DNA from: an uncultured Candidatus Saccharibacteria bacterium
GTDB lineage: Bacteria; Patescibacteriota; Minisyncoccia; Phycocordibacterales; WO2-35-19
Length of the DNA: 64,000 nucleotides
Direction of reading: 5' to 3'
Assembly (NCBI GenBank): GCA_964630525.1
Contig: CAZVUY010000002.1
Coordinates: 33,760-97,759, forward strand
Shown here: positions 1 to 64,000 of the stretch, in pieces
How positions within the stretch are numbered: position 1 is the stretch's first letter
Layout of the letters: every line of letters begins with the position of its first letter
The notes under the pieces: generated by a model
Seen by the model: the letters and a program-made list of their open reading frames with translations, nothing else
The model's database searches: none
Told to the model about the DNA's origin: nothing
Translations under genes and position numbers: made by a program

Positions 1-741
1 TTCCTGTCCAATTCAATATTTAAATCGCGCGCCTTTTCTGCCAAAGCCGATATTTGGGGGCCGCCCGGATATGGCAAATCAAGCATTCGAGCTACTTTGT
101 CGTAGGCTTCACCGACTGCATCGTCCAAAGTTTCGCCGATCTTTGTTTTGTTCAACCAGTTTTCAAGTAGGACGAGTTCGGTATGCCCACCACTGATCAG
201 GAGAGCAATCGCTGGAAATTTTATTTCTCTGTTTGAAAATTCCTCCGTTTTGTTAAACAAGACAGAGGCAATGTGTCCTTCCATGTGGTTTGTGCCGTGT
301 ACTGGAATTTGCCACTTTTGGCCTAGTATTTTGGCGAAAGTGATGCCGGTCCAAAGAGCTGGTTCGAGGCCGGGCCCTACCGTGACAGCTATGAGGTCAA
401 TGCTCGGGTTAGCCACACGTTCAAATGTTTTTTGCCAAATACGATCTATCTCTTCCTGGCGATCGGTATCAGCTATCAAGTTTTCATTTAAAATTTTCAA
501 GGTTTCTTCTGAGATCAGTCCAGCCTTAAAAAGACTTTCAGCCAATACTGGCAATAAGTTTCGCTGGTGCTCTCTTTTGGCTAGCCCGGGCACCACTCCA
601 CCAAAAGCACGGTGCAAATCTATTTGGCTTTGGATAGCGCTACCAAGTACGCGAAAATTGGGCGCTTCTAAACTCCCGTTTCCCTCGACAACGCTCACCG
701 CCGTCTCATCGCAACTTGTCTCAATACCCAGAATAATCATG
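1..741 (-). CDS. tsaD: tRNA N6-adenosine threonylcarbamoyltransferase TsaD (Kae1/Gcp family), 3' end cut by window edge
   Basis: Minus-strand translation from ATG (739-741) reads MIILGIETSCDETAVSVVEG...LAKREHQRN...VHGTNHMEGHIASV...GGHTELV, the Kae1/TsaD N-terminus and HxxxH metal motif; the + ORF 148..756 in the track is its antisense shadow. Confidence 0.85.
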
Positions 742-827
742 GTGACCAAAGTATAGCGATTTCTGGCAAAAAATCATCTCGAGCGCGTTTCTGTTTGCTT
801 TTTAATTATTTTAATTGTATAAAGTAG

Positions 828-1238
828 TTGGAGGTATTGTCGGTGAAAATCAGAAGAAATGGTTTGACCGCTCTCAGACTTTGGCTCAGGAACCTGAAGC
901 GGGATATTTTTCCGACCGAGAAAGATGATCGGATTAGGATCAACAAAGCCAAAGGAAGAGCCAAGTTGGTGAATCATCACGAATTGTCCGTGGTTCGTTG
1001 TATTCCAACGATTGACGGTTGTTATCTTACGTTGCTTTGTATGCAGAATCCGGCAGAGGATTACTCGGTGACCGTTTTTTTTCCCGGCGTAGCCGATTGT
1101 AATGCTAATTCCCTAGCGCGGGTGGAGTTTTCAGAAACTCCGCACGCCAAACTTTTTTCTGTGTATAAATCTGGTTACGTTTGGAAGGTTGGAACGTATC
1201 TCAACGTAACCAGTGTGAGAACCAGAGTAGTTTGTTGA
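828..1238 (+). CDS. hypothetical protein (weak)
   Basis: 136-aa ORF between tsaD and TspO; no recognizable motif, no clear RBS. Confidence 0.25.
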   Translation: MEVLSVKIRRNGLTALRLWLRNLKRDIFPTEKDDRIRINKAKGRAKLVNHHELSVVRCIPTIDGCYLTLLCMQNPAEDYSVTVFFPGVADCNANSLARVEFSETPHAKLFSVYKSGYVWKVGTYLNVTSVRTRVVC

Positions 1239-1300
1239 TCGATTCAATTTTAAACCCCCCTCGGCTGGTCCGGGCGGGGTTTTGTCTTTACTGACTGACC

Positions 1301-1705
1301 TTATCTATTTAAATAAGTTATTGTCAGTTGCAGGCAAGTGGCAAAGGTCACCCAAAGGAAGTAGGGCACATTGGCATAAGCGACCCAACGAAGCTCCGGT
1401 GCGGACTGCCAAATGGCGTAGAGAGCCAAGCCGAGAGTGATCAAAACAAGCACAATATCGATCGAAGCTAGCAGATTATTTTTTAGTCCAAATTGCAGGG
1501 GAGTGAAAGCGAAGTTGAAAATGAGATTGAGCACGAAAGGCAAGGCGGTCATTGGCGGAATCTGCCTGGTCAGAGCTTTATAAAAAACGGTGCCAAATGA
1601 GACGGCGATGATCGTATACAAAACTGTCCAGACTGGTCCAAAAAGCCAGCTCGGCGGCGCCCATGAAGGTTTTATAATTTGTGAGTACCAATTGTAGGTG
1701 GACAT
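1301..1705 (-). CDS. TspO/MBR family tryptophan-rich sensory membrane protein
   Basis: 134 aa, five hydrophobic segments, KPSWAPPSWLFGPVWTVLY and W/P-rich pattern typical of TspO/MBR. Confidence 0.8.
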   Translation of the reverse strand: MSTYNWYSQIIKPSWAPPSWLFGPVWTVLYTIIAVSFGTVFYKALTRQIPPMTALPFVLNLIFNFAFTPLQFGLKNNLLASIDIVLVLITLGLALYAIWQSAPELRWVAYANVPYFLWVTFATCLQLTITYLNR

Positions 1706-1716
1706 GGGTGATGCAA

Positions 1717-1788
1717 TGACCCTACGCGGAATCGAACCGCGCTTTTCGCCTTGAAAAGGCGACGTCCTAACCGATAGACGATAGGGCC
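1717..1788 (-). tRNA. tRNA-Glu (anticodon TTC)
   Basis: Minus-strand sequence GGCCCTATCGTCTATCGGTTAGGACGTCGCCTTTTCAAGGCGAAAAGCGCGGTTCGATTCCGCGTAGGGTCA folds as cloverleaf; 7-bp acceptor, T-loop TTCGATT, anticodon loop TTTTCAA. Confidence 0.8.
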
Positions 1789-1967
1789 CCCACTACGCTA
1801 AAGCTTCGCGGGGCAAGCCCTTAGAAACTAGTAGGTAGAGACGGGAAAATCATAACATTTTTTGAGAAGATTGCAAAAAGGTGATACCTTTGTATGAAAG
1901 GCTGTCTGAGCTATCTAAAAAGCTAGGGCAACCAACGGCCTCCTTTGTGAAAACTATGGCGGCCGAG

Positions 1968-2057
1968 GGAAGGGTGGCTGAGTGGTTTAAGGCACCGGTT
2001 TCGAAAACCGGCGTAGGGGAAACTCTACCGTGGGTTCAAATCCCACCCCTTCCGCCA
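1968..2057 (+). tRNA. tRNA-Ser (anticodon CGA), CCA encoded
   Basis: GGAAGGGTGGCTGAGTGGTTTAAGGCACCGGTTTCGAAAACCGG...long variable arm...GTGGGTTCAAATCCCACCCCTTCCGCCA; acceptor GGAAGGG/CCCTTCC; ORF 1881..2075 in the track overlaps it and is spurious. Confidence 0.85.
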
Positions 2058-2084
2058 AATGTATTTTTCTGCTAAGATACAGGC

Positions 2085-2753
2085 ATGATCATCTCATATC
2101 AGGGGGCGCAGTCTTTCAAAGTACAGTTTGGGGATACGGTATTGGCTTTTGATCCGATTTCCAAAGATTCCCGCCTCATCGGTGGGCAAGCGAAGCTCAA
2201 GGCGAGCAGTTTTGGTGCAGATGTGGCCCTGATCTCTCTCAATCATCCAGATATGAACGGTGCGGCGCAAGCAAGCCGAGGCGAGAAAGAAGCTTTCGTA
2301 GTGAGCGGTCCTGGCGAGTATGAGATCAAAGGTATTTTTATAAAAGGGTTGCCCTCAGTTTCGCATTATGGTGGCGAGGAGAGAATCAATACCATCTACA
2401 CTGTCAATTTGGAAAATATCAATCTTTGTTTTTTGGGGGCGCTCAGCGATATCAATCTTTCCAGCGCGACCAAAGAAGCGATCGATGGAGTGGATATTTT
2501 GTTTGTGCCAGTCGGCAGTGCTTCGAGTGACGAGAAATCAAATCAGGGGACTTTAAGTGCGGGTGAGGCTTACAAATTTGCAGTGTCGCTCGAACCCTCT
2601 ATAATTATTCCTATGAACTACACTGACGCTTCCCTCAAAGCGTTTATGAAGGAGGGAGGTGCAGAAGACGTGAAGCCGGTAGACAAGCTAACCATCAAGA
2701 AAAAAGATTTGGAAGGCAAAGAGAGTGAGATCGTAGTTTTGGATGCTCAATAA
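2085..2753 (+). CDS. putative MBL-fold (beta-lactamase-like) metal-dependent hydrolase
   Basis: 222-aa ORF with good coding periodicity; alternating beta-strand pattern and D/H-rich segments reminiscent of UlaG/MBL-fold hydrolases; canonical HxHxDH not clearly seen. Confidence 0.45.
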   Translation: MIISYQGAQSFKVQFGDTVLAFDPISKDSRLIGGQAKLKASSFGADVALISLNHPDMNGAAQASRGEKEAFVVSGPGEYEIKGIFIKGLPSVSHYGGEERINTIYTVNLENINLCFLGALSDINLSSATKEAIDGVDILFVPVGSASSDEKSNQGTLSAGEAYKFAVSLEPSIIIPMNYTDASLKAFMKEGGAEDVKPVDKLTIKKKDLEGKESEIVVLDAQ

Positions 2754-2762
2754 TCAATCCAA

Positions 2763-3107
2763 ATGATTGTCAAAAAATATAGGCAAATAATGGCACAAGA
2801 AGAGTCCTATCGTCAGAAATGGGCGACCGGGCTTGCAGTCAGTTTGTCTCTGGTTATTTTTGTCGGCTTCGCTTTTTATAAAGGCTATCTCGGTTTTGAA
2901 AATTCAAAATCAGTTGCCCAAAAGCCAACTTTGGAGCTCGCGAGCGTAGTTTCAGCCGAAAAAGCCCCTTCACCGATTGATGGTTCCAAACAAAATCTCA
3001 AGTCTCTTTTTTACGAAATCGACAATCAATACCAATCTTTCAAAGATTCACTTGCCAATGTGCTCGTGCCGTTTATTACCGGGATTGAAGTTTACGAGAG
3101 GGAATGA
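2763..3107 (+). CDS. hypothetical single-pass membrane protein
   Basis: 114 aa, one TM (LAVSLSLVIFVGFAFY). Confidence 0.4.
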   Translation: MIVKKYRQIMAQEESYRQKWATGLAVSLSLVIFVGFAFYKGYLGFENSKSVAQKPTLELASVVSAEKAPSPIDGSKQNLKSLFYEIDNQYQSFKDSLANVLVPFITGIEVYERE

Positions 3108-3220
3108 CTCGACACTAATTACGAATTGGCACGAATTTACAAATGGAATATTCGTGTTATTCGTATGAATTCGTGGATTGGTGTCGCATTGATTTTTGTT
3201 TGCTTTTTTGCTATTATTGA

Positions 3221-5695
3221 ATGGCTAAAATGGCTAAAAAAGAGGAAAAAAACGATGAAATTCTAAATACTGGGTCTAGTGTGGTGTCGCGCTCGATCGT
3301 GACCGAGATGAAAAAATCCTTCATCGACTATGCCATGTCGGTGATCACTGATCGAGCTTTGCCGGATGTGCGCGATGGCCTAAAGCCGGTTCACCGCCGC
3401 ATTCTCTATGCCATGCATACCATGGGCCTCACCGCTTCGGCTAAGTCTCGAAAGTCGGCCACAGTGGTGGGAGAAGTTTTGGGTAACTACCACCCGCACG
3501 GCGATGTCGCTGCTTATGATGCGATGGTCAAGATGGCTCAAGATTTCGGCTATCGTTACCCACTGATCGTCGGTCAGGGAAACTTTGGTTCAATTGACGG
3601 AGATTCACCAGCGGCGATGCGTTACACCGAAGCCAAGATGAGTCGGATCGCCGGCGAACTTTTGCGTGATATAGGCAAGGAGACGGTCAATTGGGTACCC
3701 AACTACGATGCCACCAAAAAAGAGCCGGCAGTTTTGCCGAGCGCAGCTCCGCAGCTTTTGCTCAACGGCACCTTGGGTATTGCGGTTGGTATGGCGACCA
3801 ATGTGCCACCCCACAATCTAAGAGAAGTGGTAGATGCGACTGTTTATTTGATAGACAACAAAGAGGCGACAACTGAAGATTTGCTGGAATTTGTCCAAGG
3901 TCCGGATTTCCCACTGGGTGGTGTTATTTTCAATGCCAAAGATATCCAACATGCCTATTCGACTGGTCGCGGCGGGGTGGTTTGCCGAGGAGTGGCTGAG
4001 ATCGTGGAAGATAAAAATATTTCCCAAATAGTCATCACTTCTCTACCTTATCGAGTCAATAAACAGTCTCTTGTTGAAAAAATAGCAGAGTTGGTTCGTG
4101 ATAAAAAACTTGAAGGCATCAAGGGTTTGCGTGACGAATCGACCAAGGACATTCGAGTGGTGATCGATCTCAAAAACGGTAGTTATCCGCAAAAAGTACT
4201 CAACTTTCTCTATAAACACACTCAACTTGAGGAAACTTTCCATTTCAACTTGGTGGCGCTCGTAGACGGCGTACCTCAGACCCTTTCGCTCAAAGGTATT
4301 TTGGAGGAGTTTATCAAACATCGACAGATAGTGGTGCGTCGGCGCACCGAATTTGACTTGCGCGAAGCCGAAGCGAGAGAGCATATCTTGCTCGGTCTCA
4401 AAAAGGCACTTGATCATATCGACGAGATCATCAAATTGATCAAGAAGAGCAAGGACGTGGATACCGCTAGAGCAAACTTGATGAAGGAGTTCAAATTCTC
4501 CGAGATTCAAGCCAACGCTATTTTGGAAATGCGACTCCAGAAACTCGCCGGTCTTGAAAGGCAGAAGATCGAAGATGAACTCAATGCGGTGCAGGCTCTG
4601 ATCAAAGAACTCAAAGATATTCTAAGCAATCCCAAAAAGATCCTCTCTATTATCAAGAAGGAACTTTCTGAAATCAGTCAAAAATATGGCGATGATCGTC
4701 GTACCAAGGTGATCAAAGGCGGTGTCAAAGTGCTTTCGATCGAAGATTTGATCGCTGACGAAGACAACACCCTTATTCTGACTGCTGGTGGCTACGTGAA
4801 GCGCACTCACCCAGACGAATATCGCAAACAAAAACGCGGCGGGGTGGGAGTGGTTGATTTGGATACCAAGGAAGAAGATTTTGTAACCAACTTTTTAACA
4901 GCCAGCACTCATTCAGACCTCTTATTCTTCACGGATCGAGGTAAGGCTTACCAAATCAAGATGCACGAATTGCCGGAAGGCAAGCGAGCGACGCGCGGCA
5001 AGTCGATCATGAATTTCCTCTCGCTTTCGGAAGGGGAGAAGGTGACCTCAATCTTACCAATGCCTAAAAATTTGAAAGAAAATAAAGATTTGTCGCTACT
5101 TATGGTGACCAGCGATGGTACCGGCAAAAAAGTTTCAGCTGCCAGTTTCCATGATGTGCGAGCGAGCGGTATTATCGCGATCAGACTTTCTGATGGGGAT
5201 CGGTTGGTATCGGTTTCGGCGGTTACCAAGGGAGATACCTGTGTGGTAGTGACTGCCAAGGGCCAATCAATCCGGTTTAAGGAAAATGATGTTAGGGAAA
5301 TGGGTCGGACTGCCGGTGGAGTGAGAGTGATTAAGTTGAGCAAAAATGACCGGGTGGTTGGCGCTCATCCAGTACCGAAAGAAAAAGAGAAAGACGCTGC
5401 TCTTTTGACCATGGGTGCAGGTGGTTATGGCAAGAAGACTCCGATTGGTGAATACAAAATACAAAATCGTGGTGGCAGCGGTATCAAGACCAGCAATGTG
5501 ACAGCGAAGACTGGCGAGATTATCGCTTCAGCGGTGGTTACCGGTGAAGAGGAGGAGGCAGTGGCTATGTCTAAAAAGAGCCAAGTGATCCGCCTCGGCC
5601 TCTCTGAAATACCGTCATTGGGCCGCTCTACTCAAGGAGTCCGTATCATGAAGCTCTACCCTGGTGACTCCATCGCTTCTTTCATTTGTCTATAG
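3221..5695 (+). CDS. gyrA: DNA gyrase subunit A
   Basis: 824 aa; N-terminal [28 protein letters not shown] and HPHGD motif, active-site region [11 protein letters not shown]-terminal beta-pinwheel repeats. Confidence 0.95.
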
Positions 5696-6340
5696 TTCCT
5701 CCCAGTCAGTACAAAGGGTGCCCCTTTGCATGTAAATTCCCTTCGTTTCTTTTTCAAATCCTTCCTTGTTGCCAAAAATATTCGGAAAAATATCTTTTGA
5801 TATTATTGGCAAACTCACATTTCTTAAATTGGTAAAATCTGTAAAACTACTCCATTTATAGTTAATTGGACTATTAGTTAAGCCGTCTTTTACTGGGTTC
5901 ATATGTATATATGAAGATATCCACCTCAGCTGTTGATCTGTTTCAATCCTGACAGCCTTAAATTGATCCTGAAAAACATGACCCACTCTATTGTACTTTT
6001 TATTTATATACATTGAAAAACTGGTACACAATCTTAACATCAAACTCGAGATTGGTTGATTTTTTAATTGCTCTATAAGCAAATGAAAATGATTTGGCAT
6101 TAGACAAAATGCATGTATTTTAAATGAATTTTTATCTGCCGTGAATTTAATTCTTGATTTGGGGAAAAACAACAAATCATGATCCAGTTCTTTTTTATCA
6201 AAACCCAATGCCAAGCCTAATCTAAATAAAAAAGCTCTATTATCGTCATTATCAAGAAAAACTTTTTCTCGGTTATTACCTCTATTATAAACATGATAAA
6301 TAGAGTTCGGTTGAAAATTTTTATAATCTCTTTTTCTCAC
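5690..6340 (-). CDS. REP-associated tyrosine transposase (RayT / IS200-like Y1 HUH transposase)
   Basis: 216 aa with [10 protein letters not shown]...[13 protein letters not shown] (HUH motif) and a downstream Tyr region; flanked by inverted REP palindromes; its stop codon overlaps the gyrA stop by 6 nt. Confidence 0.8.
5712..5728. repeat. REP palindrome copy 1 (CAAAGGG-TGC-CCCTTTG)
   Basis: exact 17-mer; lies inside the RayT C-terminal coding region. Confidence 0.8.
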
Positions 6341-6353
6341 ACTTCAATTATAA

Positions 6354-6370
6354 CAAAGGGTGCCCCTTTG
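6354..6370. repeat. REP palindrome copy 2
   Basis: exact 17-mer ACAAAGGGTGCCCCTTTGT upstream of the RayT start. Confidence 0.8.
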
Positions 6371-6397
6371 TGCTACGTATTCAACAGTTTTTAGGGA

Positions 6398-7708
6398 TTG
6401 GGATTTTGGATTTGCTATAATATAACCATGACAAAATTTCAGTTGATCGTCACTGGCATTTTCGGTGCTTTCTTGGTGATCGGGATTATTATTTTCTCAG
6501 CTTACCGAGGTTCCTCGGAAGACGCAGCCAAGATAGTTGTCTGGGGCACCATCTCTAACCTGGCTTTCAATGACATCATCCAATCCACCTCACTCTACCA
6601 AAACAAACTTTTTGATATCACTTATGTACAAAAATCAGAAGCTAGTTTCGACGCTGACTTTATAGACGCACTGGCTTCTGGTACCGGGCCAGACCTTTTC
6701 ATTCTACCGAGTAACAAAATTCTCAAGCATTACAACAAAATTTTCCTGATCCCTTACAATGTTTTCACCGAGCGACAATTCAAAGATTCTTTTATTGAAG
6801 GAGCAGAAATCTACATGGCCCCCGATGGTATTGTTGGGCTACCTATCTACACCGACCCCTTGGTAATGTATTGGAATCGGGCGATCTTTCGCGACGCCAA
6901 ACTTACAGAGCCACCCAAATATTGGGATGAGTTTTACAATCTCGCCAACCTTATCTCGGTCAAAGATGGGGCGCTCAATATTTTGAAAAGCGCGGTTGCT
7001 TTCGGTGAGTTTGCCAACGTCACCAACGCCAAAGAGATAATTGTCAATTTGGCGATGCAGGCCGGTACCCCAGTCACTCTCTGGAATGCGGGTAAGGTGC
7101 AAAGTGTTTTCAATTTTACTTTTGATAAGCCGACTGTTCCAGCCGAAGCGGCGGTCAATTTTTACACCGAATTTGGCAACCCAACCAAACCCTCATACTC
7201 TTGGAACCGTTCTCTACCGAGTTCAGCCAACTACTTTTTAGGCGGAGATTTAGCTTTGTACTTTGGTTTTGCGAGCGAGGTGACTAATCTACAAGTCAAA
7301 AATCCTAACTTGAATTTCGATGTGGCGAGGGTCCCTGTCTCCCGGGAAGGAGGTACTCTGGTTTCTTATGCTGATTTTGGTGCCCTCGCTATCACCAAAT
7401 CTTCTAAAAATCCAAACGCCGCTTTCCAGGTAGCCTCCATCCTCTCCGGTAGCGAGGGGGCCAGTGCCTTTAGCGCTGCTCTAAGATTGCCTTCGGCTCG
7501 GCGTGACCTGCTCAACAAGAGGCCGGAAAATGCTTATCAAAGTGTCTTCCGGGACAGTGCGATCAGGGCCAAGAGTTGGCTTGATCCAGACCAGGCGATG
7601 AGCGATCAGATTTTCAAAAACATGATTGAGTCGATCACAAGCGGTCGAGCGAGGACTACCGCCGCCGTCTCCCGTGCTCACCAAGAACTTTCTAACCTTT
7701 TAAAATAA
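6398..7708 (+). CDS. extracellular solute-binding protein (ABC transporter SBP family 1-like), N-terminal membrane anchor; likely start MTKFQL at 6428
   Basis: 436 aa; signal-anchor TM, then a YWDEF and W/Y-rich sugar-SBP-like fold; stop is 1 nt before the first pilin gene. Confidence 0.6.
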   Translation: MGFWICYNITMTKFQLIVTGIFGAFLVIGIIIFSAYRGSSEDAAKIVVWGTISNLAFNDIIQSTSLYQNKLFDITYVQKSEASFDADFIDALASGTGPDLFILPSNKILKHYNKIFLIPYNVFTERQFKDSFIEGAEIYMAPDGIVGLPIYTDPLVMYWNRAIFRDAKLTEPPKYWDEFYNLANLISVKDGALNILKSAVAFGEFANVTNAKEIIVNLAMQAGTPVTLWNAGKVQSVFNFTFDKPTVPAEAAVNFYTEFGNPTKPSYSWNRSLPSSANYFLGGDLALYFGFASEVTNLQVKNPNLNFDVARVPVSREGGTLVSYADFGALAITKSSKNPNAAFQVASILSGSEGASAFSAALRLPSARRDLLNKRPENAYQSVFRDSAIRAKSWLDPDQAMSDQIFKNMIESITSGRARTTAAVSRAHQELSNLLK

Positions 7709-7709
7709 T

Positions 7710-8108
7710 ATGAGGAAAGTTATATTCAGTATCATTTTGACGATCATATTGCTGGTGCCGGTTGTACCGGTTTTGGCTCAGGGTAGTTTTATACCTTGTG
7801 GTGGTTACGACGAGGCCGGCAAGCAACAACCGGAATGCGGCTACTATGATCTGCTCAAGATGATAAATACTATTATCAAGTGGATCATCATTGTCTCTGC
7901 GCCAGTCGCGGCTGGGGTGATGGCTTGGGCGGGTTTTATGTACATGACAAGCGGGGTAGTCGATCAGAAAGCGGCGGCTAAAAAAATGATGTGGAAAGTT
8001 TTGATCGGCTTTGCTTTTATTCTCGGTGCCTGGCTCATAGTTTCCACTTTGCTCGATGCACTGCTTGCTGACAGTTTTAGAGATGCGGTGCCTGTTAATT
8101 TCAAGTAA
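7710..8108 (+). CDS. TrbC/VirB2-like (T4SS-type) pilin paralogue 1
   Basis: 132 aa; signal peptide, Cys-containing segment, two C-terminal TM helices with MWKVLIGFAFILGAW, like the other six paralogues. Confidence 0.7.
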   Translation: MRKVIFSIILTIILLVPVVPVLAQGSFIPCGGYDEAGKQQPECGYYDLLKMINTIIKWIIIVSAPVAAGVMAWAGFMYMTSGVVDQKAAAKKMMWKVLIGFAFILGAWLIVSTLLDALLADSFRDAVPVNFK

Positions 8109-8117
8109 AATAAAGAC

Positions 8118-8573
8118 ATGTCAAAATTTTTGAAAACAATTGCTCCATTCCTTGCTAATTTTATACTGATGTTTGTTCTGGTGATGCCTCTACTCTCTCG
8201 TTCTCAAGGAGTTAACAACCCGCCTCCTGGTGGAGTTAACAATCCGCCTCCTGGCGGCAGCGGTAAGGTAATAAATATCGAGAATCCATTCAAGTGTCCT
8301 TCTGGTAGTGGTGCTAACAACAAATGCACTATTCCAGATTTTATAGAGGTCATTATCAGAAAAATTTTGATGCCGATCGGCGGGGTGGTAGCGGTTCTCA
8401 TGGTCATGTGGGCGGGCTTTCTTTATGTGACAGCGGGTGGTAATGAGACCCAGATCAAAAAAGCGCACGATGCTCTGCTATCGGCGGTGATCGGTGCCGC
8501 CATCCTACTTGGTGCTTGGGCGATAGCCTCTGCCATCCAGGCCACCATCAATGAGCTGAGCGCGACAAGTTAA
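8118..8573 (+). CDS. TrbC/VirB2-like pilin paralogue 2 (contains tandem VNNPPPGG repeat)
   Basis: 151 aa; signal peptide, GVNNPPPGG duplicated (nt ~8208-8258), TM hairpin MVMWAGFLYV...AILLGAWAIAS. Confidence 0.7.
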   Translation: MSKFLKTIAPFLANFILMFVLVMPLLSRSQGVNNPPPGGVNNPPPGGSGKVINIENPFKCPSGSGANNKCTIPDFIEVIIRKILMPIGGVVAVLMVMWAGFLYVTAGGNETQIKKAHDALLSAVIGAAILLGAWAIASAIQATINELSATS

Positions 8574-8582
8574 TAAGCGGCA

Positions 8583-8939
8583 ATGAAAAAACCAATCTAC
8601 CTCAAAATATTTATAACCTCCATTCTGGCTACACCGCTGTTTGCCTGGGCCTTCCCTCGAGATTTGACTGGGATTATAAACATGTTTATCGACATTGGTT
8701 TGCGAGTCATCCCGTTCCTCGGCACGGGCGCCTTCCTAGTATTCGTGCTCGGAGTTGCCAAGTTTATCCGATCAGCCGGTAGCGAAAAGGAGATCAAAGA
8801 TAGCAAAAATCTGCTGATCTGGGGTGTCGTCGGCCTTTTTGTGCTGGTCACAGTCTGGGGGATTGTCTCTTTTCTACGAAGCGAGTTTGGTTTTGAGGGT
8901 GGGGTAGGGATACCGCAGGTCAGATTGAAATCAAATTAA
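8583..8939 (+). CDS. TrbC/VirB2-like pilin paralogue 3
   Basis: 118 aa; signal peptide, TM1, K/E-rich loop (SEKEIKDSKN), TM2 LLIWGVVGLFVLVTVWGIVSF. Confidence 0.7.
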   Translation: MKKPIYLKIFITSILATPLFAWAFPRDLTGIINMFIDIGLRVIPFLGTGAFLVFVLGVAKFIRSAGSEKEIKDSKNLLIWGVVGLFVLVTVWGIVSFLRSEFGFEGGVGIPQVRLKSN

Positions 8940-8949
8940 TTTAAAAGTT

Positions 8950-9258
8950 ATGGGAATAGTTGGTATTATTGATTCGGCTACAAGTATAATCAAAAATGTG
9001 CTAATACCATTAGCTTTCGCTTTATGTTTGTTATATTTCTTTTGGGGTGTGGTGATATACATAAGGAAAGGGGTGGGTAGCGAAGAGGCCGCCAAAGAGG
9101 GCAAGAGGGTGATGGTATTCGGTATCATAGGTCTTTTTGTGGCGGTAGCGGTCTGGGGTATTGTATCTTTTATCCAAAGTGAGCTTGGTATTTTACCAAT
9201 TGAAAATATAGAAAGACCAGGATCAGAATATACCACCGAGAATATTATATACCAGTAA
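8950..9258 (+). CDS. TrbC/VirB2-like pilin paralogue 4
   Basis: 102 aa; same topology, VMVFGIIGLFVAVAVWGIVSFI. Confidence 0.7.
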   Translation: MGIVGIIDSATSIIKNVLIPLAFALCLLYFFWGVVIYIRKGVGSEEAAKEGKRVMVFGIIGLFVAVAVWGIVSFIQSELGILPIENIERPGSEYTTENIIYQ

Positions 9259-9278
9259 TAATTTATCAGACTTAGAAA

Positions 9279-9701
9279 ATGAAAATGCCAAATAAAAATT
9301 ATAGTTATCTTGCTTTAGTAATATTTTGTTGGCCTGTTTTTGCTGGTGCAGAAGTATTTGGTAAAACCAGAGGTATTTTGGAAAGTTTGGCTAGTATAGT
9401 AGGCAGAGTTTTGATACCACTCGTCTTTTCTTTGGCCGTACTCTTCTTTTTATATGGGGTGACCAAGTATATTTGGTCAGAAGGCGATAAGAAAGAAGAT
9501 GGAAAGAAGGTGATGGTCTGGGGGGTGGTCGCTTTATTTGTCATGTCCTCAGTGTGGGGCTTGGTGGCTTTTATTGAAAAGGAGCTTTTGGGTAGTTCTT
9601 CTCCTAAAAATGTTAAGATACCGACTATTGGAGGTTCTGCCAATGGTGGTGGTGATCCAGAGTGTGTACCGGATCCGATCAGTGGTAATCCTTGTCCGTA
9701 A
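9279..9701 (+). CDS. TrbC/VirB2-like pilin paralogue 5
   Basis: 140 aa; signal peptide, VMVWGVVALFVMSSVWGLVAFI, Gly/Cys-rich tail. Confidence 0.7.
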   Translation: MKMPNKNYSYLALVIFCWPVFAGAEVFGKTRGILESLASIVGRVLIPLVFSLAVLFFLYGVTKYIWSEGDKKEDGKKVMVWGVVALFVMSSVWGLVAFIEKELLGSSSPKNVKIPTIGGSANGGGDPECVPDPISGNPCP

Positions 9702-9799
9702 ATGTCCTGTGGATATTGTTTGATGTTTTATAAATAAAGTTATATACTGTTTAGGAAATTAAAATGGTCGTTCATTTTATTATTATTTTATAAAATTGT

Positions 9800-10153
9800 A
9801 TGAGTACAAAAATCAAAATCGGAACATTGGTGGCGAGCGCATTCTTTTTGCCTCTAGTTTCTTTTGCTGCTCTTGAGAATATTACTGAATTAGTTGGCGA
9901 TATCGGAGAGATCATCAACACTATTATTCCGATAATGTTTGCCATTGCTCTGATCGGTTTCTTCTATGGTTTGATCAAATACATCTTTGGTGCCGAGCAC
10001 GACAAAGAGGCAGCCAAGAAGACTATGATCTGGGGTATAGTAGCTCTTTTTGTTATGAGCGCTGTCTGGGGTCTTGTCAATTTCTTAGGAACCGCTGTAG
10101 GTGTTGATCCAACGGATGCACCGGATGTTAGTGGCTTGATTCCTAATAACTAG
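9800..10153 (+). CDS. TrbC/VirB2-like pilin paralogue 6
   Basis: 117 aa; TMIWGIVALFVMSAVWGLVNFL. Confidence 0.7.
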   Translation: MSTKIKIGTLVASAFFLPLVSFAALENITELVGDIGEIINTIIPIMFAIALIGFFYGLIKYIFGAEHDKEAAKKTMIWGIVALFVMSAVWGLVNFLGTAVGVDPTDAPDVSGLIPNN

Positions 10154-10171
10154 TTCGTAAATAGTTGTTCA

Positions 10172-10199
10172 CAAAAAACAGGACATAGTCCTGTTTTTT
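10172..10199. terminator. intrinsic terminator hairpin (bidirectional) after pilin 6
   Basis: AAAAAACAGGAC-ATA-GTCCTGTTTTTT, 7-bp stem flanked by A6 and T6. Confidence 0.6.
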
Positions 10200-10232
10200 G
10201 ATTTTATAGAAACATTCGTATAAAATATTGTT

Positions 10233-10496
10233 ATGACTTCTTTGACCACTCTGATTAGCAAAATTGTCGCTCTCATCATCAATCCGCTTATCGTACTGGG
10301 TTTTGTGGTGGCGACCATTGTCTTCTTTTATGGGATTGTCCAATTGATCAGGGGGGCGGATGGTTCTGACTTAGAACAGCGGAAGCGCAATGTAGTCTAT
10401 GGTTTGGTCGGTCTTTTCGTCATGTTTTCTGTCTATGGTATCTTGCGCCTAGTGCTCAATACTTTTGGTATCGAGTGGCCTTCATTTTTCGGGTAA
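10233..10496 (+). CDS. TrbC/VirB2-like pilin paralogue 7 (short)
   Basis: 87 aa; VVYGLVGLFVMFSVYGILRL; preceded by its own terminator/promoter spacing. Confidence 0.65.
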   Translation: MTSLTTLISKIVALIINPLIVLGFVVATIVFFYGIVQLIRGADGSDLEQRKRNVVYGLVGLFVMFSVYGILRLVLNTFGIEWPSFFG

Positions 10497-10529
10497 AAAT
10501 GAAGGGCGCGAATCTCTTCGCGCCCTATG

Positions 10530-11495
10530 TTACCGGGTGAATGGGTCGGTGAACCGGACCTCTACGGTCATCGGTTCCTTTTCCTTATGCCGGAAGCTGA
10601 ATGTTCTTGGCACAACGTCCAAGTTTAGCACCTCGCCACACCCGAAGACCTTCTGGTCGTCTTCGTCGGCTCGGATTTCGCAACCTTCCTGCTTGTTCGG
10701 GTACCAACGAACCTTCTCAAACCGCCGGTCGTTGTTGACGACCGGGCTCCACTCTCCGTCTTTCGAAGCCACCTCTTCTTTTCTAGAGGAGGGTGGCACC
10801 TTCGTGTCTGGACTATAACCGAGAGCCATAAGTTTTGGCCCCCAGCAGGCCCGGCCGCCGCCAAACTGCTCGTCGTGGTCCCAGGGACCAAAATCTTCTT
10901 TCTCGTACAAGTACGAGAAGTATCGATCCTGTCCCTCCTCAGTATTCAGGTCGAAACCGAGATCGAGAGCGGGCTTGCGATGCATTTCCCGGAATTGGTA
11001 CTTCCCGAAAGCATCGGAAGGTTTGATTCCCTTGGAGGGAATGCCTTTGTTCCGAGTTGGGATTTTGTTTCCCTTGTCATCTAGGACAAAGTTCCCATCC
11101 TTACCCTTCTCGAATTGTTGGCAGTTGGTCTCACACTCACAGACCACTCGCCGCGCCACTTCAAGAGGAACGCGAGTGGCCTGTGCTACTACTGGTCTTT
11201 GTAGGTACTGCTTATTGTCCCTGGTCCAGAAGTAATAACCCGCGAATGCGAGGCAAATTACTACCGGCGTTGCTACCAACCATTTGACTGGTAAATTTTT
11301 GGACGACCCCCCACTTTTTGCTTGTTGTGGTGGTAGGGTAGTTCGCGGTTGTTGTTGAGGGGGTTCTTGAGCAGGAGTCTGCTTTTTGTAAGGATCAATC
11401 TTCCTGTCTCCGCCCCCAAAAAACTCTTCTCTTTTGTACATAAAACCAAATACAAAGAGAAGAAAGATGAAACCTAAGGCTCCCCAGAATTCCAT
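10530..11495 (-). CDS. hypothetical membrane-anchored protein (GC-rich, foreign-looking)
   Basis: 321 aa; N-terminal TM, Pro/Gln-rich linker, second TM, Cys-containing globular part; local GC clearly above the surrounding genome. Confidence 0.5.
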   Translation of the reverse strand: MEFWGALGFIFLLFVFGFMYKREEFFGGGDRKIDPYKKQTPAQEPPQQQPRTTLPPQQAKSGGSSKNLPVKWLVATPVVICLAFAGYYFWTRDNKQYLQRPVVAQATRVPLEVARRVVCECETNCQQFEKGKDGNFVLDDKGNKIPTRNKGIPSKGIKPSDAFGKYQFREMHRKPALDLGFDLNTEEGQDRYFSYLYEKEDFGPWDHDEQFGGGRACWGPKLMALGYSPDTKVPPSSRKEEVASKDGEWSPVVNNDRRFEKVRWYPNKQEGCEIRADEDDQKVFGCGEVLNLDVVPRTFSFRHKEKEPMTVEVRFTDPFTR

Positions 11496-11588
11496 TGTAA
11501 AGTTCTCCTACTCTTAACTATAGCATATTTAAATAAAAAATCAAGCCGCTCCCAGTTGGTCTGGTGCGGCTTGTTAACATGGCAAAGC

Positions 11589-12890
11589 TTAGTTTGAACC
11601 CGGAGGCTTGGTTGCCATCAAAGTTTCTTTTAAGCTCAAGACAGATGTTAGTATAGATTGGTCTATGGGAAGGATGGTCACGTTACCTTCCTTTACCGCT
11701 CTCTCAAAGGCCTCAAGTCTCAATAATAGGGCTGCAGTCTCAGGGTTTGAAGCGTCTGCTAGATGTCTAAACCCAAGCGCTTGGGCTATCCGTTGCAGTT
11801 CCAAAGCCTCTGCCACACCAGCACCTTCTTGTGTTAAGCGATGCCGTTCTGCATCAGCTTTTGTACGAGTAGCCGATGCTTGGCCTTGACCCTCCTCCTC
11901 GAGCTTTATTCGGCTTGCTTGTGCTGTGCGAATTGTAGCTTGGGCATCGCCGTCTGCTTTTGCTATGGCTGCACCTCTCAGTGCAGTTGCTTTATTGGTG
12001 TCGTAAGGCGTCCCAACATCTTTAATGCCAACTTCCTCAATGTCGAGTCCCCAAGAGCGGGGAATGCGTTTGCCTGAAACTCGTGCTCTGGATACAGCCT
12101 CTGGGTCACCAACAAGATCCTCCACTCTTTCCTTCATTTTCTCACTAAGCGAGGCAAGTTCTTTCCTTGCTTTAGCGACAAAGGTTTGACCCGCATATTC
12201 AGAGAGAGTACGGATGCATACATCCTTTATACGCTCCATCGCTTCATCTAATCCACCAATCTCCTCAATCAGAGTTTGAAGGTTAGAAATTCTGACCCTG
12301 AAGTATAAGTGTGGATCGGTGGTTAGGGTGAGGGCGTACGGGTCATTCGCATAAGCTTTACACTCATCATCGGGAAGCCCGAGGGAACGCATATCCCCCC
12401 AGTTTATCCGCACCGGTTCTTCCATGACGTACCAGGAAACAGAGAGCTCTGCTTTTTTGGCACGCTCAATATCTCCTTTGCTTTTTTCGTCTATGGTTCC
12501 AAAATCGACTTGTACGGAGTTTCTTGTTGCTCTGCGTACGTAATAGAATGGCCACAAAGCAAAGTGAGGACCGGAGCCCCATTCTTTCAGAATGAGTCCA
12601 AAGAAAACCAGAACGGCTCTCTCGTACTCTCTGATTACGTGGATGCTCATAATCCCAAAATGCCATGTAGCCACACCAACGACGACTACCCACCAGTGAA
12701 TGCCTCCAATCGCCAGTTGCTTTATCAGCGAGACTAGCAAAAGGAGAACATACAAAATGGAAAACCCTATAGGTAGTTGTTTTCCTAAAGTCCCCCATTT
12801 ATTTTGTGGAGGGGTCGGATCTCCGTTTCCATTTGGTAACGGAGGAGGTGGATCGGACAAATCATATATACTCATCTTACCTCTTTTCAA
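11589..12890 (-). CDS. SPFH/band-7 (stomatin/prohibitin/HflKC-like) membrane protein
   Basis: 433 aa; N-terminal TMs, then VIREYERAVLVFFGLI... SPFH core and a C-terminal Ala/Glu-rich coiled coil; GC-rich like its neighbour. Confidence 0.8.
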   Translation of the reverse strand: MKRGKMSIYDLSDPPPPLPNGNGDPTPPQNKWGTLGKQLPIGFSILYVLLLLVSLIKQLAIGGIHWWVVVVGVATWHFGIMSIHVIREYERAVLVFFGLILKEWGSGPHFALWPFYYVRRATRNSVQVDFGTIDEKSKGDIERAKKAELSVSWYVMEEPVRINWGDMRSLGLPDDECKAYANDPYALTLTTDPHLYFRVRISNLQTLIEEIGGLDEAMERIKDVCIRTLSEYAGQTFVAKARKELASLSEKMKERVEDLVGDPEAVSRARVSGKRIPRSWGLDIEEVGIKDVGTPYDTNKATALRGAAIAKADGDAQATIRTAQASRIKLEEEGQGQASATRTKADAERHRLTQEGAGVAEALELQRIAQALGFRHLADASNPETAALLLRLEAFERAVKEGNVTILPIDQSILTSVLSLKETLMATKPPGSN

Positions 12891-12961
12891 ATTTCTATTT
12901 CGGCTAAAGCCGATTCCGAACGAATTATATCACACTTGCAAAGTAAAAGTCAATAGAATAT

Positions 12962-13352
12962 AATGGGAGTAGATCGTCGTTCCGAACAATTACTCCGACG
13001 TTTATAGTCGGAGAGGAAAGTCCGAACATCGACCAATTTTGTTCGCTTCGGTGGGCAAAATTGGAAAGGGTAGTGGGTAACACCCATCCGCCGTGAGGCG
13101 CGAGATGCGAGCAGAGACGTCTCTTTTCGAAAGGGGAGAGAAATCCGCAAGGATTAGTTCTATCGAAAGGTAGAAGTGAAACGGCTAAACTCTTACCTCG
13201 ATGCAAGTCCGTGCCCGGCAGAAATTGCCGAGGAGTGACGCTTGATCCGTCTGGTAACAGACGAGACAGATAAATTATTGTTACTGAGAGTATCGAAACC
13301 CTTCGATAAACTCAGGGTAAACAGAATTCGGCTTATGAGAACGAAGGTCTCT
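12962..13352 (+). ncRNA. rnpB: RNase P RNA (bacterial type A)
   Basis: GGAAAGTCCGAAC (CR-I), GGGTAGTGGGTAACACCCATCC (cf. E. coli AGGGCAGGTAACGCCTGGG), ACAGAATTCGGCTTAT (CR-IV), GCAAGTCCG; 5' and 3' ends can pair as P1; track ORFs 12925..13206 and 12950..13150 are spurious. Confidence 0.85.
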
Positions 13353-13379
13353 CGGCACTTTATTGTGCCGCGATAAAAT

Positions 13380-13410
13380 GCAAAATCCGCCCCAAAAAGG
13401 CGGATTTTGC
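13380..13410. terminator. terminator hairpin downstream of rnpB
   Basis: GCAAAATCCGCC-CCAAAAA-GGCGGATTTTGC, 12-bp stem. Confidence 0.6.
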
Positions 13411-13437
13411 ATTTGGTTTACACTGAGCTTGTCGAAG

Positions 13438-13457
13438 TGTGCTGGGGAGGAGACTTG
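13438..13457. repeat. 20-nt direct repeat of the tRNA-Leu(TAG) 3' end (TGTGCTGGGGAGGAGACTTG)
   Basis: identical to 13595-13614 (T-arm 3' half plus acceptor 3' strand of the minus-strand tRNA-Leu); the two copies bracket 136 bp. Confidence 0.8.
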
Positions 13458-13596
13458 GTCACGCATAAAATTTTGCTAAATTTTTGCTCGACCCCGGCTC
13501 GGCTCGTCAGCCTCCGCCTTTCAAGTCAGTCTTACGCTTTTTTAAATTAAAAAAGCTAGACCCTCCCTAGCATAAAAATTCGCTAGGCTCATTTTG

Positions 13597-13679
13597 TGCT
13601 GGGGAGGAGACTTGAACTCCTAATCCACAAGGGAACTAGTTCCTAAGACTAGCGCGTATACCAATTCCGCCACCCCAGC
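13597..13679 (-). tRNA. tRNA-Leu (anticodon TAG)
   Basis: GCTGGGGTGGCGGAATTGGTATACGCGCTAGTCTTAGGAACTAG + long variable arm + GGAGTTCAAGTCTCCTCCCCAGCA. Confidence 0.85.
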
Positions 13680-13714
13680 TTTAAGTCCGAAAAATTAATT
13701 TATTTTTTGACTTG

Positions 13715-13787
13715 TCCGCCCGGTAGGAGTCGAACCTACGACAATCTCCTTAAGAGGGAGCCGCTCTACCAACTGAGCTACGGGCGG
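13715..13787 (-). tRNA. tRNA-Lys (anticodon CTT)
   Basis: CCGCCCGTAGCTCAGTTGGTAGAGCGGCTCCCTCTTAAGGAG...GTAGGTTCGACTCCTACCGGGCGGA; perfect 7-bp acceptor. Confidence 0.8.
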
Positions 13788-13844
13788 GTATTTATGAATA
13801 AGAATATACCATATAACAATTTTTATGGTAAGCTAAATTTGTTT

Positions 13845-13919
13845 GACCTAGTCGCCAAGTGGTAAGGCAAGAGTCTGCAAAACTCTTATACGGCGGTTCG
13901 ATTCCGCCCTAGGTCTCCA
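13845..13919 (+). tRNA. tRNA-Cys (anticodon GCA), CCA encoded
   Basis: GACCTAGTCGCCAAGTGGTAAGGCAAGAGTCTGCAAAACTCTTATACGGCGGTTCGATTCCGCCCTAGGTCTCCA. Confidence 0.85.
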
Positions 13920-13952
13920 TCGTCTCAAACTGATTTTTAGGGGCGATAAATT

Positions 13953-14034
13953 GCCCGGGTGGCGGAATCGGTATACGCAGTCGACTTAAAATCGGCGGCC
14001 TCACGGCTTGTGGGTTCAAGTCCCACCCCGGGCA
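13953..14034 (+). tRNA. tRNA-Leu (anticodon TAA)
   Basis: GCCCGGGTGGCGGAATCGGTATACGCAGTCGACTTAAAATCGGCGG + long variable arm + GTGGGTTCAAGTCCCACCCCGGGCA. Confidence 0.85.
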
Positions 14035-14041
14035 CAAAAAA

Positions 14042-14383
14042 TTAAAGACCAGCTTCGTTTAGGAGCTCATCTATGCGTTGACGGTTGTGTTCGCCGAGGT
14101 CGATGGCGAAGTTGATCTTTGGTACAAAGCCGATAGATTTTTTGTCCATCACATAACGGCGGAAGTCTCTGGTGCGACGTTTGGCAAATTCCAAGGCAGC
14201 CTGTTCTTTTTCTTGCGGTAAGGCAGTGAAAAAAATCGTAGCGTACTTGCCTCTGTTGCCGACTTCAACTTTGGTGATAGTTATCAGTGAATCCTTGTTT
14301 GCTTCAACTAAGAAATATTGGGCAGCAAATTGACCAAGTAGGGAAGCTAGTTTCTCATCTTTGTATTTAGTTGGTTGGCGCAT
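14042..14383 (-). CDS. rbfA: ribosome-binding factor A (start taken at MRQPTKYK; track ORF extends to 14404)
   Basis: ~113 aa, KH-like RbfA pattern; canonical position immediately downstream of infB. Confidence 0.75.
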   Translation of the reverse strand: MRQPTKYKDEKLASLLGQFAAQYFLVEANKDSLITITKVEVGNRGKYATIFFTALPQEKEQAALEFAKRRTRDFRRYVMDKKSIGFVPKINFAIDLGEHNRQRIDELLNEAGL

Positions 14384-14421
14384 ATTGTTTGGGAGACTAC
14401 ACAAAAATAGTTCTAAGCGAG

Positions 14422-15921
14422 TTATTTTTGTTCAACCAGGGAAATTGCTTTTAAGTAGTCGCCTGGTACGATCTCGATTTTTGACTCAATCAACATTCCA
14501 AACTCATCACCTTCTTTTACTGAGCTGGTCTTGATTTTTTGGCTTTGGATTTCTTTGATTTTGCCTTCACCAAGCATGGCGTCTCGTCGGAAAACTTGGA
14601 CAGTGTTGCCCGATTTTATTTCTCCTGTTTCGGTTTTGCCGCCGATCACTTGCTTGTCTTTATTTTTACTGAAGGTGCGGATTATTTTGGCCGAGCCGGT
14701 CATGGTCTCAACTTTGGTTAGCGGAGTCGCTTCCTCGATCCTTGTTTTTAGGTAATCAATCAGTTCGTAAATGATATTGAAGTTTTTGATCTCAATGTTT
14801 TCTCGGAGAGCGAGTTGATCTGTCCCTTTGGCGGTAGCGACATTAAAACCAATTATCAAACTTTTCTTTATATTAGCTGTTTTGATGTCACTTTCGCTGA
14901 CCGCTCCGATTCCTTTGCTGACTATCCTAACCATGACCTTATCGGAGTCGAGTTTTTTCAGTTCGTGCTCTACGGCTTCTAGAGAACCCATGGTATCGGC
15001 CTTGAGGATAAGGGTGATACAGGTGCAGCCTTCTGGCACATTGCCGCCCCAGCCACTTGCCACTTTGACTGTGTTGGTTTTGGTGTATTCGATCGCCGAC
15101 TCTTTTGTGGCAAAAGTTTGGAATGGATTGCCGACTATCGGTATTTGATCCCAGCCCGCTATTTTCACTGGGCTTGAAAAAGTAGCTTCTGTTATATTTT
15201 CTCCCTGAAAATCTTGGATAGAACGGACAGGTGTGTAAGCGCCGGCGCTCGCAATGAAATCACCGATATTCAAGGTGCCGTTTTTGATGATCAGGGTAGC
15301 GGCAATACCTTGTTTTGGACTCAGGTTACTCTCAATCACGAAACCCTCGGCTTTTGCTTCCGGATCACCTTTTAGTTCTTCCATGTCTACCTGTAGAGCG
15401 ATCATTTCGATCAGTTCGATTACTCCCTCTCCGGTTTTAGCTGAGATCGGTACAAAAGGTATGGTCCCACCCCAACCTTCAAGCAAGACACCATGCTCGG
15501 CTAAACTCTGTTTGACCTTGTCTATGTTTTGGCCAGCTTTGTCGATTTTGTTGATTGCTACGATAAATGGTAAATGGTCCATCTCAATACATTTCAAAGC
15601 TTCTACTGTTTGCGGTTTGACACCGTCGTCGGCGGCTACCACCAGTACCGCCATGTCTGCGATCCGAGCCCCCCTTTCGCGGATGGTACAAAAAGCCTCG
15701 TGACCTGGAGTGTCGAGGAAAGTCATTTTCCTTTTTTCTTGCTTGTCACCAAACTCCAACTGGACTTCATAGGCACTTACGTGTTGGGTGATACCACCCG
15801 CTTCTTTGGCAGTAATGTTGGTTTTGCGGATATAGTCGAGCAGGGTGGATTTGCCATGGTCTATATGTCCCATGACGACTATTACGGGCGGACGGGGGAT
15901 GGTGGTACTTTGAGTTGACAT
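14422..15921 (-). CDS. infB: translation initiation factor IF-2 (short form without N-terminal extension)
   Basis: 499 aa; PPVIVVMGHIDHGKSTLLD (G1), DTPGHEAF (G3), NKIDK (G4), then beta-barrel domains II/C2. Confidence 0.95.
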   Translation of the reverse strand: MSTQSTTIPRPPVIVVMGHIDHGKSTLLDYIRKTNITAKEAGGITQHVSAYEVQLEFGDKQEKRKMTFLDTPGHEAFCTIRERGARIADMAVLVVAADDGVKPQTVEALKCIEMDHLPFIVAINKIDKAGQNIDKVKQSLAEHGVLLEGWGGTIPFVPISAKTGEGVIELIEMIALQVDMEELKGDPEAKAEGFVIESNLSPKQGIAATLIIKNGTLNIGDFIASAGAYTPVRSIQDFQGENITEATFSSPVKIAGWDQIPIVGNPFQTFATKESAIEYTKTNTVKVASGWGGNVPEGCTCITLILKADTMGSLEAVEHELKKLDSDKVMVRIVSKGIGAVSESDIKTANIKKSLIIGFNVATAKGTDQLALRENIEIKNFNIIYELIDYLKTRIEEATPLTKVETMTGSAKIIRTFSKNKDKQVIGGKTETGEIKSGNTVQVFRRDAMLGEGKIKEIQSQKIKTSSVKEGDEFGMLIESKIEIVPGDYLKAISLVEQK

Positions 15922-15961
15922 TGTCGCATATTATACACTAAATTGTGTTATTATCCAGAGG

Positions 15962-17167
15962 ATGAAAGAAAAAAAGAAAAAGTCTAAAAAAAGAGTGTTT
16001 TTGGATTACGCTTCTACCACTCCTATTGATGGGGCGGTTTTGAAGACAGTAGTAAAAGCCGAGGAGTATTTTTGGGCCAATCCATCGTCCTTACACCAAT
16101 TTGGCGATGAGGCCAAAGAGGCGCAGAGAGAGGCCAGATTCAAAATAGCCCAGATTTTGCATTGCCGAGCCAGTGAAATTTTTTTTACCAGCGGCGGTAC
16201 TGAGGCTTTAAATCTGGCAATTTTTGGGGTTGTGCAGACTGCAGAAAAACAAAAGGTATTCTCTGGCGACTTGCCACACATCATCACTTCTACGATCGAA
16301 CACCCGGCAGTTTTGGAGCCGATCAAGTTTTTGTTGAAAGAGGGGAGAATAGAAGTTAGTTTTCTCACACCAGACAAAGAAGGTTTTATCAATCCTGATT
16401 CGGTGAAAAAAGAACTAAAAACCAACACTGTCTTAGTTGCTATCCAGCATGCTAACAATGAATTGGGAGTGATCGAGCCAATTTTGAAAATCGCCAGAGT
16501 ACTGAGGGAATTTAAAAAATCTTCAAATTTGTCTGTAGCGACCTATCCGTATCTGCTTGTCGATGCAAGCCAGAGCGTGCTTTTTGAGGATGTGTCGGTA
16601 GAAAGACTAAAAGCTGACCTCTTGGTGATTGATGGTATCAAAATGCACGGTCCTAGGGGGGCAGGGGTATTGGTGGTAAAGCACGGGACCGAACTTTCCC
16701 CAATTATTTTTGGTGGTGGCCAAGAAGGGGGGTTGCGACCTGGTACTGAAAATGTGCCGGCTGTTTGCGGCCTGGCGAAAGCACTTGAAATAGCAGTTGG
16801 AAAAAGAAAAACAGAAACTACCAGACTAAAAAAGTTGCGTGACTATGCAATCAAAAAAATTTTAGACGAATGGCCAGAGGTGTCGCTCAACGGTTCGGTC
16901 GCTGATCGTTTGCCTAATAACCTAAACCTTTGTTTCCCTGGGCAAGATTCGGAATTTTTGGTGATCAAGCTTGATCTCGCCGGCTTCGCTGTCTCGGCGG
17001 CGTCAGCCTGCCATTCCTTGAATCTGGAGAACGGTTCTTATGTGGTCGAATCATTGGGCAAACCAGAATGCAAGAACAGTTCTCTCCGTATTACATTGGG
17101 GCGTTCAACTACTAAAGCTGAGTTAGATCGTTTTATCTCTGCTCTCAAAAAAATTTTAAATAAATAA
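15962..17167 (+). CDS. cysteine desulfurase (NifS/IscS-type class V aminotransferase)
   Basis: 401 aa; LDYASTTP N-terminus, PLP-lysine region (KMHGP), C-terminal SACHS-like active-site Cys loop. Confidence 0.85.
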   Translation: MKEKKKKSKKRVFLDYASTTPIDGAVLKTVVKAEEYFWANPSSLHQFGDEAKEAQREARFKIAQILHCRASEIFFTSGGTEALNLAIFGVVQTAEKQKVFSGDLPHIITSTIEHPAVLEPIKFLLKEGRIEVSFLTPDKEGFINPDSVKKELKTNTVLVAIQHANNELGVIEPILKIARVLREFKKSSNLSVATYPYLLVDASQSVLFEDVSVERLKADLLVIDGIKMHGPRGAGVLVVKHGTELSPIIFGGGQEGGLRPGTENVPAVCGLAKALEIAVGKRKTETTRLKKLRDYAIKKILDEWPEVSLNGSVADRLPNNLNLCFPGQDSEFLVIKLDLAGFAVSAASACHSLNLENGSYVVESLGKPECKNSSLRITLGRSTTKAELDRFISALKKILNK

Positions 17168-17195
17168 GAAACAAGGGGAAATAAAATTTTCAACA

Positions 17196-17222
17196 AGCGG
17201 GATTTATCTGCCGCTTTTGAAA
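17196..17222 (+). terminator. putative terminator after the cysteine desulfurase gene
   Basis: AAGCGG-GATTTATCT-GCCGCTT followed by TTGAAAATTTTATTTG. Confidence 0.4.
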
Positions 17223-17296
17223 ATTTTATTTGTTTTTTGCTTCTAAACTATAGATTGCTTGTTTACAAATATTTTTTTTGTTAATATTTAGAGCAA

Positions 17297-18115
17297 ATGG
17301 AAGATCTCACCAAACATCAACTTTTGCTGCTCACGCTGCTGGTCTCGTTTATCACCTCGATCGGTACTGGGATCATCACTTTTACTTTGCTTCAGGAAGC
17401 ACCAGTCGAGGTGACCCAAACCATCAATCGGGTAGTGGAAAAAACCATCGAGCGGGTAGTCACTGAGCCGGGCCAACCAGAGAAAGTGGTCACTACTGTT
17501 GTGGTGAATGAGGAGGATCGAGTACTCGATTCTATTGCTAAGAACGAAAAATCAATCGTTCGACTCAAGACCTCAGCCGCCGACGGTAGTCAGCTATTCG
17601 TTGCTATGGGTCTTGTTGTTTCTCAAGATGGTACTGTGGTCTTCGACCTCGGTAGTTACAGCTCGACAGTCTTCTATGAAATGGTCTTCCATGATGGCAA
17701 GATTTACCCGATCGGCAAAGTCTACAAAGACGAAACTAACGGCCTTATTTTCATAAAGACGAGTATCCCCAAGAATGACAACTCAAAATATGTATTTTAT
17801 CCCGCTGTTTTTGGCAATTCTGACACTCTCAAAATCGGTCAAACCCTCATCGCTGTTAACGGGCGGGAATCCAATGCGGTTTCGATCGGTCGGGTTAGGC
17901 AGCTCAATATTGCACCTGACAAGAAGACGGTTTCTCTCATCGATTCTGACATTGCGATATTGCGCGATTATGCCGGTAGCCCAGCCCTCAATCTCTCCGG
18001 TGAAATAGTAGGCCTGCAGTTGGGAATCAAAGAAGGGGATAAAACCTACTCCTATGCACCGTCAAATATTGTTAAAAACGCCATACCCAAAGCCCTCCCT
18101 GAGCTAGTTAATTAG
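17297..18115 (+). CDS. membrane-anchored trypsin-like serine protease (S1/HtrA-like fold, no PDZ)
   Basis: 272 aa; N-terminal TM, two beta-barrel-like halves with GDSG-like motif (GYAGSPA) and Asp/His candidates. Confidence 0.5.
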   Translation: MEDLTKHQLLLLTLLVSFITSIGTGIITFTLLQEAPVEVTQTINRVVEKTIERVVTEPGQPEKVVTTVVVNEEDRVLDSIAKNEKSIVRLKTSAADGSQLFVAMGLVVSQDGTVVFDLGSYSSTVFYEMVFHDGKIYPIGKVYKDETNGLIFIKTSIPKNDNSKYVFYPAVFGNSDTLKIGQTLIAVNGRESNAVSIGRVRQLNIAPDKKTVSLIDSDIAILRDYAGSPALNLSGEIVGLQLGIKEGDKTYSYAPSNIVKNAIPKALPELVN

Positions 18116-18168
18116 TTTCTAAATGTTTGGTAAAGCGTGCTTTTTATCAAAAATCATGCTATAATTAA

Positions 18169-20889
18169 GTGTCTATGACGCCATTTAACCATTTTACAAC
18201 CAAAGCCAAAGAGGTGATCCGTAAGGCTCACGAACTTGTTATCGAAAGAGGTCAAAATCATGTTGGCCCGCTTCATCTTTTGACGGCTCTTATCATGCAG
18301 GAGGAGAGCATGGTTCTTTCTATTCTTGAAAGGATGGATGTGGATACTATTCTGCTCACTGACTCTTTGCTCGAGGCTATTGAAAGCGGGGTCACTGGAA
18401 ATACCGCTACCCCTTCTTACCAGATTTATCTGACCCCTGAGCTCGCTCATATTATCGAATATTCTTCCAAGGTGGCGGCCAATATGGGCGATGAATTCGT
18501 CTCAACCGAACACCTTTTTATTTCCTGCTTAGATGTAGCAAGTCCAGCCAAAGATATGCTATCCCGTTTCAAGATTGAAAAAGAGAAAGTTCTTTTCTTA
18601 ATCCAAGAAATTAGACAAGGCAAAGGAACCGATCACAAAGTAGCTCAAAAAAATAAAAATCTCGTCAAATATACGCGCTCACTCACTAAGATGGCGCGCG
18701 AAAACAAACTTGACCCGGTGATTGGTCGCGATGAGGAGATCTCACGCATTATCCAGATCCTTTCGCGCCGCACCAAGAACAATCCGATCCTGATCGGTGA
18801 AGCTGGTGTTGGTAAGACGGCGATCGCTGAGGGTCTGGCTTTGCGGATGGTGTCTCAGAATGCTCCTGAGTCGCTGAAAGACAAAGAAGTGGTTTCTCTC
18901 GACCTCGGTCTTTTGGTGGCAGGTACCAAGTATCGCGGTGAATTTGAAGAAAGATTGAAAAACATAATAAAGGAGATTGAAAAATCAGAAGGCAAGATCA
19001 TTCTCTTCATCGACGAAATACACACTATCGTTGGAGCTGGCAGTGCCGAAGGTTCGCTCGATGCTTCCAATATTTTGAAACCACCACTAGCGCGTGGTGA
19101 ATTACGAGCGATCGGAGCCACTACTCTCAAAGAGTATCAAAAACATATCGAAAAAGATCCGGCCCTGACTAGGCGCTTCCAACCGGTTTATGTGAATGAG
19201 CCATCGACCGATGATGCGATCACTATTTTGCGTGGGCTCAAAGAAAAGTATGAGCTCTATCATGGTGTCCACATCACTGACGACGCGATCAAGGCAGCGG
19301 TCAACCTCTCCTCTCGCTATATTGCCGATCGATTTTTGCCTGATAAGGCAGTAGATCTGATCGATGAGGCGGCTAGTCACTTGAAAATTTCGCTTGAAAA
19401 TATGCCAACTGTTTTGCAAGAGACCAATTCAAAAATTGTAAAGCTTGAAATAGAACGCGAAGCTCTCAAGAAAGAAAAACAGGCTGAAACCAAAAACAGC
19501 AAGGTTAAAACTAGGCTTCAAGAGATAGAGAAAGAGATCGCTGATTTGAAAGAAAAAACTGCCGAAATAGATCTCAAATGGAAAAATGAAAAAGAAGCGG
19601 TGGGTGAGATCAAACGAATCAAAAAAGAACTAGAATCTGCTCGCTTGGAAGCTGAGTCAGCTGAGGCACAGGTAGATTTGGGTAAGGCGGCAGAGATCCG
19701 TTATGGCAGAATTCCCGGTTTGGAGAAAGAGCTTGAAACTAACATGAAAAAACTCAAGAAGCTTCAAAGCTCGCGCCGTATTCTAAAAGAAGAAATCACC
19801 GAAAATGATATTGCGGGTATCGTAGCCAAGTGGACCGGTATTCCAGTATCCAGAATGCTGGAAGAAGAGGCGGAGAAGCTCAATCGGATGGAAGATGAGC
19901 TCCGCAAACGAGTGGTTGGTCAGGACGAAGCGGTCAAAAAGATTTCTGACACGATCAAGCGTTCCCGAGCTGGTATTTCTGATCCAAACAAACCGATCGG
20001 CTCATTTATTTTCCTGGGTCCGACTGGGGTGGGCAAAACCGAGCTGACCAAAGCTTTGGCCGAATTTATGTTCAACGACGAAAAAGCGCTGATCCGAGTC
20101 GATATGTCGGAGTTTATGGAGAAACATGCAATCTCCAAACTGATCGGGGCGCCACCGGGCTATGTAGGGTTTGATGAAGGTGGAGGACTTACCGAAATGG
20201 TGCGCCACCGACCGTATTCGATCGTTCTCTTTGACGAGATTGAAAAAGCGCATCCGGAAGTTTTCAACGTGCTCCTGCAAGTCTTGGACAATGGTCGCCT
20301 GACGGACTCAAAGGGTCGGACGGTCAACTTTAAAAATACCATTATCGTCATGACTTCCAACATTGGGGCGCAATATATCGACAAAATGGAGAAGCTTGGT
20401 TTCGGTGATCGTAGCGAGGATGGCCATGCTTACAATGACATCAAGTCGAAAGTGCTCGAAACAATGAAGGATTATTTTAGTCCCGAATTTCTCAATCGTC
20501 TTGACGACATTATCATCTTCGACGTTTTGCCGTTCGAAGCGATCAGGGAGATTGTAAGGATTCAGGTGGAGCTAGTGAAGGAACGTCTCTCGGTCAAAGA
20601 AATCGCTCTCGAGCTGACCGATGAGGCTTATGAATATTTGGCCAAAGAAGGTTATTCACCACAATACGGCGCTCGACCACTCAAACGCTTGATCCAGAAT
20701 AAAATATTGAATCCGATTGCTTCGCTCATCATCAGCAAAGGTATTTTGAAGGGTGGTACAGTTTCGGTATCAATGAAAAATAACTCGTCTAAAGCTGAAG
20801 CTCGCGAGCTTGTGTTTGATGTGAAGAAAGGCCGCCGTGGCGCGATCATCGAAGCTTCTCTTCTCGAGACTCCGGTTGGGGTTGAGTAA
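18169..20889 (+). CDS. clpB: ATP-dependent chaperone ClpB (class I AAA+, two NBDs plus coiled-coil M domain)
   Basis: 906 aa; Clp_N repeats, D1 [19 protein letters not shown], long coiled coil, D2 [19 protein letters not shown], sensor-2 GARPLKR. Confidence 0.9.
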
Positions 20890-20914
20890 AAATAAAAAGT
20901 TGGAATAAAAAGAG

Positions 20915-20947
20915 ATCCGCCCCCATAGTTATTCACTGGGGCGGATC
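20915..20947 (+). terminator. terminator hairpin after clpB
   Basis: GATCCGCCCC-ATAGTTATTCACT-GGGGCGGATC, 10-bp stem. Confidence 0.5.
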
Positions 20948-21261
20948 GGGTTGAATTTGGGCGCAACGTTGCTTCTTGCGACCCAAGTTTTTCGGTCGTT
21001 TGCAAATCGCGTATCGCACCTGATTCCAAAAGTACTGTCAGCGGATCTTACCTGTTCATAAGTCCCCTGGTCCACTTTTTCAGTGTAAGGATCTCCATAG
21101 GGCATAGAGTACTCTCGTGGAAGTATTGCTGGCAGGCTTTGTCTGTGACGCTGGGCAAAATAATTGGCGTGTTTCTCTGTTTCGTGAAGGGAGAATCCAT
21201 CTTCTTCTGTTTCTGTTGCACTCACCCATCTTATCCAACGCAGGATCCAAACTGTAGGCAT
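20929..21261 (-). CDS. hypothetical protein (moderately GC-rich)
   Basis: 110-aa ORF; no recognizable motif. Confidence 0.3.
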   Translation of the reverse strand: MPTVWILRWIRWVSATETEEDGFSLHETEKHANYFAQRHRQSLPAILPREYSMPYGDPYTEKVDQGTYEQVRSADSTFGIRCDTRFANDRKTWVARSNVAPKFNPIRPSE

Positions 21262-21689
21262 CAGAACTCCTCTCTGTTTCGTAAAATAGCATTATTTAAA
21301 CTTTTTTCAAACTTTGATGCGCCGTCTGGTACGATGTTGGAACTTACTTAATACAAATAGCTTGACCTCAAAAAATCTGTATGATAGTTTACCGTTGGTT
21401 CAATTAACATGTCTTGGTGCCAAAACAAGGGCGAGCCTTGCTAGGGACTCAGCTTTTCGCGAGGGAAGTTTGGGTGAACGGTTCGACTCCGTTTGCGTGG
21501 GTTGAAAGCTTACTTGGTGATGCGCAGAATAGGTGGGAGATTTGGATTTCAAGGTTTCGGTCTTGAGGGAGTCGACAATGAGATACCACCCTTACCGAGG
21601 ACAAGTCTTTCTCTTGAAAAAGAAAGATGCCGGAAACTTTTTGAACCACTGGGCTTTCCTAACGGACGGCCCTTTACTTTTATCTAAAA

Positions 21690-21845
21690 TGGTGCGCCGG
21701 GAGGGAATTTCTCCCTCGACTCAAAATTTTTTCAGTCAAAAAATTTTGGTCTGGGCACCGGCTCATGGAAATTTTTTGCTAAAAATTTCACATTCCGCCG
21801 TTCGAATCCCTCACGCAAAGCAAGCAGTTGCTTTGCTCCGGCGCA
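21690..21845. repeat. structured repeat element A (~155 nt), homologous to element B at 60893-61050; ends form a 7-bp closing stem
   Basis: ~80% identity to 60893-61050 with compensatory changes in three hairpins; contains core GGAAATTTTTTGCTAAAAATTTC; 5' end TGCGCCGGGAGGGA repeats the tRNA-Tyr 3' end; on the minus strand it ends GAGGGAGAAATTCCCTCCCGGCGCACCA. Confidence 0.6.
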
Positions 21846-21878
21846 CAAAATGAAAACCCCTTTCGGGGATTCATTTTG

Positions 21879-21962
21879 TGCGCCGGGAGGGATTCGAACC
21901 CCCGTAGCCCGATGGGCGACAGATTTACAGTCTGTTGTAATTGACCACTCTACCACCGACGC
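21879..21962 (-). tRNA. tRNA-Tyr (anticodon GTA), long variable arm
   Basis: GCGTCGGTGGTAGAGTGGTCAATTACAACAGACTGTAAATCTGTCGCCCATCGGGCTACGGGGGTTCGAATCCCTCCCGGCGCA; followed by a 24-bp trailer hairpin (21831-21890) that includes the tRNA 3' end. Confidence 0.85.
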
Positions 21963-22030
21963 AATATTTTACAGAAGGAGTTTAGCAGATTATTTGGTTT
22001 TTTTCTACCTGTCTAAAACTTTTGTTTCAA

Positions 22031-22255
22031 ATCATAAAAAGTGCCCGCCCCTGTTCACAGAGGCGGGCTACGAGAGGGAGAATCCACAGCAACACAGCCA
22101 ACCAAAATCGCGGGAGGGGACAATAAGTTAACAAGGGGGATTGCGCGTCCTCCCAAGCTTCTCCTTATTGTCCCCGGTCTTTCGGGCAACCGGTCCGGTC
22201 TTGCCCGTCTGACCTCCTAAAAACAATAATACACCAATTATTAAAAAACAAAAGC
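22031..22255 (-). ncRNA. candidate small structured RNA (~205 nt) with own promoter and terminator; identity unknown
   Basis: minus-strand terminator GCCCGCC-loop-GGCGGGC + U-tract (22031-22068); GC-rich stems (GGGGACAATAAG...CTTATTGTCCCC, CGGGCAA...TTGCCCG); candidate -35/-10 TTGCCA-N18-TATAGA on the minus strand near 22255-22285. Confidence 0.3.
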
Positions 22256-22440
22256 TCTATAGTTGCCTTTTTGGTTTTTTGGCAATACACTAAATCCAGA
22301 TATGCTTTGGGAAAAAATAAGCAAAAATCCAGCGTTCCTCGTTGGGTTGGTGGTGGTCGGGATAGCTATCATTGGATTGTTTTTTTCGATGATAGGGGGT
22401 CCCCAACCGCGGGAAAGGAAAAAATGATAAGGAAGAGGAA

Positions 22441-22465
22441 GGGCTCCTTTAGTGGAGCCCTTTTT
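22441..22465. terminator. hairpin terminator downstream of the minus-strand gene 22472..22921
   Basis: GGGCTCC-TTTAGT-GGAGCCC followed by TTTTT. Confidence 0.5.
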
Positions 22466-22471
22466 GTATTT

Positions 22472-22921
22472 CTATGATTCCAGTTTGGGATGCCAAAAAA
22501 TTTTTTCGATCTGCCGACTGCCATCAAAAAGGTAACCATGTTCTCTGGGGCAACCTTCTTTGGAGTCGTTGCTGACTGCTCTGTTGTTTCCGACATAAAA
22601 TCCGATATGCCTGTGCTCACCCAAGTTTTCTCTAAAGTCTATTTTGGCCCAGACCAAAATACAACCAACTCTTGGCTCCTTGATTTCCTGCCAACCAGTT
22701 TCTGCCAAATCTCTCAAAGTTCCATCGACAGTGGCGTGCGGCTCCTTGATTAATTTGAATATCCCAAGTAGGGAAGAGACAAACAAAGCACAGGAGAGAT
22801 TGCCGTCCTCGGTCAGGTCCTTTTTGATTCCATCAACCTCGGCCCATAGGTTTCTAAACATCTGGGTGTCGAGACTGTTTCTAATAAAGGCTAAATAATT
22901 TTCGAAAAACAACAATTTCAT
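22472..22921 (-). CDS. hypothetical protein, possible papain-like (NlpC/P60-type Cys/His) enzyme
   Basis: 149 aa; conserved-looking Cys (SCALFVSS) and His (HIGFYVG) spacing; assignment tentative. Confidence 0.45.
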   Translation of the reverse strand: MKLLFFENYLAFIRNSLDTQMFRNLWAEVDGIKKDLTEDGNLSCALFVSSLLGIFKLIKEPHATVDGTLRDLAETGWQEIKEPRVGCILVWAKIDFRENLGEHRHIGFYVGNNRAVSNDSKEGCPREHGYLFDGSRQIEKIFWHPKLES

Positions 22922-22924
22922 CCA

Positions 22925-24193
22925 CTATTCATTATTGAGTAATTGTTCCGTCCATTTGTAAATGTTGCCAGCACCCATAAGTACGACACAGAGTTTTTGA
23001 TGTGCGATTATTGTTTCCAGTTCTTTTTTTAATTCCCCCACATTATCAACTGCTTTAGTTGGTATATATTTATTGATAGTCTCTGCCAAACTTTGATTGG
23101 TTGTCTTTCCGTCATCAATCTCTCTAGTGATAAATATTGGGGCTATGAAAGCTTGGTCAGCTATTTTGAGCGAATCTACAAAATCGTTAAACATTAGCTT
23201 GGTTCTGCTTTGTTGATGTGGTTCAAATATCGCTACAATTTTTTTGTCCGGATGCTTTTCTTTCAAAGCACTAAGAGTGGCCCTGATTTCTGTCGGATGA
23301 TGAGCATAGTCGTCATAATAAACATTCCCGTTTTTTTCTCCCTTATACTCCTGCCTTCTCCAGGTGCCTTTAAAATCCTTCAAAAATTCTTTGGCTTTTT
23401 CGTTTGGGATCCCAAGTTTCTCGACTGTTTTTATAGCTGCTTGGGCGTTTAAAATATTATGCTTGCCGGGTACCAGTAAACTAAAATCTGCTATTACATT
23501 TTTATACTCGCTTTCTTTTATAACAAAGCCGTCTTTAGGTACTTTTGCTTCGATTTCCTGAAAAGCACTTTTGATATCTTCCAAATCTTTATAATAGTCC
23601 AAGTGATCGGCTTCGATATTGGTGATAACCAAAATTGACGGGTGCAGATTTAGAAAAGATCTCTTATACTCACACGCCTCGACCACCAGATACTGGCTTT
23701 TGCCCGCATGGAAATTGCTGTATTTGCCATCTTCGCCCAGCATTTTTGAGCCAACAATGATGGTCGGGTCAAGCCGAGCTTTTTCCATGATGTGGCCGAT
23801 CATGGCTGTGGTGGTCGTCTTGCCGTGAGTGCCGGATACGGCGATCGTAAACATGTTTTTAGAAAGCTCGCCTAAAAATTGGGGGTAGGAGATACAAATA
23901 TTTTTCCCGTTTTGTTCTCTAGTCCTTGCTCCTTGCATTTCTGGATTATCCTCTGGTATTGCGACTGTATAAACTACCACTTCAGTGTCTGCAGGTATGT
24001 TTTCTGCTTGTTGGCCGATTTTTATCTCAATCCCTAAATTTTTAAGATCATCAGTTATTTCCGACTGCGAATTGTCCGAACCGCTGACCTTTTTTCCTCG
24101 CATCTGCATCATCCTGGCAATCGCCGATACCCCGATCCCTCCGATGCCGATGAAGTGGTAACTTTTTTTATTTAAGACGTCCATAAGAATCAT
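22925..24193 (-). CDS. murC: UDP-N-acetylmuramate--L-alanine ligase (start taken at the ATG preceded by TGGTGG, M20 of the track ORF MVPRTTS...SMILMDVLNK; track ORF extends to 24250)
   Basis: HFIGIGGIGVSAIARMM, Rossmann N-domain, IAVSGTHGKTTTTAM P-loop, Mur ligase C-domain. Confidence 0.9.
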   Translation of the reverse strand: MILMDVLNKKSYHFIGIGGIGVSAIARMMQMRGKKVSGSDNSQSEITDDLKNLGIEIKIGQQAENIPADTEVVVYTVAIPEDNPEMQGARTREQNGKNICISYPQFLGELSKNMFTIAVSGTHGKTTTTAMIGHIMEKARLDPTIIVGSKMLGEDGKYSNFHAGKSQYLVVEACEYKRSFLNLHPSILVITNIEADHLDYYKDLEDIKSAFQEIEAKVPKDGFVIKESEYKNVIADFSLLVPGKHNILNAQAAIKTVEKLGIPNEKAKEFLKDFKGTWRRQEYKGEKNGNVYYDDYAHHPTEIRATLSALKEKHPDKKIVAIFEPHQQSRTKLMFNDFVDSLKIADQAFIAPIFITREIDDGKTTNQSLAETINKYIPTKAVDNVGELKKELETIIAHQKLCVVLMGAGNIYKWTEQLLNNE

Positions 24194-25035
24194 TGATATT
24201 ACCACCAAATACTGATATAAACAAAGATAGGAGGTGGTTCGTGGAACCAACTATAACCTTTCGACCATTTGGTCTTGAAGGCCCAAGAGTCTTGCTCTTT
24301 GGAAAGAAAACAGGAGACTGGAATCCGAGCCGTCTTCGAAATGGGTATAACGCTGATCAGGGGCTACATTTCGCACTCAGTAGATTGGGGGAGAAGTATG
24401 GGTTTACAAAACTTTTTTTTCCTAAACCAACTGAGTGTAATGCTAGGCTGGTTACAGAAACTGGTTTTACAGAGTCAGTAATGAATGGAGCCTGTGGTCT
24501 ACAAGTGATGATGGGAGTTTGCGCAGATGCTATGGTGTTATCACGTGGCTCGGCAGGTGCGATCGCAAGTGCAGATTGCCCGACCATTATTACCTACTGT
24601 CCGACTACGAAGAACGTGATAATGGCTCATGCTGGAGCAAAGTCGCTTGTCGACCTATCCCATTTTATCGAAGGGCAACCCGCAAGGAATCCTGGCACCG
24701 TTGTAGATTCTATAGTTAAGGAAATGATGGTTCGTCGCTGTTCTTGGTCACAGATTTTTGTAACATGTGGGATTGAACGGTACTATCATCCTGCTCTAGC
24801 CAAGCATATTTTCACTGATGTACCGAACTGTTCAGCGGTGCATGGTGATGTTGTTTATTTAAAGCACCTGATTGCTGAGCAATTCAGGAACCGAGGTTTT
24901 GGTGGAGTTGTAACTGACTTCATCGACACTTTAACAGACAGAGACAAAAAAGATTATCTCTGGCATAGCTATCGGCGAGGTAAAACACCAGAGGAAAAAG
25001 CTGGTCGCAACCTTGTTCTTGTAGTGAATCGGTGA
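24193..25035 (+). CDS. YfiH/PgeF-family (DUF152, laccase-domain) peptidoglycan-editing-factor-like protein; start uncertain
   Basis: 280 aa; SADCPTII and IMAHAGAKS resemble the YfiH TADC(L/V)P and AHAGW(R)G motifs; sits between murC and murD. Confidence 0.55.
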   Translation: MILPPNTDINKDRRWFVEPTITFRPFGLEGPRVLLFGKKTGDWNPSRLRNGYNADQGLHFALSRLGEKYGFTKLFFPKPTECNARLVTETGFTESVMNGACGLQVMMGVCADAMVLSRGSAGAIASADCPTIITYCPTTKNVIMAHAGAKSLVDLSHFIEGQPARNPGTVVDSIVKEMMVRRCSWSQIFVTCGIERYYHPALAKHIFTDVPNCSAVHGDVVYLKHLIAEQFRNRGFGGVVTDFIDTLTDRDKKDYLWHSYRRGKTPEEKAGRNLVLVVNR

Positions 25036-25103
25036 TCGTGATGGGCTCCAGAGATGGTGCCCATCCTTTTTTTATGCCTATTTTTATGTATCATATTTAT
25101 GGT

Positions 25104-26429
25104 ATGAATCTAAAAGACAAAAAAATTTTGTTGATGGGGCTAGGGATTTTAGGGGGCGGGGTGGCTACTGCCAGGTTTTTGGTTGATAGGGGTGCGCGAC
25201 TTACGATTACAGATATGAAGTCAGCTGAGTATTTGAGTATTTCGCTCGAAAAATTGGCTGATCTCAAAAACAGAATTAATTTTGTTTTAGGCGAACATAG
25301 AGAAGCAGATTTTCTGAACACTGATATTTTGGTTATAAATCCTGATGTACCAGCCGATAACAAATTTGTACAAATTGCGCGAGAGGCAGGCAAGCCGATA
25401 GAGAATGAACTTACTCTGTTTTATAAATTTACTTCTTGTAAAACGACAGTTGGTATCACGGGCACTAGAGGTAAGACGACGACTACAAATTGGATCGCGC
25501 ATATATTAAATGGCGCTGGCGAGAGGGCGAGAGTGGTGGGTAATGATCCGGAAAAACCATTTCTCTCTGAAATAGCAAATTGTGACAAAGAAACTATTGC
25601 AGTTGTAGAGACACCTTCTTTCCAGCTCGAAATATTCGGCGATTCGAGCATGGCTCCGCATGTGGCGGTCATTACCAATCTTTACCAAGACCACCTTGCG
25701 AGACACAAAACAATGGAGGGCTATGCCTTAGCTAAGGCAAATATTTTTAAAAATCAAAAAGAAAGCGACTTTCTTGTGTTAAACAAAGAAAACAGTTGGA
25801 CAGATTTTTTCTTAGACCAAAAACCGAAATCAAAAGTACTTTTTTCTTCCGATTTAAATATCTTAGGATTTGACAAAGAAGCGTTTTCTTTGAAATTTGG
25901 TGAGCATAATCTTAAAAATTTTATGATGGCGGGAGTAGCTTGCCTGGCTCTTGGTATCAAACCAGAGCAGATACTTTCTGCAGCAGAAAATTTACCTGGG
26001 ATAAAGTGGCGACAGGAGCTTGTTTATGATAGGGGTGGGCTAAAGATCTACAACGATACCGCTTCGACTTCACCCGAAGCTTTCATTTCGGCCGCTCAAA
26101 GGTTTAAGAGTCAGGATACCTTTTTCATCGTCGGGGGCACTGACAAAGAACTCGACTTTAAAGATTGGGCTGAATTTGTAAAATCAAATTTGGGTTCGGA
26201 AAATTTGGTTTTTCTCTCTGGTAGCGCTACGGAAAAAATGAAATCAGGCTTAGGGTGGGACAAGTTTAATGAGTTTCAAAACCTTGAAGAGTGTTTTGAT
26301 TTTGCTCTTGAAAAAATGGGGCGAGTTGGGACACTGGTATTTTCTCCAGGAGCCAAAAGTTTTGAGAAGTTCAAAAACGAGTTTGACAGAGGAGAGAAGT
26401 TTAATGGTATAGTTAAAAGACTATTATGA
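25104..26429 (+). CDS. murD: UDP-N-acetylmuramoyl-L-alanine--D-glutamate ligase (start at MNLKDKKILL; track ORF begins 25032)
   Basis: ILLMGLGILGGGVATARFL Rossmann N-domain, VGITGTRGKTTTT P-loop, Mur ligase C-domain. Confidence 0.9.
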   Translation: MNLKDKKILLMGLGILGGGVATARFLVDRGARLTITDMKSAEYLSISLEKLADLKNRINFVLGEHREADFLNTDILVINPDVPADNKFVQIAREAGKPIENELTLFYKFTSCKTTVGITGTRGKTTTTNWIAHILNGAGERARVVGNDPEKPFLSEIANCDKETIAVVETPSFQLEIFGDSSMAPHVAVITNLYQDHLARHKTMEGYALAKANIFKNQKESDFLVLNKENSWTDFFLDQKPKSKVLFSSDLNILGFDKEAFSLKFGEHNLKNFMMAGVACLALGIKPEQILSAAENLPGIKWRQELVYDRGGLKIYNDTASTSPEAFISAAQRFKSQDTFFIVGGTDKELDFKDWAEFVKSNLGSENLVFLSGSATEKMKSGLGWDKFNEFQNLEECFDFALEKMGRVGTLVFSPGAKSFEKFKNEFDRGEKFNGIVKRLL

Positions 26430-27259
26430 CCCAGTATTGCTTTCTAAATGGACAGGTGGTACCGCTCGAAGAGGCTAAGGTGAGCGTTTTGGATATCGGC
26501 CTCTTGAGAGGTTATGGTATTTATGATGGACTCGCCGCCTTAAACGGTCAGCCGTTTCGCTTTGCCGATCATTGGGCCAGGTTTAGCGACGGGGCTCATG
26601 CACTTGATCTCAATATCCCGATCACCGAAGAGACTTGTGAAAAAAAGATCAAAGATATTTTGGAGAGGTCTAATCTCAAAGAGCGAGCCAACGTGCGTCT
26701 GATTTTGACCGGTGGTTCTACTGTCGGAGGTATTGAATATGTTTTTGAAACTCCTACTTTTTACATTACAGCTGAAAAATGGGAATCTTTACCAAAGGAA
26801 TATTATGAAGACGGGGCCAAGCTACTCACTTACAATCATTTGCGCGAAATGCCAGAGCACAAGACCACCAATTATATAAGAGCGGTCAGTCTCCAAAATT
26901 GGCGCAAAGAAGAAAAAGCGGTTGAGGTACTCTATGTCAATGACGGGGAAGTTTTGGAGTGCGCCACCAGCAACATTTGTCTGGTCAAGGATGGTGCGAT
27001 CATTACTCCAGCTGAAAATGTATTGAAGGGTATCACTCTCAAAGTGGTTGGTGAGTTAGCTGAGCAGGCCGGCTACACGTTTGAAAGACGCTTGGTTTAT
27101 CAAGATGAATTGAAGACAGCGGATGAAGTTTTCATCACCTCTTCGTTCAAAGATATCGTGCCGATTGTTAAAATCGATGATTTTTCTGTTGGAAATGGAG
27201 CGGTTGGTCCGGTCACCAAAGACTTGATGGCTAGATTTGCAAAAACCATTAATACCTGA
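26426..27259 (+). CDS. class IV aminotransferase (D-amino-acid / branched-chain aminotransferase family)
   Basis: 277 aa; fold-type IV pattern (GYGIYDGL..., EVFITSS, PLP-Lys region); 4-nt overlap with murD. Confidence 0.75.
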   Translation: MTQYCFLNGQVVPLEEAKVSVLDIGLLRGYGIYDGLAALNGQPFRFADHWARFSDGAHALDLNIPITEETCEKKIKDILERSNLKERANVRLILTGGSTVGGIEYVFETPTFYITAEKWESLPKEYYEDGAKLLTYNHLREMPEHKTTNYIRAVSLQNWRKEEKAVEVLYVNDGEVLECATSNICLVKDGAIITPAENVLKGITLKVVGELAEQAGYTFERRLVYQDELKTADEVFITSSFKDIVPIVKIDDFSVGNGAVGPVTKDLMARFAKTINT

Positions 27260-27297
27260 TATTATTCGCCCTACTGTTATTATATTCATTATTTCGT

Positions 27298-27453
27298 ATG
27301 AGCCAGGATCAACTAATCAAATTGGTAAACAAAGACACCGGAGAGGTGTATTGGACTCGCAAAAATAAGCGAAAAGTGGAGCGCAAAATCGAGCTCAAAA
27401 AATACTCCAAAAAACTCCGCAAAAGGGTCACTTTCAAGGAGTCAAAGAAATAA
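27298..27453 (+). CDS. rpmG: 50S ribosomal protein L33 (bL33), Cys-less variant; not in ORF track (<60 aa)
   Basis: 51 aa MSQDQLIKLVNKDTGEVYWTRKNKRKVERKIELKKYSKKLRKRVTFKESKK; matches the bL33 TTKNKRNTPDRLELKKY...KHT.H.E.K pattern. Confidence 0.55.
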   Translation: MSQDQLIKLVNKDTGEVYWTRKNKRKVERKIELKKYSKKLRKRVTFKESKK

Positions 27454-27522
27454 ACACTTTCTCTCTTTACCTAACTGTCATCGGGTAATAGTATTTAATA
27501 TATATTAAATAGCCTGGTTTGC

Positions 27523-30500
27523 GTGAGAAAAATAACGCAAAAATTTTTGACCTGCCTGCTCGTTCTGTTTTTGCTATGCCTAAATTCTATAGGTAGTCTT
27601 GTTGTGGCAGAGGAAATTACTGAGCAAGAAATCTTGCCTCAGGCTGCCAACCTCCCTTCCGAGATAGTACAAACTGAAGATCAAGAGACATTTTTGGAAA
27701 CTAACACAGATGTAAAAACTGATATCGAAAATACAAGCGAAGCAGAAACTCCAAGTGATCAGAACGTTCCGGGTGATAATGATCAAAACAAAAGCATACA
27801 GCCGATCCTCGATATTTTGGCGACAACCACGGCTATATCTGTTACCGATCAGGGTGTTGTCGGTTTCCACGATTCTCTTCAACCAGCTGCTATCGGCGAC
27901 CAGGATATACCAACCAAAGAAGAGTCTATAGAAAATATTGATATTGAAGAGTTAACTGACCTTGAACCAGCAGGAGAAGTTCTTGCGGCCATTGCTACTT
28001 CTAGCGCGGCTTCTGCTTCCACTTCCACTTTGACTACCACTCCAGCTGATGATTTTGATGGAGTATCCTTTTTTCAAAAAAGAATGGATATGACCTTTTC
28101 CAAAAACCCGACCAATTTTCTTACTCTCAGAAGTGTAAATCATGATGAAAGATTGCGCTTTGGTATAAGTGGAAGTGTAGCAGAGCTAGATATGATTGTT
28201 GCTAGCAACACGGTTTCTTATAAAAATGCTTTTGAATCTTCCGACTTCACTTATAACATTGGAGAGAAAAGTCTAAAAGAATCTATTATTCTAACAGACA
28301 AAAATCATCCGAGCAGTTTCCTGTTTAGTGTCAATTTGTCTGACTTTGATTACAAGTTTGTAGATAAGGAAATAGTTCTTTATAAAAAGGGGCAGTCAGG
28401 GAACGCTTTTTTTAAGCTGTTTACGATCAGGGCGCCGTTTATGGTCGACGCTCAAGGTGAACGGAATGATATGATGTATGAAGTAGACGGGGACAGTATA
28501 AGGCTTGTGTTGGATGGTGGGTGGCTTAAGCAAGCATCTTATCCGGTGGTGGTCGATCCAACCATAGATATCGAGGTTTTAACAGTGCACTCACATCCTG
28601 CTCAAGGCGAGTATTGGAACGTCGATTTTATTACGGTAGGGACTTCTGATCTGACCATCACACCAGCTGATAAAGCAACAATAGAAGACGACGAGTTCTC
28701 TTCTCTTAAGTGTGGCGATGAAGATAGGACAACGGGCGTCCAGGTGCTATCTGGAGATGTTATTTTTTATCCGAACTGGAATTGTGAGGAGATAGCTACG
28801 GTTAGTCACTTGACTCTAAAGGCTGGCAACCACCATTTAATTTTTGATTTCGGGGGTGAAACTGCAGAAGCATTCAATGCGGCTTTGGTATGGACAGGTC
28901 TTGCTGGTGATGGTCTCTACAGCACGGCTGGCAACTGGTCTACTTCTAAAGTTCCCTCTGCTGCGGATACAGTTTCTTTTGATAATACTTGTACAAACTG
29001 TGATATGACTTTAGACGTTTCGACTACCACCGCTTCCTTCACCATGGCGTCAACTTATTCGGGAACCATTACTCAGGCAAACGGTACGGATTTTATTGTC
29101 ACCGGTGCTTTTTCTCAGTCAGCTGGAACTTTTAGAGGAGGAAATGGCTCAAATACATATCAGGGAAATTTTACGGTAAGTGGAGGGAGTTATGTGTCCG
29201 CTACTACAACCACTTTTACGAGTGGAAACAACACAATAAACATAAATACTACTCAAACATTCTATAACCTTACTTTCAATGGTGCGGGCACCTTCAAAAC
29301 CATCAGTTCTGGAGATACTCTAATTGTTGATAACACACTTACCTTAACTGATGGAGGGGTAAACACTGGTACTATAGAAGCAAGGGGTGACATAAGTACC
29401 GCCTCAACATTTGATGGGGGAACGGCAGTTATAGATTTCGCCAACGATTCTCTTGCTCAGACTTGGACGGTTTCTGGAGGTGTCTCGCCGGTAGTGAGAT
29501 TTAACAGTGCCTCGGACGCTTCGGACTCTGTTGTTATTAATGCGGCTGCAACATTCTATGGAGCTACTACCACCTCTTCTTTTTCTGGAATAATCCCTTT
29601 TTCAAATCCGAGTGCTTATGATTTGACGTTTGGAACGGTCGGCTCATCTTTTACTTGGCATCAAGCCGCCGGAACATTCAATGGTAGTACGGGCACAGTC
29701 ACGATTGCTCAGGGTAGTACTTTTACCATATCCGGTGGAACTTACAATGCCGCCAGCAGCACGGTTTTTGGTACTGGCAACATAACAGTCAACGTAAATA
29801 GTACCCAATCATTTCACGACCTTACTTTTAATGGTGGAGGTACTTATAAAACTATTAGCACAGGAGACACTTTGGTTGTAAATGGGACTTTGTATCTGAC
29901 CGATGGAGGTATCCATAGTCCGGGAAGTTTACAAGCCAATGGGGATATAGTTCAAACCGCAAATTTTGACGGAGGCAGTGTTTATATCGATTTTGCCAAT
30001 GATTCTCTCGCTCAAACCTGGACAGTGGCCGGGGGTACCGGTCCCGGTTTTAGACTGGACAGTGCAGCTGACGCTTCTGATAGCATTGTTATAAATGCCG
30101 CCGCTACATTTTCTGGAGCAAGCACCACGGCTAATTTTGTTGGGACTATTCCTATATCAAATTCAAGTAATTTCGATCTTACTTTTGGATCGACCGCTGG
30201 AGGGCTTGATGCTTGGCAACAAGCCGCCGGAACATTTAATGGTGGTACAGGCACCGTGACATTTACTTGGACTAACAATGTGGTTATATCCGGCGGTACT
30301 TACAATGCGGCCAGCACTACGGTGTTTAACGTCGGCAATATGACGATCAATGTAAATAGCAGTCAAACATTCCATAATTTAACTTTAAGCGGCGCGGGTA
30401 CTTTCAAGACAATAAGCGCCGGAGATACGTTGGTGGTTACTGGCGATCTAAATTTAACTGATGGGGGTCTCAACGGTACTGGAATAATGGAAGCCCAAGG

Positions 30501-33486
30501 AGACGTGACAGTAGCTTCAACCTTTGATGGCGGGACTGGTCAACTAACTTTTTCTGGTTCTGCCAATCAAGATTTTGATCTTACGGGGGCGACATCTTTG
30601 TTTAATGCTGATATTGTTGTAAACAAAAGCAGTGGCGAAGTGAATCTATTATCTGCCTTGGTCATGGATGCGGCGAGTCAGGACTTTACCATAACTTCTG
30701 GTACATTTGATCTAAATGGCAACAATCTTACCGTGAATGGTTCGTCCGGGACACTGGTTGTTCAAAATGGTGGCACATTAAAACTTGACGGAAATGAGAC
30801 AGTCACAGCAAACACTAGCTATCCTCAACTTCAATCTGGATCAACTGTAGAATATGGGGGTACCTCGAGCTACACAATCAAAGGGTATTCGTATTCAAAC
30901 ATGAGTATTAGTGGTTCCGGATCTTTTTCGGCCACTTCTGGCCCACTTACTATTGGTAATAATTTTACTCAATCAGCCGGAACATTTACGGCAGCGGGGG
31001 CGACAACGACTATTGGCGGCAATATCACGCGAACCGGAGGTGCTTTTAACCACAATTCCGGGACAGTACATTTGAACGGATCAAGCCAGACTGTAAACGA
31101 TTCAACTACTTTCAACAATCTTTATAAAGTTGTTTCTTCAGCTGACACTCTGATTTTTGAGGCTGGTGCTACAACTACAGTTGAGGGCACCTTAACTTTG
31201 CGAGGAGCTTCTGGGAACGTTTTAACTTTGGAGAGTTCGATCAGTGATTCCCCGTGGTACATTGACCCACAAAGTACTCGTAGCATAGGCTATCTTGCGG
31301 TTAATGATTCCTATAACTCCAACGCCACAGTGATTGAAGCGGCTGGTACCAATTCTACTGATGGGGGAGGCAACACTAACTGGAGATTTGAGAACAATGC
31401 ACCTACCGCAGGTAGTGCGGCAGTGGCCGATACCGGTACCAACACCATGACCATAAGTATTTCTGGGGCTTCAGATGATACCGCGCTCGCTAGTCTCCCT
31501 TATGTTTTTCATAATATAACGACCGATTATTACTTTGCCGCCACTTCTTCTACTTCAGCGATCTTCACTGGACTTACCGAATCAACTTCCTACACATTTG
31601 AAGTTGGTGTGTATGATATTTATGGTAATAGTGCGACTACTAGTCCGGTTTCTGGTACAACCGATAGTGCTCCCGCACCTGGATCGTCGGAGGCACCAAC
31701 TGCTCCGCCTTCAGGTAGACGCAATAACACAAACATAAGTACAAGTACCCCACCCCAAACTAACCCAAACCAGATTGAACCAGTGACCCCAGAGACCCCA
31801 AAGAATACGAACAAAAAGCCAGAAGAAACCCCACCTCAAGCTCAAAACGAACCAAAAAGCAATCCGAATACTCCGGTGGCCAATCCGGGCCACGGAACTG
31901 CCTCGTCTACACCTGAATCAACCAATCAATCATTCTCGGTTTCAATTTTAGGTTCCCTGAGCAGAAAAATCTGGCTACCAGTTTTGGAAGTACCAATCAA
32001 CTCAAAAGTGAGTCTTCGGTTTGAATCAACAACTAATGTTGCTGGTCGGTATACTCACATTGTTGACTGTGACTCCGATGGTGTTCCGGAGAGAACCTAT
32101 AGAAACAGCAGAAGAAATATATACATTGCCAGAAACACCTGCTTGTTTTCTGAGGCGGGTGTTTACAAGATAAGCTTGGAAACACTGCATTCTGGTCTTA
32201 CTGCAAAAGCTAGCATGATGGTTGTGGTTGGTTCGCCGGTCGTTACGCCACCGCCGGTGGTGGTGGAGCCAGTTGAACCGCCGCCTGTTACCGAGTCCAC
32301 TTCTACTACCCCAGTGTTTGGAGGTGAAAATCAACCTATAATAGAGGTTGTCGTTGAAAACAGGGATACATCATCCCGGTCTGGTGGCGCTGTTAATGGG
32401 GAAACCAGAATAGACAAAGTTTATGCAGATGTTTTCGTGCCTTTTGTTGATTATGCAAATTTGGCTGTTGCTTATCTGACCGCAAGTTTGGGGCTTGGGG
32501 TTTTGTTGGGAATTATTGCCCAGCTTATTTCTGAGATTAAAAATACTCTAGGTTTGGTGTCGGAAAATTATCTCGGGCCGGTTATTACAACTGTATCTAC
32601 GTTGGCAGTTGTAACTTTAAGGTCGTCACTTACACCAGGCCTGAGTAACTTTACGGATGTTATAGCCTTCTTTTCTGGGTTGTTGCGCAACCTGTTTGTC
32701 TGGCTGCACTTGAGAACAAAAAGAAGGTATTGGGGAACAGTTTATGATAGTGAGAGCAAACAGCCTATAGATCCGGCCATAGTTAATCTTGTCGATATTA
32801 CAGAGAATAAGGTTGTGGAGGAAGCGATAACTGATCTTTATGGCCGTTTCGGATTTTTGGATCGCTTAGGAAAGTTTAAAATTACCGCGGCCAAAACCCA
32901 CTATTCATTTCCATCAAGAAATATTTCTGGCAACGATGATGGGATTTACCAAAATATATATCGAGGCGAGGAATTTGAAATAAAAGAAATCGATAATGTT
33001 ATAACTCCCAACATTCCGATGGACCCAGAACAATTTGATTGGAATCAGCAGGCTAAGCAGAAGTATGTAAAGTTTCATCCAGTTTTTGATTTATTTATCA
33101 TGCGAACTTTAGATTTCCTCTCATTCGTGTCAGTGTTAGTTGTTGGTTTTCTGTTGCTTTACAACCCATCTGTATTAACCTCCGTTTCCTTCGTAATCTC
33201 CTTTGCTGTTGTTGTTTTGAGTTTGTTTTTACCACCTACCAGGCTCTGGGGAAAGTTAAATGGCTTACCGTCAGGTATGAAGGTGATGATCTATCTGTAC
33301 CCAAAAGCTCTTCCTACAGTTGTTGTGGGTAAGGCTCATGTTGATGTTGATGGTAGGTATTTTCTAAAATCATCACCAGGCAACTTTATCCTAAAGATAA
33401 TAAATTTGGAGACTGGAGCCGAACTCCATGTCTCTGAGGTAAAGATTAGTGGGAACGGGGTTTTGAATCAAATAATCGATTTGTAA
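27523..33486 (+). CDS. giant (1987 aa) secreted/surface protein with tandem ~185-aa beta-helix-like repeats, Pro/Thr-rich linker, C-terminal multi-TM region and carboxypeptidase-regulatory-like domain; GTG start
   Basis: signal peptide, acidic region, three near-identical repeats (TFYNLTFNGAGTFKTISSGDTL...; period ~555 nt, ~29.1-30.6 kb), an additional repeated Thr-rich beta-strand module (NAPTAGSAAVADTGTNTMTIS), TPPQTNPNQIEPVTPETPKNT linker, hydrophobic helices near the C-terminus. Confidence 0.85.
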   Translation: MRKITQKFLTCLLVLFLLCLNSIGSLVVAEEITEQEILPQAANLPSEIVQTEDQETFLETNTDVKTDIENTSEAETPSDQNVPGDNDQNKSIQPILDILATTTAISVTDQGVVGFHDSLQPAAIGDQDIPTKEESIENIDIEELTDLEPAGEVLAAIATSSAASASTSTLTTTPADDFDGVSFFQKRMDMTFSKNPTNFLTLRSVNHDERLRFGISGSVAELDMIVASNTVSYKNAFESSDFTYNIGEKSLKESIILTDKNHPSSFLFSVNLSDFDYKFVDKEIVLYKKGQSGNAFFKLFTIRAPFMVDAQGERNDMMYEVDGDSIRLVLDGGWLKQASYPVVVDPTIDIEVLTVHSHPAQGEYWNVDFITVGTSDLTITPADKATIEDDEFSSLKCGDEDRTTGVQVLSGDVIFYPNWNCEEIATVSHLTLKAGNHHLIFDFGGETAEAFNAALVWTGLAGDGLYSTAGNWSTSKVPSAADTVSFDNTCTNCDMTLDVSTTTASFTMASTYSGTITQANGTDFIVTGAFSQSAGTFRGGNGSNTYQGNFTVSGGSYVSATTTTFTSGNNTININTTQTFYNLTFNGAGTFKTISSGDTLIVDNTLTLTDGGVNTGTIEARGDISTASTFDGGTAVIDFANDSLAQTWTVSGGVSPVVRFNSASDASDSVVINAAATFYGATTTSSFSGIIPFSNPSAYDLTFGTVGSSFTWHQAAGTFNGSTGTVTIAQGSTFTISGGTYNAASSTVFGTGNITVNVNSTQSFHDLTFNGGGTYKTISTGDTLVVNGTLYLTDGGIHSPGSLQANGDIVQTANFDGGSVYIDFANDSLAQTWTVAGGTGPGFRLDSAADASDSIVINAAATFSGASTTANFVGTIPISNSSNFDLTFGSTAGGLDAWQQAAGTFNGGTGTVTFTWTNNVVISGGTYNAASTTVFNVGNMTINVNSSQTFHNLTLSGAGTFKTISAGDTLVVTGDLNLTDGGLNGTGIMEAQGDVTVASTFDGGTGQLTFSGSANQDFDLTGATSLFNADIVVNKSSGEVNLLSALVMDAASQDFTITSGTFDLNGNNLTVNGSSGTLVVQNGGTLKLDGNETVTANTSYPQLQSGSTVEYGGTSSYTIKGYSYSNMSISGSGSFSATSGPLTIGNNFTQSAGTFTAAGATTTIGGNITRTGGAFNHNSGTVHLNGSSQTVNDSTTFNNLYKVVSSADTLIFEAGATTTVEGTLTLRGASGNVLTLESSISDSPWYIDPQSTRSIGYLAVNDSYNSNATVIEAAGTNSTDGGGNTNWRFENNAPTAGSAAVADTGTNTMTISISGASDDTALASLPYVFHNITTDYYFAATSSTSAIFTGLTESTSYTFEVGVYDIYGNSATTSPVSGTTDSAPAPGSSEAPTAPPSGRRNNTNISTSTPPQTNPNQIEPVTPETPKNTNKKPEETPPQAQNEPKSNPNTPVANPGHGTASSTPESTNQSFSVSILGSLSRKIWLPVLEVPINSKVSLRFESTTNVAGRYTHIVDCDSDGVPERTYRNSRRNIYIARNTCLFSEAGVYKISLETLHSGLTAKASMMVVVGSPVVTPPPVVVEPVEPPPVTESTSTTPVFGGENQPIIEVVVENRDTSSRSGGAVNGETRIDKVYADVFVPFVDYANLAVAYLTASLGLGVLLGIIAQLISEIKNTLGLVSENYLGPVITTVSTLAVVTLRSSLTPGLSNFTDVIAFFSGLLRNLFVWLHLRTKRRYWGTVYDSESKQPIDPAIVNLVDITENKVVEEAITDLYGRFGFLDRLGKFKITAAKTHYSFPSRNISGNDDGIYQNIYRGEEFEIKEIDNVITPNIPMDPEQFDWNQQAKQKYVKFHPVFDLFIMRTLDFLSFVSVLVVGFLLLYNPSVLTSVSFVISFAVVVLSLFLPPTRLWGKLNGLPSGMKVMIYLYPKALPTVVVGKAHVDVDGRYFLKSSPGNFILKIINLETGAELHVSEVKISGNGVLNQIIDL

Positions 33487-33601
33487 AAATATTAGGAAGT
33501 AATTTTCAAGGAACCTAAGAAATAGCTTAGAGCTTTAAGCTAAAAGCTTAGAGTTTCAAAAATTCGCCGAAAAAGGGAATTTTTGCTAGTATTCCAGTTA
33601 T

Positions 33602-33673
33602 GGGTCTATAGTTTCAATGGTAAAACATCGGTCTCCAAAACCGAGGTTGCAGGTTCGAGTCCTGCTGGACCCG
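33602..33673 (+). tRNA. tRNA-Trp (anticodon CCA)
   Basis: GGGTCTATAGTTTCAATGGTAAAACATCGGTCTCCAAAACCGAGGTTGCAGGTTCGAGTCCTGCTGGACCCG; ORF 33583..33792 is spurious. Confidence 0.85.
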
Positions 33674-33687
33674 CTAAAAATGGGATG

Positions 33688-33715
33688 GCCATGCGGTTAG
33701 CATGGCCATTTCTCC
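33688..33715 (+). terminator. terminator hairpin after tRNA-Trp
   Basis: ATGGCCATGC-GGTTA-GCATGGCCAT, perfect 10-bp stem. Confidence 0.5.
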
Positions 33716-33874
33716 CGCCCTCTCCAAGAGATGTTGTGGCGTTTAAATTTCGATATTGTTGGCAGCATCACCATTACGCCAAGCGCTATTAGGCAAATGG
33801 TGGGGTACAACCAAAGACGAACAGCAATGTTTTTGATGATGTTCATCTAGAACTTCTCCCTAATTCAATATACA

Positions 33875-34777
33875 CTAATTCCCTAAAAATTTCTTTACTT
33901 CTTTTTGGGCAGATTTTATTTCGGCCGGTTTAATCCAAACAATTTTTTTATCTTTTTTAAACCATGTCATTTGGCGTTTTGCGTATTGCCAGATTTCTTT
34001 TTCTAAAAGGGCGGTAAGTTCCTTTTTAGAAATTTCGCCTTCCAAAAAATCTGCCAAGCGGCGGTATTCGAGCCCCAATTCTCTCAGGCGCTTATAAGAA
34101 ACACCTTTTTGGTAGAGCCACTTAGCTTCTCTGACCATACCCTTTTTAAGCCTTTTTGCTAATCTCAGATTTATTCTTTGTTTTAATTCCTCATTCTCTA
34201 TTTTGATTCCGATTTTACATACTTCATAATTCGTACTTCTTGATTCAAATTTTGGTACTTTGCCCAAAGCTTTGCAGATCTCGATCGCTCTCACGAGTCG
34301 TCTTGGATTTTTGGAGTCAATATTTTTGGCTCTTTCCGGGTCGAGTTTCTGGAGTATGGCGAAAAGTTTTTCGGTCGATTCTGGCTCCAGTTTCTGGCGT
34401 AACTCCAGGTTTGGTGGTGCTGCTGGTATTTGTTTTGCACCCAATAGAGCGTCTATATAAAAGCCGGTCCCGCCGCAGATAATAGGTAATTTATTTTTCT
34501 GGATAATATTTTCAATTGCTCGATGAGCCAACTGGGTATAATCGGCGGCGGTAAATTTTTGGCGAGGATTGGCCACATCGAGTAGGTGATGAGGCACTCC
34601 CCGCATTTCTTTTTTGGTTATTTTGCCGGTACCAATATTTAAATTTTTATAAACTTGTCTTGAATCAGCCGAGACCACCTCGCCATTAAATTTTAAGGCC
34701 AAGTCAACTGCCAAGTCGCTCTTGCCGCTCGCCGTCGGCCCCAAGATAATCAAAATTTTTAGCTTACCCGTTTTCAT
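33875..34777 (-). CDS. miaA: tRNA dimethylallyltransferase (start at MKTGKLKIL; track ORF opens with GTG at 34870)
   Basis: ILIILGPTASGKSDLA P-loop, SADSRQVYK, GGTGFY motifs. Confidence 0.9.
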   Translation of the reverse strand: MKTGKLKILIILGPTASGKSDLAVDLALKFNGEVVSADSRQVYKNLNIGTGKITKKEMRGVPHHLLDVANPRQKFTAADYTQLAHRAIENIIQKNKLPIICGGTGFYIDALLGAKQIPAAPPNLELRQKLEPESTEKLFAILQKLDPERAKNIDSKNPRRLVRAIEICKALGKVPKFESRSTNYEVCKIGIKIENEELKQRINLRLAKRLKKGMVREAKWLYQKGVSYKRLRELGLEYRRLADFLEGEISKKELTALLEKEIWQYAKRQMTWFKKDKKIVWIKPAEIKSAQKEVKKFLGN

Positions 34778-34915
34778 GAAAATAAAGAAAGGGAGAGAAG
34801 CCCCACGTAAAAGCTTACTCTCCCCTGGGAGTGAATTGTGGTTGGCGGAACGAGGGTGAGTGCCAACCACTTCTTCGCTTGCCCCATCCTCATAATACCA
34901 GCATTGTAATTTTTG

Positions 34916-35140
34916 TCAATCGTTAGGTTTGACTAGAGTAAAACGTGGTCCTTTATAACCAATCTCGGGTTTGTCTATCTTCTCTAGAAACATCTTGATT
35001 GGTCTGATCCAGATTTTCCTCTCTCCATAAAGCGCTTGATAGACTACGAACTCTTCTTTTGTTTCAGAATGTAGACCTACACCAAAAACCTGGTATTCGT
35101 TGCCCTTGAAATGTCTATAAATACCCTTTTTGATTTGCAT
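34916..35140 (-). CDS. DUF1653-like small protein
   Basis: 74 aa; YRHFKGNEYQV...ALYGE pattern typical of DUF1653. Confidence 0.5.
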   Translation of the reverse strand: MQIKKGIYRHFKGNEYQVFGVGLHSETKEEFVVYQALYGERKIWIRPIKMFLEKIDKPEIGYKGPRFTLVKPND

Positions 35141-35190
35141 ATGCTAATTATGATTGATTTTTCGTTTATTTTCAATATAATAAAACAATT

Positions 35191-35273
35191 GCCGCGGTGG
35201 CGGAATGGCAGACGCGATAGACTCAAAATCTATTGATGGCAACATCGTGTGGGTTCAAGTCCCACCCGCGGCA
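35191..35273 (+). tRNA. tRNA-Leu (anticodon CAA)
   Basis: GCCGCGGTGGCGGAATGGCAGACGCGATAGACTCAAAATCTAT + variable arm + GTGGGTTCAAGTCCCACCCGCGGCA. Confidence 0.85.
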
Positions 35274-35275
35274 CA

Positions 35276-35860
35276 ATGAAAAAGCGTGTAAGTAGTGATA
35301 AAAAACTTCATGCGTATATCGTCGGTCTGGCTCTCGGTGACGGAAATCTGTCAAATTCGAATGGGAGAGCTGTTAAGTTAAGGGTTACTTGCGACGCAAA
35401 GTATCAAAAACTGAATAAACACATTTTTGAATCTTTACAGAAATTTCTACCTGATAATAAGGTTTTTGTTTGTAATTCCATTAAAAAGACTTCTGTTGAT
35501 ATTGTTTGTTACTCTAATTATTTAGAAAATTTATTAGGTTGGAAAGCTAAAGGAGGTTCAAAATACTACCAAAAAGTTGAAATACCAGATTGGATCTTAA
35601 GAGATAAAGACTTTATAAGGGAATGTTTGAGAGGTTTGGTTCAGACAGACGGATCGATTTATATAGATAGAGGGTATAAAATGGTAAATATGGTAAGTAA
35701 CATAGAATCTTTAGCTAAATCAACCATAGGGGCAATAATCTCTTTGGGGTACAAACCTAATACACAGGTGCATAACGATCCAAAAACAAGAAAATATACA
35801 ATAAGAATTTCAAAAGATGTAAATAAGTTTATTAAGGATATAAAACTATGGAAGAAATAG
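35276..35860 (+). CDS. LAGLIDADG-family homing endonuclease (two-motif, single-chain)
   Basis: ~195 aa; motif 1 LHAYIVGLALGDGNLS, motif 2 LRGLVQTDGSIY; AT-rich codon usage; ATG lies 3 nt after the tRNA-Leu(CAA) 3' end (track ORF begins 35249 inside the tRNA). Confidence 0.8.
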   Translation: MKKRVSSDKKLHAYIVGLALGDGNLSNSNGRAVKLRVTCDAKYQKLNKHIFESLQKFLPDNKVFVCNSIKKTSVDIVCYSNYLENLLGWKAKGGSKYYQKVEIPDWILRDKDFIRECLRGLVQTDGSIYIDRGYKMVNMVSNIESLAKSTIGAIISLGYKPNTQVHNDPKTRKYTIRISKDVNKFIKDIKLWKK

Positions 35861-35893
35861 AAAAAACATTAATTATGTTAAAATACCAACATT

Positions 35894-36886
35894 ATGAACA
35901 GTAATTCCAATTTTTATCAAGATTCAATCTTTTGGGTTGAAGTCGACAAGATAAAACCCAACCCATTTCAACCTCGCCGCGAGTTTGATGAGACGGCACT
36001 TCGCGCCTTGGCTGATTCGATCAAGCAATACGGTGTTTTGCAGGCATTGGTGGTGACTCGCAAAGAAGTGATCAGAGATGATGGTTTGGGGGTGGAGTAT
36101 GAGCTAATCGCTGGCGAAAGAAGGTTGCGAGCTTCCAAGATGGCTGGTCTTGTTCAGGTGCCAGTTATCATCAGAATGGCCGAAGAACAGTCGGCCAAAA
36201 ATGACCTGATGAAGCTCGAGCTTGCTATCATTGAAAATGTGCAACGTGAAGATTTGAACCCAGTCGAGAGAGCTAAAGCTTTCAAGAAATTGGTTGATGA
36301 ATTTGGTTTTAGGCATCATCAGATTGCTCACAAGATCGGTAAGAGCCGAGTTTATGTGACCAACAGTATGCGCATTCTCGATCTGCCGGAAGAAATACTC
36401 CAAGCCCTTTCGGAGGGTAAGATCAATGAAGGTCATACCAGGCCATTACTGATGCTCATCGATCGTCCGGAAGAACAAAAGGTTCTTTTTCAAGATATTA
36501 TTTTGCGGAAGATGAATGTGAGGGACGCTGAGCAGGCAGCAAGGCAGATCGCTATTGAAAGAGTGAGGAAAATCAATTCGGTGCTTAGTCCTGATTTGGC
36601 AGAGATGGAAGAGAAATTTATGGAATCGTTGCGCACAAGAGTGAAGATCGAAAAAAGAGATCGGGATCGGGGTGGCAAATTGCTCATCGAATTTTTCTCA
36701 GACGAAGACCTGATGTTGCTGCTCAATATGATCACTCGCAACAGGGGGGTGGGGACAACTGATCCTAATCAAGGCGAAGTTGTCATTGGCGAAGGTGTCG
36801 ATGATCGGACGGGTGAAGAGATAAAGCAAGCCGAAGATCGGCCGATCGAAGACGACCTTTATTCAATCAAAAATTTTAGTATTTAA
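35894..36886 (+). CDS. parB: ParB/Spo0J-family partition protein
   Basis: ParB N-domain GERRLRASKMAG...VPVII, HTH region HQIAHKIGKSRVYVTNSMRIL. Confidence 0.85.
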   Translation: MNSNSNFYQDSIFWVEVDKIKPNPFQPRREFDETALRALADSIKQYGVLQALVVTRKEVIRDDGLGVEYELIAGERRLRASKMAGLVQVPVIIRMAEEQSAKNDLMKLELAIIENVQREDLNPVERAKAFKKLVDEFGFRHHQIAHKIGKSRVYVTNSMRILDLPEEILQALSEGKINEGHTRPLLMLIDRPEEQKVLFQDIILRKMNVRDAEQAARQIAIERVRKINSVLSPDLAEMEEKFMESLRTRVKIEKRDRDRGGKLLIEFFSDEDLMLLLNMITRNRGVGTTDPNQGEVVIGEGVDDRTGEEIKQAEDRPIEDDLYSIKNFSI

Positions 36887-38273
36887 AATTTTTGATATGT
36901 TTTTTGGCAAAAGTGGTTTTGGTTGCCTCGAGCCACTTTCTGTTTGGTTTGGCGTTTTTGCTTGTTATTATCTCAACAATCTCACCTCCTTTTAAAATAC
37001 TATCGATCGCTGAAAGTTTGCCGTTTATCTTTACGCCGGACATTTTGTTGCCTATATCCGAGTGGATTAGGTAGGCGAAGTCGATAGCGGAGGCGCCGAC
37101 CGGTAGGTCGATGACGTCACCTTTGGGAGTGAATACGAATATTCGTTCACTCAAGAAATCGGTTTTGATTTCGTCTGGATTTTTGCCGCTGATATTTTTG
37201 ATCCAGTTTTCTATTTCCTTTTTGTTGGTATTTTTATCACCCTCTGTTTTGTAGCTAGCATGAGAGGCGACACCATACTCCGCTTCTCGGTGCATTTCTT
37301 CAGTTCGGATTTGGATTTCGACTAAGTCTCCATCGCCGGTGAAAACGGTGGTGTGCAGACTCTGATAGCCATTTTGTTTTGGAAAAGCGATATAGTCTTT
37401 GATCTTGCCGGGTACTGGTCGCCAAGTCGAATGGATGATCCCTAATATTTTGTAACAATCTTCAGTTTTGCTTACCAAAATCCTCATTGCCAAAAAATCG
37501 TAGATCTTGTCGATATCCTTTTTGTATTTCAAATATTTTTTGTAAGCACTGTAGAGTCCCTTGACTCGATAATCAGAATGGAAGTCGGTAAAGCCAGATT
37601 TGACTATCTCTTTGGTGACTGATTTTCTAAACTTTTCCAATTTTTGCACTCGTTCCTCGTAATCTTTTTTTATGAGGTTAGAAATTTCAAGATACCCCAC
37701 TTTATTGGCGTAGGGAAAAGAAGAATCCTCCAAATCTCTCGAGAGTTTGCGGATACCCAAGCGGTAAGCGATCGGCGCATAAATCTCGATTGTTTCTTTG
37801 GCGATACGTTCTTGTTTCTCCTTGGCTACAAATTGAAGGGTTTTTACATTGTGCAGTCGGTCACAAAGTTTAACCAGGATCACCCTGATATCTTTTGAGG
37901 TGGCGATCAGGAGTTTGCGCAAAGATTCGTTGTGGCGGTCGGTGCCGTGATATCTTAAGTTGCCAAGCTTAGTCACTCCTTCGACGATAAAACGTACTTC
38001 TTTGCCAAAATTTTTTTCTAAAGTTTCGGCATTTACCTCGGTATCTTCTAAGACGTCATGCAGCAATCCAGCGACGACCGTGGTTGCGTCGGCTCCAATC
38101 GAAGCAATATTTTTAGCCGTTTCCACCACGTGATAAAAATAAGGTTCGCCGCTGTTTCTCTTTTGCCCCGCATGAGCTCTTTCGGCAAATTCGTAAGCTT
38201 TTTTTATTAGATCAATTTCAGTTTCAGTGTGTCGCTGAAGCAAAGAGAGGAGGTTGTTTATATCTGTCCCCAT
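36876..38273 (-). CDS. short RelA/SpoT-homologue (HD hydrolase + (p)ppGpp synthetase + TGS; no ACT domain)
   Basis: 465 aa; HD motif HAGQKRNSGEPYFYHVVETA...LLHDVLEDT, synthetase core (DYIAFPKQNGYQSLHTTV), C-terminal TGS-like beta-grasp. Confidence 0.85.
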   Translation of the reverse strand: MGTDINNLLSLLQRHTETEIDLIKKAYEFAERAHAGQKRNSGEPYFYHVVETAKNIASIGADATTVVAGLLHDVLEDTEVNAETLEKNFGKEVRFIVEGVTKLGNLRYHGTDRHNESLRKLLIATSKDIRVILVKLCDRLHNVKTLQFVAKEKQERIAKETIEIYAPIAYRLGIRKLSRDLEDSSFPYANKVGYLEISNLIKKDYEERVQKLEKFRKSVTKEIVKSGFTDFHSDYRVKGLYSAYKKYLKYKKDIDKIYDFLAMRILVSKTEDCYKILGIIHSTWRPVPGKIKDYIAFPKQNGYQSLHTTVFTGDGDLVEIQIRTEEMHREAEYGVASHASYKTEGDKNTNKKEIENWIKNISGKNPDEIKTDFLSERIFVFTPKGDVIDLPVGASAIDFAYLIHSDIGNKMSGVKINGKLSAIDSILKGGEIVEIITSKNAKPNRKWLEATKTTFAKKHIKNFKY

Positions 38274-38305
38274 GCTTCATTATACGCATTTTTATAAATA
38301 TTTTG

Positions 38306-40549
38306 TCAAGCTTTTTTGGTTTTGCGCCGACCAAATTTTTTAGGTTCCTTCAGTATTTCTAGGGCGCGAGGAAGGTCGATGCTGTAGACGTTATCTGTTT
38401 TCAGTGAGCGAAAATCTTTTTGGTGGACAATGTAAGGTCCAAATCTGCCAATGTTTGCGCTAATCATCTCGCCAGTTTCCGGGTGTACTCCAAGTTCTCT
38501 CGGTAAACTTAGATAGTGCAAGGCGTCTTCCAGTGTCACCATCTTTGGGTCTTTGTCTTTTGGTATACTAGCTCTTCTTGGCTTCTCTCTCTTTACCTTT
38601 TTGGGCTTTTTTTCTTTTTTATCCGCACTATCAGCTTTTAGCTCTAAGCTCTCAGCTTCTTTGCCACCCAATTGTACATACGGTCCAAACCTGCCATCCA
38701 TCACAAAAACTGGCAAACCACTTTTTGGGTCGATGCCCAAACTTTCGGCCTCTTTAATTTCACTGCCGTCAATATTGCGCATACCCTTACAATCAGGAAA
38801 TCTTTCGCAGCTTAGGAATTTGCCGCTTTTGCCAAGCTTGACTACCATTCTAGAGTCGCAAATTGGACACTTTAGTTTTGGATCAGCTTCACCTAGAGTT
38901 GTGAGCTTGGCGGTTTTTTCTTTCTCTTTTACTTCTTTAATAAATGGTTTGTAAAAATCTCTCAAGGTTGGCTCGTATTCTCGCTTGCCTTCTGCGATCT
39001 CGTCGAGCTCGTCTTCCATCTCAGCGGTGAAGGTGTCGCTGATATATTTTTCAAAATTATCTTCTAGGAAGGTAGAGACCACGTCGCCAGTATCAGTCGG
39101 CTTCAAAGTGCGCCCATCTTTCTCCACATAACCTCTCTCCACAATGGTATTGATGATTGAAGCATAAGTGGATGGTCGGCCGATACCCCTCTTTTCCAGT
39201 TCTTTGATCAAACCAGCCTCGCTGTATCTGTTTGGTGGCTCGGTTTGTTTTTGGGTGCTCTCGATGTTTAGAAGAGAGAGATTGTCCGCCACTTTGACTT
39301 GAGGCAATATGGTGTCTTCACCTTTGGCTTGCGGATCGGCGAGCAGCCAACCTTCTCTTATGACTCTTGAACCGGTAGCAGCAAAGTCAGGTGTCGGCCC
39401 ATTTGTACTTGTTACTTTGGCAGTGATCTTGGTCCGCATCGTGAGAGCATCCTGCATTTGACTGCTCACCGTCCTCTGCCAAATGAGGCGGTAAAGTTTT
39501 TTCTGATCGTCGGTGGTACCGGCTACTTCTTTTTCAAAGTGAGTTGGTCGGATTGCCTCATGAGCTTCTTGAGCGTTTTTGGATTTGTTTTTATAAACTC
39601 TGGTCTGATGTAAATCGGTGGAGAATTTTTTGGTCACTACATTTTTTATTTGAGCGAGAGCGACCTTAGCTAGGCTCAAGCTGTCGGTACGCATGTAGGT
39701 GATATGGCCAGCTTCATAAAGTTTCTGAGCAGCCATCATAGTCCTTTTTGGAGAAAAGCCGAGGCGAGTTGAAGCCGCTTGTTGCAAAGTGGAAGTGGTG
39801 AAGGGTGGTCGAGGTTGGCGTTTGACTTCCGATTCGACCACCTCTTTAACTGACCAACTACCATTTTTAGCAGACTCATAAATCCGATCCGCTTCTTCTT
39901 TGGTTTTTGGCTGTAATTCGCATTCTGTTTCAAAATCCTCTCCTTTGTTGGTGCGAAGTTTGGCACCGATTACAAAAAAAGTTTCCGGCTTGAAAGCTCG
40001 GATTTCTCTTTCTCGTTCCATAAGTATTCGCAAAGCAGGGGATTGGACTCGACCTGCCGAAAGGCCGTAACGCACTTTTTTCCAGATCAGACCAGAGAGG
40101 TCGTAGCCGACTAGTCGGTCAAGGACTCGGCGCGCTTCTTGGGCTTTGCGCAAATTTTGATCAATCGACCGCGGATGTTTGAGAGCCTCCTCGATCGCCT
40201 CTTTGGTGATCTCATGATAAGTCACCCTTTTAATCTTGGAGCCGTTCAAATCACCTTTGATGATTTGGGCAAGATGCCAAGCGATCGCCTCTCCTTCACG
40301 GTCGGGGTCGGTGGCGAGCAGAATCTCATTTGATTTTTGGGCCAACTTCTTTATCTCTTCCACTACTCGTTCTTTGCCTTTGGAAATCTCGTAGTGGGGA
40401 ATGAAGCCGCCTTCGATATCGATCGCCTTTTTGTTGGATTTTGGCAAGTCGCGCACATGACCAACACTTGCGACCACGTTGAAATCAGGACCGACATATT
40501 TGCCGATTGTTTTGGCTTTGGCGGGCGATTCGACGATTAAAAGTTTCAT
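38306..40549 (-). CDS. topA: DNA topoisomerase I
   Basis: 747 aa; TOPRIM MKLLIVESPAKAKTI, active-site Tyr region, C-terminal zinc ribbons (CPICDS...C). Confidence 0.95.
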   Translation of the reverse strand: MKLLIVESPAKAKTIGKYVGPDFNVVASVGHVRDLPKSNKKAIDIEGGFIPHYEISKGKERVVEEIKKLAQKSNEILLATDPDREGEAIAWHLAQIIKGDLNGSKIKRVTYHEITKEAIEEALKHPRSIDQNLRKAQEARRVLDRLVGYDLSGLIWKKVRYGLSAGRVQSPALRILMEREREIRAFKPETFFVIGAKLRTNKGEDFETECELQPKTKEEADRIYESAKNGSWSVKEVVESEVKRQPRPPFTTSTLQQAASTRLGFSPKRTMMAAQKLYEAGHITYMRTDSLSLAKVALAQIKNVVTKKFSTDLHQTRVYKNKSKNAQEAHEAIRPTHFEKEVAGTTDDQKKLYRLIWQRTVSSQMQDALTMRTKITAKVTSTNGPTPDFAATGSRVIREGWLLADPQAKGEDTILPQVKVADNLSLLNIESTQKQTEPPNRYSEAGLIKELEKRGIGRPSTYASIINTIVERGYVEKDGRTLKPTDTGDVVSTFLEDNFEKYISDTFTAEMEDELDEIAEGKREYEPTLRDFYKPFIKEVKEKEKTAKLTTLGEADPKLKCPICDSRMVVKLGKSGKFLSCERFPDCKGMRNIDGSEIKEAESLGIDPKSGLPVFVMDGRFGPYVQLGGKEAESLELKADSADKKEKKPKKVKREKPRRASIPKDKDPKMVTLEDALHYLSLPRELGVHPETGEMISANIGRFGPYIVHQKDFRSLKTDNVYSIDLPRALEILKEPKKFGRRKTKKA

Positions 40550-40799
40550 CCTGTTAGTGAAAAAATGGCATTGCTTTTTGAAAAGCCACCATCTTGTTTT
40601 TTTAACTTGTAATAAACGATATAATCAACATTTTAATTTAACCCTAATGAAAAAGCTTTTCCATGCCATTTTCTACTACAGGATTCATGTTTAGTTAAGA
40701 ATAAAGAAAAATAAAATAAAAAGCAAAAAATGCAAAAGAAAAAGCGTCCAACTCCTCTCGCTTGCGCGTAGAGTCGTTGGACGCTCGGCCGTATTGTTG

Positions 40800-41333
40800 T
40801 TAGTAATACGGCCGTCCATTTGTGCCGATGATGTCACGGTTCTGGAACACGAAGTCCCGAGAGCCGTAGCGACTTCGGAAGTTTGAGGACACTGATACCG
40901 TCCGGGGACGGCTGATCCCCATATACTGCCCCGGCCTACAGGAGACATTCTCCTGGTTGCGAGTCCGAGAGGTCCGACCGCTCGTGATACTGCCGCTTGG
41001 CGGGCAGTACGCTTTTACTACTAGTGACACTGTCCGCCGATTGTGCCACTGGAAGTAACTTAGTGGCACCGAGTCTCCGGTCTGGAGTTGCAGGTGTGCA
41101 AATACAGGCCGGTTTTTCTCACCGGTTGCCAATTGAAGCTCAACTGGCAAGCCGTCCTCCTGGGGTACCAGTAGGAAATCGGAGTTGTTGTGTATTGATC
41201 GTGTTTCGGTCGATATGCTCACGCGTGTCCGTGAGTGGACCGGCGGGTAGGCAGCGATGCGCCGGGTGGCGCAGCCGCCCAAAAAAACAACGAAAATCAA
41301 GGCCAACAAAGTGGCCGCTGTATTCTTTTTCAT
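40800..41333 (-). CDS. hypothetical lipoprotein (GC-rich singleton)
   Basis: 177 aa; lipobox LGGC after signal peptide; GC well above genome background. Confidence 0.5.
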   Translation of the reverse strand: MKKNTAATLLALIFVVFLGGCATRRIAAYPPVHSRTRVSISTETRSIHNNSDFLLVPQEDGLPVELQLATGEKNRPVFAHLQLQTGDSVPLSYFQWHNRRTVSLVVKAYCPPSGSITSGRTSRTRNQENVSCRPGQYMGISRPRTVSVSSNFRSRYGSRDFVFQNRDIIGTNGRPYY

Positions 41334-41409
41334 GGTACTCTCCTCTACCTCTAATTATAGCATAGTATAAAATAAAAAGCAAGGGGGAGGGTTGGGAGGG
41401 GATTAGACA

Positions 41410-42309
41410 TTATGTAAGTCTAATTTCGCCTAGAGTTTCTTTGATAAGACCTTTGAGTTCTAGTAGTGAGAGGAGCATTTGGGTTTCGCTGGTCGGAGTC
41501 TGGTGCTCGTCTTTCATGGTGCGGAGTATTTGGTCTCTCGGTAGTGGCTCGCTCAAAATTTTGATAACTAGCATTTCTTTTTCGGAGCAGTCGAAATATT
41601 TGGTATCGTCCGCTGTGGTGTTGGTGGAAGCGGACTGATTTTCCAAATGTAGCGCTTCCAAAATATCGTCGCTCTGGCGGATCGGGGTGGCACCGAGGCG
41701 TATCAGAAGGTGCGGCCCTTCACCGGTTGTATTGAAAATACTGTGGGGGACAGTGAGCACGTCGCGGTTGTATTCGGTCGCCAGTCTGGCGGTGATCAGG
41801 GTGCCAGACTTTTTCTCTGCTTCGATCACCAAGGTGGCGTGGCTCATGCCAGCCATGATTCGGTTGCGCTGGGGGAAACTCCAATAAGTCGCTTTGAACT
41901 CCGGTTCGAATTCATTGAGCAGAGTGCCACCCTGCTCAACTATTTTTTGAGCCAGCAAGGCGTTGGATTGGGGATGCAATACTTCGAGTGCGAGGCCGGA
42001 GCCGGGTACGGCGATGGTTGGCAGGTTGTTCCTGAGGGCGGCTTCGTGAGCCAAAGCGTCGATACCAAGGGCAAGACCGGAGACGATGCTGACCGGGTAA
42101 TTCTTCAGGCCGTCGATCAAACTTGAGACCACCTCTTTGCCGTAACCAGTGTATTTTCGAGCGCCGACTACGCAGAGTAATTTGCGGCTCCAATCGGGCA
42201 ATTGCCCGGCATAAAAAAGTTTTTCCGGCAGCTGGTTGATCTCTTCAAGCAGTGGCGGCCAGTTTGAACGAGTGAGAGTTTTTATTTCGTATCGAGCAGT
42301 ATTTGCCAT
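41410..42309 (-). CDS. dprA: DNA-processing protein DprA (Smf)
   Basis: LLCVVGARKYTGYGKEVV...IVSGLALGIDALAHEAAL Rossmann-like DprA core, C-terminal winged helix. Confidence 0.85.
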   Translation of the reverse strand: MANTARYEIKTLTRSNWPPLLEEINQLPEKLFYAGQLPDWSRKLLCVVGARKYTGYGKEVVSSLIDGLKNYPVSIVSGLALGIDALAHEAALRNNLPTIAVPGSGLALEVLHPQSNALLAQKIVEQGGTLLNEFEPEFKATYWSFPQRNRIMAGMSHATLVIEAEKKSGTLITARLATEYNRDVLTVPHSIFNTTGEGPHLLIRLGATPIRQSDDILEALHLENQSASTNTTADDTKYFDCSEKEMLVIKILSEPLPRDQILRTMKDEHQTPTSETQMLLSLLELKGLIKETLGEIRLT

Positions 42310-42332
42310 TTCACATTTATCATAACATTTGA

Positions 42333-42402
42333 TAAGCTAAGAGCTAAGAGCTTTAAACTCAGAGTTTATACTCTAAGCTTTTAGCTTTAAACTCTAAGCT
42401 TC
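42333..42402. repeat. imperfect palindromic AGCTTAGAG / CTCTAAGCT repeats upstream of serS
   Basis: TAAGAGCTTTAAACTCAGAG...CTCTAAGCTTTTAGCTTTAAACTCTAAGCTT; a similar block lies at 33516-33575 upstream of tRNA-Trp. Confidence 0.5.
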
Positions 42403-43722
42403 ATGCTAGACATCAAATTTATTCGCGAAAATGCCGAGCTCGTCGAACAGGGTGCCAAGAAAAAGCACATCGATTTTGATGTTAAAAAATTGATCGAAGC
42501 CGACGATCGTCGCAAAATTCTCAGTCAACAAGTCGAAGAGAAGCGGGCTATCCAAAACAAAGTAAGCAACGAAGTCGCCAAAGCGATTCAGGCTCAAAAC
42601 TTTACCGAAAAGGAGAGATTGGTGAGAGAGATGCAGCCACTCAAGGAAGATTTGCAAAAACTTGAAGAAGAATTGAAGGTGGTGATGATAGAGTGGCAGA
42701 AGCTGATGGTCTCAGTACCCAATATTCCTGATATGTCAGTACCGGATGGTGATGATGATAGTCAAAATGTTGAAGTTAAGAGTTGGCCCGCCCGCCACGA
42801 TGGCGAATCGGGCGGGGGTGAAAGACCAAAATTTGATTTCGTACCCAAAGATCATATTGAGCTCATGGAAAAGTTGGATTTGGCTGATTTTGAAACAGGA
42901 GCTAGTGTCGCTGGGTTCAGGGGTTATTTCTTGAAAAATGAGGGAGCGGAACTGGCGTTTGCTCTTTGGCAGTTTGTTGCCGATCATTTCAGGAAAAATC
43001 ATCCCGAATATTCGGCTATGCTCGCGCCTTCTTTGGTGAGACGGGAGACACTGCTTGGCACCGGCTACTTGCCTCAGGGTGAAGATGATCTTTATAAAAC
43101 TCAGGACAATGACTACTTGGCTGGGACCGCTGAAGTGGCGACGATGAGCTACTTTGCTGATAAAGTGCTGGACAAAAAAGATTTGCCGATCAAGCAGCTC
43201 GCTTTCTCCCCGGCTTTCCGGCGAGAGGCGGGTAGTTATAACAAAGATGTGAAAGGTTTGTACCGAGTTCATGAATTTATGAAATTTGAACAGGTGATCC
43301 TCTGCGAAGCGTCGCATGAGGAGAGTGTCAAATATCACGAAGAACTTCTCAAAAATGCCGAAGAGCTCCTGCAAGCACTCGAACTCCCTTATCACGTGGT
43401 GGTCAACTGTGGTGGTGACTTGGGGTTGGGGCAGGTGAAAAAATACGACATTGAGACTTGGATTCCTTCGAAAAATAAATATGGTGAGACCCATTCCTGC
43501 TCTTATTTCCACGACTTTCAGACCAGGCGACTCAATATCAAATATCGCGATACTGACCAGAAACTCAAATTTGCTCATTCGCTCAACAATACTGCTCTGG
43601 CGACTCCGAGAGTCTTGATCCAAATCATCGAAAACAATCAACAGGCTGATGGCTCGATTTTGATCCCCAAAGTCCTGAGACCTTACTTGGGCGGCAAAGA
43701 GAAAATTTCTCCAAAACTTTAG
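42403..43722 (+). CDS. serS: seryl-tRNA synthetase
   Basis: 439 aa; N-terminal coiled-coil arm, class II motifs (FRRE, GLYRVHEF, cat. domain ending GSGLAxxRVLIAIIEN-like). Confidence 0.95.
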   Translation: MLDIKFIRENAELVEQGAKKKHIDFDVKKLIEADDRRKILSQQVEEKRAIQNKVSNEVAKAIQAQNFTEKERLVREMQPLKEDLQKLEEELKVVMIEWQKLMVSVPNIPDMSVPDGDDDSQNVEVKSWPARHDGESGGGERPKFDFVPKDHIELMEKLDLADFETGASVAGFRGYFLKNEGAELAFALWQFVADHFRKNHPEYSAMLAPSLVRRETLLGTGYLPQGEDDLYKTQDNDYLAGTAEVATMSYFADKVLDKKDLPIKQLAFSPAFRREAGSYNKDVKGLYRVHEFMKFEQVILCEASHEESVKYHEELLKNAEELLQALELPYHVVVNCGGDLGLGQVKKYDIETWIPSKNKYGETHSCSYFHDFQTRRLNIKYRDTDQKLKFAHSLNNTALATPRVLIQIIENNQQADGSILIPKVLRPYLGGKEKISPKL

Positions 43723-43735
43723 AAGTTTACGTTTT

Positions 43736-43889
43736 CCTAGCCCGCAAAATAGCTTCTCTTGCTCGATACGAAAATTTTCTGCTGAAAATTTTCTTGTCCT
43801 CAGCTTTAGAGCAGCTTCCCCGACCGAATCGCTTCGCGACTCGAAGCGGGCGGGCGGAATCTCGCTCGAGAACTATTTTGCGGGCTAGG
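43736..43889. repeat. palindromic repeat element S (154 bp) with perfect 17-bp terminal inverted repeat
   Basis: CCTAGCCCGCAAAATAG ... CTATTTTGCGGGCTAGG; interior GAAAATTTTCTGCTGAAAATTTTC core hairpin and CGCTTCGCGACTCGAAGCG hairpin; homologous to 49781-49897 (inverted) and 48960-49075. Confidence 0.75.
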
Positions 43890-43926
43890 CTACAAAATGA
43901 AAATTTTCTGAGGTATAATATTGACA

Positions 43927-44748
43927 ATGTACACCAAAAGTCGCCACAGAGGCGCTTCTGACCGGATCGCTCGCAGACGTCGGGCCAAACAAAGCGCCAC
44001 CCTTTTTTTTAAAAGCGCTGTTTTGTTATTTATTTTGGTTGGTGCTGGTTTTTTGTTGCGCGCCGATTTTCTCAAGGTGCGTGAGTTTAAAATCGAAGGC
44101 GCGCTCTCTACTCCTGTCACTGATCTCCAAAATATGGCGGCTGCATTGGCTTCCGGCACTCGCTTGGGTCTCTTGCCTAAGTCGAATATTTTGATTTTCG
44201 ATGGGGAAAATCTGACTCGTACTATATTGGAGAAATTTACTCGACTCGAAAAAGTAGAAGTAGACAAAAATATTTTTAGTCGCAAGGTGGCAGTGAAGGT
44301 GGTTGAGCGGGGAGCGGCATATCTATGGTGTTCTGAAAACGAAGAATGTTTTTTTATGAGCGGAGACGGCCTAATTTTTGAAAAAGTTTCTCCTGAGAAA
44401 TCTGCTGAAGCAGCGGGCAAAATAATTTTTAAGGGCAAGTTAGCTGGAGCACCCTTGCTCGAACATTTTGAAACTAGAGAGCGGATGAAAAATTATACCA
44501 ATCTTTTTGAAGTACTCTCGAAAAACCAGATCAATATCACCGCTGTCAATTTTGAATTGCCGGACAAAGCTGTCGCCGCTACTAACCTCGGGTCGATCAT
44601 TTTCAATCCGGAAGAGAAAGATCTCTCCGAAGTGGCTTTGAATATCGTCCTCCTGATCGAAGATTTGAAAGCCAAAAATCCTACTCCTCATTTCGAATAC
44701 ATCGACGCTCGCTTCGGCAACAAGATGTTTTATAAGGTCCAAATATAA
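43927..44748 (+). CDS. FtsQ/DivIB-like cell-division protein (TM + POTRA)
   Basis: N-terminal basic cytoplasmic tail, one TM, LKVREFKIEG POTRA-like start; -10 TATAAT at 43910-43915. Confidence 0.55.
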   Translation: MYTKSRHRGASDRIARRRRAKQSATLFFKSAVLLFILVGAGFLLRADFLKVREFKIEGALSTPVTDLQNMAAALASGTRLGLLPKSNILIFDGENLTRTILEKFTRLEKVEVDKNIFSRKVAVKVVERGAAYLWCSENEECFFMSGDGLIFEKVSPEKSAEAAGKIIFKGKLAGAPLLEHFETRERMKNYTNLFEVLSKNQINITAVNFELPDKAVAATNLGSIIFNPEEKDLSEVALNIVLLIEDLKAKNPTPHFEYIDARFGNKMFYKVQI

Positions 44749-44783
44749 AGCTCGCGGGAAAAAATTTTGCTATAATTTAAGGC

Positions 44784-45185
44784 ATGTCAGAAGCGTATGA
44801 GAGAGATTCTTTTTTGGTCGCTTATTTGAAGTGGCACTATGTGCGGGGTTTGGCTGAACTTTCGGCCGTCGCCGAAAATTTCCTTTGGTTTGTGAGCCAT
44901 TTCTTTTCTTTCAAACTACTCTCCAGAACTCTTTTCAAACCCTGGAAGCGTCTCGGCGAACATTATGGAGGAGGGTTTGATATCGAAGCTTTCGCTTCAG
45001 CGGTTTTGGTCAATTTTTTGATGCGAGTGGTCGGTCTGTTTACTAGATTGGTGGTCCTAGTGATCGGGAGCTGCTGCTACCTTGTGGTGCTACTCGCTTC
45101 TCTTTTGATGCTTGCAGTCTGGCTGTTGGCACCAGCTATTCTCTTGGGAGGAGCAGTGCTCTCAGCGACTTTTTTTGCAATTTAA
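44784..45185 (+). CDS. hypothetical polytopic membrane protein
   Basis: 133 aa, three hydrophobic helices. Confidence 0.45.
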   Translation: MSEAYERDSFLVAYLKWHYVRGLAELSAVAENFLWFVSHFFSFKLLSRTLFKPWKRLGEHYGGGFDIEAFASAVLVNFLMRVVGLFTRLVVLVIGSCCYLVVLLASLLMLAVWLLAPAILLGGAVLSATFFAI

Positions 45186-45223
45186 ATTATGTCTTATTTT
45201 CCTAAAATAGTTCTTGAGCGAGT

Positions 45224-47641
45224 ATGACATTTAGACAACTTCAAAAAATATCTTCTGCGCACCACTACCCGCTTTGGCTTGATAAATATTTCCCCAAGCT
45301 TGCCCGTAGTGTTTTGAGGAAACTATTTTCATTGGCGGCCGCTTTGGCTTTCATCTTTTCTTTTGATTCATTGCCCCTCTATTTTGGTAGCGCTGATGGA
45401 CTATTCTTCCTTTTTGCCGATCTCTACTTGATACTCTTTTTTCTCGAGATGTTTTACCGTTCGATGAAAGGTAAAGGAGTGAGGACTAGGGTCAGAGACA
45501 AACTTTCGGCGGATGGTTTGGAAGTGGATTATGCGCTTTCAAGTATTATTTTTGAAACAGACGAGATCGATGTGACCAGAGCCCTACTTGAAACAGCTAT
45601 TGGGCAACAGGTCTTGTTGCGTGCGGGGGTGGCTGAGTCGGATTGTCGGGATTTTGTTTATGGCAAGCGCTCACCGGTGCTCGCTACCTCTCTCCACTTG
45701 GAAGGCGAGGCAATAAATCTGGAGGAATACGTGGTGGCTGTCTACGAAGCGGATCGCTCGCTCCAATCTTTCCTTGCTTCTTATGGTGTCAGCAAAGAAG
45801 AGTTTAGAGGGGCGGCTCGCTGGGTGATGTCGCTTTCAGAACGTATGCGACGCGCGGAGCGTTTTTGGAGTCGAGAAAATTTGGGGTCGATTCCTTCGGT
45901 CGGCAAAAGCTGGTCTTATGGGGAAGCGGCTGATTTGGGCAAATATAGTAGCACATTCCTTTCTTCGCATGACATTTCTTTTTTGGATATTGAAAATGGT
46001 TATCGTGAGCGTGAGGTTTCTTTGCTTGAAAATATTTTGGAAAGGCAAGCTGAAGCCAATGCAGTCATTATCGATGATGATGAGGGTGTGGCGCGAGACA
46101 TTGTCGGCCGGCTCCTCAAAAAGATTAAATTAGGGTCGGCGCTACCCCCGATCGAACATAAAAATATTTTTGAACTCGAGTGGAATTTGTTGGTGGCTGA
46201 TTTCAAGAGCAAAACCGAATTAGAAAGGGAATTACTCAAGATATTGGATCAATCGGCAATGGCTGGCAATATTATTCTTTATGTTAGAGATCTGGTCGGC
46301 TTCGTGGGTAGCTGCAAAGGGCTTGGGGTGAACTTACCTTCTATTTTGGAACCATATTTGGCTTCACCAGTCCTACAGATCATCGCTTCGGTGACCAACA
46401 CTGATTTTCATTATTTTATCGAGACCAGTCCGGCTTTGTTGCAAAAATTTGAACGGGTGATTCCGGACAGGGTGGGGGCCGAGGCTTCGCTGCCAGTTTT
46501 GTTTGAACAGGTAGCCAATATAGAAAAAGAATCTTCGCTGCAGTTTTCTTATCCAGCGGTTTGGGCACTTGCCACTTCAGCGGAGCGCTTCAGTACTTAT
46601 GGCGAAATGCCAGGGAAGGCTCTCGATCTTCTTTTTGAGATCACTCCTTATGCTATTAGCAAAGGAATCAAAATACTGAGAGAAAAAGAAGTTATGATTT
46701 TTGTTTCTGAAAAGACAGGGGTAGCACAGGGTATAGTCAAAGACAGTGAGCTCGAGCAGATAGCTCATCTTGAAGAAGTTCTTCATAAGAGGGTGGTTGG
46801 TCAGGAAGAGGCGATCAATAGTATTGCAAGTGCTATGAGGCGAGCTCGTTCGGGAATCAACAATCCGAAGCGACCGCTCGCCTCGCTACTCTTTCTGGGG
46901 CCGACCGGTGTAGGCAAAACAGAAGTCACCAAAGCTCTCGCGGAAAACTTTTTTGGTGGCGAAAGCAAGATGATCCGATTCGATATGTCTGAATATAGCG
47001 GGGCTGATGCTCTCAATATTTTGACTGGTGATTTCGCAGCGAGCAAAAGTGGAGTGCTCGCCAACAAGGTGAGGGATGCGGGGACGGGGGTGCTCTTGTT
47101 AGACGAATTTGAAAAGGCTTCTCAGGAAGTTTTGGACCTATTTCTCCAGCTGCTCGATGAAGGCCTCTTCACTGATGCGCTCGGCAAGCCGGTCAACTGT
47201 CGCAATTTTATAATAATCGCTACCTCGAACGCTGGTAGTACCGATATCTGGCGAGTGGTCAGAGAAGGTGGAGAGCTTGGCGCAGAGCGCAACAATATTT
47301 TGAATAAAATTATCGAATCCAAAGTTTTCAAACCAGAACTCCTGAATCGTTTTGACGGAGTGGTGCTTTTCCGACCACTGGTGAATGATGAACTTTTGGG
47401 GGTAGCCAAGATTGGTTTGCAAAAATTGGCCGATAGGCTTAAAGAGAAGGATATCGAATTGATCATAAGCGATAGTTTGGTGAATTATCTGGTAGAAAAA
47501 GGGGCCGATCCGCAATTTGGTGCTCGAGCAATCAACCGCTTCATCCAAGAAAAAGTAGAAGACCTGATCGCCCGCAAAATGCTCAGTGGGGAAGCGGGGC
47601 CGGGGAGTGTTTTAGAAATAAAAACGAGCGAACTGGAATAA
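45224..47641 (+). CDS. membrane-anchored Clp/Hsp100-like AAA+ protein with Clp_N-like repeats, degenerate D1 and intact D2 ATPase module
   Basis: 805 aa; two N-terminal TMs; Clp_N-like repeats; D1 P-loop position reads AVIIDDDEGVARDIV (no GxxGxGKT) but keeps the IILYVRDLVGFVGS box; D2 intact: [32 protein letters not shown]. Confidence 0.8.
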   Translation: MTFRQLQKISSAHHYPLWLDKYFPKLARSVLRKLFSLAAALAFIFSFDSLPLYFGSADGLFFLFADLYLILFFLEMFYRSMKGKGVRTRVRDKLSADGLEVDYALSSIIFETDEIDVTRALLETAIGQQVLLRAGVAESDCRDFVYGKRSPVLATSLHLEGEAINLEEYVVAVYEADRSLQSFLASYGVSKEEFRGAARWVMSLSERMRRAERFWSRENLGSIPSVGKSWSYGEAADLGKYSSTFLSSHDISFLDIENGYREREVSLLENILERQAEANAVIIDDDEGVARDIVGRLLKKIKLGSALPPIEHKNIFELEWNLLVADFKSKTELERELLKILDQSAMAGNIILYVRDLVGFVGSCKGLGVNLPSILEPYLASPVLQIIASVTNTDFHYFIETSPALLQKFERVIPDRVGAEASLPVLFEQVANIEKESSLQFSYPAVWALATSAERFSTYGEMPGKALDLLFEITPYAISKGIKILREKEVMIFVSEKTGVAQGIVKDSELEQIAHLEEVLHKRVVGQEEAINSIASAMRRARSGINNPKRPLASLLFLGPTGVGKTEVTKALAENFFGGESKMIRFDMSEYSGADALNILTGDFAASKSGVLANKVRDAGTGVLLLDEFEKASQEVLDLFLQLLDEGLFTDALGKPVNCRNFIIIATSNAGSTDIWRVVREGGELGAERNNILNKIIESKVFKPELLNRFDGVVLFRPLVNDELLGVAKIGLQKLADRLKEKDIELIISDSLVNYLVEKGADPQFGARAINRFIQEKVEDLIARKMLSGEAGPGSVLEIKTSELE

Positions 47642-47741
47642 AAAATGCCCCACCCCCAACCCCTCCCCAAAGGGGAGGGGAAAAACACAAAAAATCATTT
47701 CTTTGATCGGAATAGATAAAACAAAATATTTTTTACTTTCC

Positions 47742-47769
47742 AAAAAATGGCTCAGTTGAGCCATTTTTT
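47742..47769. terminator. bidirectional intrinsic terminator
   Basis: AAAAAATGGCTC-AGTT-GAGCCATTTTTT. Confidence 0.6.
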
Positions 47770-47812
47770 GGTTACCAAACCAAACAAAATGCATTTTTCG
47801 TGTCAAAATCCT

Positions 47813-47846
47813 TGACAATATTTGTGGTTGTGCTACACTATTTCCA
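47813..47846 (+). promoter_or_regulatory. sigma-70-like promoter TTGACA-N16/17-TACACT
   Basis: near-consensus -35 and -10 hexamers upstream of a small GC-rich transcription unit. Confidence 0.45.
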
Positions 47847-47894
47847 GTTAGCTTTTTCAATTTTGTTTGAATTTTTCGTTCGCAAGGAGTCAGT

Positions 47895-47963
47895 ATGAGT
47901 CACCACGCAAACCGGGTTGGCCCGGCGACCACCGTCGCCACCAGCCATAAGATAACGGCCTGA
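47895..47963 (+). CDS. candidate 22-aa small ORF (MSHHANRVGPATTVATSHKITA) inside a hairpin-rich sRNA-like unit
   Basis: AAGGAG 5 nt upstream of ATG; the ORF body is made of GC hairpins (CCGGGTTGGCCCGG, GCGACCACCGTCGC), so an RNA function is equally likely. Confidence 0.3.
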   Translation: MSHHANRVGPATTVATSHKITA

Positions 47964-48284
47964 ACTGCCGGCGCCGGGCCGCGAGCGACCAAAAGGTCGC
48001 TCGCGGCCAGCGAAAATGAAGATGGTGTTTACCCCAAGCCCCGCCCCCAAGTCTAAATGACAAGGGAGCCGGGGCTTTTTATTTGCTATATTTTGTTTGA
48101 CACAAATTTTTATTTTGCTATTATTTTTCTCATGACCAAGAGCTTCCTCTTCGAGTCACCAGCGTCGGTTTGCTCCGGCTAAGCCACTTACGGCTTTAGG
48201 AGTAATCCGATGCCCACCCCGCCCCTCTTATGGTACCTACCCAGAGAGGGGTTTTTAATTACTCAAGTATGGTTCCGGTAGGGT

Positions 48285-49535
48285 TTGGGTGTTAGGATAT
48301 TTCAAATGAAAAATTTTTGGAACAAAATGAAAAAGTCCCACGACGCTGAAGCTTTGCGGGATAAACCAATACTTTGCCTTGCTCCCATGGCTGATGTGAC
48401 TGATGCGGCATTCCGCTACATTATCGCTAAACACAGCAAAAATGACAAAGGGTGCCCCTTTGTCATTTGGACAGAATTTGTTTCGGCTGATGGGCTTGCT
48501 TTGGCGCCGGAGGAAGGTCGAAGGAAACTTTTGAAAGATTTGGAGTACAGCGAGATCGAACGGCCGATAGTCGCTCAGTTTTTTACTTCTCGGCCGGAAA
48601 ACATGGAGAAGGTAGCTCGGCTAGCGCTTGAACTTGGGTTTGATGGGGTGGATATCAACATGGGCTGTCCGGACAAGAGTATTGAAAAGCAGGGTGCCGG
48701 TGCTGCTCTCATTAAAAATCCTAGTTTGGCCAAAGAAATCATTTTGGCAGCGAGGCGGGGAGTAAATGATGAGATACCAGTTTCGGTCAAGACCCGGATT
48801 GGATATAACAAAGACGAAATCGAAACTTGGATACCAAATTTGCTAGAAGTTTCTCCGGCTGTCATCACCATTCACGCCCGCACTCGCAAAGAAATGTCAA
48901 AGGTAGCCGCAAGGTGGGAGCATGTGAAGCGAGCAGTTGAGATCAGAGATGAAATACAAAATTTTCCTCCACCACATCCCCAGAAATGCACGGATATTTT
49001 TCTGCTGAAAAATTCCTCGTGCTCGCCTCAGTCAGGCTCGCAAGGCATTTCTGGAGATATGGTTTCAGAAAATTTAAGAAAAACCCTGATTTTCGGCAAT
49101 GGGGATGTGGCAAGTGTAGCAGATGCTTATAAAAAAGCGGAGGAAACAGGAGCAGATGGAGTGATGCTCGGCCGAGCCATTTTCGGCAACCCGTTTCTAT
49201 TTGCTGGTTATGAACCGACTTGGCAGGAGAGGTTAGCGGTACTTGTAGAACATACTTTTTTGTTTGAAAAGAAATTTGGTGGGGTAAACCCTGTAGTAGA
49301 TTTTGGCATAGCACAAAGTGCGGATAAAAGATCCAATGCCAAAATTCACTACGGGGTAAAAAGCTTCGCGGTCATGAAAAAACATTTTAAATCATATTTA
49401 TCTTATGTTTCTCACGCCAAAGAAGATCCCGCTTGGCACCAGGCTGTCAAAAATTTACGCGAAGAATTGATGCTGGCTGAGAGTGCCTTAGCTGTGTCCG
49501 AACTGGTAGAAAAATTTTTGCTCAAGTATAATTAA
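48285..49535 (+). CDS. Dus family tRNA-dihydrouridine synthase carrying two in-frame repeat-derived insertions
   Basis: LAPMADVTD...FDGVDINMGCP...SVKTRIG...HARTR Dus TIM-barrel motifs; REP palindrome encodes NDKGCPFVIW (48442-48466); a ~110-bp palindromic repeat-family element encodes an extra ~45 aa (48950-49080); 416 aa versus ~320-350 typical. Confidence 0.8.
   Translation: MGVRIFQMKNFWNKMKKSHDAEALRDKPILCLAPMADVTDAAFRYIIAKHSKNDKGCPFVIWTEFVSADGLALAPEEGRRKLLKDLEYSEIERPIVAQFFTSRPENMEKVARLALELGFDGVDINMGCPDKSIEKQGAGAALIKNPSLAKEIILAARRGVNDEIPVSVKTRIGYNKDEIETWIPNLLEVSPAVITIHARTRKEMSKVAARWEHVKRAVEIRDEIQNFPPPHPQKCTDIFLLKNSSCSPQSGSQGISGDMVSENLRKTLIFGNGDVASVADAYKKAEETGADGVMLGRAIFGNPFLFAGYEPTWQERLAVLVEHTFLFEKKFGGVNPVVDFGIAQSADKRSNAKIHYGVKSFAVMKKHFKSYLSYVSHAKEDPAWHQAVKNLREELMLAESALAVSELVEKFLLKYN
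48446..48462. repeat. REP palindrome copy 3 (in frame inside dus); extended 25-nt palindrome 48442-48466
   Basis: ATGACAAAGGG-TGC-CCCTTTGTCAT; core identical to the RayT-flanking REPs. Confidence 0.8.
48960..49075. repeat. palindromic repeat element D (in frame inside dus)
   Basis: terminal IR CAGAAATGC...GCATTTCTG; interior TTTTCTGCTGAAAA...CCTCAG homologous to element S. Confidence 0.65.
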
Positions 49536-49538
49536 ACT

Positions 49539-49763
49539 ATGGAATTTGATCTGATACCGTTTTTGAGCTTTTCTTTTTCTGCTGCCACTTTGGCCAGGTT
49601 GGTCTTTTATCTGGTGGTTTTGTTTGTCGGTGTCACTTCTGCTATTTTGTTTTTCCACTGGCGCCGCTATGGTCTGTCGAAAGGGGTGATCGCGGTGACC
49701 GAGACCATTTATTTTTCAGTCTGCGTACTGCTTGTCGGAGCCGCTTTTTTGGCACTACCTTAG
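49539..49763 (+). CDS. hypothetical two-TM small membrane protein
   Basis: 74 aa. Confidence 0.4.
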   Translation: MEFDLIPFLSFSFSAATLARLVFYLVVLFVGVTSAILFFHWRRYGLSKGVIAVTETIYFSVCVLLVGAAFLALP

Positions 49764-49780
49764 TATTTTATTATTTTTAT

Positions 49781-49897
49781 GACTTACGCAAAAATAGTTC
49801 TTGAGCGAGATTCCGGAAGCTGCCGGAAAGCTGAGGACAAGGAAATTTTTAGCAAAAAATTTCCGTATCGAGCGAAAGAAACTATTTTGGAGTAAGT
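49781..49897. repeat. palindromic repeat element C (117 bp), inverted orientation relative to S
   Basis: GACTTACGCAAAAATAGTTCTTGAGCGAG ... CTATTTTGGAGTAAGTC; reverse complement aligns with element S except for a 38-bp internal deletion; contains GGAAATTTTTAGCAAAAAATTTCC. Confidence 0.75.
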
Positions 49898-49911
49898 CTT
49901 ATTTTTTTGAA

Positions 49912-50445
49912 ATGATTAAATTTGAAGAAGGCGAACAGAATCTCAAAGTGATCCGGAGGCACTGGTTTGTGATATTACCGATCTTGATCGGTACTGTTAT
50001 TTTGGCTCTGGCCCCACTTGTTTTGTTTTATGTTTTCACTTCAGACCTTATCCAGACTGACAATTTTATAGCCAAAGAGAACATTAGCCAATTTCAATCT
50101 TTTGTTGCAGAGTGGCAAACTTTTCTTTATGCCATCTGGCTCCTGTTGCTCTGGACTTTCTTTTTCATCGAGTGGACTGATTATTATCTAGACCTTTGGG
50201 TTATCACCGATCGGCGGATTATTGACGTCGAGCAAAAAGGTTTTTTCCATCGCGAAGTGACCAGCTTTGCTTATAACCAGATTCAAGATATCACTGTCGA
50301 AACCAAGGGTTTACTCGAGACATTTTTAAAATTTGGCACCCTACATATCCAAACTGCCGGTCACAACCGAGATATCATCATCAAATCAGCTCAAAGTCCG
50401 GAAGAGGCTAGGTCTTTGATTTTGAGAATACAAGGGAAATTGTAA
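49912..50445 (+). CDS. bacterial PH-domain (YdbS/YdbT-like, DUF304) membrane protein; start moved downstream of the repeat element (track ORF begins 49801)
   Basis: two TMs then a PH-like beta-sandwich segment (VITDRRIIDVEQKG...). Confidence 0.55.
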   Translation: MIKFEEGEQNLKVIRRHWFVILPILIGTVILALAPLVLFYVFTSDLIQTDNFIAKENISQFQSFVAEWQTFLYAIWLLLLWTFFFIEWTDYYLDLWVITDRRIIDVEQKGFFHREVTSFAYNQIQDITVETKGLLETFLKFGTLHIQTAGHNRDIIIKSAQSPEEARSLILRIQGKL

Positions 50446-50929
50446 GCCAAATCGCTCCCAGTAAATAACCAGCCAAAACATCAGAAAGATAATGAACTCC
50501 AAGGTAGAGCCTACTGATACCGATGAGTAAGATCAGTATTGCTAGCAACAAAATCAACGGATTTTTAAAATGGTGTTGATCGTGCTTGTAAGCGAAGTAG
50601 AGGAGGAAGCCGTAGAGGGCGACAGCGATAGTCGCGTGTCCGCTCGGGAAAGAGTGGCTACTTTCCAAATAAAAAGCTTGAGCTGGCCTCGCTTTTCCAA
50701 AAAAATCTTTGATTAAAAATACAGTCGAGGTGCTACCTATAACCGCTAGTAAGAGGGCGGCCGCTTTTTTAAATTCACGGTGCAAAAGAAAAGAAGCGAC
50801 GGAAAAGGTGGCTACCAACGAACTTACTAAGTACCCTCCGGTGTAAGTGACAGTAAGCATCATAAAAGAGAGCCATTCAGTCTGGTAAGTTACAAAAAAG
50901 GAGAGGATGGCAGAATCTATTTGTTCCAT
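50408..50929 (-). CDS. PAP2-family phosphatase (undecaprenyl-diphosphatase / PgpB-like)
   Basis: KDFFGKARP, PSGHA, SRLYLGVHYLSD acid-phosphatase motifs; six TMs. Confidence 0.8.
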   Translation of the reverse strand: MEQIDSAILSFFVTYQTEWLSFMMLTVTYTGGYLVSSLVATFSVASFLLHREFKKAAALLLAVIGSTSTVFLIKDFFGKARPAQAFYLESSHSFPSGHATIAVALYGFLLYFAYKHDQHHFKNPLILLLAILILLIGISRLYLGVHYLSDVLAGYLLGAIWLTISLVFSKSKT

Positions 50930-51002
50930 GGCTCAATTATAAAACAATATTCAATTTTTGACTTCAAGCCGGAAAAACCATACAATGGCTATTTGTTGAC
51001 CC

Positions 51003-51281
51003 ATGGAAGAGAATAATATTGACTTGAAAAATAGTTTAGAGTTAGCCAGGAAGAAATTTTATGTTCTGGCCTTTGAAATTTTTTTGATATTCGGCTTGCC
51101 GGCGGGAGCCGCTTTTTTTCTGGGCAAATATTTGATCGAGAGTCACGGGTTTGGCAAACTAGCTCAGGTCCTGGCTCTAGTAGTTGCTTTCGTGTTGAGT
51201 TGGGTTATTTTCATTTTTAAATTTAGGGAAATTTCTAAGGAGATAGCCGATCTCAAGAACAAGATCGATAAGAAACAATAG
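51003..51281 (+). CDS. putative ATP synthase protein I (AtpZ/AtpI-like) small membrane protein
   Basis: 92 aa, two TMs, immediately upstream of atpB. Confidence 0.4.
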   Translation: MEENNIDLKNSLELARKKFYVLAFEIFLIFGLPAGAAFFLGKYLIESHGFGKLAQVLALVVAFVLSWVIFIFKFREISKEIADLKNKIDKKQ

Positions 51282-51286
51282 AACAG

Positions 51287-52072
51287 ATGAATTTTTTACA
51301 AATAAAACAAGAGATACCAACAGTAGCTCCAGAGATCGTTTTTCGGTTGGCCGATTGGCCCATCTCCAATTCTTTTTTGATGTCTGTATTTGTATTGGTA
51401 CTTTTTGTGTTGCTGTCTTTCTACACCAGTCTGGCAGTACGCAAACCTTATGGTTACTTCTTAGCGATGGTTGAGACGGTTTATGAAGTGCTCATCTCTT
51501 TTTTGCGAAAATTAAGCGGTAGCGAACGTGTTGCTAAATTTATTTTGCCCCTCTCGGCCTCGATTTTTATGTTTGTAGCTTTGTCCAATATAATATCGAT
51601 GGTGCCCGGGCTTTCAAGCATCACTTATGACGGAGTACCTATTTTCCGGACGCCCACTTCTGACTTCAACACCACTTTTGGGTTGGCGCTCGGGATGATC
51701 TTCGTCATCAATCTCTTGTCAATCAAAGATTTTGGTCTGATAGAATACATCGGAAAATTCATTCAAATTAAAAATGTAATAAATGGATTTAGAAGCGGTA
51801 TTAAAGATGGGGTCTTTGCTCTTATCAATTTTGGCATAGGCTTACTTGACATAATTTCTGAATTAGCGAAAATAATATCGCTCTCTCTGCGTTTATTTGG
51901 CAACATCTATGCCGGAGAAGTGCTAATTGTGGTTTTGTTTGGAGCCCTGGCTTACATCGTACCCAGTCTTTGGATGTCGATGTCTCTCGTTTTTGGTCTG
52001 GTGCAGGCGATTGTCTTTTCGTCCCTGATCACCGTTTATTATGTCCAATCAAGGAAGCCGGGCGATGACTAA
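51287..52072 (+). CDS. atpB: F0F1 ATP synthase subunit a
   Basis: LSLRLFGNIYAGE conserved Arg helix, five TMs. Confidence 0.85.
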   Translation: MNFLQIKQEIPTVAPEIVFRLADWPISNSFLMSVFVLVLFVLLSFYTSLAVRKPYGYFLAMVETVYEVLISFLRKLSGSERVAKFILPLSASIFMFVALSNIISMVPGLSSITYDGVPIFRTPTSDFNTTFGLALGMIFVINLLSIKDFGLIEYIGKFIQIKNVINGFRSGIKDGVFALINFGIGLLDIISELAKIISLSLRLFGNIYAGEVLIVVLFGALAYIVPSLWMSMSLVFGLVQAIVFSSLITVYYVQSRKPGDD

Positions 52073-52124
52073 CGAAAATCATCGCGAGAGCTTTTTTATT
52101 GGTTATTAATTTTTAGCAAATCTT

Positions 52125-52358
52125 ATGGAACAAGCAGCTCTTTTGTCAGTAGAAGCGGCCAAGATGATCGCCAAAGGCATCATTGCTTTCTCAATGGTGG
52201 GCACTGCGATCGGTGAAGGTTTGGTGGTGTCTAAAGCCCTTGAATCTATCGGCCGCAATCCAGCCGAGACAGATTCGATCTTTAGCAAAATGATTATCGG
52301 TGTTGCGATGTGTGAATCGACCGCGATTTACGCTTTGGTCATGTTCTTCGTTATCTAA
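52125..52358 (+). CDS. atpE: F0F1 ATP synthase subunit c
   Basis: 77-aa helical hairpin, GRNP loop, carboxylate Glu in helix 2 (CESTAIY). Confidence 0.85.
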   Translation: MEQAALLSVEAAKMIAKGIIAFSMVGTAIGEGLVVSKALESIGRNPAETDSIFSKMIIGVAMCESTAIYALVMFFVI

Positions 52359-52361
52359 CAA

Positions 52362-52859
52362 ATGATTGTCGAGATTCTTTCAAAAATAGGTTTTGATTGG
52401 CATCTTGCTCTGGCTAACACAGTCAACTTTTTGGCTATCTTTTTTGTTCTCAAAAAATATTTTTTTAGACCACTCGCGGATAGTCTGGAAAAAAGAAAAC
52501 AAATGGTTAACGACAGTCTAAGTAGTTCTAAACTAGCTGAAGCCAAACTAGCAGAAGCGCTGGAAGAGAAAGATCGTATTATTCTCGAGGCTCACCAAAA
52601 AGCTAAGCGGCTGACTGATAAGGCTGAAGCCAAGGGTGAAGAGATCTTTGCCCACTTCAAAGATGAGGGTGCGCGTGAGAAGGAGAGGCTGATTGCTCTC
52701 GGCGAGACAGAAGTTGCTCGCAAAGAACAAGAAGCCAGAATAATGATCCAAAATGAATCGGCCGAACTTATAGTCTCGGGCGCAGAGAAGCTGATTGGCG
52801 AGGATTTGGACCAAAGTGTTAGAGATGATTTTATGAGAAAAATATCCCAATCAATATGA
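52362..52859 (+). CDS. atpF: F0F1 ATP synthase subunit b
   Basis: N-terminal TM then long charged coiled coil. Confidence 0.8.
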   Translation: MIVEILSKIGFDWHLALANTVNFLAIFFVLKKYFFRPLADSLEKRKQMVNDSLSSSKLAEAKLAEALEEKDRIILEAHQKAKRLTDKAEAKGEEIFAHFKDEGAREKERLIALGETEVARKEQEARIMIQNESAELIVSGAEKLIGEDLDQSVRDDFMRKISQSI

Positions 52860-53251
52860 TTTCCCACAAAGTGATCGCTGACCTTATCAACGAAGTTGGC
52901 CAGAGTGACAAAGGTGCTGATCAAGCTCAGCAAATTTGGGATTTTCTCAGCAAATATAATTTAGAAACTTTGGTGGAAAAGTCGATCAGGGTACTTGAGC
53001 TAAGGCAAAGAGAAGATTCAAATTTTGAAACCCTCATTATTCGTAGCCATCAAGCCAAAATCGACGAGAGGGTGATCACTAATATCAAAAAAGCTTTGGT
53101 AGTTGACCCAAAAGCTCTAATAAGGATCGAGGTTGACCCACAAGTCAAAGCCGGATTCATAGCTTCTTATCGAGGTAAAATGTTTGACGCTAGACTTGAA
53201 AGTTTGGCTAGAAAAATGTCAAAAACATTAAAAGAAAATTTTGAAAATTAA
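52856..53251 (+). CDS. atpH: F0F1 ATP synthase subunit delta (short OSCP)
   Basis: 131 aa; C-terminal GFIASYRGKMFDARLE resembles the delta C-terminus; operon position. Confidence 0.65.
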   Translation: MISHKVIADLINEVGQSDKGADQAQQIWDFLSKYNLETLVEKSIRVLELRQREDSNFETLIIRSHQAKIDERVITNIKKALVVDPKALIRIEVDPQVKAGFIASYRGKMFDARLESLARKMSKTLKENFEN

Positions 53252-53254
53252 TTT

Positions 53255-54748
53255 ATGAAGACCGAATCACTAATCAAGAATTTAAAGCAACGCATTCAGG
53301 ATTTCAAATCAAATCCTGAAATTGAAGAAGTCGGTTCGGTAGTCGAGGTGTATGACTCGGTGGTGAAAATTTCTGGTCTGACCAACTGCAAAGCTTCTGA
53401 GATGCTCCAGTTTGAATCAGGAGCGGTTGGCTTGGCACTCAACCTAGAGGAAGATTTGGTTGGAGCGGTTATTTTCGATCAAGCGGCGACCATCAAAGAG
53501 GGCGATATCGTCAAAAGGACAGGGGAAGTATTAAAGGTGCCAGTGGGGGAAGCTTTTTTGGGTAGAGTAGTGGATCCACTTTTGCGACCGATCGATGGGG
53601 CGGGGAGCATTAAACCTTCTGCCGAATACTTGGTAGAACGTAGTGCGCCGGGTGTGATGGAGAGAGAGCCTGTCTCGGTATCTTTGGAAACGGGTATCAA
53701 ATCAGTCGATTCAATGATTCCGATTGGTCGGGGTCAGCGAGAACTAATCATTGGAGACCGTCAGACTGGTAAAACCGCAATCGCTCTCGATACGATCATC
53801 AACCAAAAAGGCAAGGGAGTCATTTGCATCTATGTTGCTATTGGTCAGAAAAAATCAAAAACAGCCAGAGTAGTAAATTTTCTTAAGGAGCACGGTGCTC
53901 TTGATTATACAACTGTTGTTTTGGCTGGTAGCTCAGATGGGGCACCGCTTTCTTTCGTGGCACCATATGCGGCGACGGCTCTCGCGGAGTATTTCATGGA
54001 TCAAAAAAAGGACGTTCTCATTATTTATGACGATCTTTCCAAACACGCAGTGGCTTATCGGGAAATGTCTCTCCTTCTGCGTCGACCACCGGGTCGCGAG
54101 GCTTTTCCTGGAGATGTGTTCTATCTCCACTCAAGACTTCTAGAGAGGTCTTCGAGAAGGTCAGCCGAATTTGGTGGTGGCTCGATCACCGCGCTGCCGA
54201 TCATTGAAACTCAGGCTGGTGATATCAGTGCCTATATTCCGACCAACGTTATTTCTATCACTGATGGTCAAATATTTTTGGAGAGCGCTCTCTTCAATAA
54301 AGGTGTTAGACCAGCCATCAATATCGGACTCTCAGTTTCTCGAGTCGGTAGCGCTGCTCAGATAAAGTCAATGAAAAAAACTTCTGGTCGTATGAAGCTT
54401 GATCTGGCTCAGTTTAGGGAACTAGAAAGTTTTGCTCAATTTGCTAGTGACTTGGACGAGGAGACCAAAAGGGTTATCGAAAAAGGTAAGAAAGTGACCG
54501 AACTTCTAAAGCAGAAAAATGGTGAACCTTTGCGAGTCGGTGCCCAAGTAGTTCTTTTCTTTGCGGTAAATAACGGTTATTTGGATCAAGTTCCACTAGA
54601 CCAGGTTAAGAAGTGGGAGAGCGAGCTGCTGAAACTTTTACTATCATCAGAGGAAAGTTTGTTGCTCGAGATAGAGTCTGGATGGAGTGAAGAGGTGGAG
54701 CAAAAGCTCAAAAATTTCATGGAAGATTTCACTATGCCGACCAAATAA
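53255..54748 (+). CDS. atpA: F0F1 ATP synthase subunit alpha
   Basis: [12 protein letters not shown]-loop, alpha-type signature. Confidence 0.95.
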
Positions 54749-54756
54749 TTAATGCT

Positions 54757-55677
54757 ATGGCAGAGAGTACCAAACAATTAAAACAGAAAATAAAAACAGT
54801 CCGATCATTGCAAAAGATTACCAAAGCAATGGAAATGATCGCTCGAAGTAAGATGAAAAAAGCGATCGATGGTGCTTTGGCTACTCGGGTTTATGCACTG
54901 CTGGCACTTGAAATGTTGGTCAGTATTTCTGCAGATGTTTTTCATAAAAATGTTTTTCTGAAAAAAGGATCGGGGGATCGGGTGTTGCTCGTCTATATTG
55001 CGAGCGACAAAGGTCTTTGTGGCGGCTACAATGCTCAACTGTTGAGGGCGGCCAAGAAATATTTCAGCTCACACCACTATAAAGGTGAATTGGTTGATTT
55101 TGTGGTGGTTGGCAAATATGCTTTTTTGCATAGCCAAAAGATACCAGGCAAGGTGGTCAAGTCTTTTGGGTATACCAAGAGCTTTACCCACTTTGCTGAT
55201 GGTCAAGAGATCTACAAATTTGTTCTCGATGCCTACAGGAGCGGAAATTACAAAAAGGCCATAGTGATTTATACAAATTACTTATCAGTTTTTTCGCGAG
55301 AACCGATTGTCAAAGAGCTACTCCCTATTTCTCCAAAAAGTCTCAAAAATATGATCGAGCATTTGGGTAGCACAGAAGATGATATCGTTATCAAACATTT
55401 GAGGCACCGGCAAGAATTTGAGCGTTACCTCTACGAACCATCTCGAGAAGAGGTGCTCGACAGAATAGTGCCAGAACTGGTCTCGATCCAACTTTACCAA
55501 TCAATACTCGAATCGAAGGCCAGCGAGGAGTCGAGTCGGATGGTAGCGATGAAATCGGCTAGTGAGAATGGTGAAAAGATGGGCAAGACGCTTGAGGTGG
55601 CTTACAATCGAGCTCGTCAAGCTCTAATCACCAAAGAGATCATCGAGATCGCTTCGGCGACGGAGGCGATGGTATAA
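54757..55677 (+). CDS. atpG: F0F1 ATP synthase subunit gamma
   Basis: N-terminal ITKAMEMIA(R)SKM and C-terminal ITKEIIEIASATEAM helices. Confidence 0.9.
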   Translation: MAESTKQLKQKIKTVRSLQKITKAMEMIARSKMKKAIDGALATRVYALLALEMLVSISADVFHKNVFLKKGSGDRVLLVYIASDKGLCGGYNAQLLRAAKKYFSSHHYKGELVDFVVVGKYAFLHSQKIPGKVVKSFGYTKSFTHFADGQEIYKFVLDAYRSGNYKKAIVIYTNYLSVFSREPIVKELLPISPKSLKNMIEHLGSTEDDIVIKHLRHRQEFERYLYEPSREEVLDRIVPELVSIQLYQSILESKASEESSRMVAMKSASENGEKMGKTLEVAYNRARQALITKEIIEIASATEAMV

Positions 55678-55685
55678 ATTTATAA

Positions 55686-57071
<1,386 letters not shown>

Positions 57072-57103
57072 GAAAGTCAGAAAATAAAAAGTAAAAAATA
57101 GAT

Positions 57104-57367
57104 ATGAATTTAAAAGTTGTGACACCAGACGGAGTAGTTTGGAATGCAGAAGTGGATTTCGTCAATCTCAAGACGACTCTTGGCGAGATCACTGTTTTAC
57201 CCAAACACATACCACTAATAACAACTCTAGAATTTGGGATGGTACGGGTCCGGAGCGATGGTCGCGATTTTCGAGCCGAATGTTCGGGTGGCGTGCTTGA
57301 GGTTAAAAAAGACAGTCAGGCGATAATCATAACTGAACATTGCTCCAAGTTTCTCGCTGAAGAATAA
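57104..57367 (+). CDS. atpC: F0F1 ATP synthase subunit epsilon (beta-sandwich domain only)
   Basis: 87 aa, MNLKVVTPDGVVWNAEVDFV start typical of epsilon; lacks C-terminal helical hairpin. Confidence 0.8.
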   Translation: MNLKVVTPDGVVWNAEVDFVNLKTTLGEITVLPKHIPLITTLEFGMVRVRSDGRDFRAECSGGVLEVKKDSQAIIITEHCSKFLAEE

Positions 57368-57374
57368 GAAATTT

Positions 57375-57971
57375 TTAGATTTGATTAGGCTGCGGAATAA
57401 ATTTGAAAGACTGAAGAAGCGGTTCAAAATCGCGATAAAGATTTGAGTTTGTGTCTAAGTAGGCTCCACTGATCACATACATGTTTTCTCCGTGAGCGAC
57501 CACTATGTTGTTTGACCGGTAGAGCCCGTCAGCAGAATATCTGATCGCATTTGCACCACCAAGGACCGTCTCTTCCATGTCTCCTAGTTCAAGATTGATA
57601 TTGGTCCACTCTATATTTTCGCTAGACCAAACCAGCGGCCACTGTTTTTTAGTGTTTTTGACTACGTGAATAGTGATGGTGGCCGGCCCTTCGCCGAATT
57701 CTCCATTGTTTTGCAAGCCCACCTCATCAGTTTTTTGCATCAAGACCAATGTTTTTAGTAAGTTTGGATTGGTGCTGACTGTTTGAGGGTCTTTTTCGAT
57801 CAGGGTGTAACCCTCTGGTTCGATGCGATATTGAAATTCAAAACCGAGTTCCGGGCTGGAAAAAGTTTGATAAGTAGCGACCGTTTTGTTGGCACCATTT
57901 TTAGGCTTTAGAAACCAGTATCCAGCAGACGCAACAAGCAAAACAAGAATAATGACAAATATTTTTTTCAT
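57375..57971 (-). CDS. hypothetical exported/anchored protein
   Basis: 198 aa, N-terminal signal/TM. Confidence 0.45.
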   Translation of the reverse strand: MKKIFVIILVLLVASAGYWFLKPKNGANKTVATYQTFSSPELGFEFQYRIEPEGYTLIEKDPQTVSTNPNLLKTLVLMQKTDEVGLQNNGEFGEGPATITIHVVKNTKKQWPLVWSSENIEWTNINLELGDMEETVLGGANAIRYSADGLYRSNNIVVAHGENMYVISGAYLDTNSNLYRDFEPLLQSFKFIPQPNQI

Positions 57972-58015
57972 GACCCAATATTAGCAAATTTTTATGATCT
58001 CTGACAAATAAAACC

Positions 58016-58492
58016 TTACTTCATCACTGCATAGGTGAAGAGTACGCTAAATTTTTTGCACCAAATAACGACAGTCTGATAATCCTCTGTACCCACTGGC
58101 AATTCATAATTTTGGTTGCCTTGGGTGCCTTTGAGTAGACCCAAATTAACAAAGTCGCCGAGACTTTCAATATCATTGGTTGGAGCAGAGGAATTTGATA
58201 GATATACATACAGATCCGGGCCGCTGGTCACGCTAAAATCTTCGAGCCGGATAAACTGTTTGCCATCGACTTCTACCAGCTTTGCTGTACCCGATCCCTT
58301 GTGAATAAAATCTATTTCTCCGAATGTTCCCGAAGCCAAAGTTTTCGATTCGCTCAGCGTCCCTTGCGTCTGGTTAGTTGGGGTCGGTAGAGTTTCTTGC
58401 ACTTCTGTTTTAATAAAATAAGTATAAACGCCACTCCAGTATACGAAAAATCCGATCGCCAATATCACCAAAACTAAAATAATCTTTTTCAT
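58016..58492 (-). CDS. DM13-domain-like membrane-anchored protein
   Basis: 158 aa; GTFGEIDFIHKGSGTAKLVEVDG pattern resembles DM13. Confidence 0.5.
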   Translation of the reverse strand: MKKIILVLVILAIGFFVYWSGVYTYFIKTEVQETLPTPTNQTQGTLSESKTLASGTFGEIDFIHKGSGTAKLVEVDGKQFIRLEDFSVTSGPDLYVYLSNSSAPTNDIESLGDFVNLGLLKGTQGNQNYELPVGTEDYQTVVIWCKKFSVLFTYAVMK

Positions 58493-58593
58493 TTTTTAAG
58501 GTTTGTAGTTTTTTATAAATTAAAAATCTTTTATTTCTATATTTTCCGGCAAATCTCTTTCAGAAACCTCAATCACTTCTAATTGCTATCTCT

Positions 58594-59037
58594 TTATTTT
58601 TGGTCTTTGATTAGGCTGCCAACATACTCCTCAAATTCTTTCATGTCTTCACTACAATTTTCCAAATGCTCGTAGTTATCTGATACGAGTTTAGAGTATT
58701 GAAGTAGTCTGTCCCTCACTTCATCGGACATAGGTTTAGCCCATTCTGTTTTCCAGATCTCTCCTTCCACCTCGTCAATCTCGCCTTTATCTATCCACTT
58801 GGTGTGTCTCTTATTTAGAAATTTACCATCTTTAAGTTCAATTACATCCCATTCAGCGGTTGGATTAATTTCTTCTTGGTTATCTGCAATGTAGTCTTTT
58901 TTATCAGTAAGAACTTGTTTAGTAATTCTCTGACCTTTTATAATGTAGTCAAAAGAAATTGCCTCCTTATCGTTCAAGCCAACACTGATAAAGAAAGTGT
59001 TGGAGGGACTAGGGTTGTAATCTACATCTATATACAT
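58594..59037 (-). CDS. hypothetical acidic protein
   Basis: 147 aa, AT-rich. Confidence 0.45.
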   Translation of the reverse strand: MYIDVDYNPSPSNTFFISVGLNDKEAISFDYIIKGQRITKQVLTDKKDYIADNQEEINPTAEWDVIELKDGKFLNKRHTKWIDKGEIDEVEGEIWKTEWAKPMSDEVRDRLLQYSKLVSDNYEHLENCSEDMKEFEEYVGSLIKDQK

Positions 59038-59045
59038 TCTGTTTA

Positions 59046-59375
59046 TTATTCTCTGGTTAGTTTGAAATCAACCATTTTCACAATAGTATCTGGGGTGACT
59101 TTGTCACCGTAGTACTTTCTGTATGTCTCATACATTTTTTCATCGCTTTCAAATTTTTCGTGCCCCTCAAAATCGCTTTCTTCCAAATCTTTGAGTTTCT
59201 TTTCTTCTATTTTGGTTATTACTGCTTTGGCAAATTCTTCTTTTGTTTCCCAATTCAAAAGAGATAATTCGTCTCCTTCTTTCAAATCTTTATCGTCAAA
59301 CAATCTCCATGTACAAGTTTTTTCTCCTCTCAGCACAAGTGGGATTAAATAAGGTCTAAATTTAACTGTTTTCAT
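59046..59375 (-). CDS. ASCH-domain-like small protein
   Basis: KTVKFRPYLIPLVLRGEKTCTWR N-terminus resembles ASCH/PUA-like fold. Confidence 0.5.
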   Translation of the reverse strand: MKTVKFRPYLIPLVLRGEKTCTWRLFDDKDLKEGDELSLLNWETKEEFAKAVITKIEEKKLKDLEESDFEGHEKFESDEKMYETYRKYYGDKVTPDTIVKMVDFKLTRE

Positions 59376-59479
59376 AAAACTAGTCTAAACGAATTTTTTA
59401 TAAAAGAAAACCCCCTAGAATAAAGAGGTGAGTTGGTTATCTAATTTATCACTTCAGAACTAATTTATTCAAAACAAAA

Positions 59480-59815
59480 AGCCCTCGCATTCCCCGAATG
59501 GGTACTAGCTTGGGCTGGGTGGGTTACAGACTATATTCGTGCTGTTGAGGGAGAAGTCTGGATTCCCTCGCACTAGCTCACTGGGTGAGCAAAGAACTGG
59601 TCGGGGTAAGTAATAGTTTAGGTTCCTATCACTACGACTTACCCCACGGAAGACAGAAAACGGAAAACAGCATATTGTCGGTCAACTCCTTTAGGAACCT
59701 ATCAGGAATATCACGACTCACCCCTGTCGTATCACTCTAAGACCGAAGGACGTCTTTCGAGAGCTCGATTTGCGCTTACTGCATTGCCAAGGTCTAAATC
59801 GAGATGAATAACCCT
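59480..59815 (-). ncRNA. candidate ~335-nt structured RNA with own promoter and terminators; identity unknown
   Basis: minus-strand TTGACA-N16-TATACT (plus coords 59822-59852); upstream terminator (59890-59915) ends the preceding gene; GC-rich stems (GGGGTAAGT...ACTTACCCC; AGGTTCCT/AGGAACCT); U-rich tail CTTTTTGTTTTG near 59480; no ORF >20 aa. Confidence 0.35.
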
Positions 59816-59932
59816 GGCACCATTAGTATAACAAATCGGCATTTTTTGTCAATCATAAAACACATTTTGTAAATGTCAAAAGCAGAAAAGCCTTATAAAA
59901 TAAGGGTATTTTAGGAAGTTAGAAAAAATGAG

Positions 59933-60241
59933 TTAAGATTTGGTAATCTTCCTTTTTACAGAATCAACAAACAACCTGAAAGCGGGTCGTTTTTCCTTTT
60001 CGTAAATGATTTTAACTCCAAGCAGATGACCTTTAGGACAAGATAGGTCTTTTTTCAGAATAGAAACTTTAGGCTCCATAATTCTATCTATATACATTCT
60101 CCTAAGATTCCCTGGCCCATCTTTTTGGTAGAGGCAAATATTTGCCCCACACTTCTCGCAAAACATTCTTAGTAGCCTAGAGTAGCCTCCCCTGGCTTGT
60201 TTATATTTATCTCTTTTAAAGACAACTTTGTTCATATCCAA
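59933..60241 (-). CDS. hypothetical small Cys-containing (zinc-ribbon-like) protein
   Basis: 102 aa; CEKCG...C...CPKGH spacing. Confidence 0.45.
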   Translation of the reverse strand: MDMNKVVFKRDKYKQARGGYSRLLRMFCEKCGANICLYQKDGPGNLRRMYIDRIMEPKVSILKKDLSCPKGHLLGVKIIYEKEKRPAFRLFVDSVKRKITKS

Positions 60242-60286
60242 ATCGTATTTGAATAAAGGTAAGTTGTAAAGAAAAAACTCAATTTT

Positions 60287-60796
60287 TTATTGATTGATAA
60301 TATTCATAACTAGTTCAAATGTTTCCTCGATGCTCTTTTGTGTAGTATCAATTTGTATAAAATCTAAATCCTCCTTGCTCTTAAAGAAACCAATATTTTT
60401 TCTTACCTGTTCTTCAGATGTTGGGTTATCCCAATTTTTCATCCTTTCTATTATCCTTTTGAATGCAACTTCAGGATTAGCAAACATTTGAATTTTGTAG
60501 ATTGGAACAGAATATTCTTTCGCAATATTTTCATATATATCTATTTCATTTGATCTAATTGGTTGATCTACAATTACAGAAATGTTGTTGCGGAGATATA
60601 TTTTTGTGGCTTCAATAATGATTTCTCTCCCAATATTGTTGTCTCTGTCGCCTCGTTCAAAATCATTGATAAACAGTTTAACTTTATCTAGCCCTATAGT
60701 CGCAAGTCTTGGAATTCTTCCTGCTAGTTTATTTGATACGGTAGTTTTGCCTGACCCGGTCATTCCGTCCAGCAGCAGTAGAAATGGTGTCCTCAT
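60287..60796 (-). CDS. P-loop NTPase / small-molecule kinase-like protein (AAA_33 / zeta-toxin-like fold)
   Basis: 169 aa; Walker A LLLDGMTGSGKTT, Walker B-like VIVDQ. Confidence 0.6.
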   Translation of the reverse strand: MRTPFLLLLDGMTGSGKTTVSNKLAGRIPRLATIGLDKVKLFINDFERGDRDNNIGREIIIEATKIYLRNNISVIVDQPIRSNEIDIYENIAKEYSVPIYKIQMFANPEVAFKRIIERMKNWDNPTSEEQVRKNIGFFKSKEDLDFIQIDTTQKSIEETFELVMNIINQ

Positions 60797-60892
60797 AAAT
60801 TACAGTATAACAAAAGTTCACATAATTTTTAAATATATTTTCCAGGAGCAACAACAAAAAACCGCCCTATAAGGGCGATTTTCATGTTGGCT

Positions 60893-61050
60893 GCTCCGGG
60901 AGCAGGGGGTATCTCCCTCGACTCAAAAATTTGTCGGCCACAAATTTTTGGTCTAGGCACCGGCTCGCTAAATTTTGTGCTCAAAATTTTCAGCTCCGCC
61001 GTTCGATCCCTGACGAAAGTGCAATTCAATGCACTTTCTCTCCTCGGAGC
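60893..61050. repeat. structured repeat element B (copy of element A)
   Basis: aligns with 21694-21844 at ~80% identity with compensatory hairpin changes (CAAAGCAAG..CTTGCTTTG vs GAAAGTGCA..TGCACTTTC); closing stem GCTCCG/CGGAGC. Confidence 0.6.
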
Positions 61051-61213
61051 CACAAATGACAAAACCGCTTTGCAAAAGGCAAAACGGTTTGTGTCAGTGG
61101 CTCGCACTGGCTGACGATTTTAGAACGATAGATTGGGTCAGCGAGTATCCTTATCCTACCATAGCCCTAGCCGAGATAAAGGCATTACTGGAAGAAGTTC
61201 AAACCGTCTAAAA

Positions 61214-61591
61214 ATGAAAGAGGGTAACCAGACATTTAGTAGTAAAGATGTTGTGGAGGGGTTGGTAGAACTTTTGAATGCTAAAGAATATAAAAAATCT
61301 TCACTATCTCCGAGATTTACAATTCAAGAAATAAGTTTTTTGGCTGATATTATTTTCAATAAACCTTACGAGAATATACCATTGGCATTTGTGGAATACA
61401 TAGAAAAGAGTTTTATGATGGGTGTCCGTCTTACAAGTCCCATGACATACAGACGCATCCAATTTTATAAACACTTAGTTTTGACTCGTGGTAATGCCAA
61501 GAAAGCTGCTATTTCCGCAGGCTATAGTCCAGTTGGAGCTAAACAGCAAGCGTATAGGATATTGAAAAACTTTGGGAAAGGTCTTCGGTAA
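61214..61591 (+). CDS. hypothetical HTH protein with a phage terminase small-subunit-like C-terminal helix (start at MKEGNQ; track ORF begins 61133 inside element B)
   Basis: TRGNAKKAAISAGYSPVGAKQQAYRILKN resembles the Terminase_2 GNATQAAIRAGYS...N helix. Confidence 0.4.
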   Translation: MKEGNQTFSSKDVVEGLVELLNAKEYKKSSLSPRFTIQEISFLADIIFNKPYENIPLAFVEYIEKSFMMGVRLTSPMTYRRIQFYKHLVLTRGNAKKAAISAGYSPVGAKQQAYRILKNFGKGLR

Positions 61592-61622
61592 GCAAAAGTA
61601 AACATTTTTTATAAAAGAAAGA

Positions 61623-61650
61623 GCGCCACCCGAAGATGGCGCCCTGCGAT
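61623..61650 (-). terminator. intrinsic terminator for the GC-rich minus-strand gene
   Basis: GCGCCA-CCCGAAGA-TGGCGC; on the minus strand followed by TCTTTCTTTTATAAAAAA. Confidence 0.55.
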
Positions 61651-61663
61651 CAGATTGAACTGA

Positions 61664-62986
61664 TCAATACGGCTTCAGAAAGGAACACTGGTAGTCGAGT
61701 CGGATCGGCTGGTTGGCCGCCTTGGCAATGCCGACACATTCGCGGATTTGCGTCTTGCGCTCCTCCACGAGCTGCTTGAGAGACTGCTTGCGTTCTCGAT
61801 CGTTCTTGCCCTGAGCTCGAGAAGCGAGGACCTTCTCGTTGAAACACTTGTCCTCACCAAACTGCTCTGCGATCGCAGCGGCAATGCCGAAGTTTCCGGC
61901 AATGACCGCCTTGTCGAAAGTCAGAGCAGCACACTCGTCCAGACTGACCTTCTCGTTATCACCATACTTCGGGAAGAACACCTCACCCACCAAGTAGTTG
62001 ACGTGGTAAGCGTATGCGAGCTTGCCCTCAGCCAGCTTGTCTGCAAGCCAGTTGATGAGCTTGGAACGAAGCGTCGGATCAGTGTTCATGCCGTGCTTGG
62101 CAATGACTGCCGCGATGTATGCATGACTCATGTAGCTGTCGATCACCCTGTCGGTCATCTCACACATGAGCTTCCTCAACCGAACGCTGTCGGATCCCCA
62201 CGGCAAGACCTGCGATTCGAGAACCGCGGCCATGTAGTAGAGATCGAGGCCGCCCTTCTTGAACTTCTCGATCCACTGGAAGAACGCTTCCTGCACCTCC
62301 TCTCTGCTCATACCGAGCTCTTGGAGGCGCTTTGCGAGGGCGCGATACTTCATTGCGTTGTGGTCGATATTCTCCTCGAGAGCACCGTGATCATCATGAT
62401 AAGTGTGGTACTTCTTCGGAAGAGTGAGACCGAGCCATTCGGCATAAAACTTTTCGCCGAGGTAGTCGGTGAGGTGGTTGCTCTCGTAGAAATACGCGAG
62501 CAATATCCATCGCTCGATCTGGTCCGCGAACTTCTTGTTCTTGGGCCGATACTGCTCGAAGACCTTGCGAGTGGCGCTGATTTCCCACGAGCCAACCCAA
62601 GACTCAATGACTCTCAAGTTGACCGGATTGATCTCAATCGCCTTGGCCAGAAGGCGCTCGATGAAGCTCCTCGTCTGGCGCTCCTTCCACCCGAAAAACT
62701 TTGCAATTCCCGGAATGGTGAAGAAGCAGGACTTATCGAGAGAGTAGACGACGGGGTCGCCCTTCTCACTACGATCAAACTCGGCTGAGTCGATCTGGGT
62801 GGCATCCGCACGATACGGATTCTGAAAGAAGATGCCATTGTCGACGAGAGCGTTGAGCTCCGTCAAAGCATCAATCTTGAGATTCTTCTGGAAAAGCAGT
62901 CGAAGCCGCTCTCCCGGATTCTCGATGAATGCCAACTGGCGTCTGGTCTCCTCAACGGCTGCGCCGCTGATTGTTGCGTTTCTCAT
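61664..62986 (-). CDS. hypothetical protein, GC-rich foreign-looking gene (start at MRNATISG with AAGGAG RBS; track ORF extends to 63016)
   Basis: ~441 aa; strong codon periodicity; the 346-aa plus-strand ORF 61748..62788 is its shadow; composition unlike the rest of the window. Confidence 0.6.
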   Translation of the reverse strand: MRNATISGAAVEETRRQLAFIENPGERLRLLFQKNLKIDALTELNALVDNGIFFQNPYRADATQIDSAEFDRSEKGDPVVYSLDKSCFFTIPGIAKFFGWKERQTRSFIERLLAKAIEINPVNLRVIESWVGSWEISATRKVFEQYRPKNKKFADQIERWILLAYFYESNHLTDYLGEKFYAEWLGLTLPKKYHTYHDDHGALEENIDHNAMKYRALAKRLQELGMSREEVQEAFFQWIEKFKKGGLDLYYMAAVLESQVLPWGSDSVRLRKLMCEMTDRVIDSYMSHAYIAAVIAKHGMNTDPTLRSKLINWLADKLAEGKLAYAYHVNYLVGEVFFPKYGDNEKVSLDECAALTFDKAVIAGNFGIAAAIAEQFGEDKCFNEKVLASRAQGKNDRERKQSLKQLVEERKTQIRECVGIAKAANQPIRLDYQCSFLKPY

Positions 62987-63269
62987 TTCTTGCTCCTTGT
63001 GCGTGCTCTGTCCCATTCGGGCGAGCGTGCTCTATAGGGGTTGAAGTTGTACTCACCAATTGCACAAACTCTTTCGGGAAGTCCCTACGAAGTTTGGCAA
63101 GGAAGTATGTGGCACGTGCCTGACGGCGCGGCCAACGGAACGCTGCAAGTTCTTGAGCCCGATTCGGATTGTTATCCTTGGCGAACCCAACGAGCTCTGG
63201 ATACCCGAGGGCACCCATACACTCTTTTTTCAATTCTTCGAGTTGGTTTTGAGGGCCATCTCGAGGCAT
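62952..63269 (-). CDS. hypothetical small protein, GC-rich, probably co-transcribed with 61664..62986
   Basis: 105 aa; AAAGGAG RBS 6 nt upstream; overlaps the downstream gene start by ~35 nt. Confidence 0.45.
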   Translation of the reverse strand: MPRDGPQNQLEELKKECMGALGYPELVGFAKDNNPNRAQELAAFRWPRRQARATYFLAKLRRDFPKEFVQLVSTTSTPIEHARPNGTEHAQGARNEKRNNQRRSR

Positions 63270-63343
63270 TGTTTACTCCTTTCTGACAAAGGACTTACTG
63301 GCTACAATTGTAGCACGATATAGCAAAAATTGCAATAGCGGTT

Positions 63344-64000
63344 CTATTTTCTAAAATCATTCAGATATTTACTAAAAACACGCCGAAAAAGAAGAGTTTT
63401 TTCATAAAGCCAGGTAAAATTGTTTGCAATTTCAATTTTAGAGAATAGGTCAGATATTTCTTTCTTAATTACAATACGAGAAGCTACTGCGGCATCTATC
63501 CACTCTGCTTTTACTCCAAGTTCTTTCTCAATTTCATCCATATGATCTTTCAAATAACTGAACAGGTCTTTGTTTCTGTTTATGTATATCTCACAACCAA
63601 GCAGATTTTTACGAGAATCGATTGTGAGTGCTATATGAGCGTCAGAAATCCCAATACTAATATTATACCAGTGTTGTGGGCGTGGTGAGTGACCAAAGTG
63701 AGTCTTTGGATCTTTACTTTTTACATAGTCCTTGAATCTAGTCCAAAAATCTAGTTGTTGTAACTTAGTTTCAGTAAGTTCTCCACCAGCTGGGCCAGAT
63801 TTTATTGCTTTGGCCCATTCATTAGGACTAACAATCACTTCAAACTTTGGAGCAGGATTTGAACCTTCAATTTGCCACAGTTCTACTTTGATCAGAAAGA
63901 ATCCAGTTTTTTCGTCAGTATGTTCATTGAGCCATTCTACTGCTCGCTGATGTTCATCTCTAAAATCCCGAACGATCCAAATAATTATTTCTGCGTCGTA
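63344..64000 (-). CDS. DUF4268-like protein, 5'-truncated by window edge
   Basis: reading frame stays open upstream of the track Met (63838) to the window end (...YDAEIIIWIVRDFRDEHQRAVEWLNEHTDEKTGFFLIKVELWQIEGSNPAPKFEVIVSPNEWAK...); pattern typical of DUF4268. Confidence 0.55.
   Translation of the reverse strand, partial: YDAEIIIWIVRDFRDEHQRAVEWLNEHTDEKTGFFLIKVELWQIEGSNPAPKFEVIVSPNEWAKAIKSGPAGGELTETKLQQLDFWTRFKDYVKSKDPKTHFGHSPRPQHWYNISIGISDAHIALTIDSRKNLLGCEIYINRNKDLFSYLKDHMDEIEKELGVKAEWIDAAVASRIVIKKEISDLFSKIEIANNFTWLYEKTLLFRRVFSKYLNDFRK

Follow-up and report, generated by a model that had tools for sequence, protein, structure and literature searches.

The DNA analysed here, called the window, is a 64-kb stretch from an ultra-small Patescibacteria bacterium, and the features described between 35154 and 35884 lie on its + strand. 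A tRNA-Leu(CAA) gene without an encoded CCA occupies 35191..35273. It is followed by a free-standing gene for a putative LAGLIDADG homing endonuclease (HE) of 194 amino acids (aa) plus stop (35276..35860) and then by parB; the tRNA allele is the HE-linked one. ARAGORN places the tRNA at 35191-35274 and Rfam (RF00005, 60.8 bits) at 35191-35273. The discriminator is assigned to A35273 because the acceptor stem pairs as GCCGCGG/CCGCGGC. Between the discriminator and the ATG there is only a CA spacer (35274..35275, C35274 and A35275), so the open reading frame (ORF) begins at the third base past the discriminator. This is the start that an earlier note on this DNA had given as 3 nt past the tRNA.

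The ORF extends from an ATG at 35276-35278 to a TAG stop at 35858-35860. It is intergenic, 2 nt past the tRNA and 33 nt ahead of parB, and has a GC content of 0.29-0.32 compared with 0.40-0.47 in the flanks. Nine nt ahead of the parB ATG (35894) is a TAAAAT (35879..35884), a -10-like box that may serve as a promoter element; by alignment it marks where the insert ends downstream and is also present in the empty site described below. The program-made ORF list starts the HE frame earlier, at a GTG (35249) within the tRNA, and this extension is translated T-arm. The window holds one other match to the tRNA 3' end, which is the T-arm of tRNA-Leu(TAA) at 14015. No second LAGLIDADG copy was found in the 64-kb window with a family HMM run over all six-frame ORFs.

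The two LAGLIDADG motifs recognized in the earlier note are borne out by a Pfam match, by the homologues and by the predicted fold. Motif 1 (IVGLALGDGN, aa 15-24, 35318..35347) contains the putative catalytic D22. Motif 2 (GLVQTDGSIY, aa 120-129, 35633..35662) contains the putative catalytic D125. In an alignment of 31 homologues (alignment A1), G21, D22 and G23 of motif 1 are invariant, as are D125 and G126 of motif 2. Motif 1 is found in 82 of 83 family members. The strict pattern of motif 2 is missed by four members, which still keep the Asp-Gly as TDGA or TDGP.

A profile search had been suggested as a check of the fold, and it recovered LAGLIDADG_3 of Pfam at aa 112-187 with 26.9 bits (cut-off 22.5). 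The N-terminal half scored 17.6 against LAGLIDADG_2, below the cut-off of 25. In a sequence-profile search of the PDB the best true match was I-DmoI (E ~0.015), which was outranked by spurious matches to BamA POTRA domains. The I-DmoI matches were weak, and a fold search was required. The AlphaFold model (pLDDT 94, pTM 0.90) twice repeats the alpha-beta-beta-alpha-beta-beta-alpha order (H-E-E-H-E-E-H), and every top Foldseek match in the PDB is a LAGLIDADG protein. I-DmoI, PI-SceI, I-AniI and I-SceI are matched with probability 1.00, and I-DmoI is matched over the full length (TM 0.70-0.76). Neither an extra domain nor an intein domain was found in the 194 aa by Pfam or in the model. The motifs, profile and predicted fold, together with the homologues and the dN/dS values given below, identify 35276-35860 as a monomeric double-motif LAGLIDADG homing endonuclease with putative cleavage activity, which in this class is directed at long targets of ~18-22 bp.

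A consensus scan found a promoter-like TTGATT-16 nt-TATAAT (35154..35181, 10/12 matches) 9 nt 5' of the tRNA. It is the only +-strand promoter-like site of the locus, is also conserved in the related loci L082 and L165, and may be the common promoter of the tRNA and the HE ORF. No terminator-like site was found from the tRNA to parB. The predicted sites fit the earlier proposal that the ORF is co-transcribed with the tRNA. That the ORF has no promoter or ribosome binding site of its own also stands, and there is no Shine-Dalgarno-like motif ahead of it. The second absence is nothing particular to the HE gene. Such motifs precede just 4 of the 30 long ORFs of the window, and the missing ribosome binding site is a genome-wide trait.

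The tight junction is typical of the family. The HE start codon lies a median of 4 nt from the mature tRNA end, and in 37 of 68 loci it lies between -2 and +4 nt from it. In some loci it overlaps an encoded CCA (CCATG). Where there is a spacer (L006, L033, L035, L070), a TATAAT often sits 6-7 nt ahead of the HE start. Relatives that lack the HE show a similar arrangement, with miaA itself beginning 0-7 nt past tRNA-Leu(CAA). Lacking a promoter and a Shine-Dalgarno motif of its own, the HE gene would rely on the tRNA promoter (35154-35181), which would give a joint tRNA-mRNA precursor. Once the tRNA 3' end was matured at the discriminator, the CA dinucleotide would remain as the entire, 2-nt leader of the mRNA, and this mRNA would be translated as a leaderless or near-leaderless message. 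Leaderless translation seems to be the rule in this genome. The TTG or GTG starts at 11 of the 37 tight junctions fit poorly with a strictly leaderless mechanism.

A family with a fixed address and sporadic presence

At least 489 protein clusters of Patescibacteria make up the family of HE homologues, and carriers number 228 or more GTDB species; some members are mislabelled WhiA in some sources. Among 76 evaluable loci, each from a different species, the HE lies directly 3' of tRNA-Leu(CAA) on the same strand in 72, and in three more the two are adjacent in another arrangement. The address holds with either parB or miaA as the downstream neighbor, and the linkage is kept even at the rearranged loci L031, L053 and L072. 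The order relA-parB-tRNA-(HE)-miaA is conserved across the phylum, and the sister lineage L165, which has the HE, shares the arrangement of the window. In Patescibacteria this family has its fixed address where the tRNA-Leu(CAA) gene ends, at the 3' edge.

The low GC content is also a property of the family. The same offset, about -8 points, appears in 79 of 81 loci, and HE GC follows host GC (r = 0.83). For this reason low GC was rejected as a sign of recent import. A search of 2.9 million viral contigs (IMG/VR) for phage carriage gave a single HE relative, 36% identical. Additional DNA next to the HE in L002 and L006 was considered as cargo and discarded, as it consists of what appear to be ordinary host genes (putative Mur-ligase-like and Nudix-like ORFs).

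The comparison of tRNA-Leu(CAA) loci in relatives that the earlier note had called for shows presence in some and absence in others. In a sample drawn by ParB and blind to the HE, 45 tRNA-Leu(CAA) loci were evaluable. The HE is intact in two of these, a 40-codon relic remains in one, and a different LAGLIDADG lineage occupies the same site in two (L106 and L130). Occupancy among sampled relatives sharing the operon is about 4-7%. The earlier note had raised universal presence with conserved synteny as a mark of a domesticated gene; the synteny is indeed conserved across the phylum, and the gene is far from universal.

L082, the nearest relative that lacks the HE, has a clean and precise empty site at the tRNA 3' end. 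Its homology with the window continues through the tRNA and CAAT and resumes at the TAAAAT before parB, with a T-rich sequence of ~14 nt in place of the insert. The DNA missing from L082 in the pairwise alignment (approximately 35278..35878) comprises the ORF and ~20 nt. The insert, about 600 bp, contains the ORF alone. To look for strain-level polymorphism in HE presence, the ParB and DUF1653 proteins of the window were searched for exact matches, and only the same contig was returned.

Decayed and overwritten copies also occur. The L015 copy has GDG changed to DNG, and its match ends at aa 154 of 194, ~216 nt short of the contig end. L014 and L061 are close relatives that share 93% identity in ParB and 79-85% DNA identity in the flanks; their HEs are just 51% identical and their tRNAs differ. 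Behind its own HE, L061 keeps ~100 nt of an L014-type HE 3' end, which is the relic of an older copy that was overwritten. Promoter, tRNA and HE all appear to have been replaced between these two loci.

Selection, tRNA alleles and proposed movement of the gene

The HE ORF is under strong purifying selection, with dN/dS of 0.05-0.11 in six pairs (0.088 against L165) and both putative catalytic Asp residues kept. Its divergence partly follows that of the hosts. The pairs with the most similar HEs are for the most part also those with the most similar ParB, and Mantel correlations between HE and host proteins are 0.21-0.51 compared with 0.49-0.65 among host proteins. The correlation of tRNA with HE distances is weak (0.20), and the Mantel tests of HE, tRNA and ParB distances (r = 0.17-0.51) are all too weak to be decisive. 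HE distances level off at ~0.46 while ParB distances reach 0.6. Between the window and L165, pS is 0.58 for the HE and 0.78 for ParB or RelA; the lower value could reflect a later transfer, but the AT-biased codons of the HE confound the comparison. Because HE divergence partly tracks host divergence and HE GC tracks host GC, much of the history is vertical. Transfers, if any, would have taken place between fairly close relatives.

The tRNA alleles differ with the presence of the endonuclease. The window tRNA-Leu(CAA) is 96% identical to that of L165, which has the HE, and 76% identical to that of L082, which lacks it. Among pairs of hosts with ParB identity of at least 80%, the median tRNA identity is 0.98 when both lack the HE (n = 30) and 0.74 when only one of the two has a LAGLIDADG gene (n = 17; Mann-Whitney p = 7e-7, for pairs that are not independent and represent ~8 events). 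The differences between close hosts with and without the HE are spread across all arms of the tRNA. Close hosts with and without a LAGLIDADG gene provide 8 independent contrasts, and in ~6 of these the whole allele differs, which suggests that the tRNA travels with the HE gene. The tRNA was not replaced in two contrasts (L058/L129, 0.95, and L144/L152, 0.94). Looked for as a hint to the target, tRNA positions that cleanly separate alleles with and without the HE were not found in the two samples, which differ in phylogenetic breadth. Among the sampled loci, no distant host yielded a donor with a near-identical tRNA and HE cassette.

The gene is sporadic, with empty sites and decayed and overwritten copies, yet its intact copies are under selection and keep both putative catalytic Asp residues. 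This is consistent with a gene maintained through repeated homing, in which a sensitive locus would suffer a double-strand break and be repaired from a carrier locus. The candidate cut site lies within the resident tRNA gene or where the tRNA meets the downstream DNA. If the repair tract takes in the neighboring tRNA, which is partly shown, tRNA-Leu(CAA) and the HE would move as one cassette that replaces the resident tRNA-Leu(CAA) allele. We regard it as probable that this is a free-standing HE that moves as a cassette of tRNA plus endonuclease and is expressed from the tRNA promoter through a near-leaderless mRNA. The earlier suggestion of an intron-less copy that uses the tRNA as landing and expression site is upheld in that the gene is free-standing and has an empty site. 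It falls short in that the tRNA seems to be more than a landing pad and to travel along.

A bolder version is more tentative, and we lean somewhat against it. Here the HE would cut the resident tRNA-Leu(CAA) and travel with a cleavage-resistant allele, the drive-like cassette would repeatedly overwrite an essential tRNA gene, and tRNA 3' processing would release a leaderless mRNA. If true, such overwriting would explain why the tRNA-Leu(CAA) genes of close relatives can be as little as ~70-75% identical.

Alternatively, a single insertion behind tRNA-Leu(CAA) in an early Patescibacteria ancestor was inherited only vertically and lost many times, as a passenger of the tRNA operon. The synteny across the phylum, the shared arrangement in L165, the tracking of host GC and the pairing of nearest HEs with nearest hosts are all as such an ancient and immobile insertion would have them. 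Decay would be expected of it, yet the dN/dS values are low and the catalytic motifs are intact in 82/83 members. The divergent HEs and the overwritten-copy relic in the near-identical hosts of L014 and L061 also argue against it, as do the whole-allele tRNA differences between close hosts with and without the HE, the plateau of HE distances below those of ParB and the second LAGLIDADG lineage at the same site. We consider this account unlikely.

Quite unlikely as well is a domesticated LAGLIDADG protein in the service of its host, which might for instance bind DNA or RNA in connection with the tRNA-Leu(CAA)/miaA operon. Such service would explain why the HE is kept and tied to the tRNA, even at the rearranged loci. 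Purifying selection on the HE is as strong as on ParB, its mean divergence (0.46) is not above that of ParB, RelA and MiaA of the same genomes, and WhiA is a precedent for domestication of this fold. A protein in the service of the host is at odds with the low occupancy among relatives that have the same operon and with the clean empty sites and relics. Moreover, unlike WhiA, this 194-aa protein has no extra domain and keeps both putative catalytic Asp residues.

Most characterized LAGLIDADG enzymes are encoded in introns or inteins, and the gene could be conceived as what a mobile group I intron or an intein left behind after losing its ribozyme or splicing domains. Patescibacteria rRNA genes are indeed rich in LAGLIDADG-bearing insertions (PMC11270868). 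No group I intron or other RNA family was matched around the ORF (34800-36200) even at E<=10, and no group I intron was found in the whole 64-kb window at Rfam gathering scores. Inteins are contradicted by the lack of intein domains. The tRNA is intact and uninterrupted according to ARAGORN and Rfam, and the ORF fills the entire insert between tRNA and parB in a tight layout repeated in 72 loci. We hold this origin to be highly improbable and reject the remnant of a mobile intron that had been offered as the other choice in the earlier note. Cargo of an integrase-type island has a negligible probability: tRNA 3' ends are classic integration sites and L015 and L056 have a duplicated tRNA 3' end ~250 nt downstream, but the window has no att-like repeats of the tRNA 3' end downstream, an integrase is absent, the insert is the ORF alone, and viral contigs hold only the one distant relative.

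Significance and comparison with known systems

Most known homing endonucleases come from introns, inteins and phage genomes. The present family is large, bacterial and chromosomal, and its free-standing LAGLIDADG genes share one fixed address, the 3' edge of tRNA-Leu(CAA). No account of this association came up in searches of the full-text literature. If the tRNA and endonuclease do move together as a cassette, a selfish nuclease would drive the turnover of an essential tRNA gene in a major and mostly uncultured phylum. The family would then also offer hundreds of compact monomeric meganucleases (~190 aa) whose specificities are related but have diverged, and a concrete test case for leaderless mRNAs from tRNA processing in bacteria. 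In mitochondria, tRNA punctuation is the established model for how tRNA processing frees leaderless mRNAs, and the locus would be a bacterial counterpart of it if the leaderless reading is true.

One of the characterized enzymes closest to the HE is I-DmoI, which is also a single chain with two LAGLIDADG motifs in the same double alpha-beta-beta-alpha-beta-beta-alpha fold (superposed over ~190 columns) and of the same size class (188-200 aa chains). The two differ in sequence, with 16-18% identity, and in setting; I-DmoI sits in a group I intron of an archaeal 23S rRNA gene, whereas the HE is free-standing behind a bacterial chromosomal tRNA gene. WhiA is a domesticated LAGLIDADG DNA-binding protein that has lost the catalytic residues and gained a C-terminal helix-turn-helix (HTH). 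The predicted HE fold matches WhiA structures in Foldseek (3hyj, 8dy9). In contrast to WhiA, the HE scores well under the thresholds for that protein (Pfam WhiA_N 16.5 against 23.4, NCBIfam 15.6 against 44.1), has no C-terminal HTH, keeps its Asp residues and is not universally present.

Free-standing LAGLIDADG ORFs occur in fungal and algal organelle genomes, and intergenic ones without introns have been reported in many mitogenomes. No fixed tRNA partner is reported for these organelle ORFs, whereas the HE has one tRNA species as its partner (72/76 loci) in a free-living or episymbiotic bacterial phylum. Closer in phylum are the insertions in 16S and 23S rRNA genes of CPR/Patescibacteria, which carry LAGLIDADG endonucleases (PMC11270868; also PMC11809585). 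They share with the HE the phylum, the enzyme superfamily and a patchy, site-specific distribution attributed to homing (PMC11270868). They differ in that they lie inside rRNA genes, whereas the HE family is intergenic and tied to tRNA-Leu(CAA); PMC11270868 mentions tRNA 0 times.

A parallel in working is found in the intronless homing of the phage T4 Seg and Mob enzymes, in which, as here, the endonuclease gene lies between genes, beside the region it would mobilize. T4 SegB is described (PMC2330249) as a free-standing GIY-YIG homing endonuclease gene among the phage tRNA genes, with a recognition site that takes in the conserved T-psi-C stem-loop of a tRNA gene. According to this source, SegB drives the inheritance of its own gene and of the surrounding tRNA genes, and the tRNA-region markers of the recipient are lost. 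SegB differs from the HE in its GIY-YIG fold, which is unrelated to LAGLIDADG, in acting on a phage genome during co-infection and not in a cellular chromosome, and in that its cleavage and homing were shown by experiment, where those of the HE are inferred. The working would be the same as that proposed here, with endonuclease and tRNA genes inherited together.

Layout of the locus and identity of the protein

The tRNA-Leu(CAA) gene of the window lies at 35191-35273 on the forward strand and does not encode CCA. It is preceded by a promoter-like TTGATT-16-TATAAT (35154-35181, +), the only promoter-like site found on the forward strand ahead of the homing endonuclease (HE) ORF. A two-base spacer, CA (35274-35275, +), separates the tRNA from this ORF, which extends on the same strand from an ATG at 35276 to a TAG at 35860. 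The parB gene begins 33 nt past the ORF (ATG at 35894, +) and is followed by a relA/spoT-type gene; no terminator-like site was found between the tRNA and parB in the window locus. A DUF1653 gene and miaA (33875-34870, -) lie upstream of the tRNA on the opposite strand. An earlier note, made from the sequence alone, had placed the tRNA and ORF correctly, with two LAGLIDADG motifs and a start at the third base past the tRNA.

By profile and predicted fold, the ORF encodes a LAGLIDADG enzyme, as that note had proposed, and would be expected to cleave DNA. The Pfam LAGLIDADG_3 match of the 194-aa protein scores 26.9 bits against a curated cut-off of 22.5. An AlphaFold model made with 31 homologues (pLDDT 94, pTM 0.90) has two alpha-beta-beta-alpha-beta-beta-alpha halves. 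Its top Foldseek matches in the PDB are LAGLIDADG proteins only, and monomeric I-DmoI spans its full length (TM 0.70-0.76). The acidic residues that end the motifs, D22 and D125 (putatively catalytic), are invariant in the homologue alignment, and 82 of 83 family members keep an intact motif 1; the remaining one (L015, one of the relatives' loci fetched for comparison) has DNG in place of GDG.

The missing ribosome binding site and the AT-rich composition, both remarked upon in the earlier note, are real, and neither is an oddity. Only 4 of the 30 long window ORFs (at least 200 aa) have an SD-like motif, and in many a TATAAT-like box stands 5-9 nt ahead of the ATG, such as those at 6428, 15921(-), 38273(-) and 18175. 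Together these suggest that translation in this genome as a rule starts in an SD-independent or leaderless way. The spacing is equally tight in HE-less relatives, where miaA starts 0-7 nt past the 3' end of tRNA-Leu(CAA) (L084, L085, L091, L124, L147, L149 and L159), and many HE genes end in a stop codon that overlaps or directly adjoins the miaA start. The HE gene slipped into a tRNA-ORF junction that is tight by native design. As the A37 isopentenyltransferase, MiaA modifies, among others, tRNAs that read UNN codons, and tRNA-Leu(CAA) is one of these. Given this activity and the spacing, the tRNA and the gene for its own modification enzyme look like one conserved transcription unit; the tRNA of the window is inverted relative to miaA. 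As to composition, in 79 of 81 loci the HE gene has a higher AT content than its own flanks (mean difference 8 points), and its GC follows that of the host (r=0.83, slope 0.79). Low GC as a mark of recent import was ruled out because the offset is family-wide and tracks the host.

A family tied to tRNA-Leu(CAA)

The protein has homologues in at least 489 cluster representatives, all about 190 aa; the best 120 show 52-100% identity, and the named ones are mostly from Patescibacteria. When one genome per GTDB species was scanned, 228 stretches encoding an HE relative were found. The best 80 of these 228 loci were fetched and, with two carriers found later, provided 76 evaluable loci. In 72, the tRNA-Leu(CAA) gene immediately precedes the HE on its strand; it adjoins the HE in another arrangement in three (L031, L053 and L072) and is absent beside it in one. 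Linkage to this tRNA is a property of the whole family. Relative to the mature end of the tRNA, the HE start codon has a median position of 4 nt and lies between -2 and +4 nt in 37 of 68 loci. The sequence typically reads GGCA/CAATG, GGCA/CATG or GGCA/CTTG (slash, junction), and the start overlaps or abuts the CCA (CCATG) where the tRNA encodes it.

Some loci depart from this layout. The tRNA 3' end is duplicated about 250 nt downstream, beside the HE, in L015 (3671-4000) and L056 (3649-3985), with tRNA-like fragments between the repeats; the L015 duplicate also includes a terminator hairpin. In these and a few others (L006, L063 and L076) the HE has its own -10 box and does not abut the tRNA. 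The L015 match breaks off at aa 154 of the 194, with about 216 nt of contig still to come. Just upstream of tRNA-Tyr(GTA), on its strand, L097 (4167-4664, -) and L107 (781-1293, +) have tblastn matches with 25-29% identity to the window protein. With GIMLGDGHIS and FFDTDGSVY as motifs, that of L097 reads like a LAGLIDADG gene, and that of L107 is a tblastn match only; the tRNA-Tyr of the window (21878-21962) has no such LAGLIDADG neighbour.

Occupancy, residence and mobility

Among relatives, relA-parB-tRNA-Leu(CAA)-miaA is a conserved block; between parB and miaA the tRNA, and the HE with it where there is one, may point either way. In an HE-blind sample of 80 metagenome loci fetched via ParB, tRNA-Leu(CAA) adjoins parB in 54, and in 45 the sequence extends far enough downstream to be evaluated. 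Two of the 45 contain an intact family HE (L090 and L144). One contains a remnant (L114, about 4730-4850, -), the first 40 HE codons (MNIINTNTAYIIGVAIGDGNLSNSNGRAVRLRVTCDNKYE, then two stops) with the miaA start directly after. Two contain a distantly related LAGLIDADG gene (217-239 aa, motifs VGLLVTDGNLS and GHLDGDGSI), starting +4 (L130) and +37 (L106) past the tRNA; the tRNA alleles of these two loci share only 73-75% identity with those of close relatives that lack an HE. In 40 no LAGLIDADG trace was found. In the nearest relative in the ParB sample (L082, ParB 72%), the locus is oriented as in the window and the site is empty: homology covers the tRNA plus CAAT and picks up again at TAAAAT ahead of parB, and about 600 bp of the window (the ORF and about 20 nt) stand where L082 has about 14 T-rich bases. 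The neighbourhood is conserved and the HE gene is not universal.

HE genes are associated with foreign tRNA alleles. Of the pairs with ParB identity of at least 80%, the 30 in which neither locus has a LAGLIDADG gene show a median tRNA-Leu(CAA) identity of 0.98, and the 17 in which only one locus has such a gene show a median of 0.74 (Mann-Whitney p=7e-7, the pairs not being independent). The pairs reduce to about 8 contrasts, about 6 with tRNA replacement and 2 without (L058/L129 and L144/L152). The differences are scattered across all arms (acceptor, D, anticodon, variable and T): whole alleles differ and not a few point mutations. No donor cassette of tRNA plus HE was found in the sampled loci, and distance-matrix correlations for co-movement are weak. 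There is moderate support that the tRNA may be co-converted as the HE spreads; a cut at the junction would fit, and so would one within the tRNA gene. At 14015-14035, tRNA-Leu(TAA) differs from tRNA-Leu(CAA) at only 2 of the 21 bases of the T-arm and acceptor 3' end; this stretch would be a second near-site in the same genome if the HE recognised only this part of the tRNA gene.

Three observations speak for long residence of the HE: its GC tracks the host, the HEs most alike mostly come from hosts whose ParB proteins are also the most alike, and the layout is the same in the HE-bearing sister lineage L165 (HE 82% and tRNA 96% identical to the window's; ParB 75%, RelA 71%, MiaA 57%). Patchy occupancy with empty sites and relics argues for mobility, and we regard the reading of the HE as a purely vertical relic as unlikely. 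The dN/dS of the HE (0.05-0.11) is as low as that of ParB, which also counts for mobility because a stranded selfish gene would not keep it so low. Two further signs of mobility are that HE distances level off at about 0.46 and ParB distances climb to 0.6, and that in Mantel tests host proteins correlate better with one another (0.49-0.65) than with the HE (0.21-0.51). Between the window and L165, pS is lower for the HE (0.58) than for parB/relA (0.77-0.78), with the same direction in five other pairs; this could reflect later transfer and is confounded by the AT-biased codons of the HE.

The clearest case of mobility is L014 and L061, whose hosts share 93% ParB identity and 79-85% flank DNA identity, and whose HEs are 51% identical with different tRNAs. 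Divergence begins about 60 nt upstream of the tRNA. Just behind the resident HE of L061, about 100 nt (about 4561-4661) match the 3' end of an L014-type HE (L014 4505-4605) at 85% by BLASTN. This remnant is a trace left where one cassette overwrote another.

Proposed mechanism and known systems

In the mechanism we propose as the most likely, the HE would be transcribed from the tRNA promoter, tRNA 3' processing would free an mRNA with a 2-nt leader, and this would be translated leaderless. The enzyme would cleave HE-less or different alleles, and gene-conversion repair across the shared parB/miaA flanks would take the tRNA along. Domestication as a host protein is a little less probable than vertical descent; selection is as strict as on ParB and the gene is patchy, no HTH domain was found in the protein, and WhiA profiles gave no match at the WhiA level. 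The mobile-intron remnant offered by the earlier note is very improbable: as that note had itself seen, no intron or intein is evident, the group I intron search around the ORF giving no signal even at E<=10. Cargo of an integrase island is the least credible origin.

The gene type itself is known, as family members already bear the name 'LAGLIDADG family homing endonuclease' in some database entries. The phylum-wide, free-standing arrangement specific to one tRNA, with its proposed cassette behaviour, is apparently undescribed in the full-text literature searched. The nearest genes by host are LAGLIDADG genes in Patescibacteria rRNA insertions, the study of which makes no mention of tRNA (PMC11270868). 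I-DmoI is the nearest known protein in fold and size. The nearest in proposed behaviour is T4 SegB, which is phage-borne and of unrelated fold; the SegB study describes it as carrying its tRNA region along by co-conversion (PMC2330249), as we propose for the HE.

Follow-up and report, generated by a model that had tools for sequence, protein, structure and literature searches.

A dispersed family of palindromic DNA elements with a conserved core and copy-specific arms in Patescibacteria

The palindromic repeats that an earlier note had picked out in this DNA proved to be a real family of small hairpin-forming elements, far larger than the 64-kb stretch that was analysed (the window). The elements behave as insertions, present in some syntenic relatives and absent from others. 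Some have landed in intergenic DNA and others, in frame and in both orientations, within genes for housekeeping proteins, to whose surface loops they add peptides predicted to be disordered. We consider it likely that the four copies in the window, S, C, D and E, are dispersed, non-coding palindromic selfish DNA of an RPE- or MITE-like kind, widespread in Paceibacteria-type lineages of the Patescibacteria, with arms made by template switching and a core recognised by a putative factor.

Elements in the window and their relatives elsewhere

Elements of this family are ~90-190 bp long, and the four copies fall into two subtypes. Element S (positions 43736-43889, + strand; S/C subtype) is intergenic, between serS and an ftsQ-like gene. 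Its perfect, copy-specific outer inverted repeat (43736-43744, CCTAGCCCG, with 43881-43889, CGGGCTAGG) encloses the conserved ends CAAAATAG (43745-43752) and CTATTTTG (43873-43880), and the interior contains a TGCT-loop hairpin (43770-43793) and the extra hairpin module described in the earlier note, which exists but measures 36 nt (43821-43856) instead of 38 bp. Element C (49781-49897, - strand; S/C subtype), located between a 74-aa ORF and the following gene, is complementary to S over 75 nt at 87% and a further 25 nt at 96%, indicating that the two are one element in opposite orientations. It has its own outer inverted repeat, GACTTAC../..GTAAGTC, and its TGCT-loop hairpin lies at 49841-49864.

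Element D (48959-49075, + strand; D subtype) shares with S and C the AT-rich hairpin and the next ~15 nt. Its arms (48959-48989 and 49045-49075) flank a core at 48990-49044 and form an inverted repeat of 31 bp, for which only 9 bp had been given. D is the copy that had been recognised as lying in frame in a coding sequence, and this was confirmed: it sits in a tRNA-dihydrouridine synthase (Dus) ORF (48285-49535) and is translated there as ..NFPPPHPQKCTDIFLLKNSSCSPQSGSQGISGDMVSENL... The named relatives of this Dus protein come from Zambryskibacteria and the 'Patescibacteria group', and the window itself belongs to a Patescibacteria genome of Parcubacteria/Paceibacteria type. Element E (13437-13533, + strand) has a D-like core and adjoins tRNA-Leu(tag); the tRNA-Leu 3' end at 13594-13620 recurs in direct orientation as the left arm of E (13437-13457). 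Additionally, a solo end of an S/C-type element, AAAATAGTTCTTGAGCGAG, lies directly 5' of the ATG of a ClpB-like gene, as had been reported, at 45204-45222 (+ strand) rather than 45196-45222; the intergenic region that holds it is 38 nt long in the window and 3 nt long in the related contig L123. The partial copy GAAAATTTTCTG is likewise present, at 43899-43910 and not at 43895-43906, and may be a chance match.

The core motif occurs six times in the window against 0.02 expected, and the end motif AAAATAGTTCTYGAGCGAG three times (S, C and the solo copy) against 0 expected. S, C and D all folded far better than their shuffles (z = -4.2 to -7.7). A covariance model, R1, built only from D and from D-type copies in other genomes, scored D at 93 bits and also detected C (40.2 bits, E=1.4e-7), E (30.5 bits, E=3.5e-5, match spanning 13448-13533) and S (24 bits, E=1e-3), supporting the proposed relationship of S, C and D, the first two of which can be aligned directly once inverted.

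One genome per species of a public collection was scanned with a 27-nt degenerate pattern covering S, C and D. This pattern matched at least 117 loci, and several genomes carried multiple copies, so the AT-rich core hairpin seen in the window marks a genuine repeat family, whose copies are not confined to the window and show strong structural covariation outside it. Among the matches listed, wherever the title of a record gives a taxon, it is one of the Patescibacteria (Yonath-, Zambryski-, Nomura-, Taylor-, Wildermuth-, Nealson- and Moranbacteria, Paceibacterota, Minisyncoccia), some titles reading only 'uncultured bacterium'. The covariance-model search that the earlier note had proposed gave 122 R1 matches in related loci totalling 774 kb, with as many as three in 8 kb, and R1 also picked up more diverged copies at 30-75 bits. 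The D type is the dominant form among the matches listed. The S/C subtype is rarer (it was found also at loci L019 and L050); its conserved arms are longer, they end in AAAATAG/CTATTTT, and outside them each copy has its own repeat of 8-11 bp. Hybrids occur in which S/C-type ends surround a D core. The apparent invariance of 27 core nucleotides is partly by construction, as the search pattern fixed them, yet conservation extends to positions that the search left free, 9 nt on the near side of the pattern and ~20 nt beyond it. Viral contigs contained no match to the core pattern, giving no sign of a phage vector. A few searches of the searchable literature, which leaves most subscription journals uncovered, found no earlier description of such elements in Patescibacteria/CPR, which is weak evidence of novelty.

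Landing sites between genes and within them

Comparing insertions between relatives, another check that had been suggested, showed that both S/C-type copies are absent from syntenic neighbours. The order serS, ftsQ-like gene, 133-aa ORF, ClpB-like gene, Dus, small ORF and bPH is kept in five related contigs. S is missing from L002, L003, L005, L123 and L124, where the intergenic region measures 7-72 bp against 198 bp in the window, and C is missing from the syntenic L123, L124 and L246. Conversely, in L245, with a Dus 81% identical, a D-type copy stands in antisense within the N-terminal part of this gene, at a point where neither the window nor L246 has one; the window holds a small palindrome there, to which the arms of the L245 copy are unrelated. 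Around 32 copies with near-perfect arms, target-site duplications were looked for and not found, nor did a third copy of the arm turn up near D-type copies in general, E being an exception. In the loci inspected, no ORF associated with the element was seen.

When copies were mapped relative to genes, as the earlier note had advised, 38 of 118 among the matches listed (about a third) lay within long ORFs, 20 in sense and 18 in antisense orientation. These genic copies use all five stop-free frames of the core, yielding the core peptides TDIFLLKNSSCS, GYFSAEKFLVL, LGSATARARGIFQQKNIR, WERDGASTRNFLAKKYP and CE.RRREHEEFFSKKISV. Their hosts, among the matches listed, are PheT (6), TsaD (5), Dus (3), UvrD, RF-1/2 and IscS-type proteins, and further phosphoglucomutase (PGM), MnmA, two aminoacyl-tRNA synthetases, DnaN and others. 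The mean number of open frames is 0.9 for intergenic and 2.7 for genic copies, suggesting that only stop-free insertions survive in genes. Selection for open frames in the core itself was considered and rejected: five of six frames are open, which is not significant (p ~0.06 against shuffles; 0.15 against genomic 54-mers).

In the AlphaFold model of the window's Dus protein, the peptide encoded by D (residues 216-250) forms a loop with pLDDT <50 and without secondary structure, between a helix and a barrel strand. The same site holds the element in many homologs of 56-83% identity and is empty in others, and at a second, N-terminal site an antisense element is present in P0003, P0016 and P0046. 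The Dus gene also contains an unrelated element, F, which, in contrast to the present family, has an 8-bp direct repeat. In TsaD, a loop (..GGPEIS.LA to LPRPM) contains either this element or one of at least five other families of palindromic peptide in proteins 62-85% identical to the query; short 'empty' forms of the loop also occur, as do remnants consisting of one arm and the core edge. PheT shows the same hot-spot pattern, and several database proteins start or stop exactly at the site, either because assemblies break at the repeat or because the genes are split.

Copies that share one Dus site have identical unpaired letters in the core even between species whose proteins share ~55% identity. 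Such identity in distant species should not be expected of a neutral selfish insert; it requires one of three things: selection in place, a hot spot that is invaded again and again, or recombinational transfer.

Pairing in the core and the origin of the arms

The D-type core comprises ~55 nt, ACGGATATTTTTyTGCTrAAAAATTCCTCGTGCTC-GCGCC(A)GTCGCGC-TCsCAAG, and consists of two hairpins: an AT-rich stem with a TGCT loop (P2), which has an unpaired T, and a 4-bp GC stem (P3) with a C(A)GTC loop. This core caps a 17-62-bp stem that differs in sequence in every copy, the arms abutting the core at fixed offsets. Arms were perfect in 22 of the 118 copies among the matches listed, and a control pairing mismatched left and right flanks gave background arm scores only. 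A loose consensus, TTTTnrGAG / CTCynAAAA, is recognisable in the innermost 8-10 bp of the arms, and the outer 10-50 bp are unique to the locus. The earlier statement that outer stems differ between copies and stay self-complementary was thus borne out, by the arm analysis and by covariation.

In 99 D-type copies, 91% of the cells of the three-helix structure were paired, compared with 71% in shuffles and at most 55% when the partners were slid, and double-change cells numbered 601 against 171 in shuffles. The closing pair of the TGCT loop was C-G in 83, T-A in 34 and mixed in one of the 118 copies listed. P3 also covaries: its pairs vary among many Watson-Crick combinations, and its loop is C(A)GTC or CGAC. 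Relative to other mismatches, G.U pairs were not enriched on the core strand. The arm mismatches read on this strand are asymmetric (A:C 99, C:T/T:C 108, G:T 23), and alike in the intergenic, sense and antisense subsets; the excess of A:C over G:T could reflect tolerance of G.U on the opposite strand.

Strong covariation of this kind, together with unpaired letters that are very conserved even at one Dus site in distant species, invites the reading that the core is a functional structured RNA (cis-regulatory, protein-binding, a ribozyme or a small RNA) whose stem is kept by selection for RNA pairing. The TGCT and C(A)GTC loops recur in the tRNA-linked elements A and B, where loop orientation is fixed, and tolerance of G.U and G.A on the minus strand could accommodate the mismatch asymmetry. 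Against these points, G.U is almost absent on the core strand, and no Rfam match was obtained: in the window tRNAs alone passed the gathering threshold, nothing overlapped S, C or D at E up to 5, and nothing credible lay over A or B. Moreover, genic copies are split 20 to 18 between sense and antisense, they lie within coding regions of unrelated housekeeping genes, and copies are present or absent between close relatives with nothing else changed. We therefore regard a functional RNA as an improbable explanation. Pairing that is almost purely Watson-Crick, near-equal sense and antisense placement and the rarity of T-runs after the stem point to a DNA-level process rather than to selection on an RNA stem. 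The same three observations, and a conserved core with unique arms in place of a full-length consensus, do not favour the selection for a long hairpin, as in ERIC/Correia/BOX elements, that the earlier note had proposed.

S, C and many other copies stand just past stop codons, 16 of 65 non-coding copies overlap the 3' end of an ORF, and TTATTTTTTT follows C, as would be expected of intrinsic terminators or mRNA-stabilizing hairpins that have spread through their usefulness at gene ends. However, a T-run followed the stem in only 7 of the 46 intergenic copies among the matches listed (5/46 on the core strand and 2/46 on the other), the GC-rich stem plus T-run of an intrinsic terminator is not what these elements have, and a terminator scan did not list S, C or D. 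With a third of copies within ORFs and a conserved core that termination does not need, this origin appears very remote.

A transposase could instead mobilise the family as a MITE, with the inner 8-10 bp (or AAAATAG/CTATTTT) as its true terminal inverted repeats and with pre-existing palindromes (terminators, other elements, tRNA T-arms) as its targets. The inner arm consensus and the conserved S/C ends are consistent with this, but no target-site duplication was found, and no partner transposase was noticed in the loci inspected. The same loops of TsaD, Dus (two sites) and PheT hold many palindrome families, as if hairpins attract insertions, and at the TsaD site two families share outer arm letters; yet perfect palindromes of 20-40 bp are improbable beforehand in coding regions, and the arms of the L245 copy are unrelated to the palindrome at the same site in the window. 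The arms are AT-rich and not terminator-like, with T-runs after only 7/46 intergenic copies. Orientation shows a mild bias with local GC skew (68/100), as for users of single-stranded DNA. On balance we hold mobilisation of this type to be possible but doubtful.

The likelier selfish elements with template-switched arms would work as follows. The arms, being copy-specific, would not be recognition sequences; intramolecular template switching during replication would copy one flank across the hairpin, and extension of the quasi-palindrome together with homogenisation would keep the arms complementary. The conserved core and its loops would be the part recognised by a putative mobilising or binding factor. 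Template switching between inverted-repeat arms perfects and expands them, inverts spacers and mimics compensatory changes (PMC8794818, PMC8604942, PMC13100816, PMC7202029), and it agrees with three features seen here, namely pairing restricted to Watson-Crick, arms of varying length and no sign of target duplication.

Several loci connect the arms with local sequence. In E and in A, the left arm directly repeats the 3' end of the neighbouring tRNA. In TsaD, protein alignment indicates that homologs without an insert retain sequence matching the outer letters of one arm; additional to this are the inner 8 bp, the core and the outer arm on the other side. In the Dus gene of L123 the whole left arm is kept, and the core and right arm are missing. 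In both of these genes the shared arm is 5' of the core, a polarity that rests on two cases; the PheT site was too variable to read whether the core-left arm is native, and no shared arm was evident at the L245 Dus site. Among the listed non-coding copies, the 3' end of a gene runs into an arm in 16 of 65, the left arm in 11 and the right in 5, which is not decisive.

The tRNA-linked relatives and comparison with known systems

Elements A and B form a second structured family, related to S, C, D and E by the two loops and found mostly beside tRNA genes. Element A (21692-21846, + strand) is convergent with tRNA-Tyr (21878-21962, - strand) and repeats the tRNA-Tyr 3' end; it has a closing stem GTGCGCCGG/CCGGCGCAC, a CAGTC-loop hairpin, a TGCT-loop hairpin at 21767-21789 and a GTTCGAATCC motif. 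Element B (60893-61050, + strand) adjoins the 3' end and terminator hairpin of a protein-coding gene and not a tRNA. The two are 76% identical over 89 nt and fold into multiple hairpins enclosed by a copy-specific stem (z = -5.6 to -7.7). The earlier note had related A, B and the copy next to tRNA-Leu to the other elements; R1 finds the tRNA-Leu copy E as a member, and matches A and B through an isolated hairpin only.

A metagenome scan for two conserved junction strings of A and B returned at least 120 loci, of which ~87 are true members and the rest GC-rich chance matches. Two hairpins covary between AT-rich and GC-rich stems in these members, with C(A/C)GTC and TGCT loops, the same two as in the D-type core but in reversed order. 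Among the matches listed, which were ascertained independently of the loop, the apical loop was TGCT in 52 of 87 members and AGCA in two. Wherever a tRNA gene lay within 250 nt, it was downstream and on the opposite strand (61 of 61 such members listed), 31-190 nt away, and 15 tRNA types were represented. At its 5' end the element carries a copy of the tRNA 3' end, exact over 15 nt or more in 33 of 56 members listed, and this repeat typically stops in the T-loop (..GGATTCG). The inserts, ~130-190 bp and without an ORF, also contain an inverted copy of the tRNA end. The fixed orientation and fixed loop suggest strand-specific recognition, and the family may be either a miniature tRNA-targeting insert or a functional RNA.

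In A, the copy of the tRNA-Tyr end has a CCA that is absent from the gene, which raised the idea of reverse transcription from a tRNA primer. This idea was rejected, as at other loci the repeat extends into the tRNA trailer without CCA, indicating duplication at the DNA level. At the tRNA-Tyr locus, an inverted copy mirrors three features: the tRNA 3' end, the A-rich trailer of the tRNA and a GC hairpin. A lies on the far side of this copy, and the other arm of A repeats the tRNA end again. We infer that this direct-inverted-direct layout is the product expected of fold-back synthesis.

More speculatively, both loop-sharing families (D/S/C and A/B) might be 'hairpin parasites' that grow by template switching (copy-choice and fold-back) without a dedicated transposase, or the three-way-junction tip that they share might bind a Patescibacteria-wide ssDNA or RNA factor that marks tRNA ends and permissive protein loops; we put this forward tentatively and think it less likely than not to hold. 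Either version, if true, would be an undescribed route to variation of protein loops in essential genes of reduced genomes. Protein-coding palindromes have so far been treated as a curiosity of Rickettsia, and their occurrence in Patescibacteria, where several palindrome families repeatedly occupy the same loops of TsaD, PheT and Dus, suggests that shrinking genomes arrive at them repeatedly. With a conserved tip carried on a stem peculiar to each copy, the architecture keeps the recognised part distinct from the part that is simply paired, offering a natural system for the study of palindrome growth by template switching. The elements add low-complexity peptides to conserved proteins and can serve as a lineage marker, and in the few cases inspected such repeats may be part of the reason why lengths vary, gene calls are split and contigs break in CPR metagenome bins.

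The closest analog appears to be the Rickettsia palindromic elements (RPE-1 to RPE-10; Ogata et al. 2000, as cited in PMC10969869), described there as often lying in frame in unrelated housekeeping genes. Like RPEs, the present elements are palindromic repeats of ~100-150 bp with many copies per small genome, in intergenic DNA and frequently in frame within unrelated genes, compatible with protein folding and with no transposase known. They are probably not RPE members: as RPEs are described, their consensus spans the whole element including the arms, whereas here it covers the ~55-nt tip and a few inner base pairs. The hosts are Patescibacteria and not Rickettsia, the same loops hold many palindrome families, and there is a tRNA-linked sister family.

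Extragenic repeats offer a weaker parallel. Correia/NEMIS, ERIC, BOX, RUP and REP/REPIN elements have either family-wide terminal repeats, usually with target duplication (TA in Correia), or a GTAG-bearing REP with a RAYT gene, and are essentially extragenic; ERIC, Correia and BOX have a conserved full-length consensus. REP/REPIN sequences are extragenic palindromes of 20-40 nt with a conserved GTAG and a single-copy Y1 transposase (RAYT), whereas the core consensus here is without GTAG and a third of copies are intragenic. With bacterial MITEs and intergenic palindromes in general, the family shares short, non-coding, hairpin-forming dispersed repeats, some at gene ends; it differs in that no duplication was found, in its copy-specific arms and in its intragenic third. 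As to family-wide terminal repeats, the D type has no more than its semi-conserved inner 8-10 bp, and the S/C subtype has conserved AAAATAG/CTATTTT ends. Palindrome-associated elements derived from IS200/IS605 are marked by imperfect sub-terminal hairpins, by the lack of terminal repeats and of duplication, and by a strong strand bias with respect to replication. In the present family no duplication was found and the P2 hairpin has an unpaired T; however, its two hairpins are unlike, it has long arms, and its orientation preference relative to GC skew is only 68:32.

Elements that integrate into tRNA genes (tyrosine-recombinase islands, CIME-like remnants) leave direct repeats of the tRNA 3' end, and A, E and the A/B family are similarly bounded by such a repeat, typically stopping in the T-loop. 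The A/B inserts are set apart by their size of ~130-190 bp, the lack of an integrase, the covarying hairpin core and the inverted copy of the tRNA end. Finally, template-switch mutagenesis would account for the Watson-Crick-only changes, the variable arm length, the arms copied from neighbouring sequence and the occasional inversion of a loop. It has been described for single loci and not for the spread of a family with a conserved core, and the role suggested for it here would extend it to such a family.

A tRNA-linked structured family and the tRNA ends

Elements A (21692-21846) and B (60893-61050) are the window's members of a structured family that was found to be widespread, with at least ~87 members among the matches listed in the metagenome scan (loci L125-L244), and for which Rfam returned no match. 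Across A, B and these loci the hairpins covary and the junctions GGCACCGGCTC and TCCGCCGTTCGA are conserved. Among the matches listed, all 61 of the 61 tRNA-adjacent elements were convergent with the tRNA gene, and the tRNA-adjacent elements repeat the 3′ end of the neighbouring tRNA as far as the T-loop.

The 3′-end regions at 21838-21900 and 13560-13620 show that tRNA-Tyr and tRNA-Leu lack an encoded CCA and have the trailer ACAAAATGA in common. A CCCC-loop-GGGG hairpin is flanked by a 17-bp inverted repeat that includes the tRNA-Tyr acceptor 3′ strand and trailer, indicating that the terminator palindrome reaches into the tRNA.

Other features of the window

Direct and inverted copies of a AGCTTWAGAGCTTTAAGCT-type motif were observed at 33518-33562, 38627-38659 and 42339-42402, upstream of tRNA-Trp and serS; the motif may be a promoter or operator, or may represent another small repeat family. 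An 82-nt segment occurs in four copies (61-72% identity, 298-512 nt apart, window 8815-10107), apparently the conserved ends of small paralogous genes arranged in tandem. Cumulative GC skew climbs along the window and reverses at ~58 kb, where GC falls to 37% (region ~56000-60000), and this turn may mark a replication origin or terminus.

Palindrome-derived inserts in protein surface loops

In alignments of homologous proteins from related genomes, the same surface loops of Dus (tRNA-dihydrouridine synthase), TsaD and PheT that hold D-type elements (palindromic inserts with a conserved core on copy-specific arms) also contain other peptides of palindromic origin, at least five or six of which recur. 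Examples are ..LRQAQGER..; ..PLLRGGLKSRGGCIPPPPSGTPQEE..; ..LPLTKGEAGRGF..ILPLVRGG..; ..GSLAQAVEPSTSKKSSKVLLRADG..; and ..DAFAQVLGSP..DHSQKHTG.. Their recurrence at shared sites indicates that several further palindromic element families behave alike. Many PheT homologues in the database terminate (P0308, P0323, P0334-P0336, P0338, P0342, P0348) or start (P0324, P0350, P0357) exactly at the element insertion site, and the palindromic repeats may have caused metagenome assembly breaks or split gene calls there.

The N-terminal part of the window Dus contains, in frame, a small perfect hairpin, ATGACAAAGGGTGCCCCTTTGTCAT (48442-48466), which occupies the exact site of the D-type element in the close relative L245. 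A 19-mer of this hairpin is also present at 5711-5729 and 6353-6371, giving 6 strand matches in the window against 0.01 expected. The same gene carries another in-frame palindromic insertion, unlike D, of 72 nt (49281-49360), corresponding to low-confidence residues 320-342 of the AlphaFold model. It contains the inverted repeat CCCTGTAGTAGATTTTGGCAT / ATGCCAAAATTCACTACGGGG, and has the 8-bp direct repeat GGGGTAAA on both sides; L245 and L246, both close relatives, lack exactly this insertion. The insert resembles a classical MITE flanked by its target duplication.

Follow-up and report, generated by a model that had tools for sequence, protein, structure and literature searches.

Three palindromic repeats of different families lie in frame within a functional-looking dus gene of a patescibacterium

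The dus gene described here lies in a window of 64,000 nucleotides, the whole stretch of DNA that was analysed, from an ultra-small bacterium of the Patescibacteria (CPR), a group that takes in a very large share of bacterial diversity, is mostly uncultured and has tiny genomes. The 416-aa open reading frame encodes a tRNA-dihydrouridine synthase (Dus; Pfam PF01207, E 6e-51), as an earlier note on this DNA had claimed; its true start is likely to be the ATG at 48306 (MKNFW...), which matches homologues. Against NCBIfam, DusB was the top match, with a score under its cutoff. The product displays the hallmarks of the class, namely a Dus domain, the catalytic cysteine in an NMGCP motif, and an FMN-binding TIM barrel together with a helical domain. 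An AF2 model (pLDDT 86) yielded TM scores of 0.76-0.83 to solved Dus structures, Dus-tRNA complexes among them. The gene order clpB-like gene, dus, small ORF, bPH gene, PAP2 gene and ATP synthase is kept in the contigs of the closest orthologues; two more distant ones (L085 and L086) are without the small ORF and the bPH gene. No second dus copy was found within the 64-kb window.

The gene carries three in-frame palindromic inserts from three families, and its reading frame is open across all of them. The earlier note had recognised two of these segments as in-frame repeat elements of different families, which is borne out by further copies of the repeats and by the open frame. Structure prediction, proposed there as a check, placed the inserts in loops: in the AF2 model all three fall between secondary-structure elements. 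The barrel and the C-terminal helices are modelled with a pLDDT above 90, and residues 226-261 and 332-359 with values of ∼50. The two long inserts thereby appear as low-confidence coil outside the barrel strands and helices, whereas insert 1 forms a confidently modelled short loop. Inserts 1 and 2 occupy helix-to-strand loops, which we take to lie on the face of the TIM barrel opposite the active site.

Table 1. Positions of the dus gene, its three inserts and related elements in the window.
Feature	Position	Strand	Description
dus (tRNA-dihydrouridine synthase)	48285..49535	+	longest ORF, 416 codons from TTG 48285
Insert 1	48441..48467	+	perfect hairpin of 27 nt with 12-bp arms and a TGC loop: AATGACAAAGGG TGC CCCTTTGTCATT
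Insert 2	48959..49075	+	∼117-nt Y-shaped palindrome; conserved core 48975-49058
Insert 3	49289..49356	+	68-nt palindrome; 21-nt arms CCCTGTAGTAGATTTTGGCAT / ATGCCAAAATTCACTACGGGG, two small inner hairpins
Y1 (HUH) transposase gene, IS200-like / RAYT-like	5690..6340	-	216 codons; PF01797, E 3.4e-14
Hairpin copy A	5710..5728	+	ACAAAGGGTGCCCCTTTGC; 3' end of Y1 gene, 15 nt past gyrA stop
Hairpin copy B	6352..6370	+	ACAAAGGGTGCCCCTTTGT; 12 nt upstream of Y1 start codon
Insert-2 family copy 2 (el43 subtype)	49798..49881	-	covariance model 49.8 bits, E 3e-13
Insert-2 family copy 3, larger variant	43736..43889	+	intergenic; outer arms GCCCGCAAAATAG / CTATTTTGCGGGC
Insert-2 family copy 4, diverged	13447..13532	+	intergenic; covariance model 32.6 bits, E 1e-7; adjoins tRNA cluster

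Insert 1 had been described as a 25-nt palindrome at 48442-48466; the palindrome is real, and it extends over 27 nt. No equal match arose in 100 shuffles. The hairpin encodes NDKGCPFVI (residues ∼53-61 read KNDKGCPFV) and sits in the loop joining helix 41-51 to strand 59-67 of the model. The window has exactly three occurrences of its 15-nt core including the loop, AAAGGGTGCCCCTTT, where none is expected, and the other two copies, identical in stem and loop, bracket a Y1 transposase gene; no further copy was found in 1.7 Mb of other loci. Insert 1 is therefore a repeat copy, as claimed, but barely a net insertion: compared with the shortest orthologues it gains 4-5 residues, several other orthologues are of about equal length, and the homologue P0007 differs in length here by one residue. 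Relative to the orthologue in L082, the hairpin shows one compensatory and one uncompensated change.

The substrates of IS200/IS605-type Y1 transposases are hairpins in single-stranded DNA, and the Y1 unit in the window has the features of that class: each end carries a subterminal hairpin, both hairpins are on the same strand, and terminal inverted repeats are absent. Copies A and B, 642 nt apart, and the dus hairpin all lie on the + strand and share the TGC loop, an arrangement of a Y1 gene bounded by two same-strand hairpins plus a solo hairpin that also resembles REP/RAYT and PATE systems. The sole NCBIfam match of the Y1 protein was the REP-associated tyrosine transposase family NF047646, just under its cutoff (74.7 bits; cutoff 80). 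REPs have a conserved 5' GTAG, come in tens to hundreds of copies and are extragenic by definition, and typical RAYT loci carry inverted hairpins. Here, by contrast, no GTAG motif stands beside the hairpins flanking the Y1 gene, these hairpins are direct, there are three copies in 64 kb, and the solo hairpin is inside coding sequence; the label REP given to the hairpin of insert 1 is only loosely justified. Insert 1 would be a solo copy of the hairpin found at both ends of the neighbouring Y1 unit, probably moved by the Y1 transposase, and would overprint a hypervariable loop more than lengthen it. The combination of a hairpin in coding sequence with a neighbouring Y1 transposase unit gives a directly testable lead to the mechanism. 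A Y1 homologue at another locus (L025) is flanked by 47-nt inverted repeats.

Alternatively, the palindromes, and the hairpin of insert 1 above all, might have formed on the spot through template switching during replication (quasi-palindrome correction) and not be mobile DNA. The right arm of insert 1, CCCTTTGTCATTTGG, encodes PFVIW and coincides with native codons that are conserved in orthologues (HFVIW, SYVTW), and part of this palindrome could have arisen in place. The stem of the dus copy is also longer than those of the two transposase-flanking copies (12 bp versus 7-8 bp), and the arms are almost perfectly Watson-Crick without wobble, as expected when one arm copies the other. Yet the 15-nt identity with both transposase-flanking hairpins, which includes the asymmetric TGC loop, is beyond chance; relatives of inserts 2 and 3 turn up at unrelated loci, and insert 3 is flanked by a target duplication. 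We consider an origin by template switching alone improbable. The process may well maintain the arms after insertion, which is compatible with the colonisation of dus by mobile repeats that we favour.

Insert 3 was missed in the earlier note, which counted two interruptions, although much of the extra length of Dus is due to this insert. The palindrome is bordered by a 4-bp direct duplication, TAAA, at 49285-49288 and 49357-49360, and insert and duplication together span 72 nt, which is 24 codons (VNPVVDFGIAQSADKRSNAKIHYG, a placement with equivalent alternatives because GGGGTAAA is duplicated). Its predicted fold has an energy of -42.8 kcal/mol (z = -7.4). Among 120 homologues the insert is unique to the window Dus, and a bare site was found in all five orthologues read as DNA (L082, L083, L081, L084 and L086): the empty site in L083 consists of GGGGTAAA followed by AAGC, and the filled site in the window of GGGGTAAA, the 68 nt and TAAAAAGC. 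Relatives of the element occur at three further loci (L017, L089 and L063), and the copy in L089 is flanked by a CAAG duplication. Insert 3 thus resembles MITE-type repeats in having classical inverted arms, a short target-site duplication and an empty site in relatives, and it would be the youngest of the three, a MITE-like insertion without counterpart in the nearest relatives. We infer that the elements move by transposition; the footprint of such an event is seen at insert 3 only.

Insert 2 had been delimited as a ∼110-bp element at 48960-49075 that adds ∼45 residues. Its inverted repeat, CAGAAATGC (48981-48989) and GCATTTCTG (49045-49053), is as reported there, the element itself begins at 48959, and the addition amounts to ∼39 residues (NFPPPHPQKCTDIFLLKNSSCSPQSGSQGISGDMVSENL). 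A long outer stem encloses two inner hairpins, GGATATTTTTC-TGCT-GAAAAATTCC and TGC-TC-GCCT-CAGTC-AGGC-TC-GCA, with a predicted folding energy of -42.9 kcal/mol. The spacing between R221 and T267 is 45 residues in the window Dus, and 40 of the 120 closest homologues have 6 residues there. In 15 of these 120 the insert is present in the same loop, and syntenic orthologues down to ∼60% identity have it there. According to the earlier note, extra segments shared with orthologues of unrelated lineages would be lineage-specific inserts and not repeats. This condition was badly posed: insert 2 is indeed shared at the same site, but remains a repeat element, one that is old and has been inherited. An ancestor of a large Paceibacteria (Zambryskibacteria-like) group would have acquired it in the alpha-to-beta loop that precedes the GNGD strand and passed it on. 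The nucleotide identity of the insert to L082, L083, L081 and L085 is 100, 98, 91 and 84%, and that of the Dus core 83, 88, 76 and 64%. The fully identical tract shared with L082 covers ∼180 nt, slightly more than the element, amid a mosaic identity profile, and recombination between strains may contribute to this identity.

Four full-length covariance-model matches to the insert-2 family were found in the window. Copy 2 separates the small ORF that follows dus from the bPH gene and lies upstream of the start that this gene probably uses (M38 of a 214-codon ORF; orthologous bPH genes encode 172-186 aa), and is 87% identical to positions 43745-43819. An exact-pattern scan of metagenomes revealed at least 122 copies of the core on at least 120 contigs, and the core is >90% identical across lineages whose Dus proteins are only ∼50-60% identical. 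Among the matches listed, 12 Pfam-verified families hold the element in frame, comprising enzymes of tRNA/rRNA modification (TsaD, MnmA, KsgA, RsmE, SpoU and TGT), DNA repair proteins (UvrD and RecG), translation proteins (PheT and IF-2), a NifS-like protein (Aminotran_5) and a PMT_2 glycosyltransferase; FolD and Dus itself come in addition. At least ∼16% of the sampled copies lie in frame inside verified housekeeping genes. The FolD and KsgA proteins with the insert-2 peptide came from a search of representative proteins that gave 4 matches, one of which, a chitin-binding repeat protein, was judged spurious. Intergenic copies were seen in L056, in L059 and, three times, in the window, and no copy was found in viral contigs. 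The inserts at site 1 of other Dus orthologues belong to the insert-2 family too, reversed or in another frame.

Copies in or beside dus in L006, L017, L056 and L083 had suggested that the element is specific to dus, an impression due to the biased sample of first loci, all of which were dus-centred. A dus-specific element, for instance a tRNA-like autoregulatory structure, was rejected, as the copies on the 120 metagenome contigs among the matches listed lie in other contexts and none in Dus. No target duplication of insert 2 was definable from the ends of MFE folds, which over-extended the stems and were discarded as a guide to the ends and target duplications of the family. The outer arms were likewise rejected as copy-specific inverted target duplications: copies in the same genome share arms (two copies in L122; those at 43736 and 49798 in the window), sub-families have arm sequences in common, AAATAGCTCTTCTC for example, and the differences between orthologous copies are paired. 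An autonomous transposase partner for the insert-2 and insert-3 families was found neither in the window nor in 206 loci searched for Y1 homologues. A Y1 homologue was considered as the mobiliser of the insert-2 family and set aside, because the inverted repeats in L025 say nothing on that family.

Across 113 copies of insert 2 the stems covary. Pairing was observed in 81.6% of cells compared with 61% after shuffling, cells with double changes numbered 1117 compared with 429, and sliding of the stem partners lowered pairing to 53% or less. In the first inner hairpin, on which the search pattern imposed no pairing, the three variable pairs are Watson-Crick in 336 of 339 cells; the unpaired TGCT loop and TC bulges are invariant, and orthologous mnmA copies (L122 and L198) differ by paired changes only. 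Such strong covariation, the invariant unpaired nucleotides and the very stable predicted fold (z = -5.75 for insert 2) would suit a Y-shaped functional mRNA element, either regulatory or an excised intervening sequence, under selection for RNA structure. Several observations make this reading very improbable. Copies run with or against the host gene, in NifS and in Dus even at one and the same loop, and a transcript would therefore often contain the complement. Real structured RNAs are enriched in G.U wobble pairs over A.C mismatches, whereas here G.T pairs make up 2.9% and A.C 3.9% of the cells; the lack of a G.T excess fits pairing at the DNA level. Coding copies among the matches listed are always open and in frame, which would be unnecessary under excision, and frame-2 copies take a rare CC..GG stem variant that avoids a TGA/TAA/TAG stop. 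Searches of Rfam returned only tRNAs in the window at the gathering threshold, nothing meaningful at E <= 10 over 48200-49950, and no match for the spacer upstream of dus.

The extra segments might also be lineage-specific protein insertions that are kept for a function of the peptide in Dus, such as binding of tRNA or a partner, with the palindromy incidental. Besides the shared loop position in 15 of the 120 closest homologues, this explanation can draw on the recognisably conserved peptide of these homologues (QKCTDIFLLKNSSCS.QS.SQGIS) and on the core being open in five of six frames. The same DNA, however, is read in all six frames among the copies listed and is found in both orientations, in 14 unrelated gene families and in intergenic DNA. 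Insert 2 has a dN/dS of 0.5-0.9, compared with 0.07-0.12 for the Dus core, and its synonymous sites are more conserved than those of the host gene; amino-acid changes in the insert are paired, as stem pairing dictates. The insert is modelled as coil with a pLDDT of ∼50, and the homologue P0005 has lost the core with nothing else altered. Retention for a peptide function is thus largely refuted, and we give it little chance. The near-constant core, with stems that drift only by Watson-Crick pairs, points to a constraint on the structure of the DNA or nucleic acid and not on the peptide.

The Dus core is under strong purifying selection: the dN/dS value given above holds among orthologues that carry inserts and have half to fully saturated synonymous sites, and NMGCPD, K169, H197 and R199 are invariant. 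That dus is on its way to pseudogenisation, the inserts being the first damage to a gene that has become dispensable, would accord with three insertions within one 1.2-kb gene, with the reduced genomes of CPR bacteria and with a conceivable second dus copy outside the 64-kb window, but is barely credible given a frame open through all three inserts, a core so constrained, invariant catalytic motifs and the persistence of insert 2 through speciation at syntenic loci. On the evidence of the alignments and the model, the inserts appear to be tolerated and dus does not appear to be decaying, in agreement with the other alternative of the earlier note, an enzyme that tolerates insertions outside its folded core. 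We infer that the inserts are translated and harmless.

Taken together, dus has very probably been colonised three times by small, non-autonomous, hairpin-forming repeats that were kept in frame in loops while Dus went on working. Each element would have landed, or survived, only in an enzyme loop and at a length that preserves the frame, and it would therefore be translated as an extra surface peptide. A more specific and doubtful possibility is that the insert-2 element is not a decaying MITE but a long-lived module of structured DNA, whose ∼55-nt core, made up of the two inner hairpins, would be recognised by a conserved candidate protein of the Paceibacteria. If true, this module would represent either a site adopted by the host or a new type of single-strand transposon system that depends on hairpins, which would have reshaped dozens of essential proteins over a large part of the CPR.

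Selfish DNA within protein-coding genes was first seen in Rickettsia, which is also the best-known case of its in-frame presence in essential genes. According to a published summary (PMC10969869), the Rickettsia palindromic elements (RPE; Ogata et al. 2000) are palindromic repeats of ∼100-150 bp that form several dispersed families with no gene of their own; they often lie in frame in unrelated housekeeping genes of a reduced genome and add a conserved peptide at fold-compatible positions. The insert-2 and insert-3 families are likewise short, dispersed palindromic repeats without coding capacity of their own, the insert-2 family is in frame in unrelated genes, where it is predicted to add a conserved peptide, and the insert sites in Dus appear fold-compatible in the AF2 model. 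The elements differ from RPE in several respects. The host phylum is Patescibacteria/Paceibacteria, so that strict membership in the RPE families proper is not claimed, and the sequences are unrelated as far as examined. Conservation resides in two central hairpins with invariant loops, the long outer stem drifting in pairs of changes. One copy has been passed down at an orthologous site through a deep divergence (Dus ∼55-60% identity), and three different families meet in one gene. We found no published description of RPE-like in-frame palindromic elements in Patescibacteria. With three in-frame hairpin repeats in a functional-looking dus, the Patescibacteria seem to possess a counterpart of the coding selfish DNA of the Rickettsia type, and its presence in frame in essential genes appears to be common in the group.

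Palindromic inserts of this kind would account for many odd low-complexity insertions in CPR proteins and should warn annotators and users of structure prediction that such segments are repeat DNA and not protein domains. They also provide a natural experiment on which enzyme loops accommodate 25-40 extra residues. The conserved core, and the insertion polymorphism with its target duplication, supply sequence markers for strain tracking and for a search for the mobilising enzyme.

Other short structured non-autonomous repeats of bacteria that are MITE-like, such as ERIC, BOX and Correia/NEMIS, also have some copies within or fused to ORFs (PMC10969869). In-frame insertion into essential enzymes is exceptional for these repeats, as compared with the share of insert-2 copies given above. 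In the mitochondrial genes of Nematomorpha, long inverted repeats lie in coding sequence with both arms translated (PMC6649704); those palindromes are gene-specific perfect inverted repeats, whereas insert 2 belongs to a dispersed family with a conserved core.

Alignment of the dus product with its 120 closest homologues revealed three inserts in this gene, one more than the earlier note had described. Both of the inserts named there are real and preserve the reading frame: the first forms a perfect hairpin of 27 nt, AATGACAAAGGG-TGC-CCCTTTGTCATT, and the second is a palindrome with the inverted repeat ascribed to it. As a single strand, insert 2 folds into a long outer stem around two small hairpins (-42.9 kcal/mol; z = -5.75 relative to shuffles). 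The third insert lies between E329 and K359, where the window's protein has 29 residues, the maximum among the 120 homologues, vs 5 in 102 of them; its DNA is palindromic too, a long stem enclosing two inner hairpins (-42.8 kcal/mol; z = -7.4). The excess length of the protein amounts to +5, +39 and +24 residues at the three loops, in addition to shared N- and C-terminal extras.

Positions of dus, its inserts and related elements in the window
Feature	Position	Strand	Remarks
dus (tRNA-dihydrouridine synthase)	48285-49535	+	416 codons from TTG; Pfam Dus, E 6e-51
Insert 1 (hairpin)	48441-48467
Insert 2	48959-49075
Insert 3	49289-49356
Insert-2 family, intergenic copy	13447-13532		covariance model
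Insert-2 family, intergenic copy	43753-43852		covariance model
Insert-2 family, intergenic copy	49798-49881		covariance model
Insert-1 hairpin copy	5710-5728	+	bounds Y1 gene
Insert-1 hairpin copy	6352-6370	+	bounds Y1 gene
Y1 transposase gene	5690-6340	-	216 codons; PF01797, E 3e-14

The closest NCBIfam model to this ORF is DusB, with a score under that model's cutoff. Homologues begin with MKNFW, which makes the ATG at 48306 the probable true start. The nearest relatives are metagenomic proteins; relatives with a name come from Candidatus Zambryskibacteria and other Parcubacteria/Paceibacteria. Contigs with the closest orthologues share the order clpB-like, dus, small ORF, bPH, PAP2 and ATP synthase; in the more distant loci L085 and L086, neither the small ORF nor the bPH gene is present. 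The clpB-like gene and dus are separated by a 640-nt spacer (47642-48285). It contains a GC-rich, strongly self-complementary stretch at ~47870-48080 and, in addition, a segment that ends in a terminator-like hairpin, CCCCTCTT...AGAGAGGGGTTTTT (~48225-48262); a search of the spacer against Rfam at E <= 1 gave no meaningful match.

As far as sequence can tell, dus is still a working gene. The earlier note had weighed tolerated insertions against incipient pseudogenization, and the data favour tolerance: the frame is open, the catalytic residues are kept (NMGCPD, K169, H197 and R199 show no variation among homologues), and strong purifying selection acts on the core in lineages where insert 2 has persisted through speciation. 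An AlphaFold model based on 120 homologues (mean pLDDT 86, pTM 0.84) superposes on crystal structures of Dus and Dus-tRNA with target-normalised TM scores of 0.76-0.83; pLDDT exceeds 90 across the barrel and C-terminal helices and falls to ~50 only at residues 226-261 and 332-359, which are modeled as coil. The inserts are predicted to occupy loops, inserts 1 and 2 between a helix and the following strand (41-51 to 59-67 and 212-225 to 268-272, respectively) and insert 3 between two C-terminal-domain helices. In a TIM barrel, helix-to-strand loops face away from the active site. No second dus paralogue was found within the 64-kb window.

Insert 2 belongs to a large, dispersed repeat family. 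It is present at the same Dus loop in the syntenic orthologues of loci L081, L082, L083, L085 and L086, and an in-frame deletion has removed its core and right arm in L084; Dus genes without it have six residues at this loop. The first-loop inserts of other Dus orthologues are the same element, either in reverse (L083; 87% opposite-strand identity) or forward in another frame (locus L006 and proteins P0012 and P0014). Among 1.84 billion representative proteins, the 39-residue insert-2 peptide turned up within a FolD and a KsgA. Scanning metagenomes with an exact pattern of 30 nt of the core matched at least 120 contigs with at least 122 copies, which use all six frames among the matches listed. 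About 20 of the listed copies lie in frame inside Pfam-verified housekeeping genes with a long ORF on either side; the hosts encode TsaD, UvrD, a NifS-like aminotransferase, MnmA, a PMT_2 glycosyltransferase, PheT, KsgA, IF-2, RsmE, SpoU, TGT and RecG, and at one loop of the NifS-like gene the element occurs in either orientation, which may reflect separate insertions or an inversion between the arms. A covariance model trained on 99 copies identified four full-length members in the window, the dus copy and three intergenic ones. The family matched no Rfam family and had no match in viral contigs. Some contigs have two copies in or beside one gene: in L122 (1986-3062), one lies just upstream of mnmA and another within it, and the TGT gene of L189 (554-2107) contains a verified copy plus another, similar peptide, NSSCLRQSRSQV.

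The Dus core DNA of the window and that of L082 are 82.6% identical, with half of the synonymous sites changed, whereas insert 2 is 100% identical across 123 nt. Its identity to L083, L081 and L085 is 98%, 91% and 84%, vs 88%, 76% and 64% for the Dus core, and dN/dS is 0.5-0.9 within insert 2 vs 0.07-0.12 in the core. These comparisons indicate that conservation in insert 2 acts on the nucleic acid and not on the peptide. Its substitutions are paired (ATTTTTC/GAAAAAT to ATTTCTT/AAGAAAT; GCCT/AGGC to GGCT/AGCC or GCTT/AAGC). Over 113 copies, 81.6% of cells were paired, vs 61% in shuffled copies and at most 53% with slid partners, and double-change cells numbered 1117 vs 429. The three variable pairs of the first inner hairpin of the core are Watson-Crick in 336 of 339 cells, with a search pattern that permitted mismatches; the unpaired positions (TGCT loop, TC bulges) are invariant.

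The pairing looks like a DNA-level property, because G.T pairs (2.9%) are not commoner in the stems than A.C (3.9%) and copies lie in both orientations within genes. It fits selection for a foldable single strand bound by some protein; it also fits the mechanical copying of one arm off the other. Template switching at quasi-palindromes copies one arm from the other in this manner. Some of the apparent conservation may be due to inter-strain recombination: the fully identical tract shared by the window and L082 (~180 nt) is slightly wider than insert 2 and lies within a mosaic identity profile. An RNA-structure function of the fold is argued against by the same G.T frequency and by the two orientations.

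Insert 3, judged by its empty and filled sites, is a recent, classical insertion. The closest Dus orthologues, L083 and L082 (94% and 88% identity over aligned columns), have the empty site TTTGGTGGGGTAAA|AAGCTTC, vs ...GGGGTAAA[CCCTGTAGTAG...CACTACGGGG]TAAAAAGC in the window. The 68-nt element, with its 21-nt inverted arms, and the 4-bp direct duplication make up 72 nt in total, so the frame is kept. A relative in L017 lies reversed just past the dus stop codon, with arms as in the window and inner hairpins that differ yet still pair; another, in L089, has CAAG at both flanks and paired changes in its arms. Insert 3 corresponds to the definition of a MITE, save for an identified autonomous partner.

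The core of the insert-1 hairpin, AAAGGGTGCCCCTTT, occurs exactly three times in the 64-kb window, where none is expected, always on the + strand; no further copy was found in 1.7 Mb of other loci, so that three were seen in all. Two copies bound a Y1 transposase gene, and this IS200-like/RAYT-like unit (5690-6371) directly follows the stop codon of gyrA (3221-5695). The sole NCBIfam match of the Y1 protein is 'REP-associated tyrosine transposase' (74.7 bits vs a cutoff of 80). An IS200-type unit is built the same way, each end bearing a hairpin on the same strand. By sequence, the dus hairpin is a solo copy of the Y1-unit hairpin, comparable in behavior to an IS200/IS605 end or a REP. The earlier designation as a REP pointed in the right direction; the label is not established, as the Y1-flanking copies are direct, not inverted, no GTAG motif is present at the hairpins, and the copies seen number only three. 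Insert 1 adds only ~5 codons, in a hypervariable loop. Its right arm overlaps codons conserved in orthologues, [PSH][FY]V[IT]W, so in-place completion may account for part of the palindrome. The last codons of the Y1 ORF (QRGTLC) read through the hairpin at 5710-5728. A Y1 homologue in L025 (1302-2068; 26% identity) lies between 47-nt inverted repeats spaced by 673 nt, an end architecture different from that of the window's unit.

In behavior, the dus inserts match the Rickettsia palindromic elements, which comprise several families of palindromic repeats of ~100-150 bp and frequently lie in frame in unrelated metabolic genes (PMC10969869). They are not members of these families; the phylum differs and no homology is claimed. 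Full-text literature searches of incomplete coverage yielded no account of such elements from CPR/Patescibacteria.

Alignments of Dus homologues (A1/A3) contain at least four further hypervariable in-frame insertion loops in this clade, for example LRQAQG[HE]R before IPVSVKTR, EEPVSTRRDLSSRGG before WIPNLL and FDKLRAN at loop 1; several resemble translated GC-rich repeats. At 47646-47680, the window has CCCCACCCCCAACCCCTCCCCAAAGGGGAGGGG, whose opposite-strand translation would be ...PLPFGEGLGVG..., similar to LPFGEGVGGG and PSPLQGEGVGGE at the insert-2 loop of other Dus proteins (L006 6001-7230; P0051, P0098); it looks like another palindromic family landing in dus. Elsewhere in the window, partial duplicates of tRNA 3' ends adjoin palindromic elements at 13432-13463, 21693-21720 and 60892-61018, the tRNAs concerned being tRNA-Leu (13596-13679) and tRNA-Tyr (21878-21962); regions 21693-21818 and 60892-61018 share 78% identity. 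These duplicates could be relics of attachment sites; alternatively, tRNA 3' ends may serve as targets of the elements. Finally, four direct repeats of ~82 nt (family D1; 8815-10107), spaced 298-512 nt and 61-72% identical to the reference copy, sit in apparent coding sequence and probably represent a repeated protein domain.

Follow-up and report, generated by a model that had tools for sequence, protein, structure and literature searches.

A candidate non-coding RNA gene behind a conserved dual-promoter block in a Patescibacteria genome

Between a zinc-ribbon gene and an ASCH-domain gene of a Patescibacteria genome lies a GC-rich interval that raises a simple question: is it a gene for an RNA, and if so, for which one? 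The sequence-only reading of this DNA had proposed a stand-alone non-coding RNA on the minus strand, with tmRNA and 6S RNA named as possible identities. I analysed the interval within the window (the whole stretch of DNA under study, 64 kb) and compared it to related loci, in order to examine its expression signals, its fold and coding potential, and its conservation.

Neighbouring genes and promoter block

Homologues of the flanking proteins are found in MAGs of Patescibacteria, Paceibacterota and Parcubacteria. The zinc-ribbon protein encoded upstream has 598 homologues, with an identity of 70–100% across all 120 matches listed. It contains no Pfam domain, but its structural model suggests a zinc beta-tent fold, to which Yippee/Mis18, the cereblon CULT domain and the MDA5 C-terminal domain match weakly. 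Downstream, and on the minus strand like the RNA, is an operon encoding an ASCH-domain protein (identified with Pfam) and a 147-aa protein. Among the nine neighbouring ORFs, Pfam identified ASCH, AAA_33, DM13 and DUF4268, as well as a weak PsbP_2 match below the cutoff and a marginal Terminase_2 match just below it. Synteny breaks on both flanks of the locus, the zinc-ribbon and ASCH relatives having different neighbours. Genes near the locus seem to lack leaders, their -10 box being 6 nt ahead of the ATG. In the whole window, ARAGORN predicted nine tRNAs. A look-up of exact matches to proteins encoded in the window returned no recorded entry.

The interval opens with a compact set of expression signals, listed here with the gene that precedes it. 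Promoters were called by their match to a sigma-70-type consensus.

59933–60235, minus strand: upstream zinc-ribbon gene, 100 aa, with its stop codon at 59933
59906–59878, minus strand: CCUUAU-UUU-AUAAGG hairpin with a T-rich run behind it, a putative insulator immediately 3' of the zinc-ribbon stop codon
59879–59852, minus strand: predicted promoter P1, TTGACA-16-TATGAT, 11/12 consensus match; its -10 box overlaps the P2 -35 box; predicted start ~59845
59862–59876, no strand assigned: perfect palindrome ACATTT-ACA-AAATGT (ACATTTACAAAATGT) within the P1 spacer, a candidate operator
59852–59825, minus strand: predicted promoter P2, TTGACA-16-TGtTATACT, with an extended -10 box; 11/12 match plus TG; predicted start ~59818

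P2 is the TTGACA-N16-TATACT promoter already recognized in the sequence-only reading, which made no mention of the second, overlapping one. Sites of this quality are rare: five 11/12 matches were observed on both strands of the 64-kb window, for 1.28 expected from shuffles. P1 and P2 account for two of the five, and the remaining three precede genes. The palindrome of the P1 spacer is present as a single perfect copy; a second copy, which could have pointed to an operator regulon, is absent from the window. A protein may bind to this candidate operator. The upstream hairpin was not called in the terminator scan, its stem being too AT-rich. Together with its T-run, it would shield the unit from the zinc-ribbon gene, and the two overlapping sigma-70-type promoters would express the RNA, P1 carrying the palindromic candidate operator.

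Architecture and coding potential of the RNA body

Behind the promoters, the GC content is 47–49%, versus 31–37% in the flanks and neighbouring genes. The features identified along the presumed transcript are as follows, with the pairings predicted from the sequence:

59819–59478, minus strand: candidate non-coding RNA body, ~340 nt, 49% GC
59819–59785, minus strand: 5' hairpin UGCCAGGGU / ACCUUGGCA, 9 bp with a 17-nt loop, present in both the MFE and centroid structures
59803–59796 with 59771–59764, minus strand: perfect 8/8 complement CTCGATTT/AAATCGAG, from the repeat search
59803–59764, minus strand: possible H-type pseudoknot formed by this 8-nt complement, in which loop CUCGAUUU would pair with AAAUCGAG; duplex -8.9 kcal/mol
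59707–59687, minus strand: hairpin UCCU / AGGA with the 13-nt loop GAUAGGUUCCUAA, from the RNA fold and the repeat search
59701–59692 with 59628–59619, minus strand: 10/10-nt complement TAGGTTCCTA/TAGGAACCTA, joining two hairpin loops
59671–59646, minus strand: pyrimidine-rich tract CUGUUUUCCGUUUUCUGUCUUCCGUG, between the loop-complementary hairpins, mostly unpaired in the centroid structure
59645–59603, minus strand: long hairpin GGGGUAAGU../..ACUUACCCC with the 13-nt loop GAUAGGAACCUAA; stem GGGGTAAGT/ACTTACCCC of 9 bp, extending to 15 nt at 87%
59590–59528, minus strand: 3' domain with two hairpins, GCUCAC-CCA-GUGAGC (59590–59576) and GAGGGA-11 nt-UCCCUC (59569–59547)
Within the 3' domain, minus strand: putative H-type pseudoknot between loop CAGACU and AGUCUG (59533–59528); duplex -7.8 kcal/mol
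59516–59470, minus strand: interrupted GC hairpin AGCCC..CCC-AUUC-GGG..GGGCU followed by UUUUUGUUUUG, -16.5 kcal/mol, the presumed 3' end

The stems on which the original proposal was built are all present. Its 9-bp stem is that of the long hairpin, its long-range pair is in fact the full 10/10-nt complement, and its GAGGGA..TCCCTC hairpin is the second one of the 3' domain. The interval is also as stem-rich as had been described: with a threshold of 8 bp, it has three perfect Watson-Crick stems (8–10 bp, 27 bp in total), a sum reached in only 10 of 2000 dinucleotide shuffles (p ~0.005). The U-rich tail reported near 59480 corresponds to the U-run that follows the interrupted hairpin, but the two do not make up a canonical terminator, and the terminator scan made no call here. 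A further terminator-like site (59429–59410) does exist, but it falls in the conserved stretch ahead of ASCH.

The 10-nt complement was equalled in 2 of 300 shuffles. The loops that it joins, GAUAGGUUCCUAA and GAUAGGAACCUAA, are identical except for their central dinucleotide (GAUAGG-UU/AA-CCUAA), and because their cores differ at exactly this point, they are a better complement to each other than to themselves (-15.4 kcal/mol for the loop-loop duplex, versus -10.4 and -8.4 kcal/mol for self-pairing). For the RNA as a whole, RNAfold gave -112 kcal/mol, with an MFE z of -2.3, and the opposite strand gives the same z. Since this value is modest and equal on both strands, the thermodynamic support is weak and not strand-specific.

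Based on these predictions, the RNA would fold into about nine hairpins, and the 10-bp loop-loop contact would enclose a 26-nt pyrimidine-rich single strand (59671–59646) and expose it. This strand would be the most likely site for pairing to a purine-rich target, or for protein binding, and the RNA may act in trans.

Several other features did not withstand scrutiny. An internal 22-nt duplication was judged to be chance. An antiterminator formed by the loop AGGGGUGAGU and residues 59433–59424 was rejected, as the complement is expected by chance and the target is inside the conserved upstream region of ASCH. A boxA-like sequence, GUUCUUUG, is found in the RNAs of both the window and its nearest relative (see below), but this is a post-hoc resemblance to which I give no weight.

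It had been stated that the interval holds no ORF longer than ~15 codons. This is incorrect, as ORFs of 22–51 codons are present, including one of 36 codons on the RNA strand (ATG at 59842) and one of 51 codons on the plus strand, but none has coding support. Translation of the body encounters stops in all six frames, a six-frame pseudo-protein query, which would also have picked up spurious ORFs annotated in homologous loci, found no match among 5.8 billion proteins, and Pfam identified no domain, nor any protein-domain remnant, in the bodies of the window and of the nearest relative. The stops in every frame, and the lack of a protein or Pfam match, also speak against a decayed gene. The RNA stretch contains no credible or conserved ORF and has no evident coding potential.

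I next consider known RNA families. An Rfam scan, proposed in the sequence-only reading as a check, was run with 4227 families, on the whole window at the gathering score and on region 59300–60000 at E<=10 (701 nt, permissive filters); no family matched the RNA beyond chance level. Neither of the two identities proposed for the RNA is therefore retained. For tmRNA, ARAGORN found none in the window, no tmRNA model matched at E<=10, and there is no tRNA-like 3' end with CCA. For 6S RNA, there is no match to RF00013, and the many-hairpin fold of ~340 nt differs from the ~185-nt extended hairpin with a central bubble. Bacterial RNase P RNA was rejected as well, with no match to RF00010 or RF00011 and with the P4 motifs GGAAAGUCC and ACAGAA..GGCUUA absent. 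No riboswitch, T-box or leader family in Rfam matches the body. The RNA belongs to no described family, and is in kind an ordinary orphan bacterial ncRNA candidate.

Conservation in related genomes

In order to identify homologues of the body, I gathered 105 related loci (~590 kb), comprising 80 genome loci around the zinc-ribbon gene, contigs with the zinc-ribbon or ASCH genes, and matches from pattern scans. Neither nhmmer nor blastn identified a homologue of the body in this set. JGI samples 3300045379 and 3300071358 and Logan run SRR12487013 contain the closest relatives. A metagenome scan for the long hairpin and its loop returned 0 matches, and one with a structure-aware pattern of the 5' domain returned a single chance match, inside a coding gene. 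Pattern scans of viral sequences yielded chance matches or nothing, and the only BLAST match to phages and plasmids was a 35-nt AT-rich chance one. Screening the other loci for GC-rich, ORF-free islands revealed small genes or unrelated sequence, although this screen also missed the L001 counterpart described below. In phage DNA recovered by a pattern scan (L092), GATAGGATCCTAA immediately follows the -10 box in each of two repeated promoters, a placement that resembles an operator. Further short promoter-like modules are shared between loci in related genomes.

One counterpart was nevertheless identified at the level of the promoter block. Among GTDB genomes, L001 encodes the zinc-ribbon protein most similar to that of the window, at 87% identity. 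In a tblastx comparison the two match in all frames, which indicates similarity at the DNA level, and the shared promoter block was the sole yield of this search. Residues 4382–4517 of L001 align with 59935–59818 of the window, 96 of 119 window positions being identical (~81%), with E-values of 1e-16 for blastn and 5e-9 for nhmmer. In both genomes the block starts at the stop codon of the gene before it, though these preceding genes differ: in L001, two extra genes separate the zinc-ribbon gene from the block, which is still downstream of the zinc-ribbon gene. The upstream hairpin is kept behind this different gene, with an A->G change that preserves the pair as U.G. The L001 P1 is TTGATA-16-TATGCT (9/12), with a spacer identical in 15 of 16 bases and the palindrome present with one mismatch. 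In P2, the hexamers and the TG are identical (11/12), but the spacer is only ~50% identical. The block can be summarized by the pattern TTGAYATTTACAAAATGTGTNTTATGNTTGACA..TGYTATACT, and AATGGTGC follows the -10 box in both genomes, 14 nt further along in L001. The divergence of the P2 spacer indicates that neutral sites are saturated between the two genomes. As the block as a whole is ~81% identical despite this, the hairpin and dual-promoter block is under purifying selection.

The sequence behind this block in L001 has the same general character. It would encode an RNA of ~315 nt with 51–52% GC, versus 31–37% in the flanks, that folds at -123 kcal/mol with a z of -5.8, and ends in a canonical terminator at 4784–4805. 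For L001 4300–4950, Rfam returned only chance-level matches at E<=10, and nothing else in the window matches the L001 RNA.

Comparison of the two bodies did not show them to be related. A collinear chain of 6-mers scored slightly above shuffles, being equalled in 16 of 500 (p ~0.03), while chains of 7-mers and Smith-Waterman and Needleman-Wunsch alignments were not significant against shuffles, and nhmmer found no match between them. An unbiased search for shared motifs gave chance level, and a shared CUGNYUUCC motif was rejected on this basis. The folds do not coincide either: RNAalifold on the pair gave -32.65 kcal/mol, versus -112 and -123 kcal/mol for the RNAs alone, a covariance model of the L001 5' domain found nothing in the window RNA, and L001 has no loop-loop complement beyond chance and lacks the TAGGTTCCTA/TAGGAACCTA sites. 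With no alignable homologue and no common fold with L001, none of the helices is supported by covariation. The comparative alignment that had been suggested to test the stems found no alignable body in the related loci. Conservation itself, the lack of which had been named as evidence against an RNA gene, gave a divided answer: the body has no detectable homologue in the sets searched, but the nearest genome keeps the promoter block in the equivalent position. From these two sequences, the bodies may be homologues too diverged to be recognised, or they may be unrelated and share the expression block alone.

The relation of the RNA to the ASCH gene could also be addressed by comparison. A group of ASCH relatives (L086–L091) shares 89% DNA identity in ASCH. 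Their alignment to the window is clear from ~59424 onwards and may start as early as the T-run (~59478), but upstream of it they have a DUF4342 gene and its terminator in place of the RNA. The ~50 nt before ASCH are conserved in these relatives, including a TAGACT 6 nt ahead of the ATG. Since this upstream region is kept in relatives that do not possess the RNA, ASCH has its own start, probably a leaderless one judging from the position of this box, and the RNA does not serve as its leader. The gene that follows the counterpart RNA in L001 is unrelated and has a TATAAT box of its own.

Readings of the locus and known systems

In light of these results, I regard it as an even call that the locus is a self-contained, stand-alone ncRNA gene of ~340 nt in a Patescibacteria genome, probably one of the Paceibacteria. 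What stands of the original proposal is the insulated unit, with its rare promoters and U-run, separate from ASCH; the identities suggested for it do not. The best reading is that of a lineage-restricted ncRNA locus, in which the regulated promoter is conserved and the body is fast-diverging or exchanged; the body would evolve so fast, or be exchanged, that recognisable conservation is limited to the expression signals. Two points argue for selection on the transcript: the conservation of an insulated dual promoter, and the presence, in both genomes, of a GC island of similar length (~315–340 nt), free of ORFs and their remnants, rich in stems and ending in a hairpin and T/U-run. If the locus is transcribed as predicted, the ~450 bp kept for a non-coding unit in a very small genome would imply a use.

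The main rival, which I consider unlikely but well worth weighing, is that the promoter block alone matters, as a reusable module, and that the body is non-functional transcribed DNA, for example an imported or rearranged remnant, with incidental stems and GC content. It would account for a promoter with a homologue ahead of a body with none, for the synteny breakpoints on both flanks, for the recurrence of short promoter-like modules between loci in these genomes and for an MFE z that is modest on both strands. It is however at odds with the identity of the block, which at ~81% next to a saturated spacer implies a selected transcript, and with the paired GC islands just described, as junk amid 31–37% GC would be expected to drift AT-rich. 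A bolder version of the stand-alone gene, which I find doubtful, is that a conserved, operator-controlled, self-insulated dual-promoter block drives unrelated, highly structured RNAs of ~320–340 nt in different Paceibacteria. If true, this would mean either that RNA cassettes are swapped behind a constant expression platform, or that the RNA is under diversifying selection, for instance through interaction with the hosts or phages of these episymbionts.

The remaining explanations are all less probable. A long attenuator- or riboswitch-like 5' leader that controls the ASCH and 147-aa operon by regulated termination is very unlikely: the RNA is on the same strand and directly upstream, its hairpin and U-run are ~100 nt before the ASCH start and the promoter scan made no call between the two, but the 89%-identity relatives keep the ~50 nt upstream of ASCH with the DUF4342 gene replacing the RNA, the L001 counterpart precedes an unrelated gene with a TATAAT box of its own, and no riboswitch, T-box or leader family matches. 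Highly improbable is a role for TAGGTTCCTA and TAGGAACCTA, 73 bp apart, as DNA sites for a dimeric protein, serving as an operator or roadblock. Each is a near-perfect palindrome, and the operator-like placement of GATAGGATCCTAA in the phage DNA is in line with such a role; these sites are however located within the transcribed region, at a depth of 120–200 nt, each forms the centre of a 13-nt hairpin loop, their mutual pairing is stronger than their self-pairing, and they are absent from L001. I see only a slim chance that the RNA is a very divergent universal stable RNA (RNase P RNA or tmRNA) missed by current models, as its length, strong tandem promoters and fast-evolving host lineage could suggest. 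Besides the lack of an Rfam match at E<=10, of an ARAGORN tmRNA, of GGAAAGUCC and of a tRNA-like 3' CCA end, an essential RNA would stay alignable between genomes with 87%-identical zinc-ribbon genes. The least probable explanation is a small protein, translated from the 36-codon ORF (59842–59732) as a leaderless message. Its ATG is 9 nt after the P1 -10 box and 1–3 nt after the predicted P1 start, and neighbouring genes appear to be leaderless too, but P2 starts inside the ORF, the equivalent ATG in L001 opens 8 codons only, and no homologue is found in 5.8 billion proteins or Pfam.

Returning to the stand-alone RNA gene, one orphan sequence and one positional counterpart constitute a lead, not a discovery. 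Patescibacteria ncRNAs appear little studied, and a full-text search of the literature found no paper on them. If transcribed as predicted, the locus extends the RNA repertoire of these very small genomes by a mid-sized structured RNA that fits no known family. More unusual is that the expression block is retained in the nearest genome, but is followed there by an RNA without any recognisable resemblance.

Among known systems, the locus resembles the orphan ncRNA candidates that the GC-IGR approach has identified in GC-rich intergenic regions of AT-rich bacterial genomes (for example PMC8632094): an ORF-poor intergenic island with GC above that of its flanks, many stems, no family, a promoter and, presumably, a terminator. 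Such candidates are reportedly accepted only with covariation among homologues, whereas no alignable homologue of the RNA body was found in the sets searched. TIGR and other guide-RNA arrays, which have been reported in parasitic bacteria and phages, also place a variable transcribed part between a conserved upstream region and a terminator at the end (PMC12045711). A TIGR array consists of two alternating 8–12-nt repeats with 9-nt spacers, in 5–15 units of ~36 nt, adjacent to a Nop-domain Tas gene (PMC12045711). The repeat search of the locus identified two-copy families only, with no alternating 8–12-nt repeats, 9-nt spacers or 36-nt periodicity, and Pfam found no Nop domain among the nine neighbouring ORFs, so that a TIGR-Tas system was rejected.

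Tandem strong promoters are typical of stable-RNA genes, as in the P1-P2 arrangement of rrn operons. With these, and with the genes for RNase P RNA and tmRNA, the locus shares a length of ~340 nt, strong tandem promoters, a stand-alone organization and a hairpin and U-run end; unlike RNase P RNA and tmRNA, it shows no family signature and no conservation between related genomes. A promoter or operator better conserved than the RNA is also a feature of the Fur-controlled RyhB, PrrF and FsrA, and of the CiaR-dependent csRNAs. These RNAs are 70–200 nt long and keep a short conserved seed, whereas those of the window and L001 are ~315–340 nt long, occupy the same genomic position, and share no seed that exceeds chance. 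What the locus has in common with the RyhB and csRNA type is a conserved regulatory block, with an operator that is here a candidate one, driving bodies without shared sequence.

A second structured stretch and GC-rich segments

The minus strand of the window carries a second region poor in open reading frames and, within a GC-rich segment, a long ORF:

60850-61140, minus strand: second ORF-poor stretch, upstream of a kinase-like gene
61664-63016, minus strand: 450-aa ORF, within GC-rich 61600-63300

The ORF-poor stretch has a predicted fold of -117 kcal/mol (z = -7.3), with a far stronger tendency to fold than the candidate ncRNA (59478-59819), and four long near-perfect hairpins are present, including a strong terminator (60883-60857). 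No match to this stretch was found in Rfam. Using nhmmer, homologues were identified in two loci from related genomes, L063 (841-1006, E = 2e-6), where the homologue lies immediately 3' of a tRNA-Gly gene, and L004 (4164-4282, E = 6e-4). The elements common to the stretch and its homologues are GAAAGUGC-loop-GCACUUUC together with AGGRAUCGAAnGnCGGAGC, and CAAAAAUUU..AAAUUUUUG together with AGUCGAGGGAGA. The stretch also adjoins a gene with a marginal match to the terminase-small-subunit HTH.

The 450-aa ORF, in which no Pfam domain was identified, and its surroundings (61600-63300) possess a GC content of 52-56%, compared to a window mean of 44% and to 27-37% for the genes at 58.4-60.8 kb; this segment looks like imported DNA. 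Another GC-rich stretch (54-56%) is found at 5350-5850 of L001, the locus from the closest genome. The only ORFs across it overlap one another, lie on either strand and have unusual predicted products, so that it could be a further non-coding or imported segment.

Promoter-like modules and a phage palindrome

Two features flank the candidate ncRNA:

59445-59483, minus strand: ~35-nt intergenic motif TTGAATAAATTAGTTCTGAAGTGATAAATTAG, directly past the U-run of the candidate ncRNA
59933-60235, minus strand: gene for a ~100-aa zinc-ribbon protein, upstream of the candidate ncRNA

The intergenic motif was found again in other Paceibacteria loci, with 22/22 identity in L005 (5386-5407) and 86% identity in both L101 (10463-10497) and L102 (5133-5167); 16-nt cores are present in L101-L104. 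The motif resembles a weak promoter module, in which 18 nt separate TTGAAT from TGaTAAATT.

L001 carries two copies, with 94% identity, of the 36-nt zinc-ribbon gene promoter region (60240-60275). One (2057-2092) directly precedes a 299-aa ORF, which is followed by the L001 zinc-ribbon gene; the other lies at 908-944. Promoter modules in these genomes seem to be reused or under strong constraint. Several genes possess a -10-like box 6 nt upstream of the ATG and no Shine-Dalgarno sequence, namely the downstream ASCH gene (TAGACT, region 59375-59390), the zinc-ribbon gene (TACGAT, region 60235-60275) and the L001 gene at 4893 (TATAAT, region 4870-4895), which suggests leaderless mRNAs in this lineage.

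A pattern scan returned a chance match in L092 (6150-6280), an IMG/VR phage contig without relation to the window. There, AAAGATAAGTATAATAATGATAGGATCCTAAT occurs in two copies and forms a perfect palindrome, TAGGATCCTA, immediately after a TATAAT box. By this placing it looks like an operator, suggesting that this type of palindrome can serve as a DNA-level site.

The zinc-ribbon protein

The zinc-ribbon protein is strongly conserved across Patescibacteria (598 matches), with 70-100% identity in all 120 of the matches listed. In other genomes its gene often neighbours RNA-metabolism genes (NYN, tRNA_edit, tRNA_bind, HNH). No Pfam domain was identified in the protein; its AlphaFold model (pLDDT 82.7) shows a weak predicted similarity to the zinc beta-tent domains of Mis18/Yippee, cereblon (CULT) and the MDA5 C-terminal domain (best E = 0.03).
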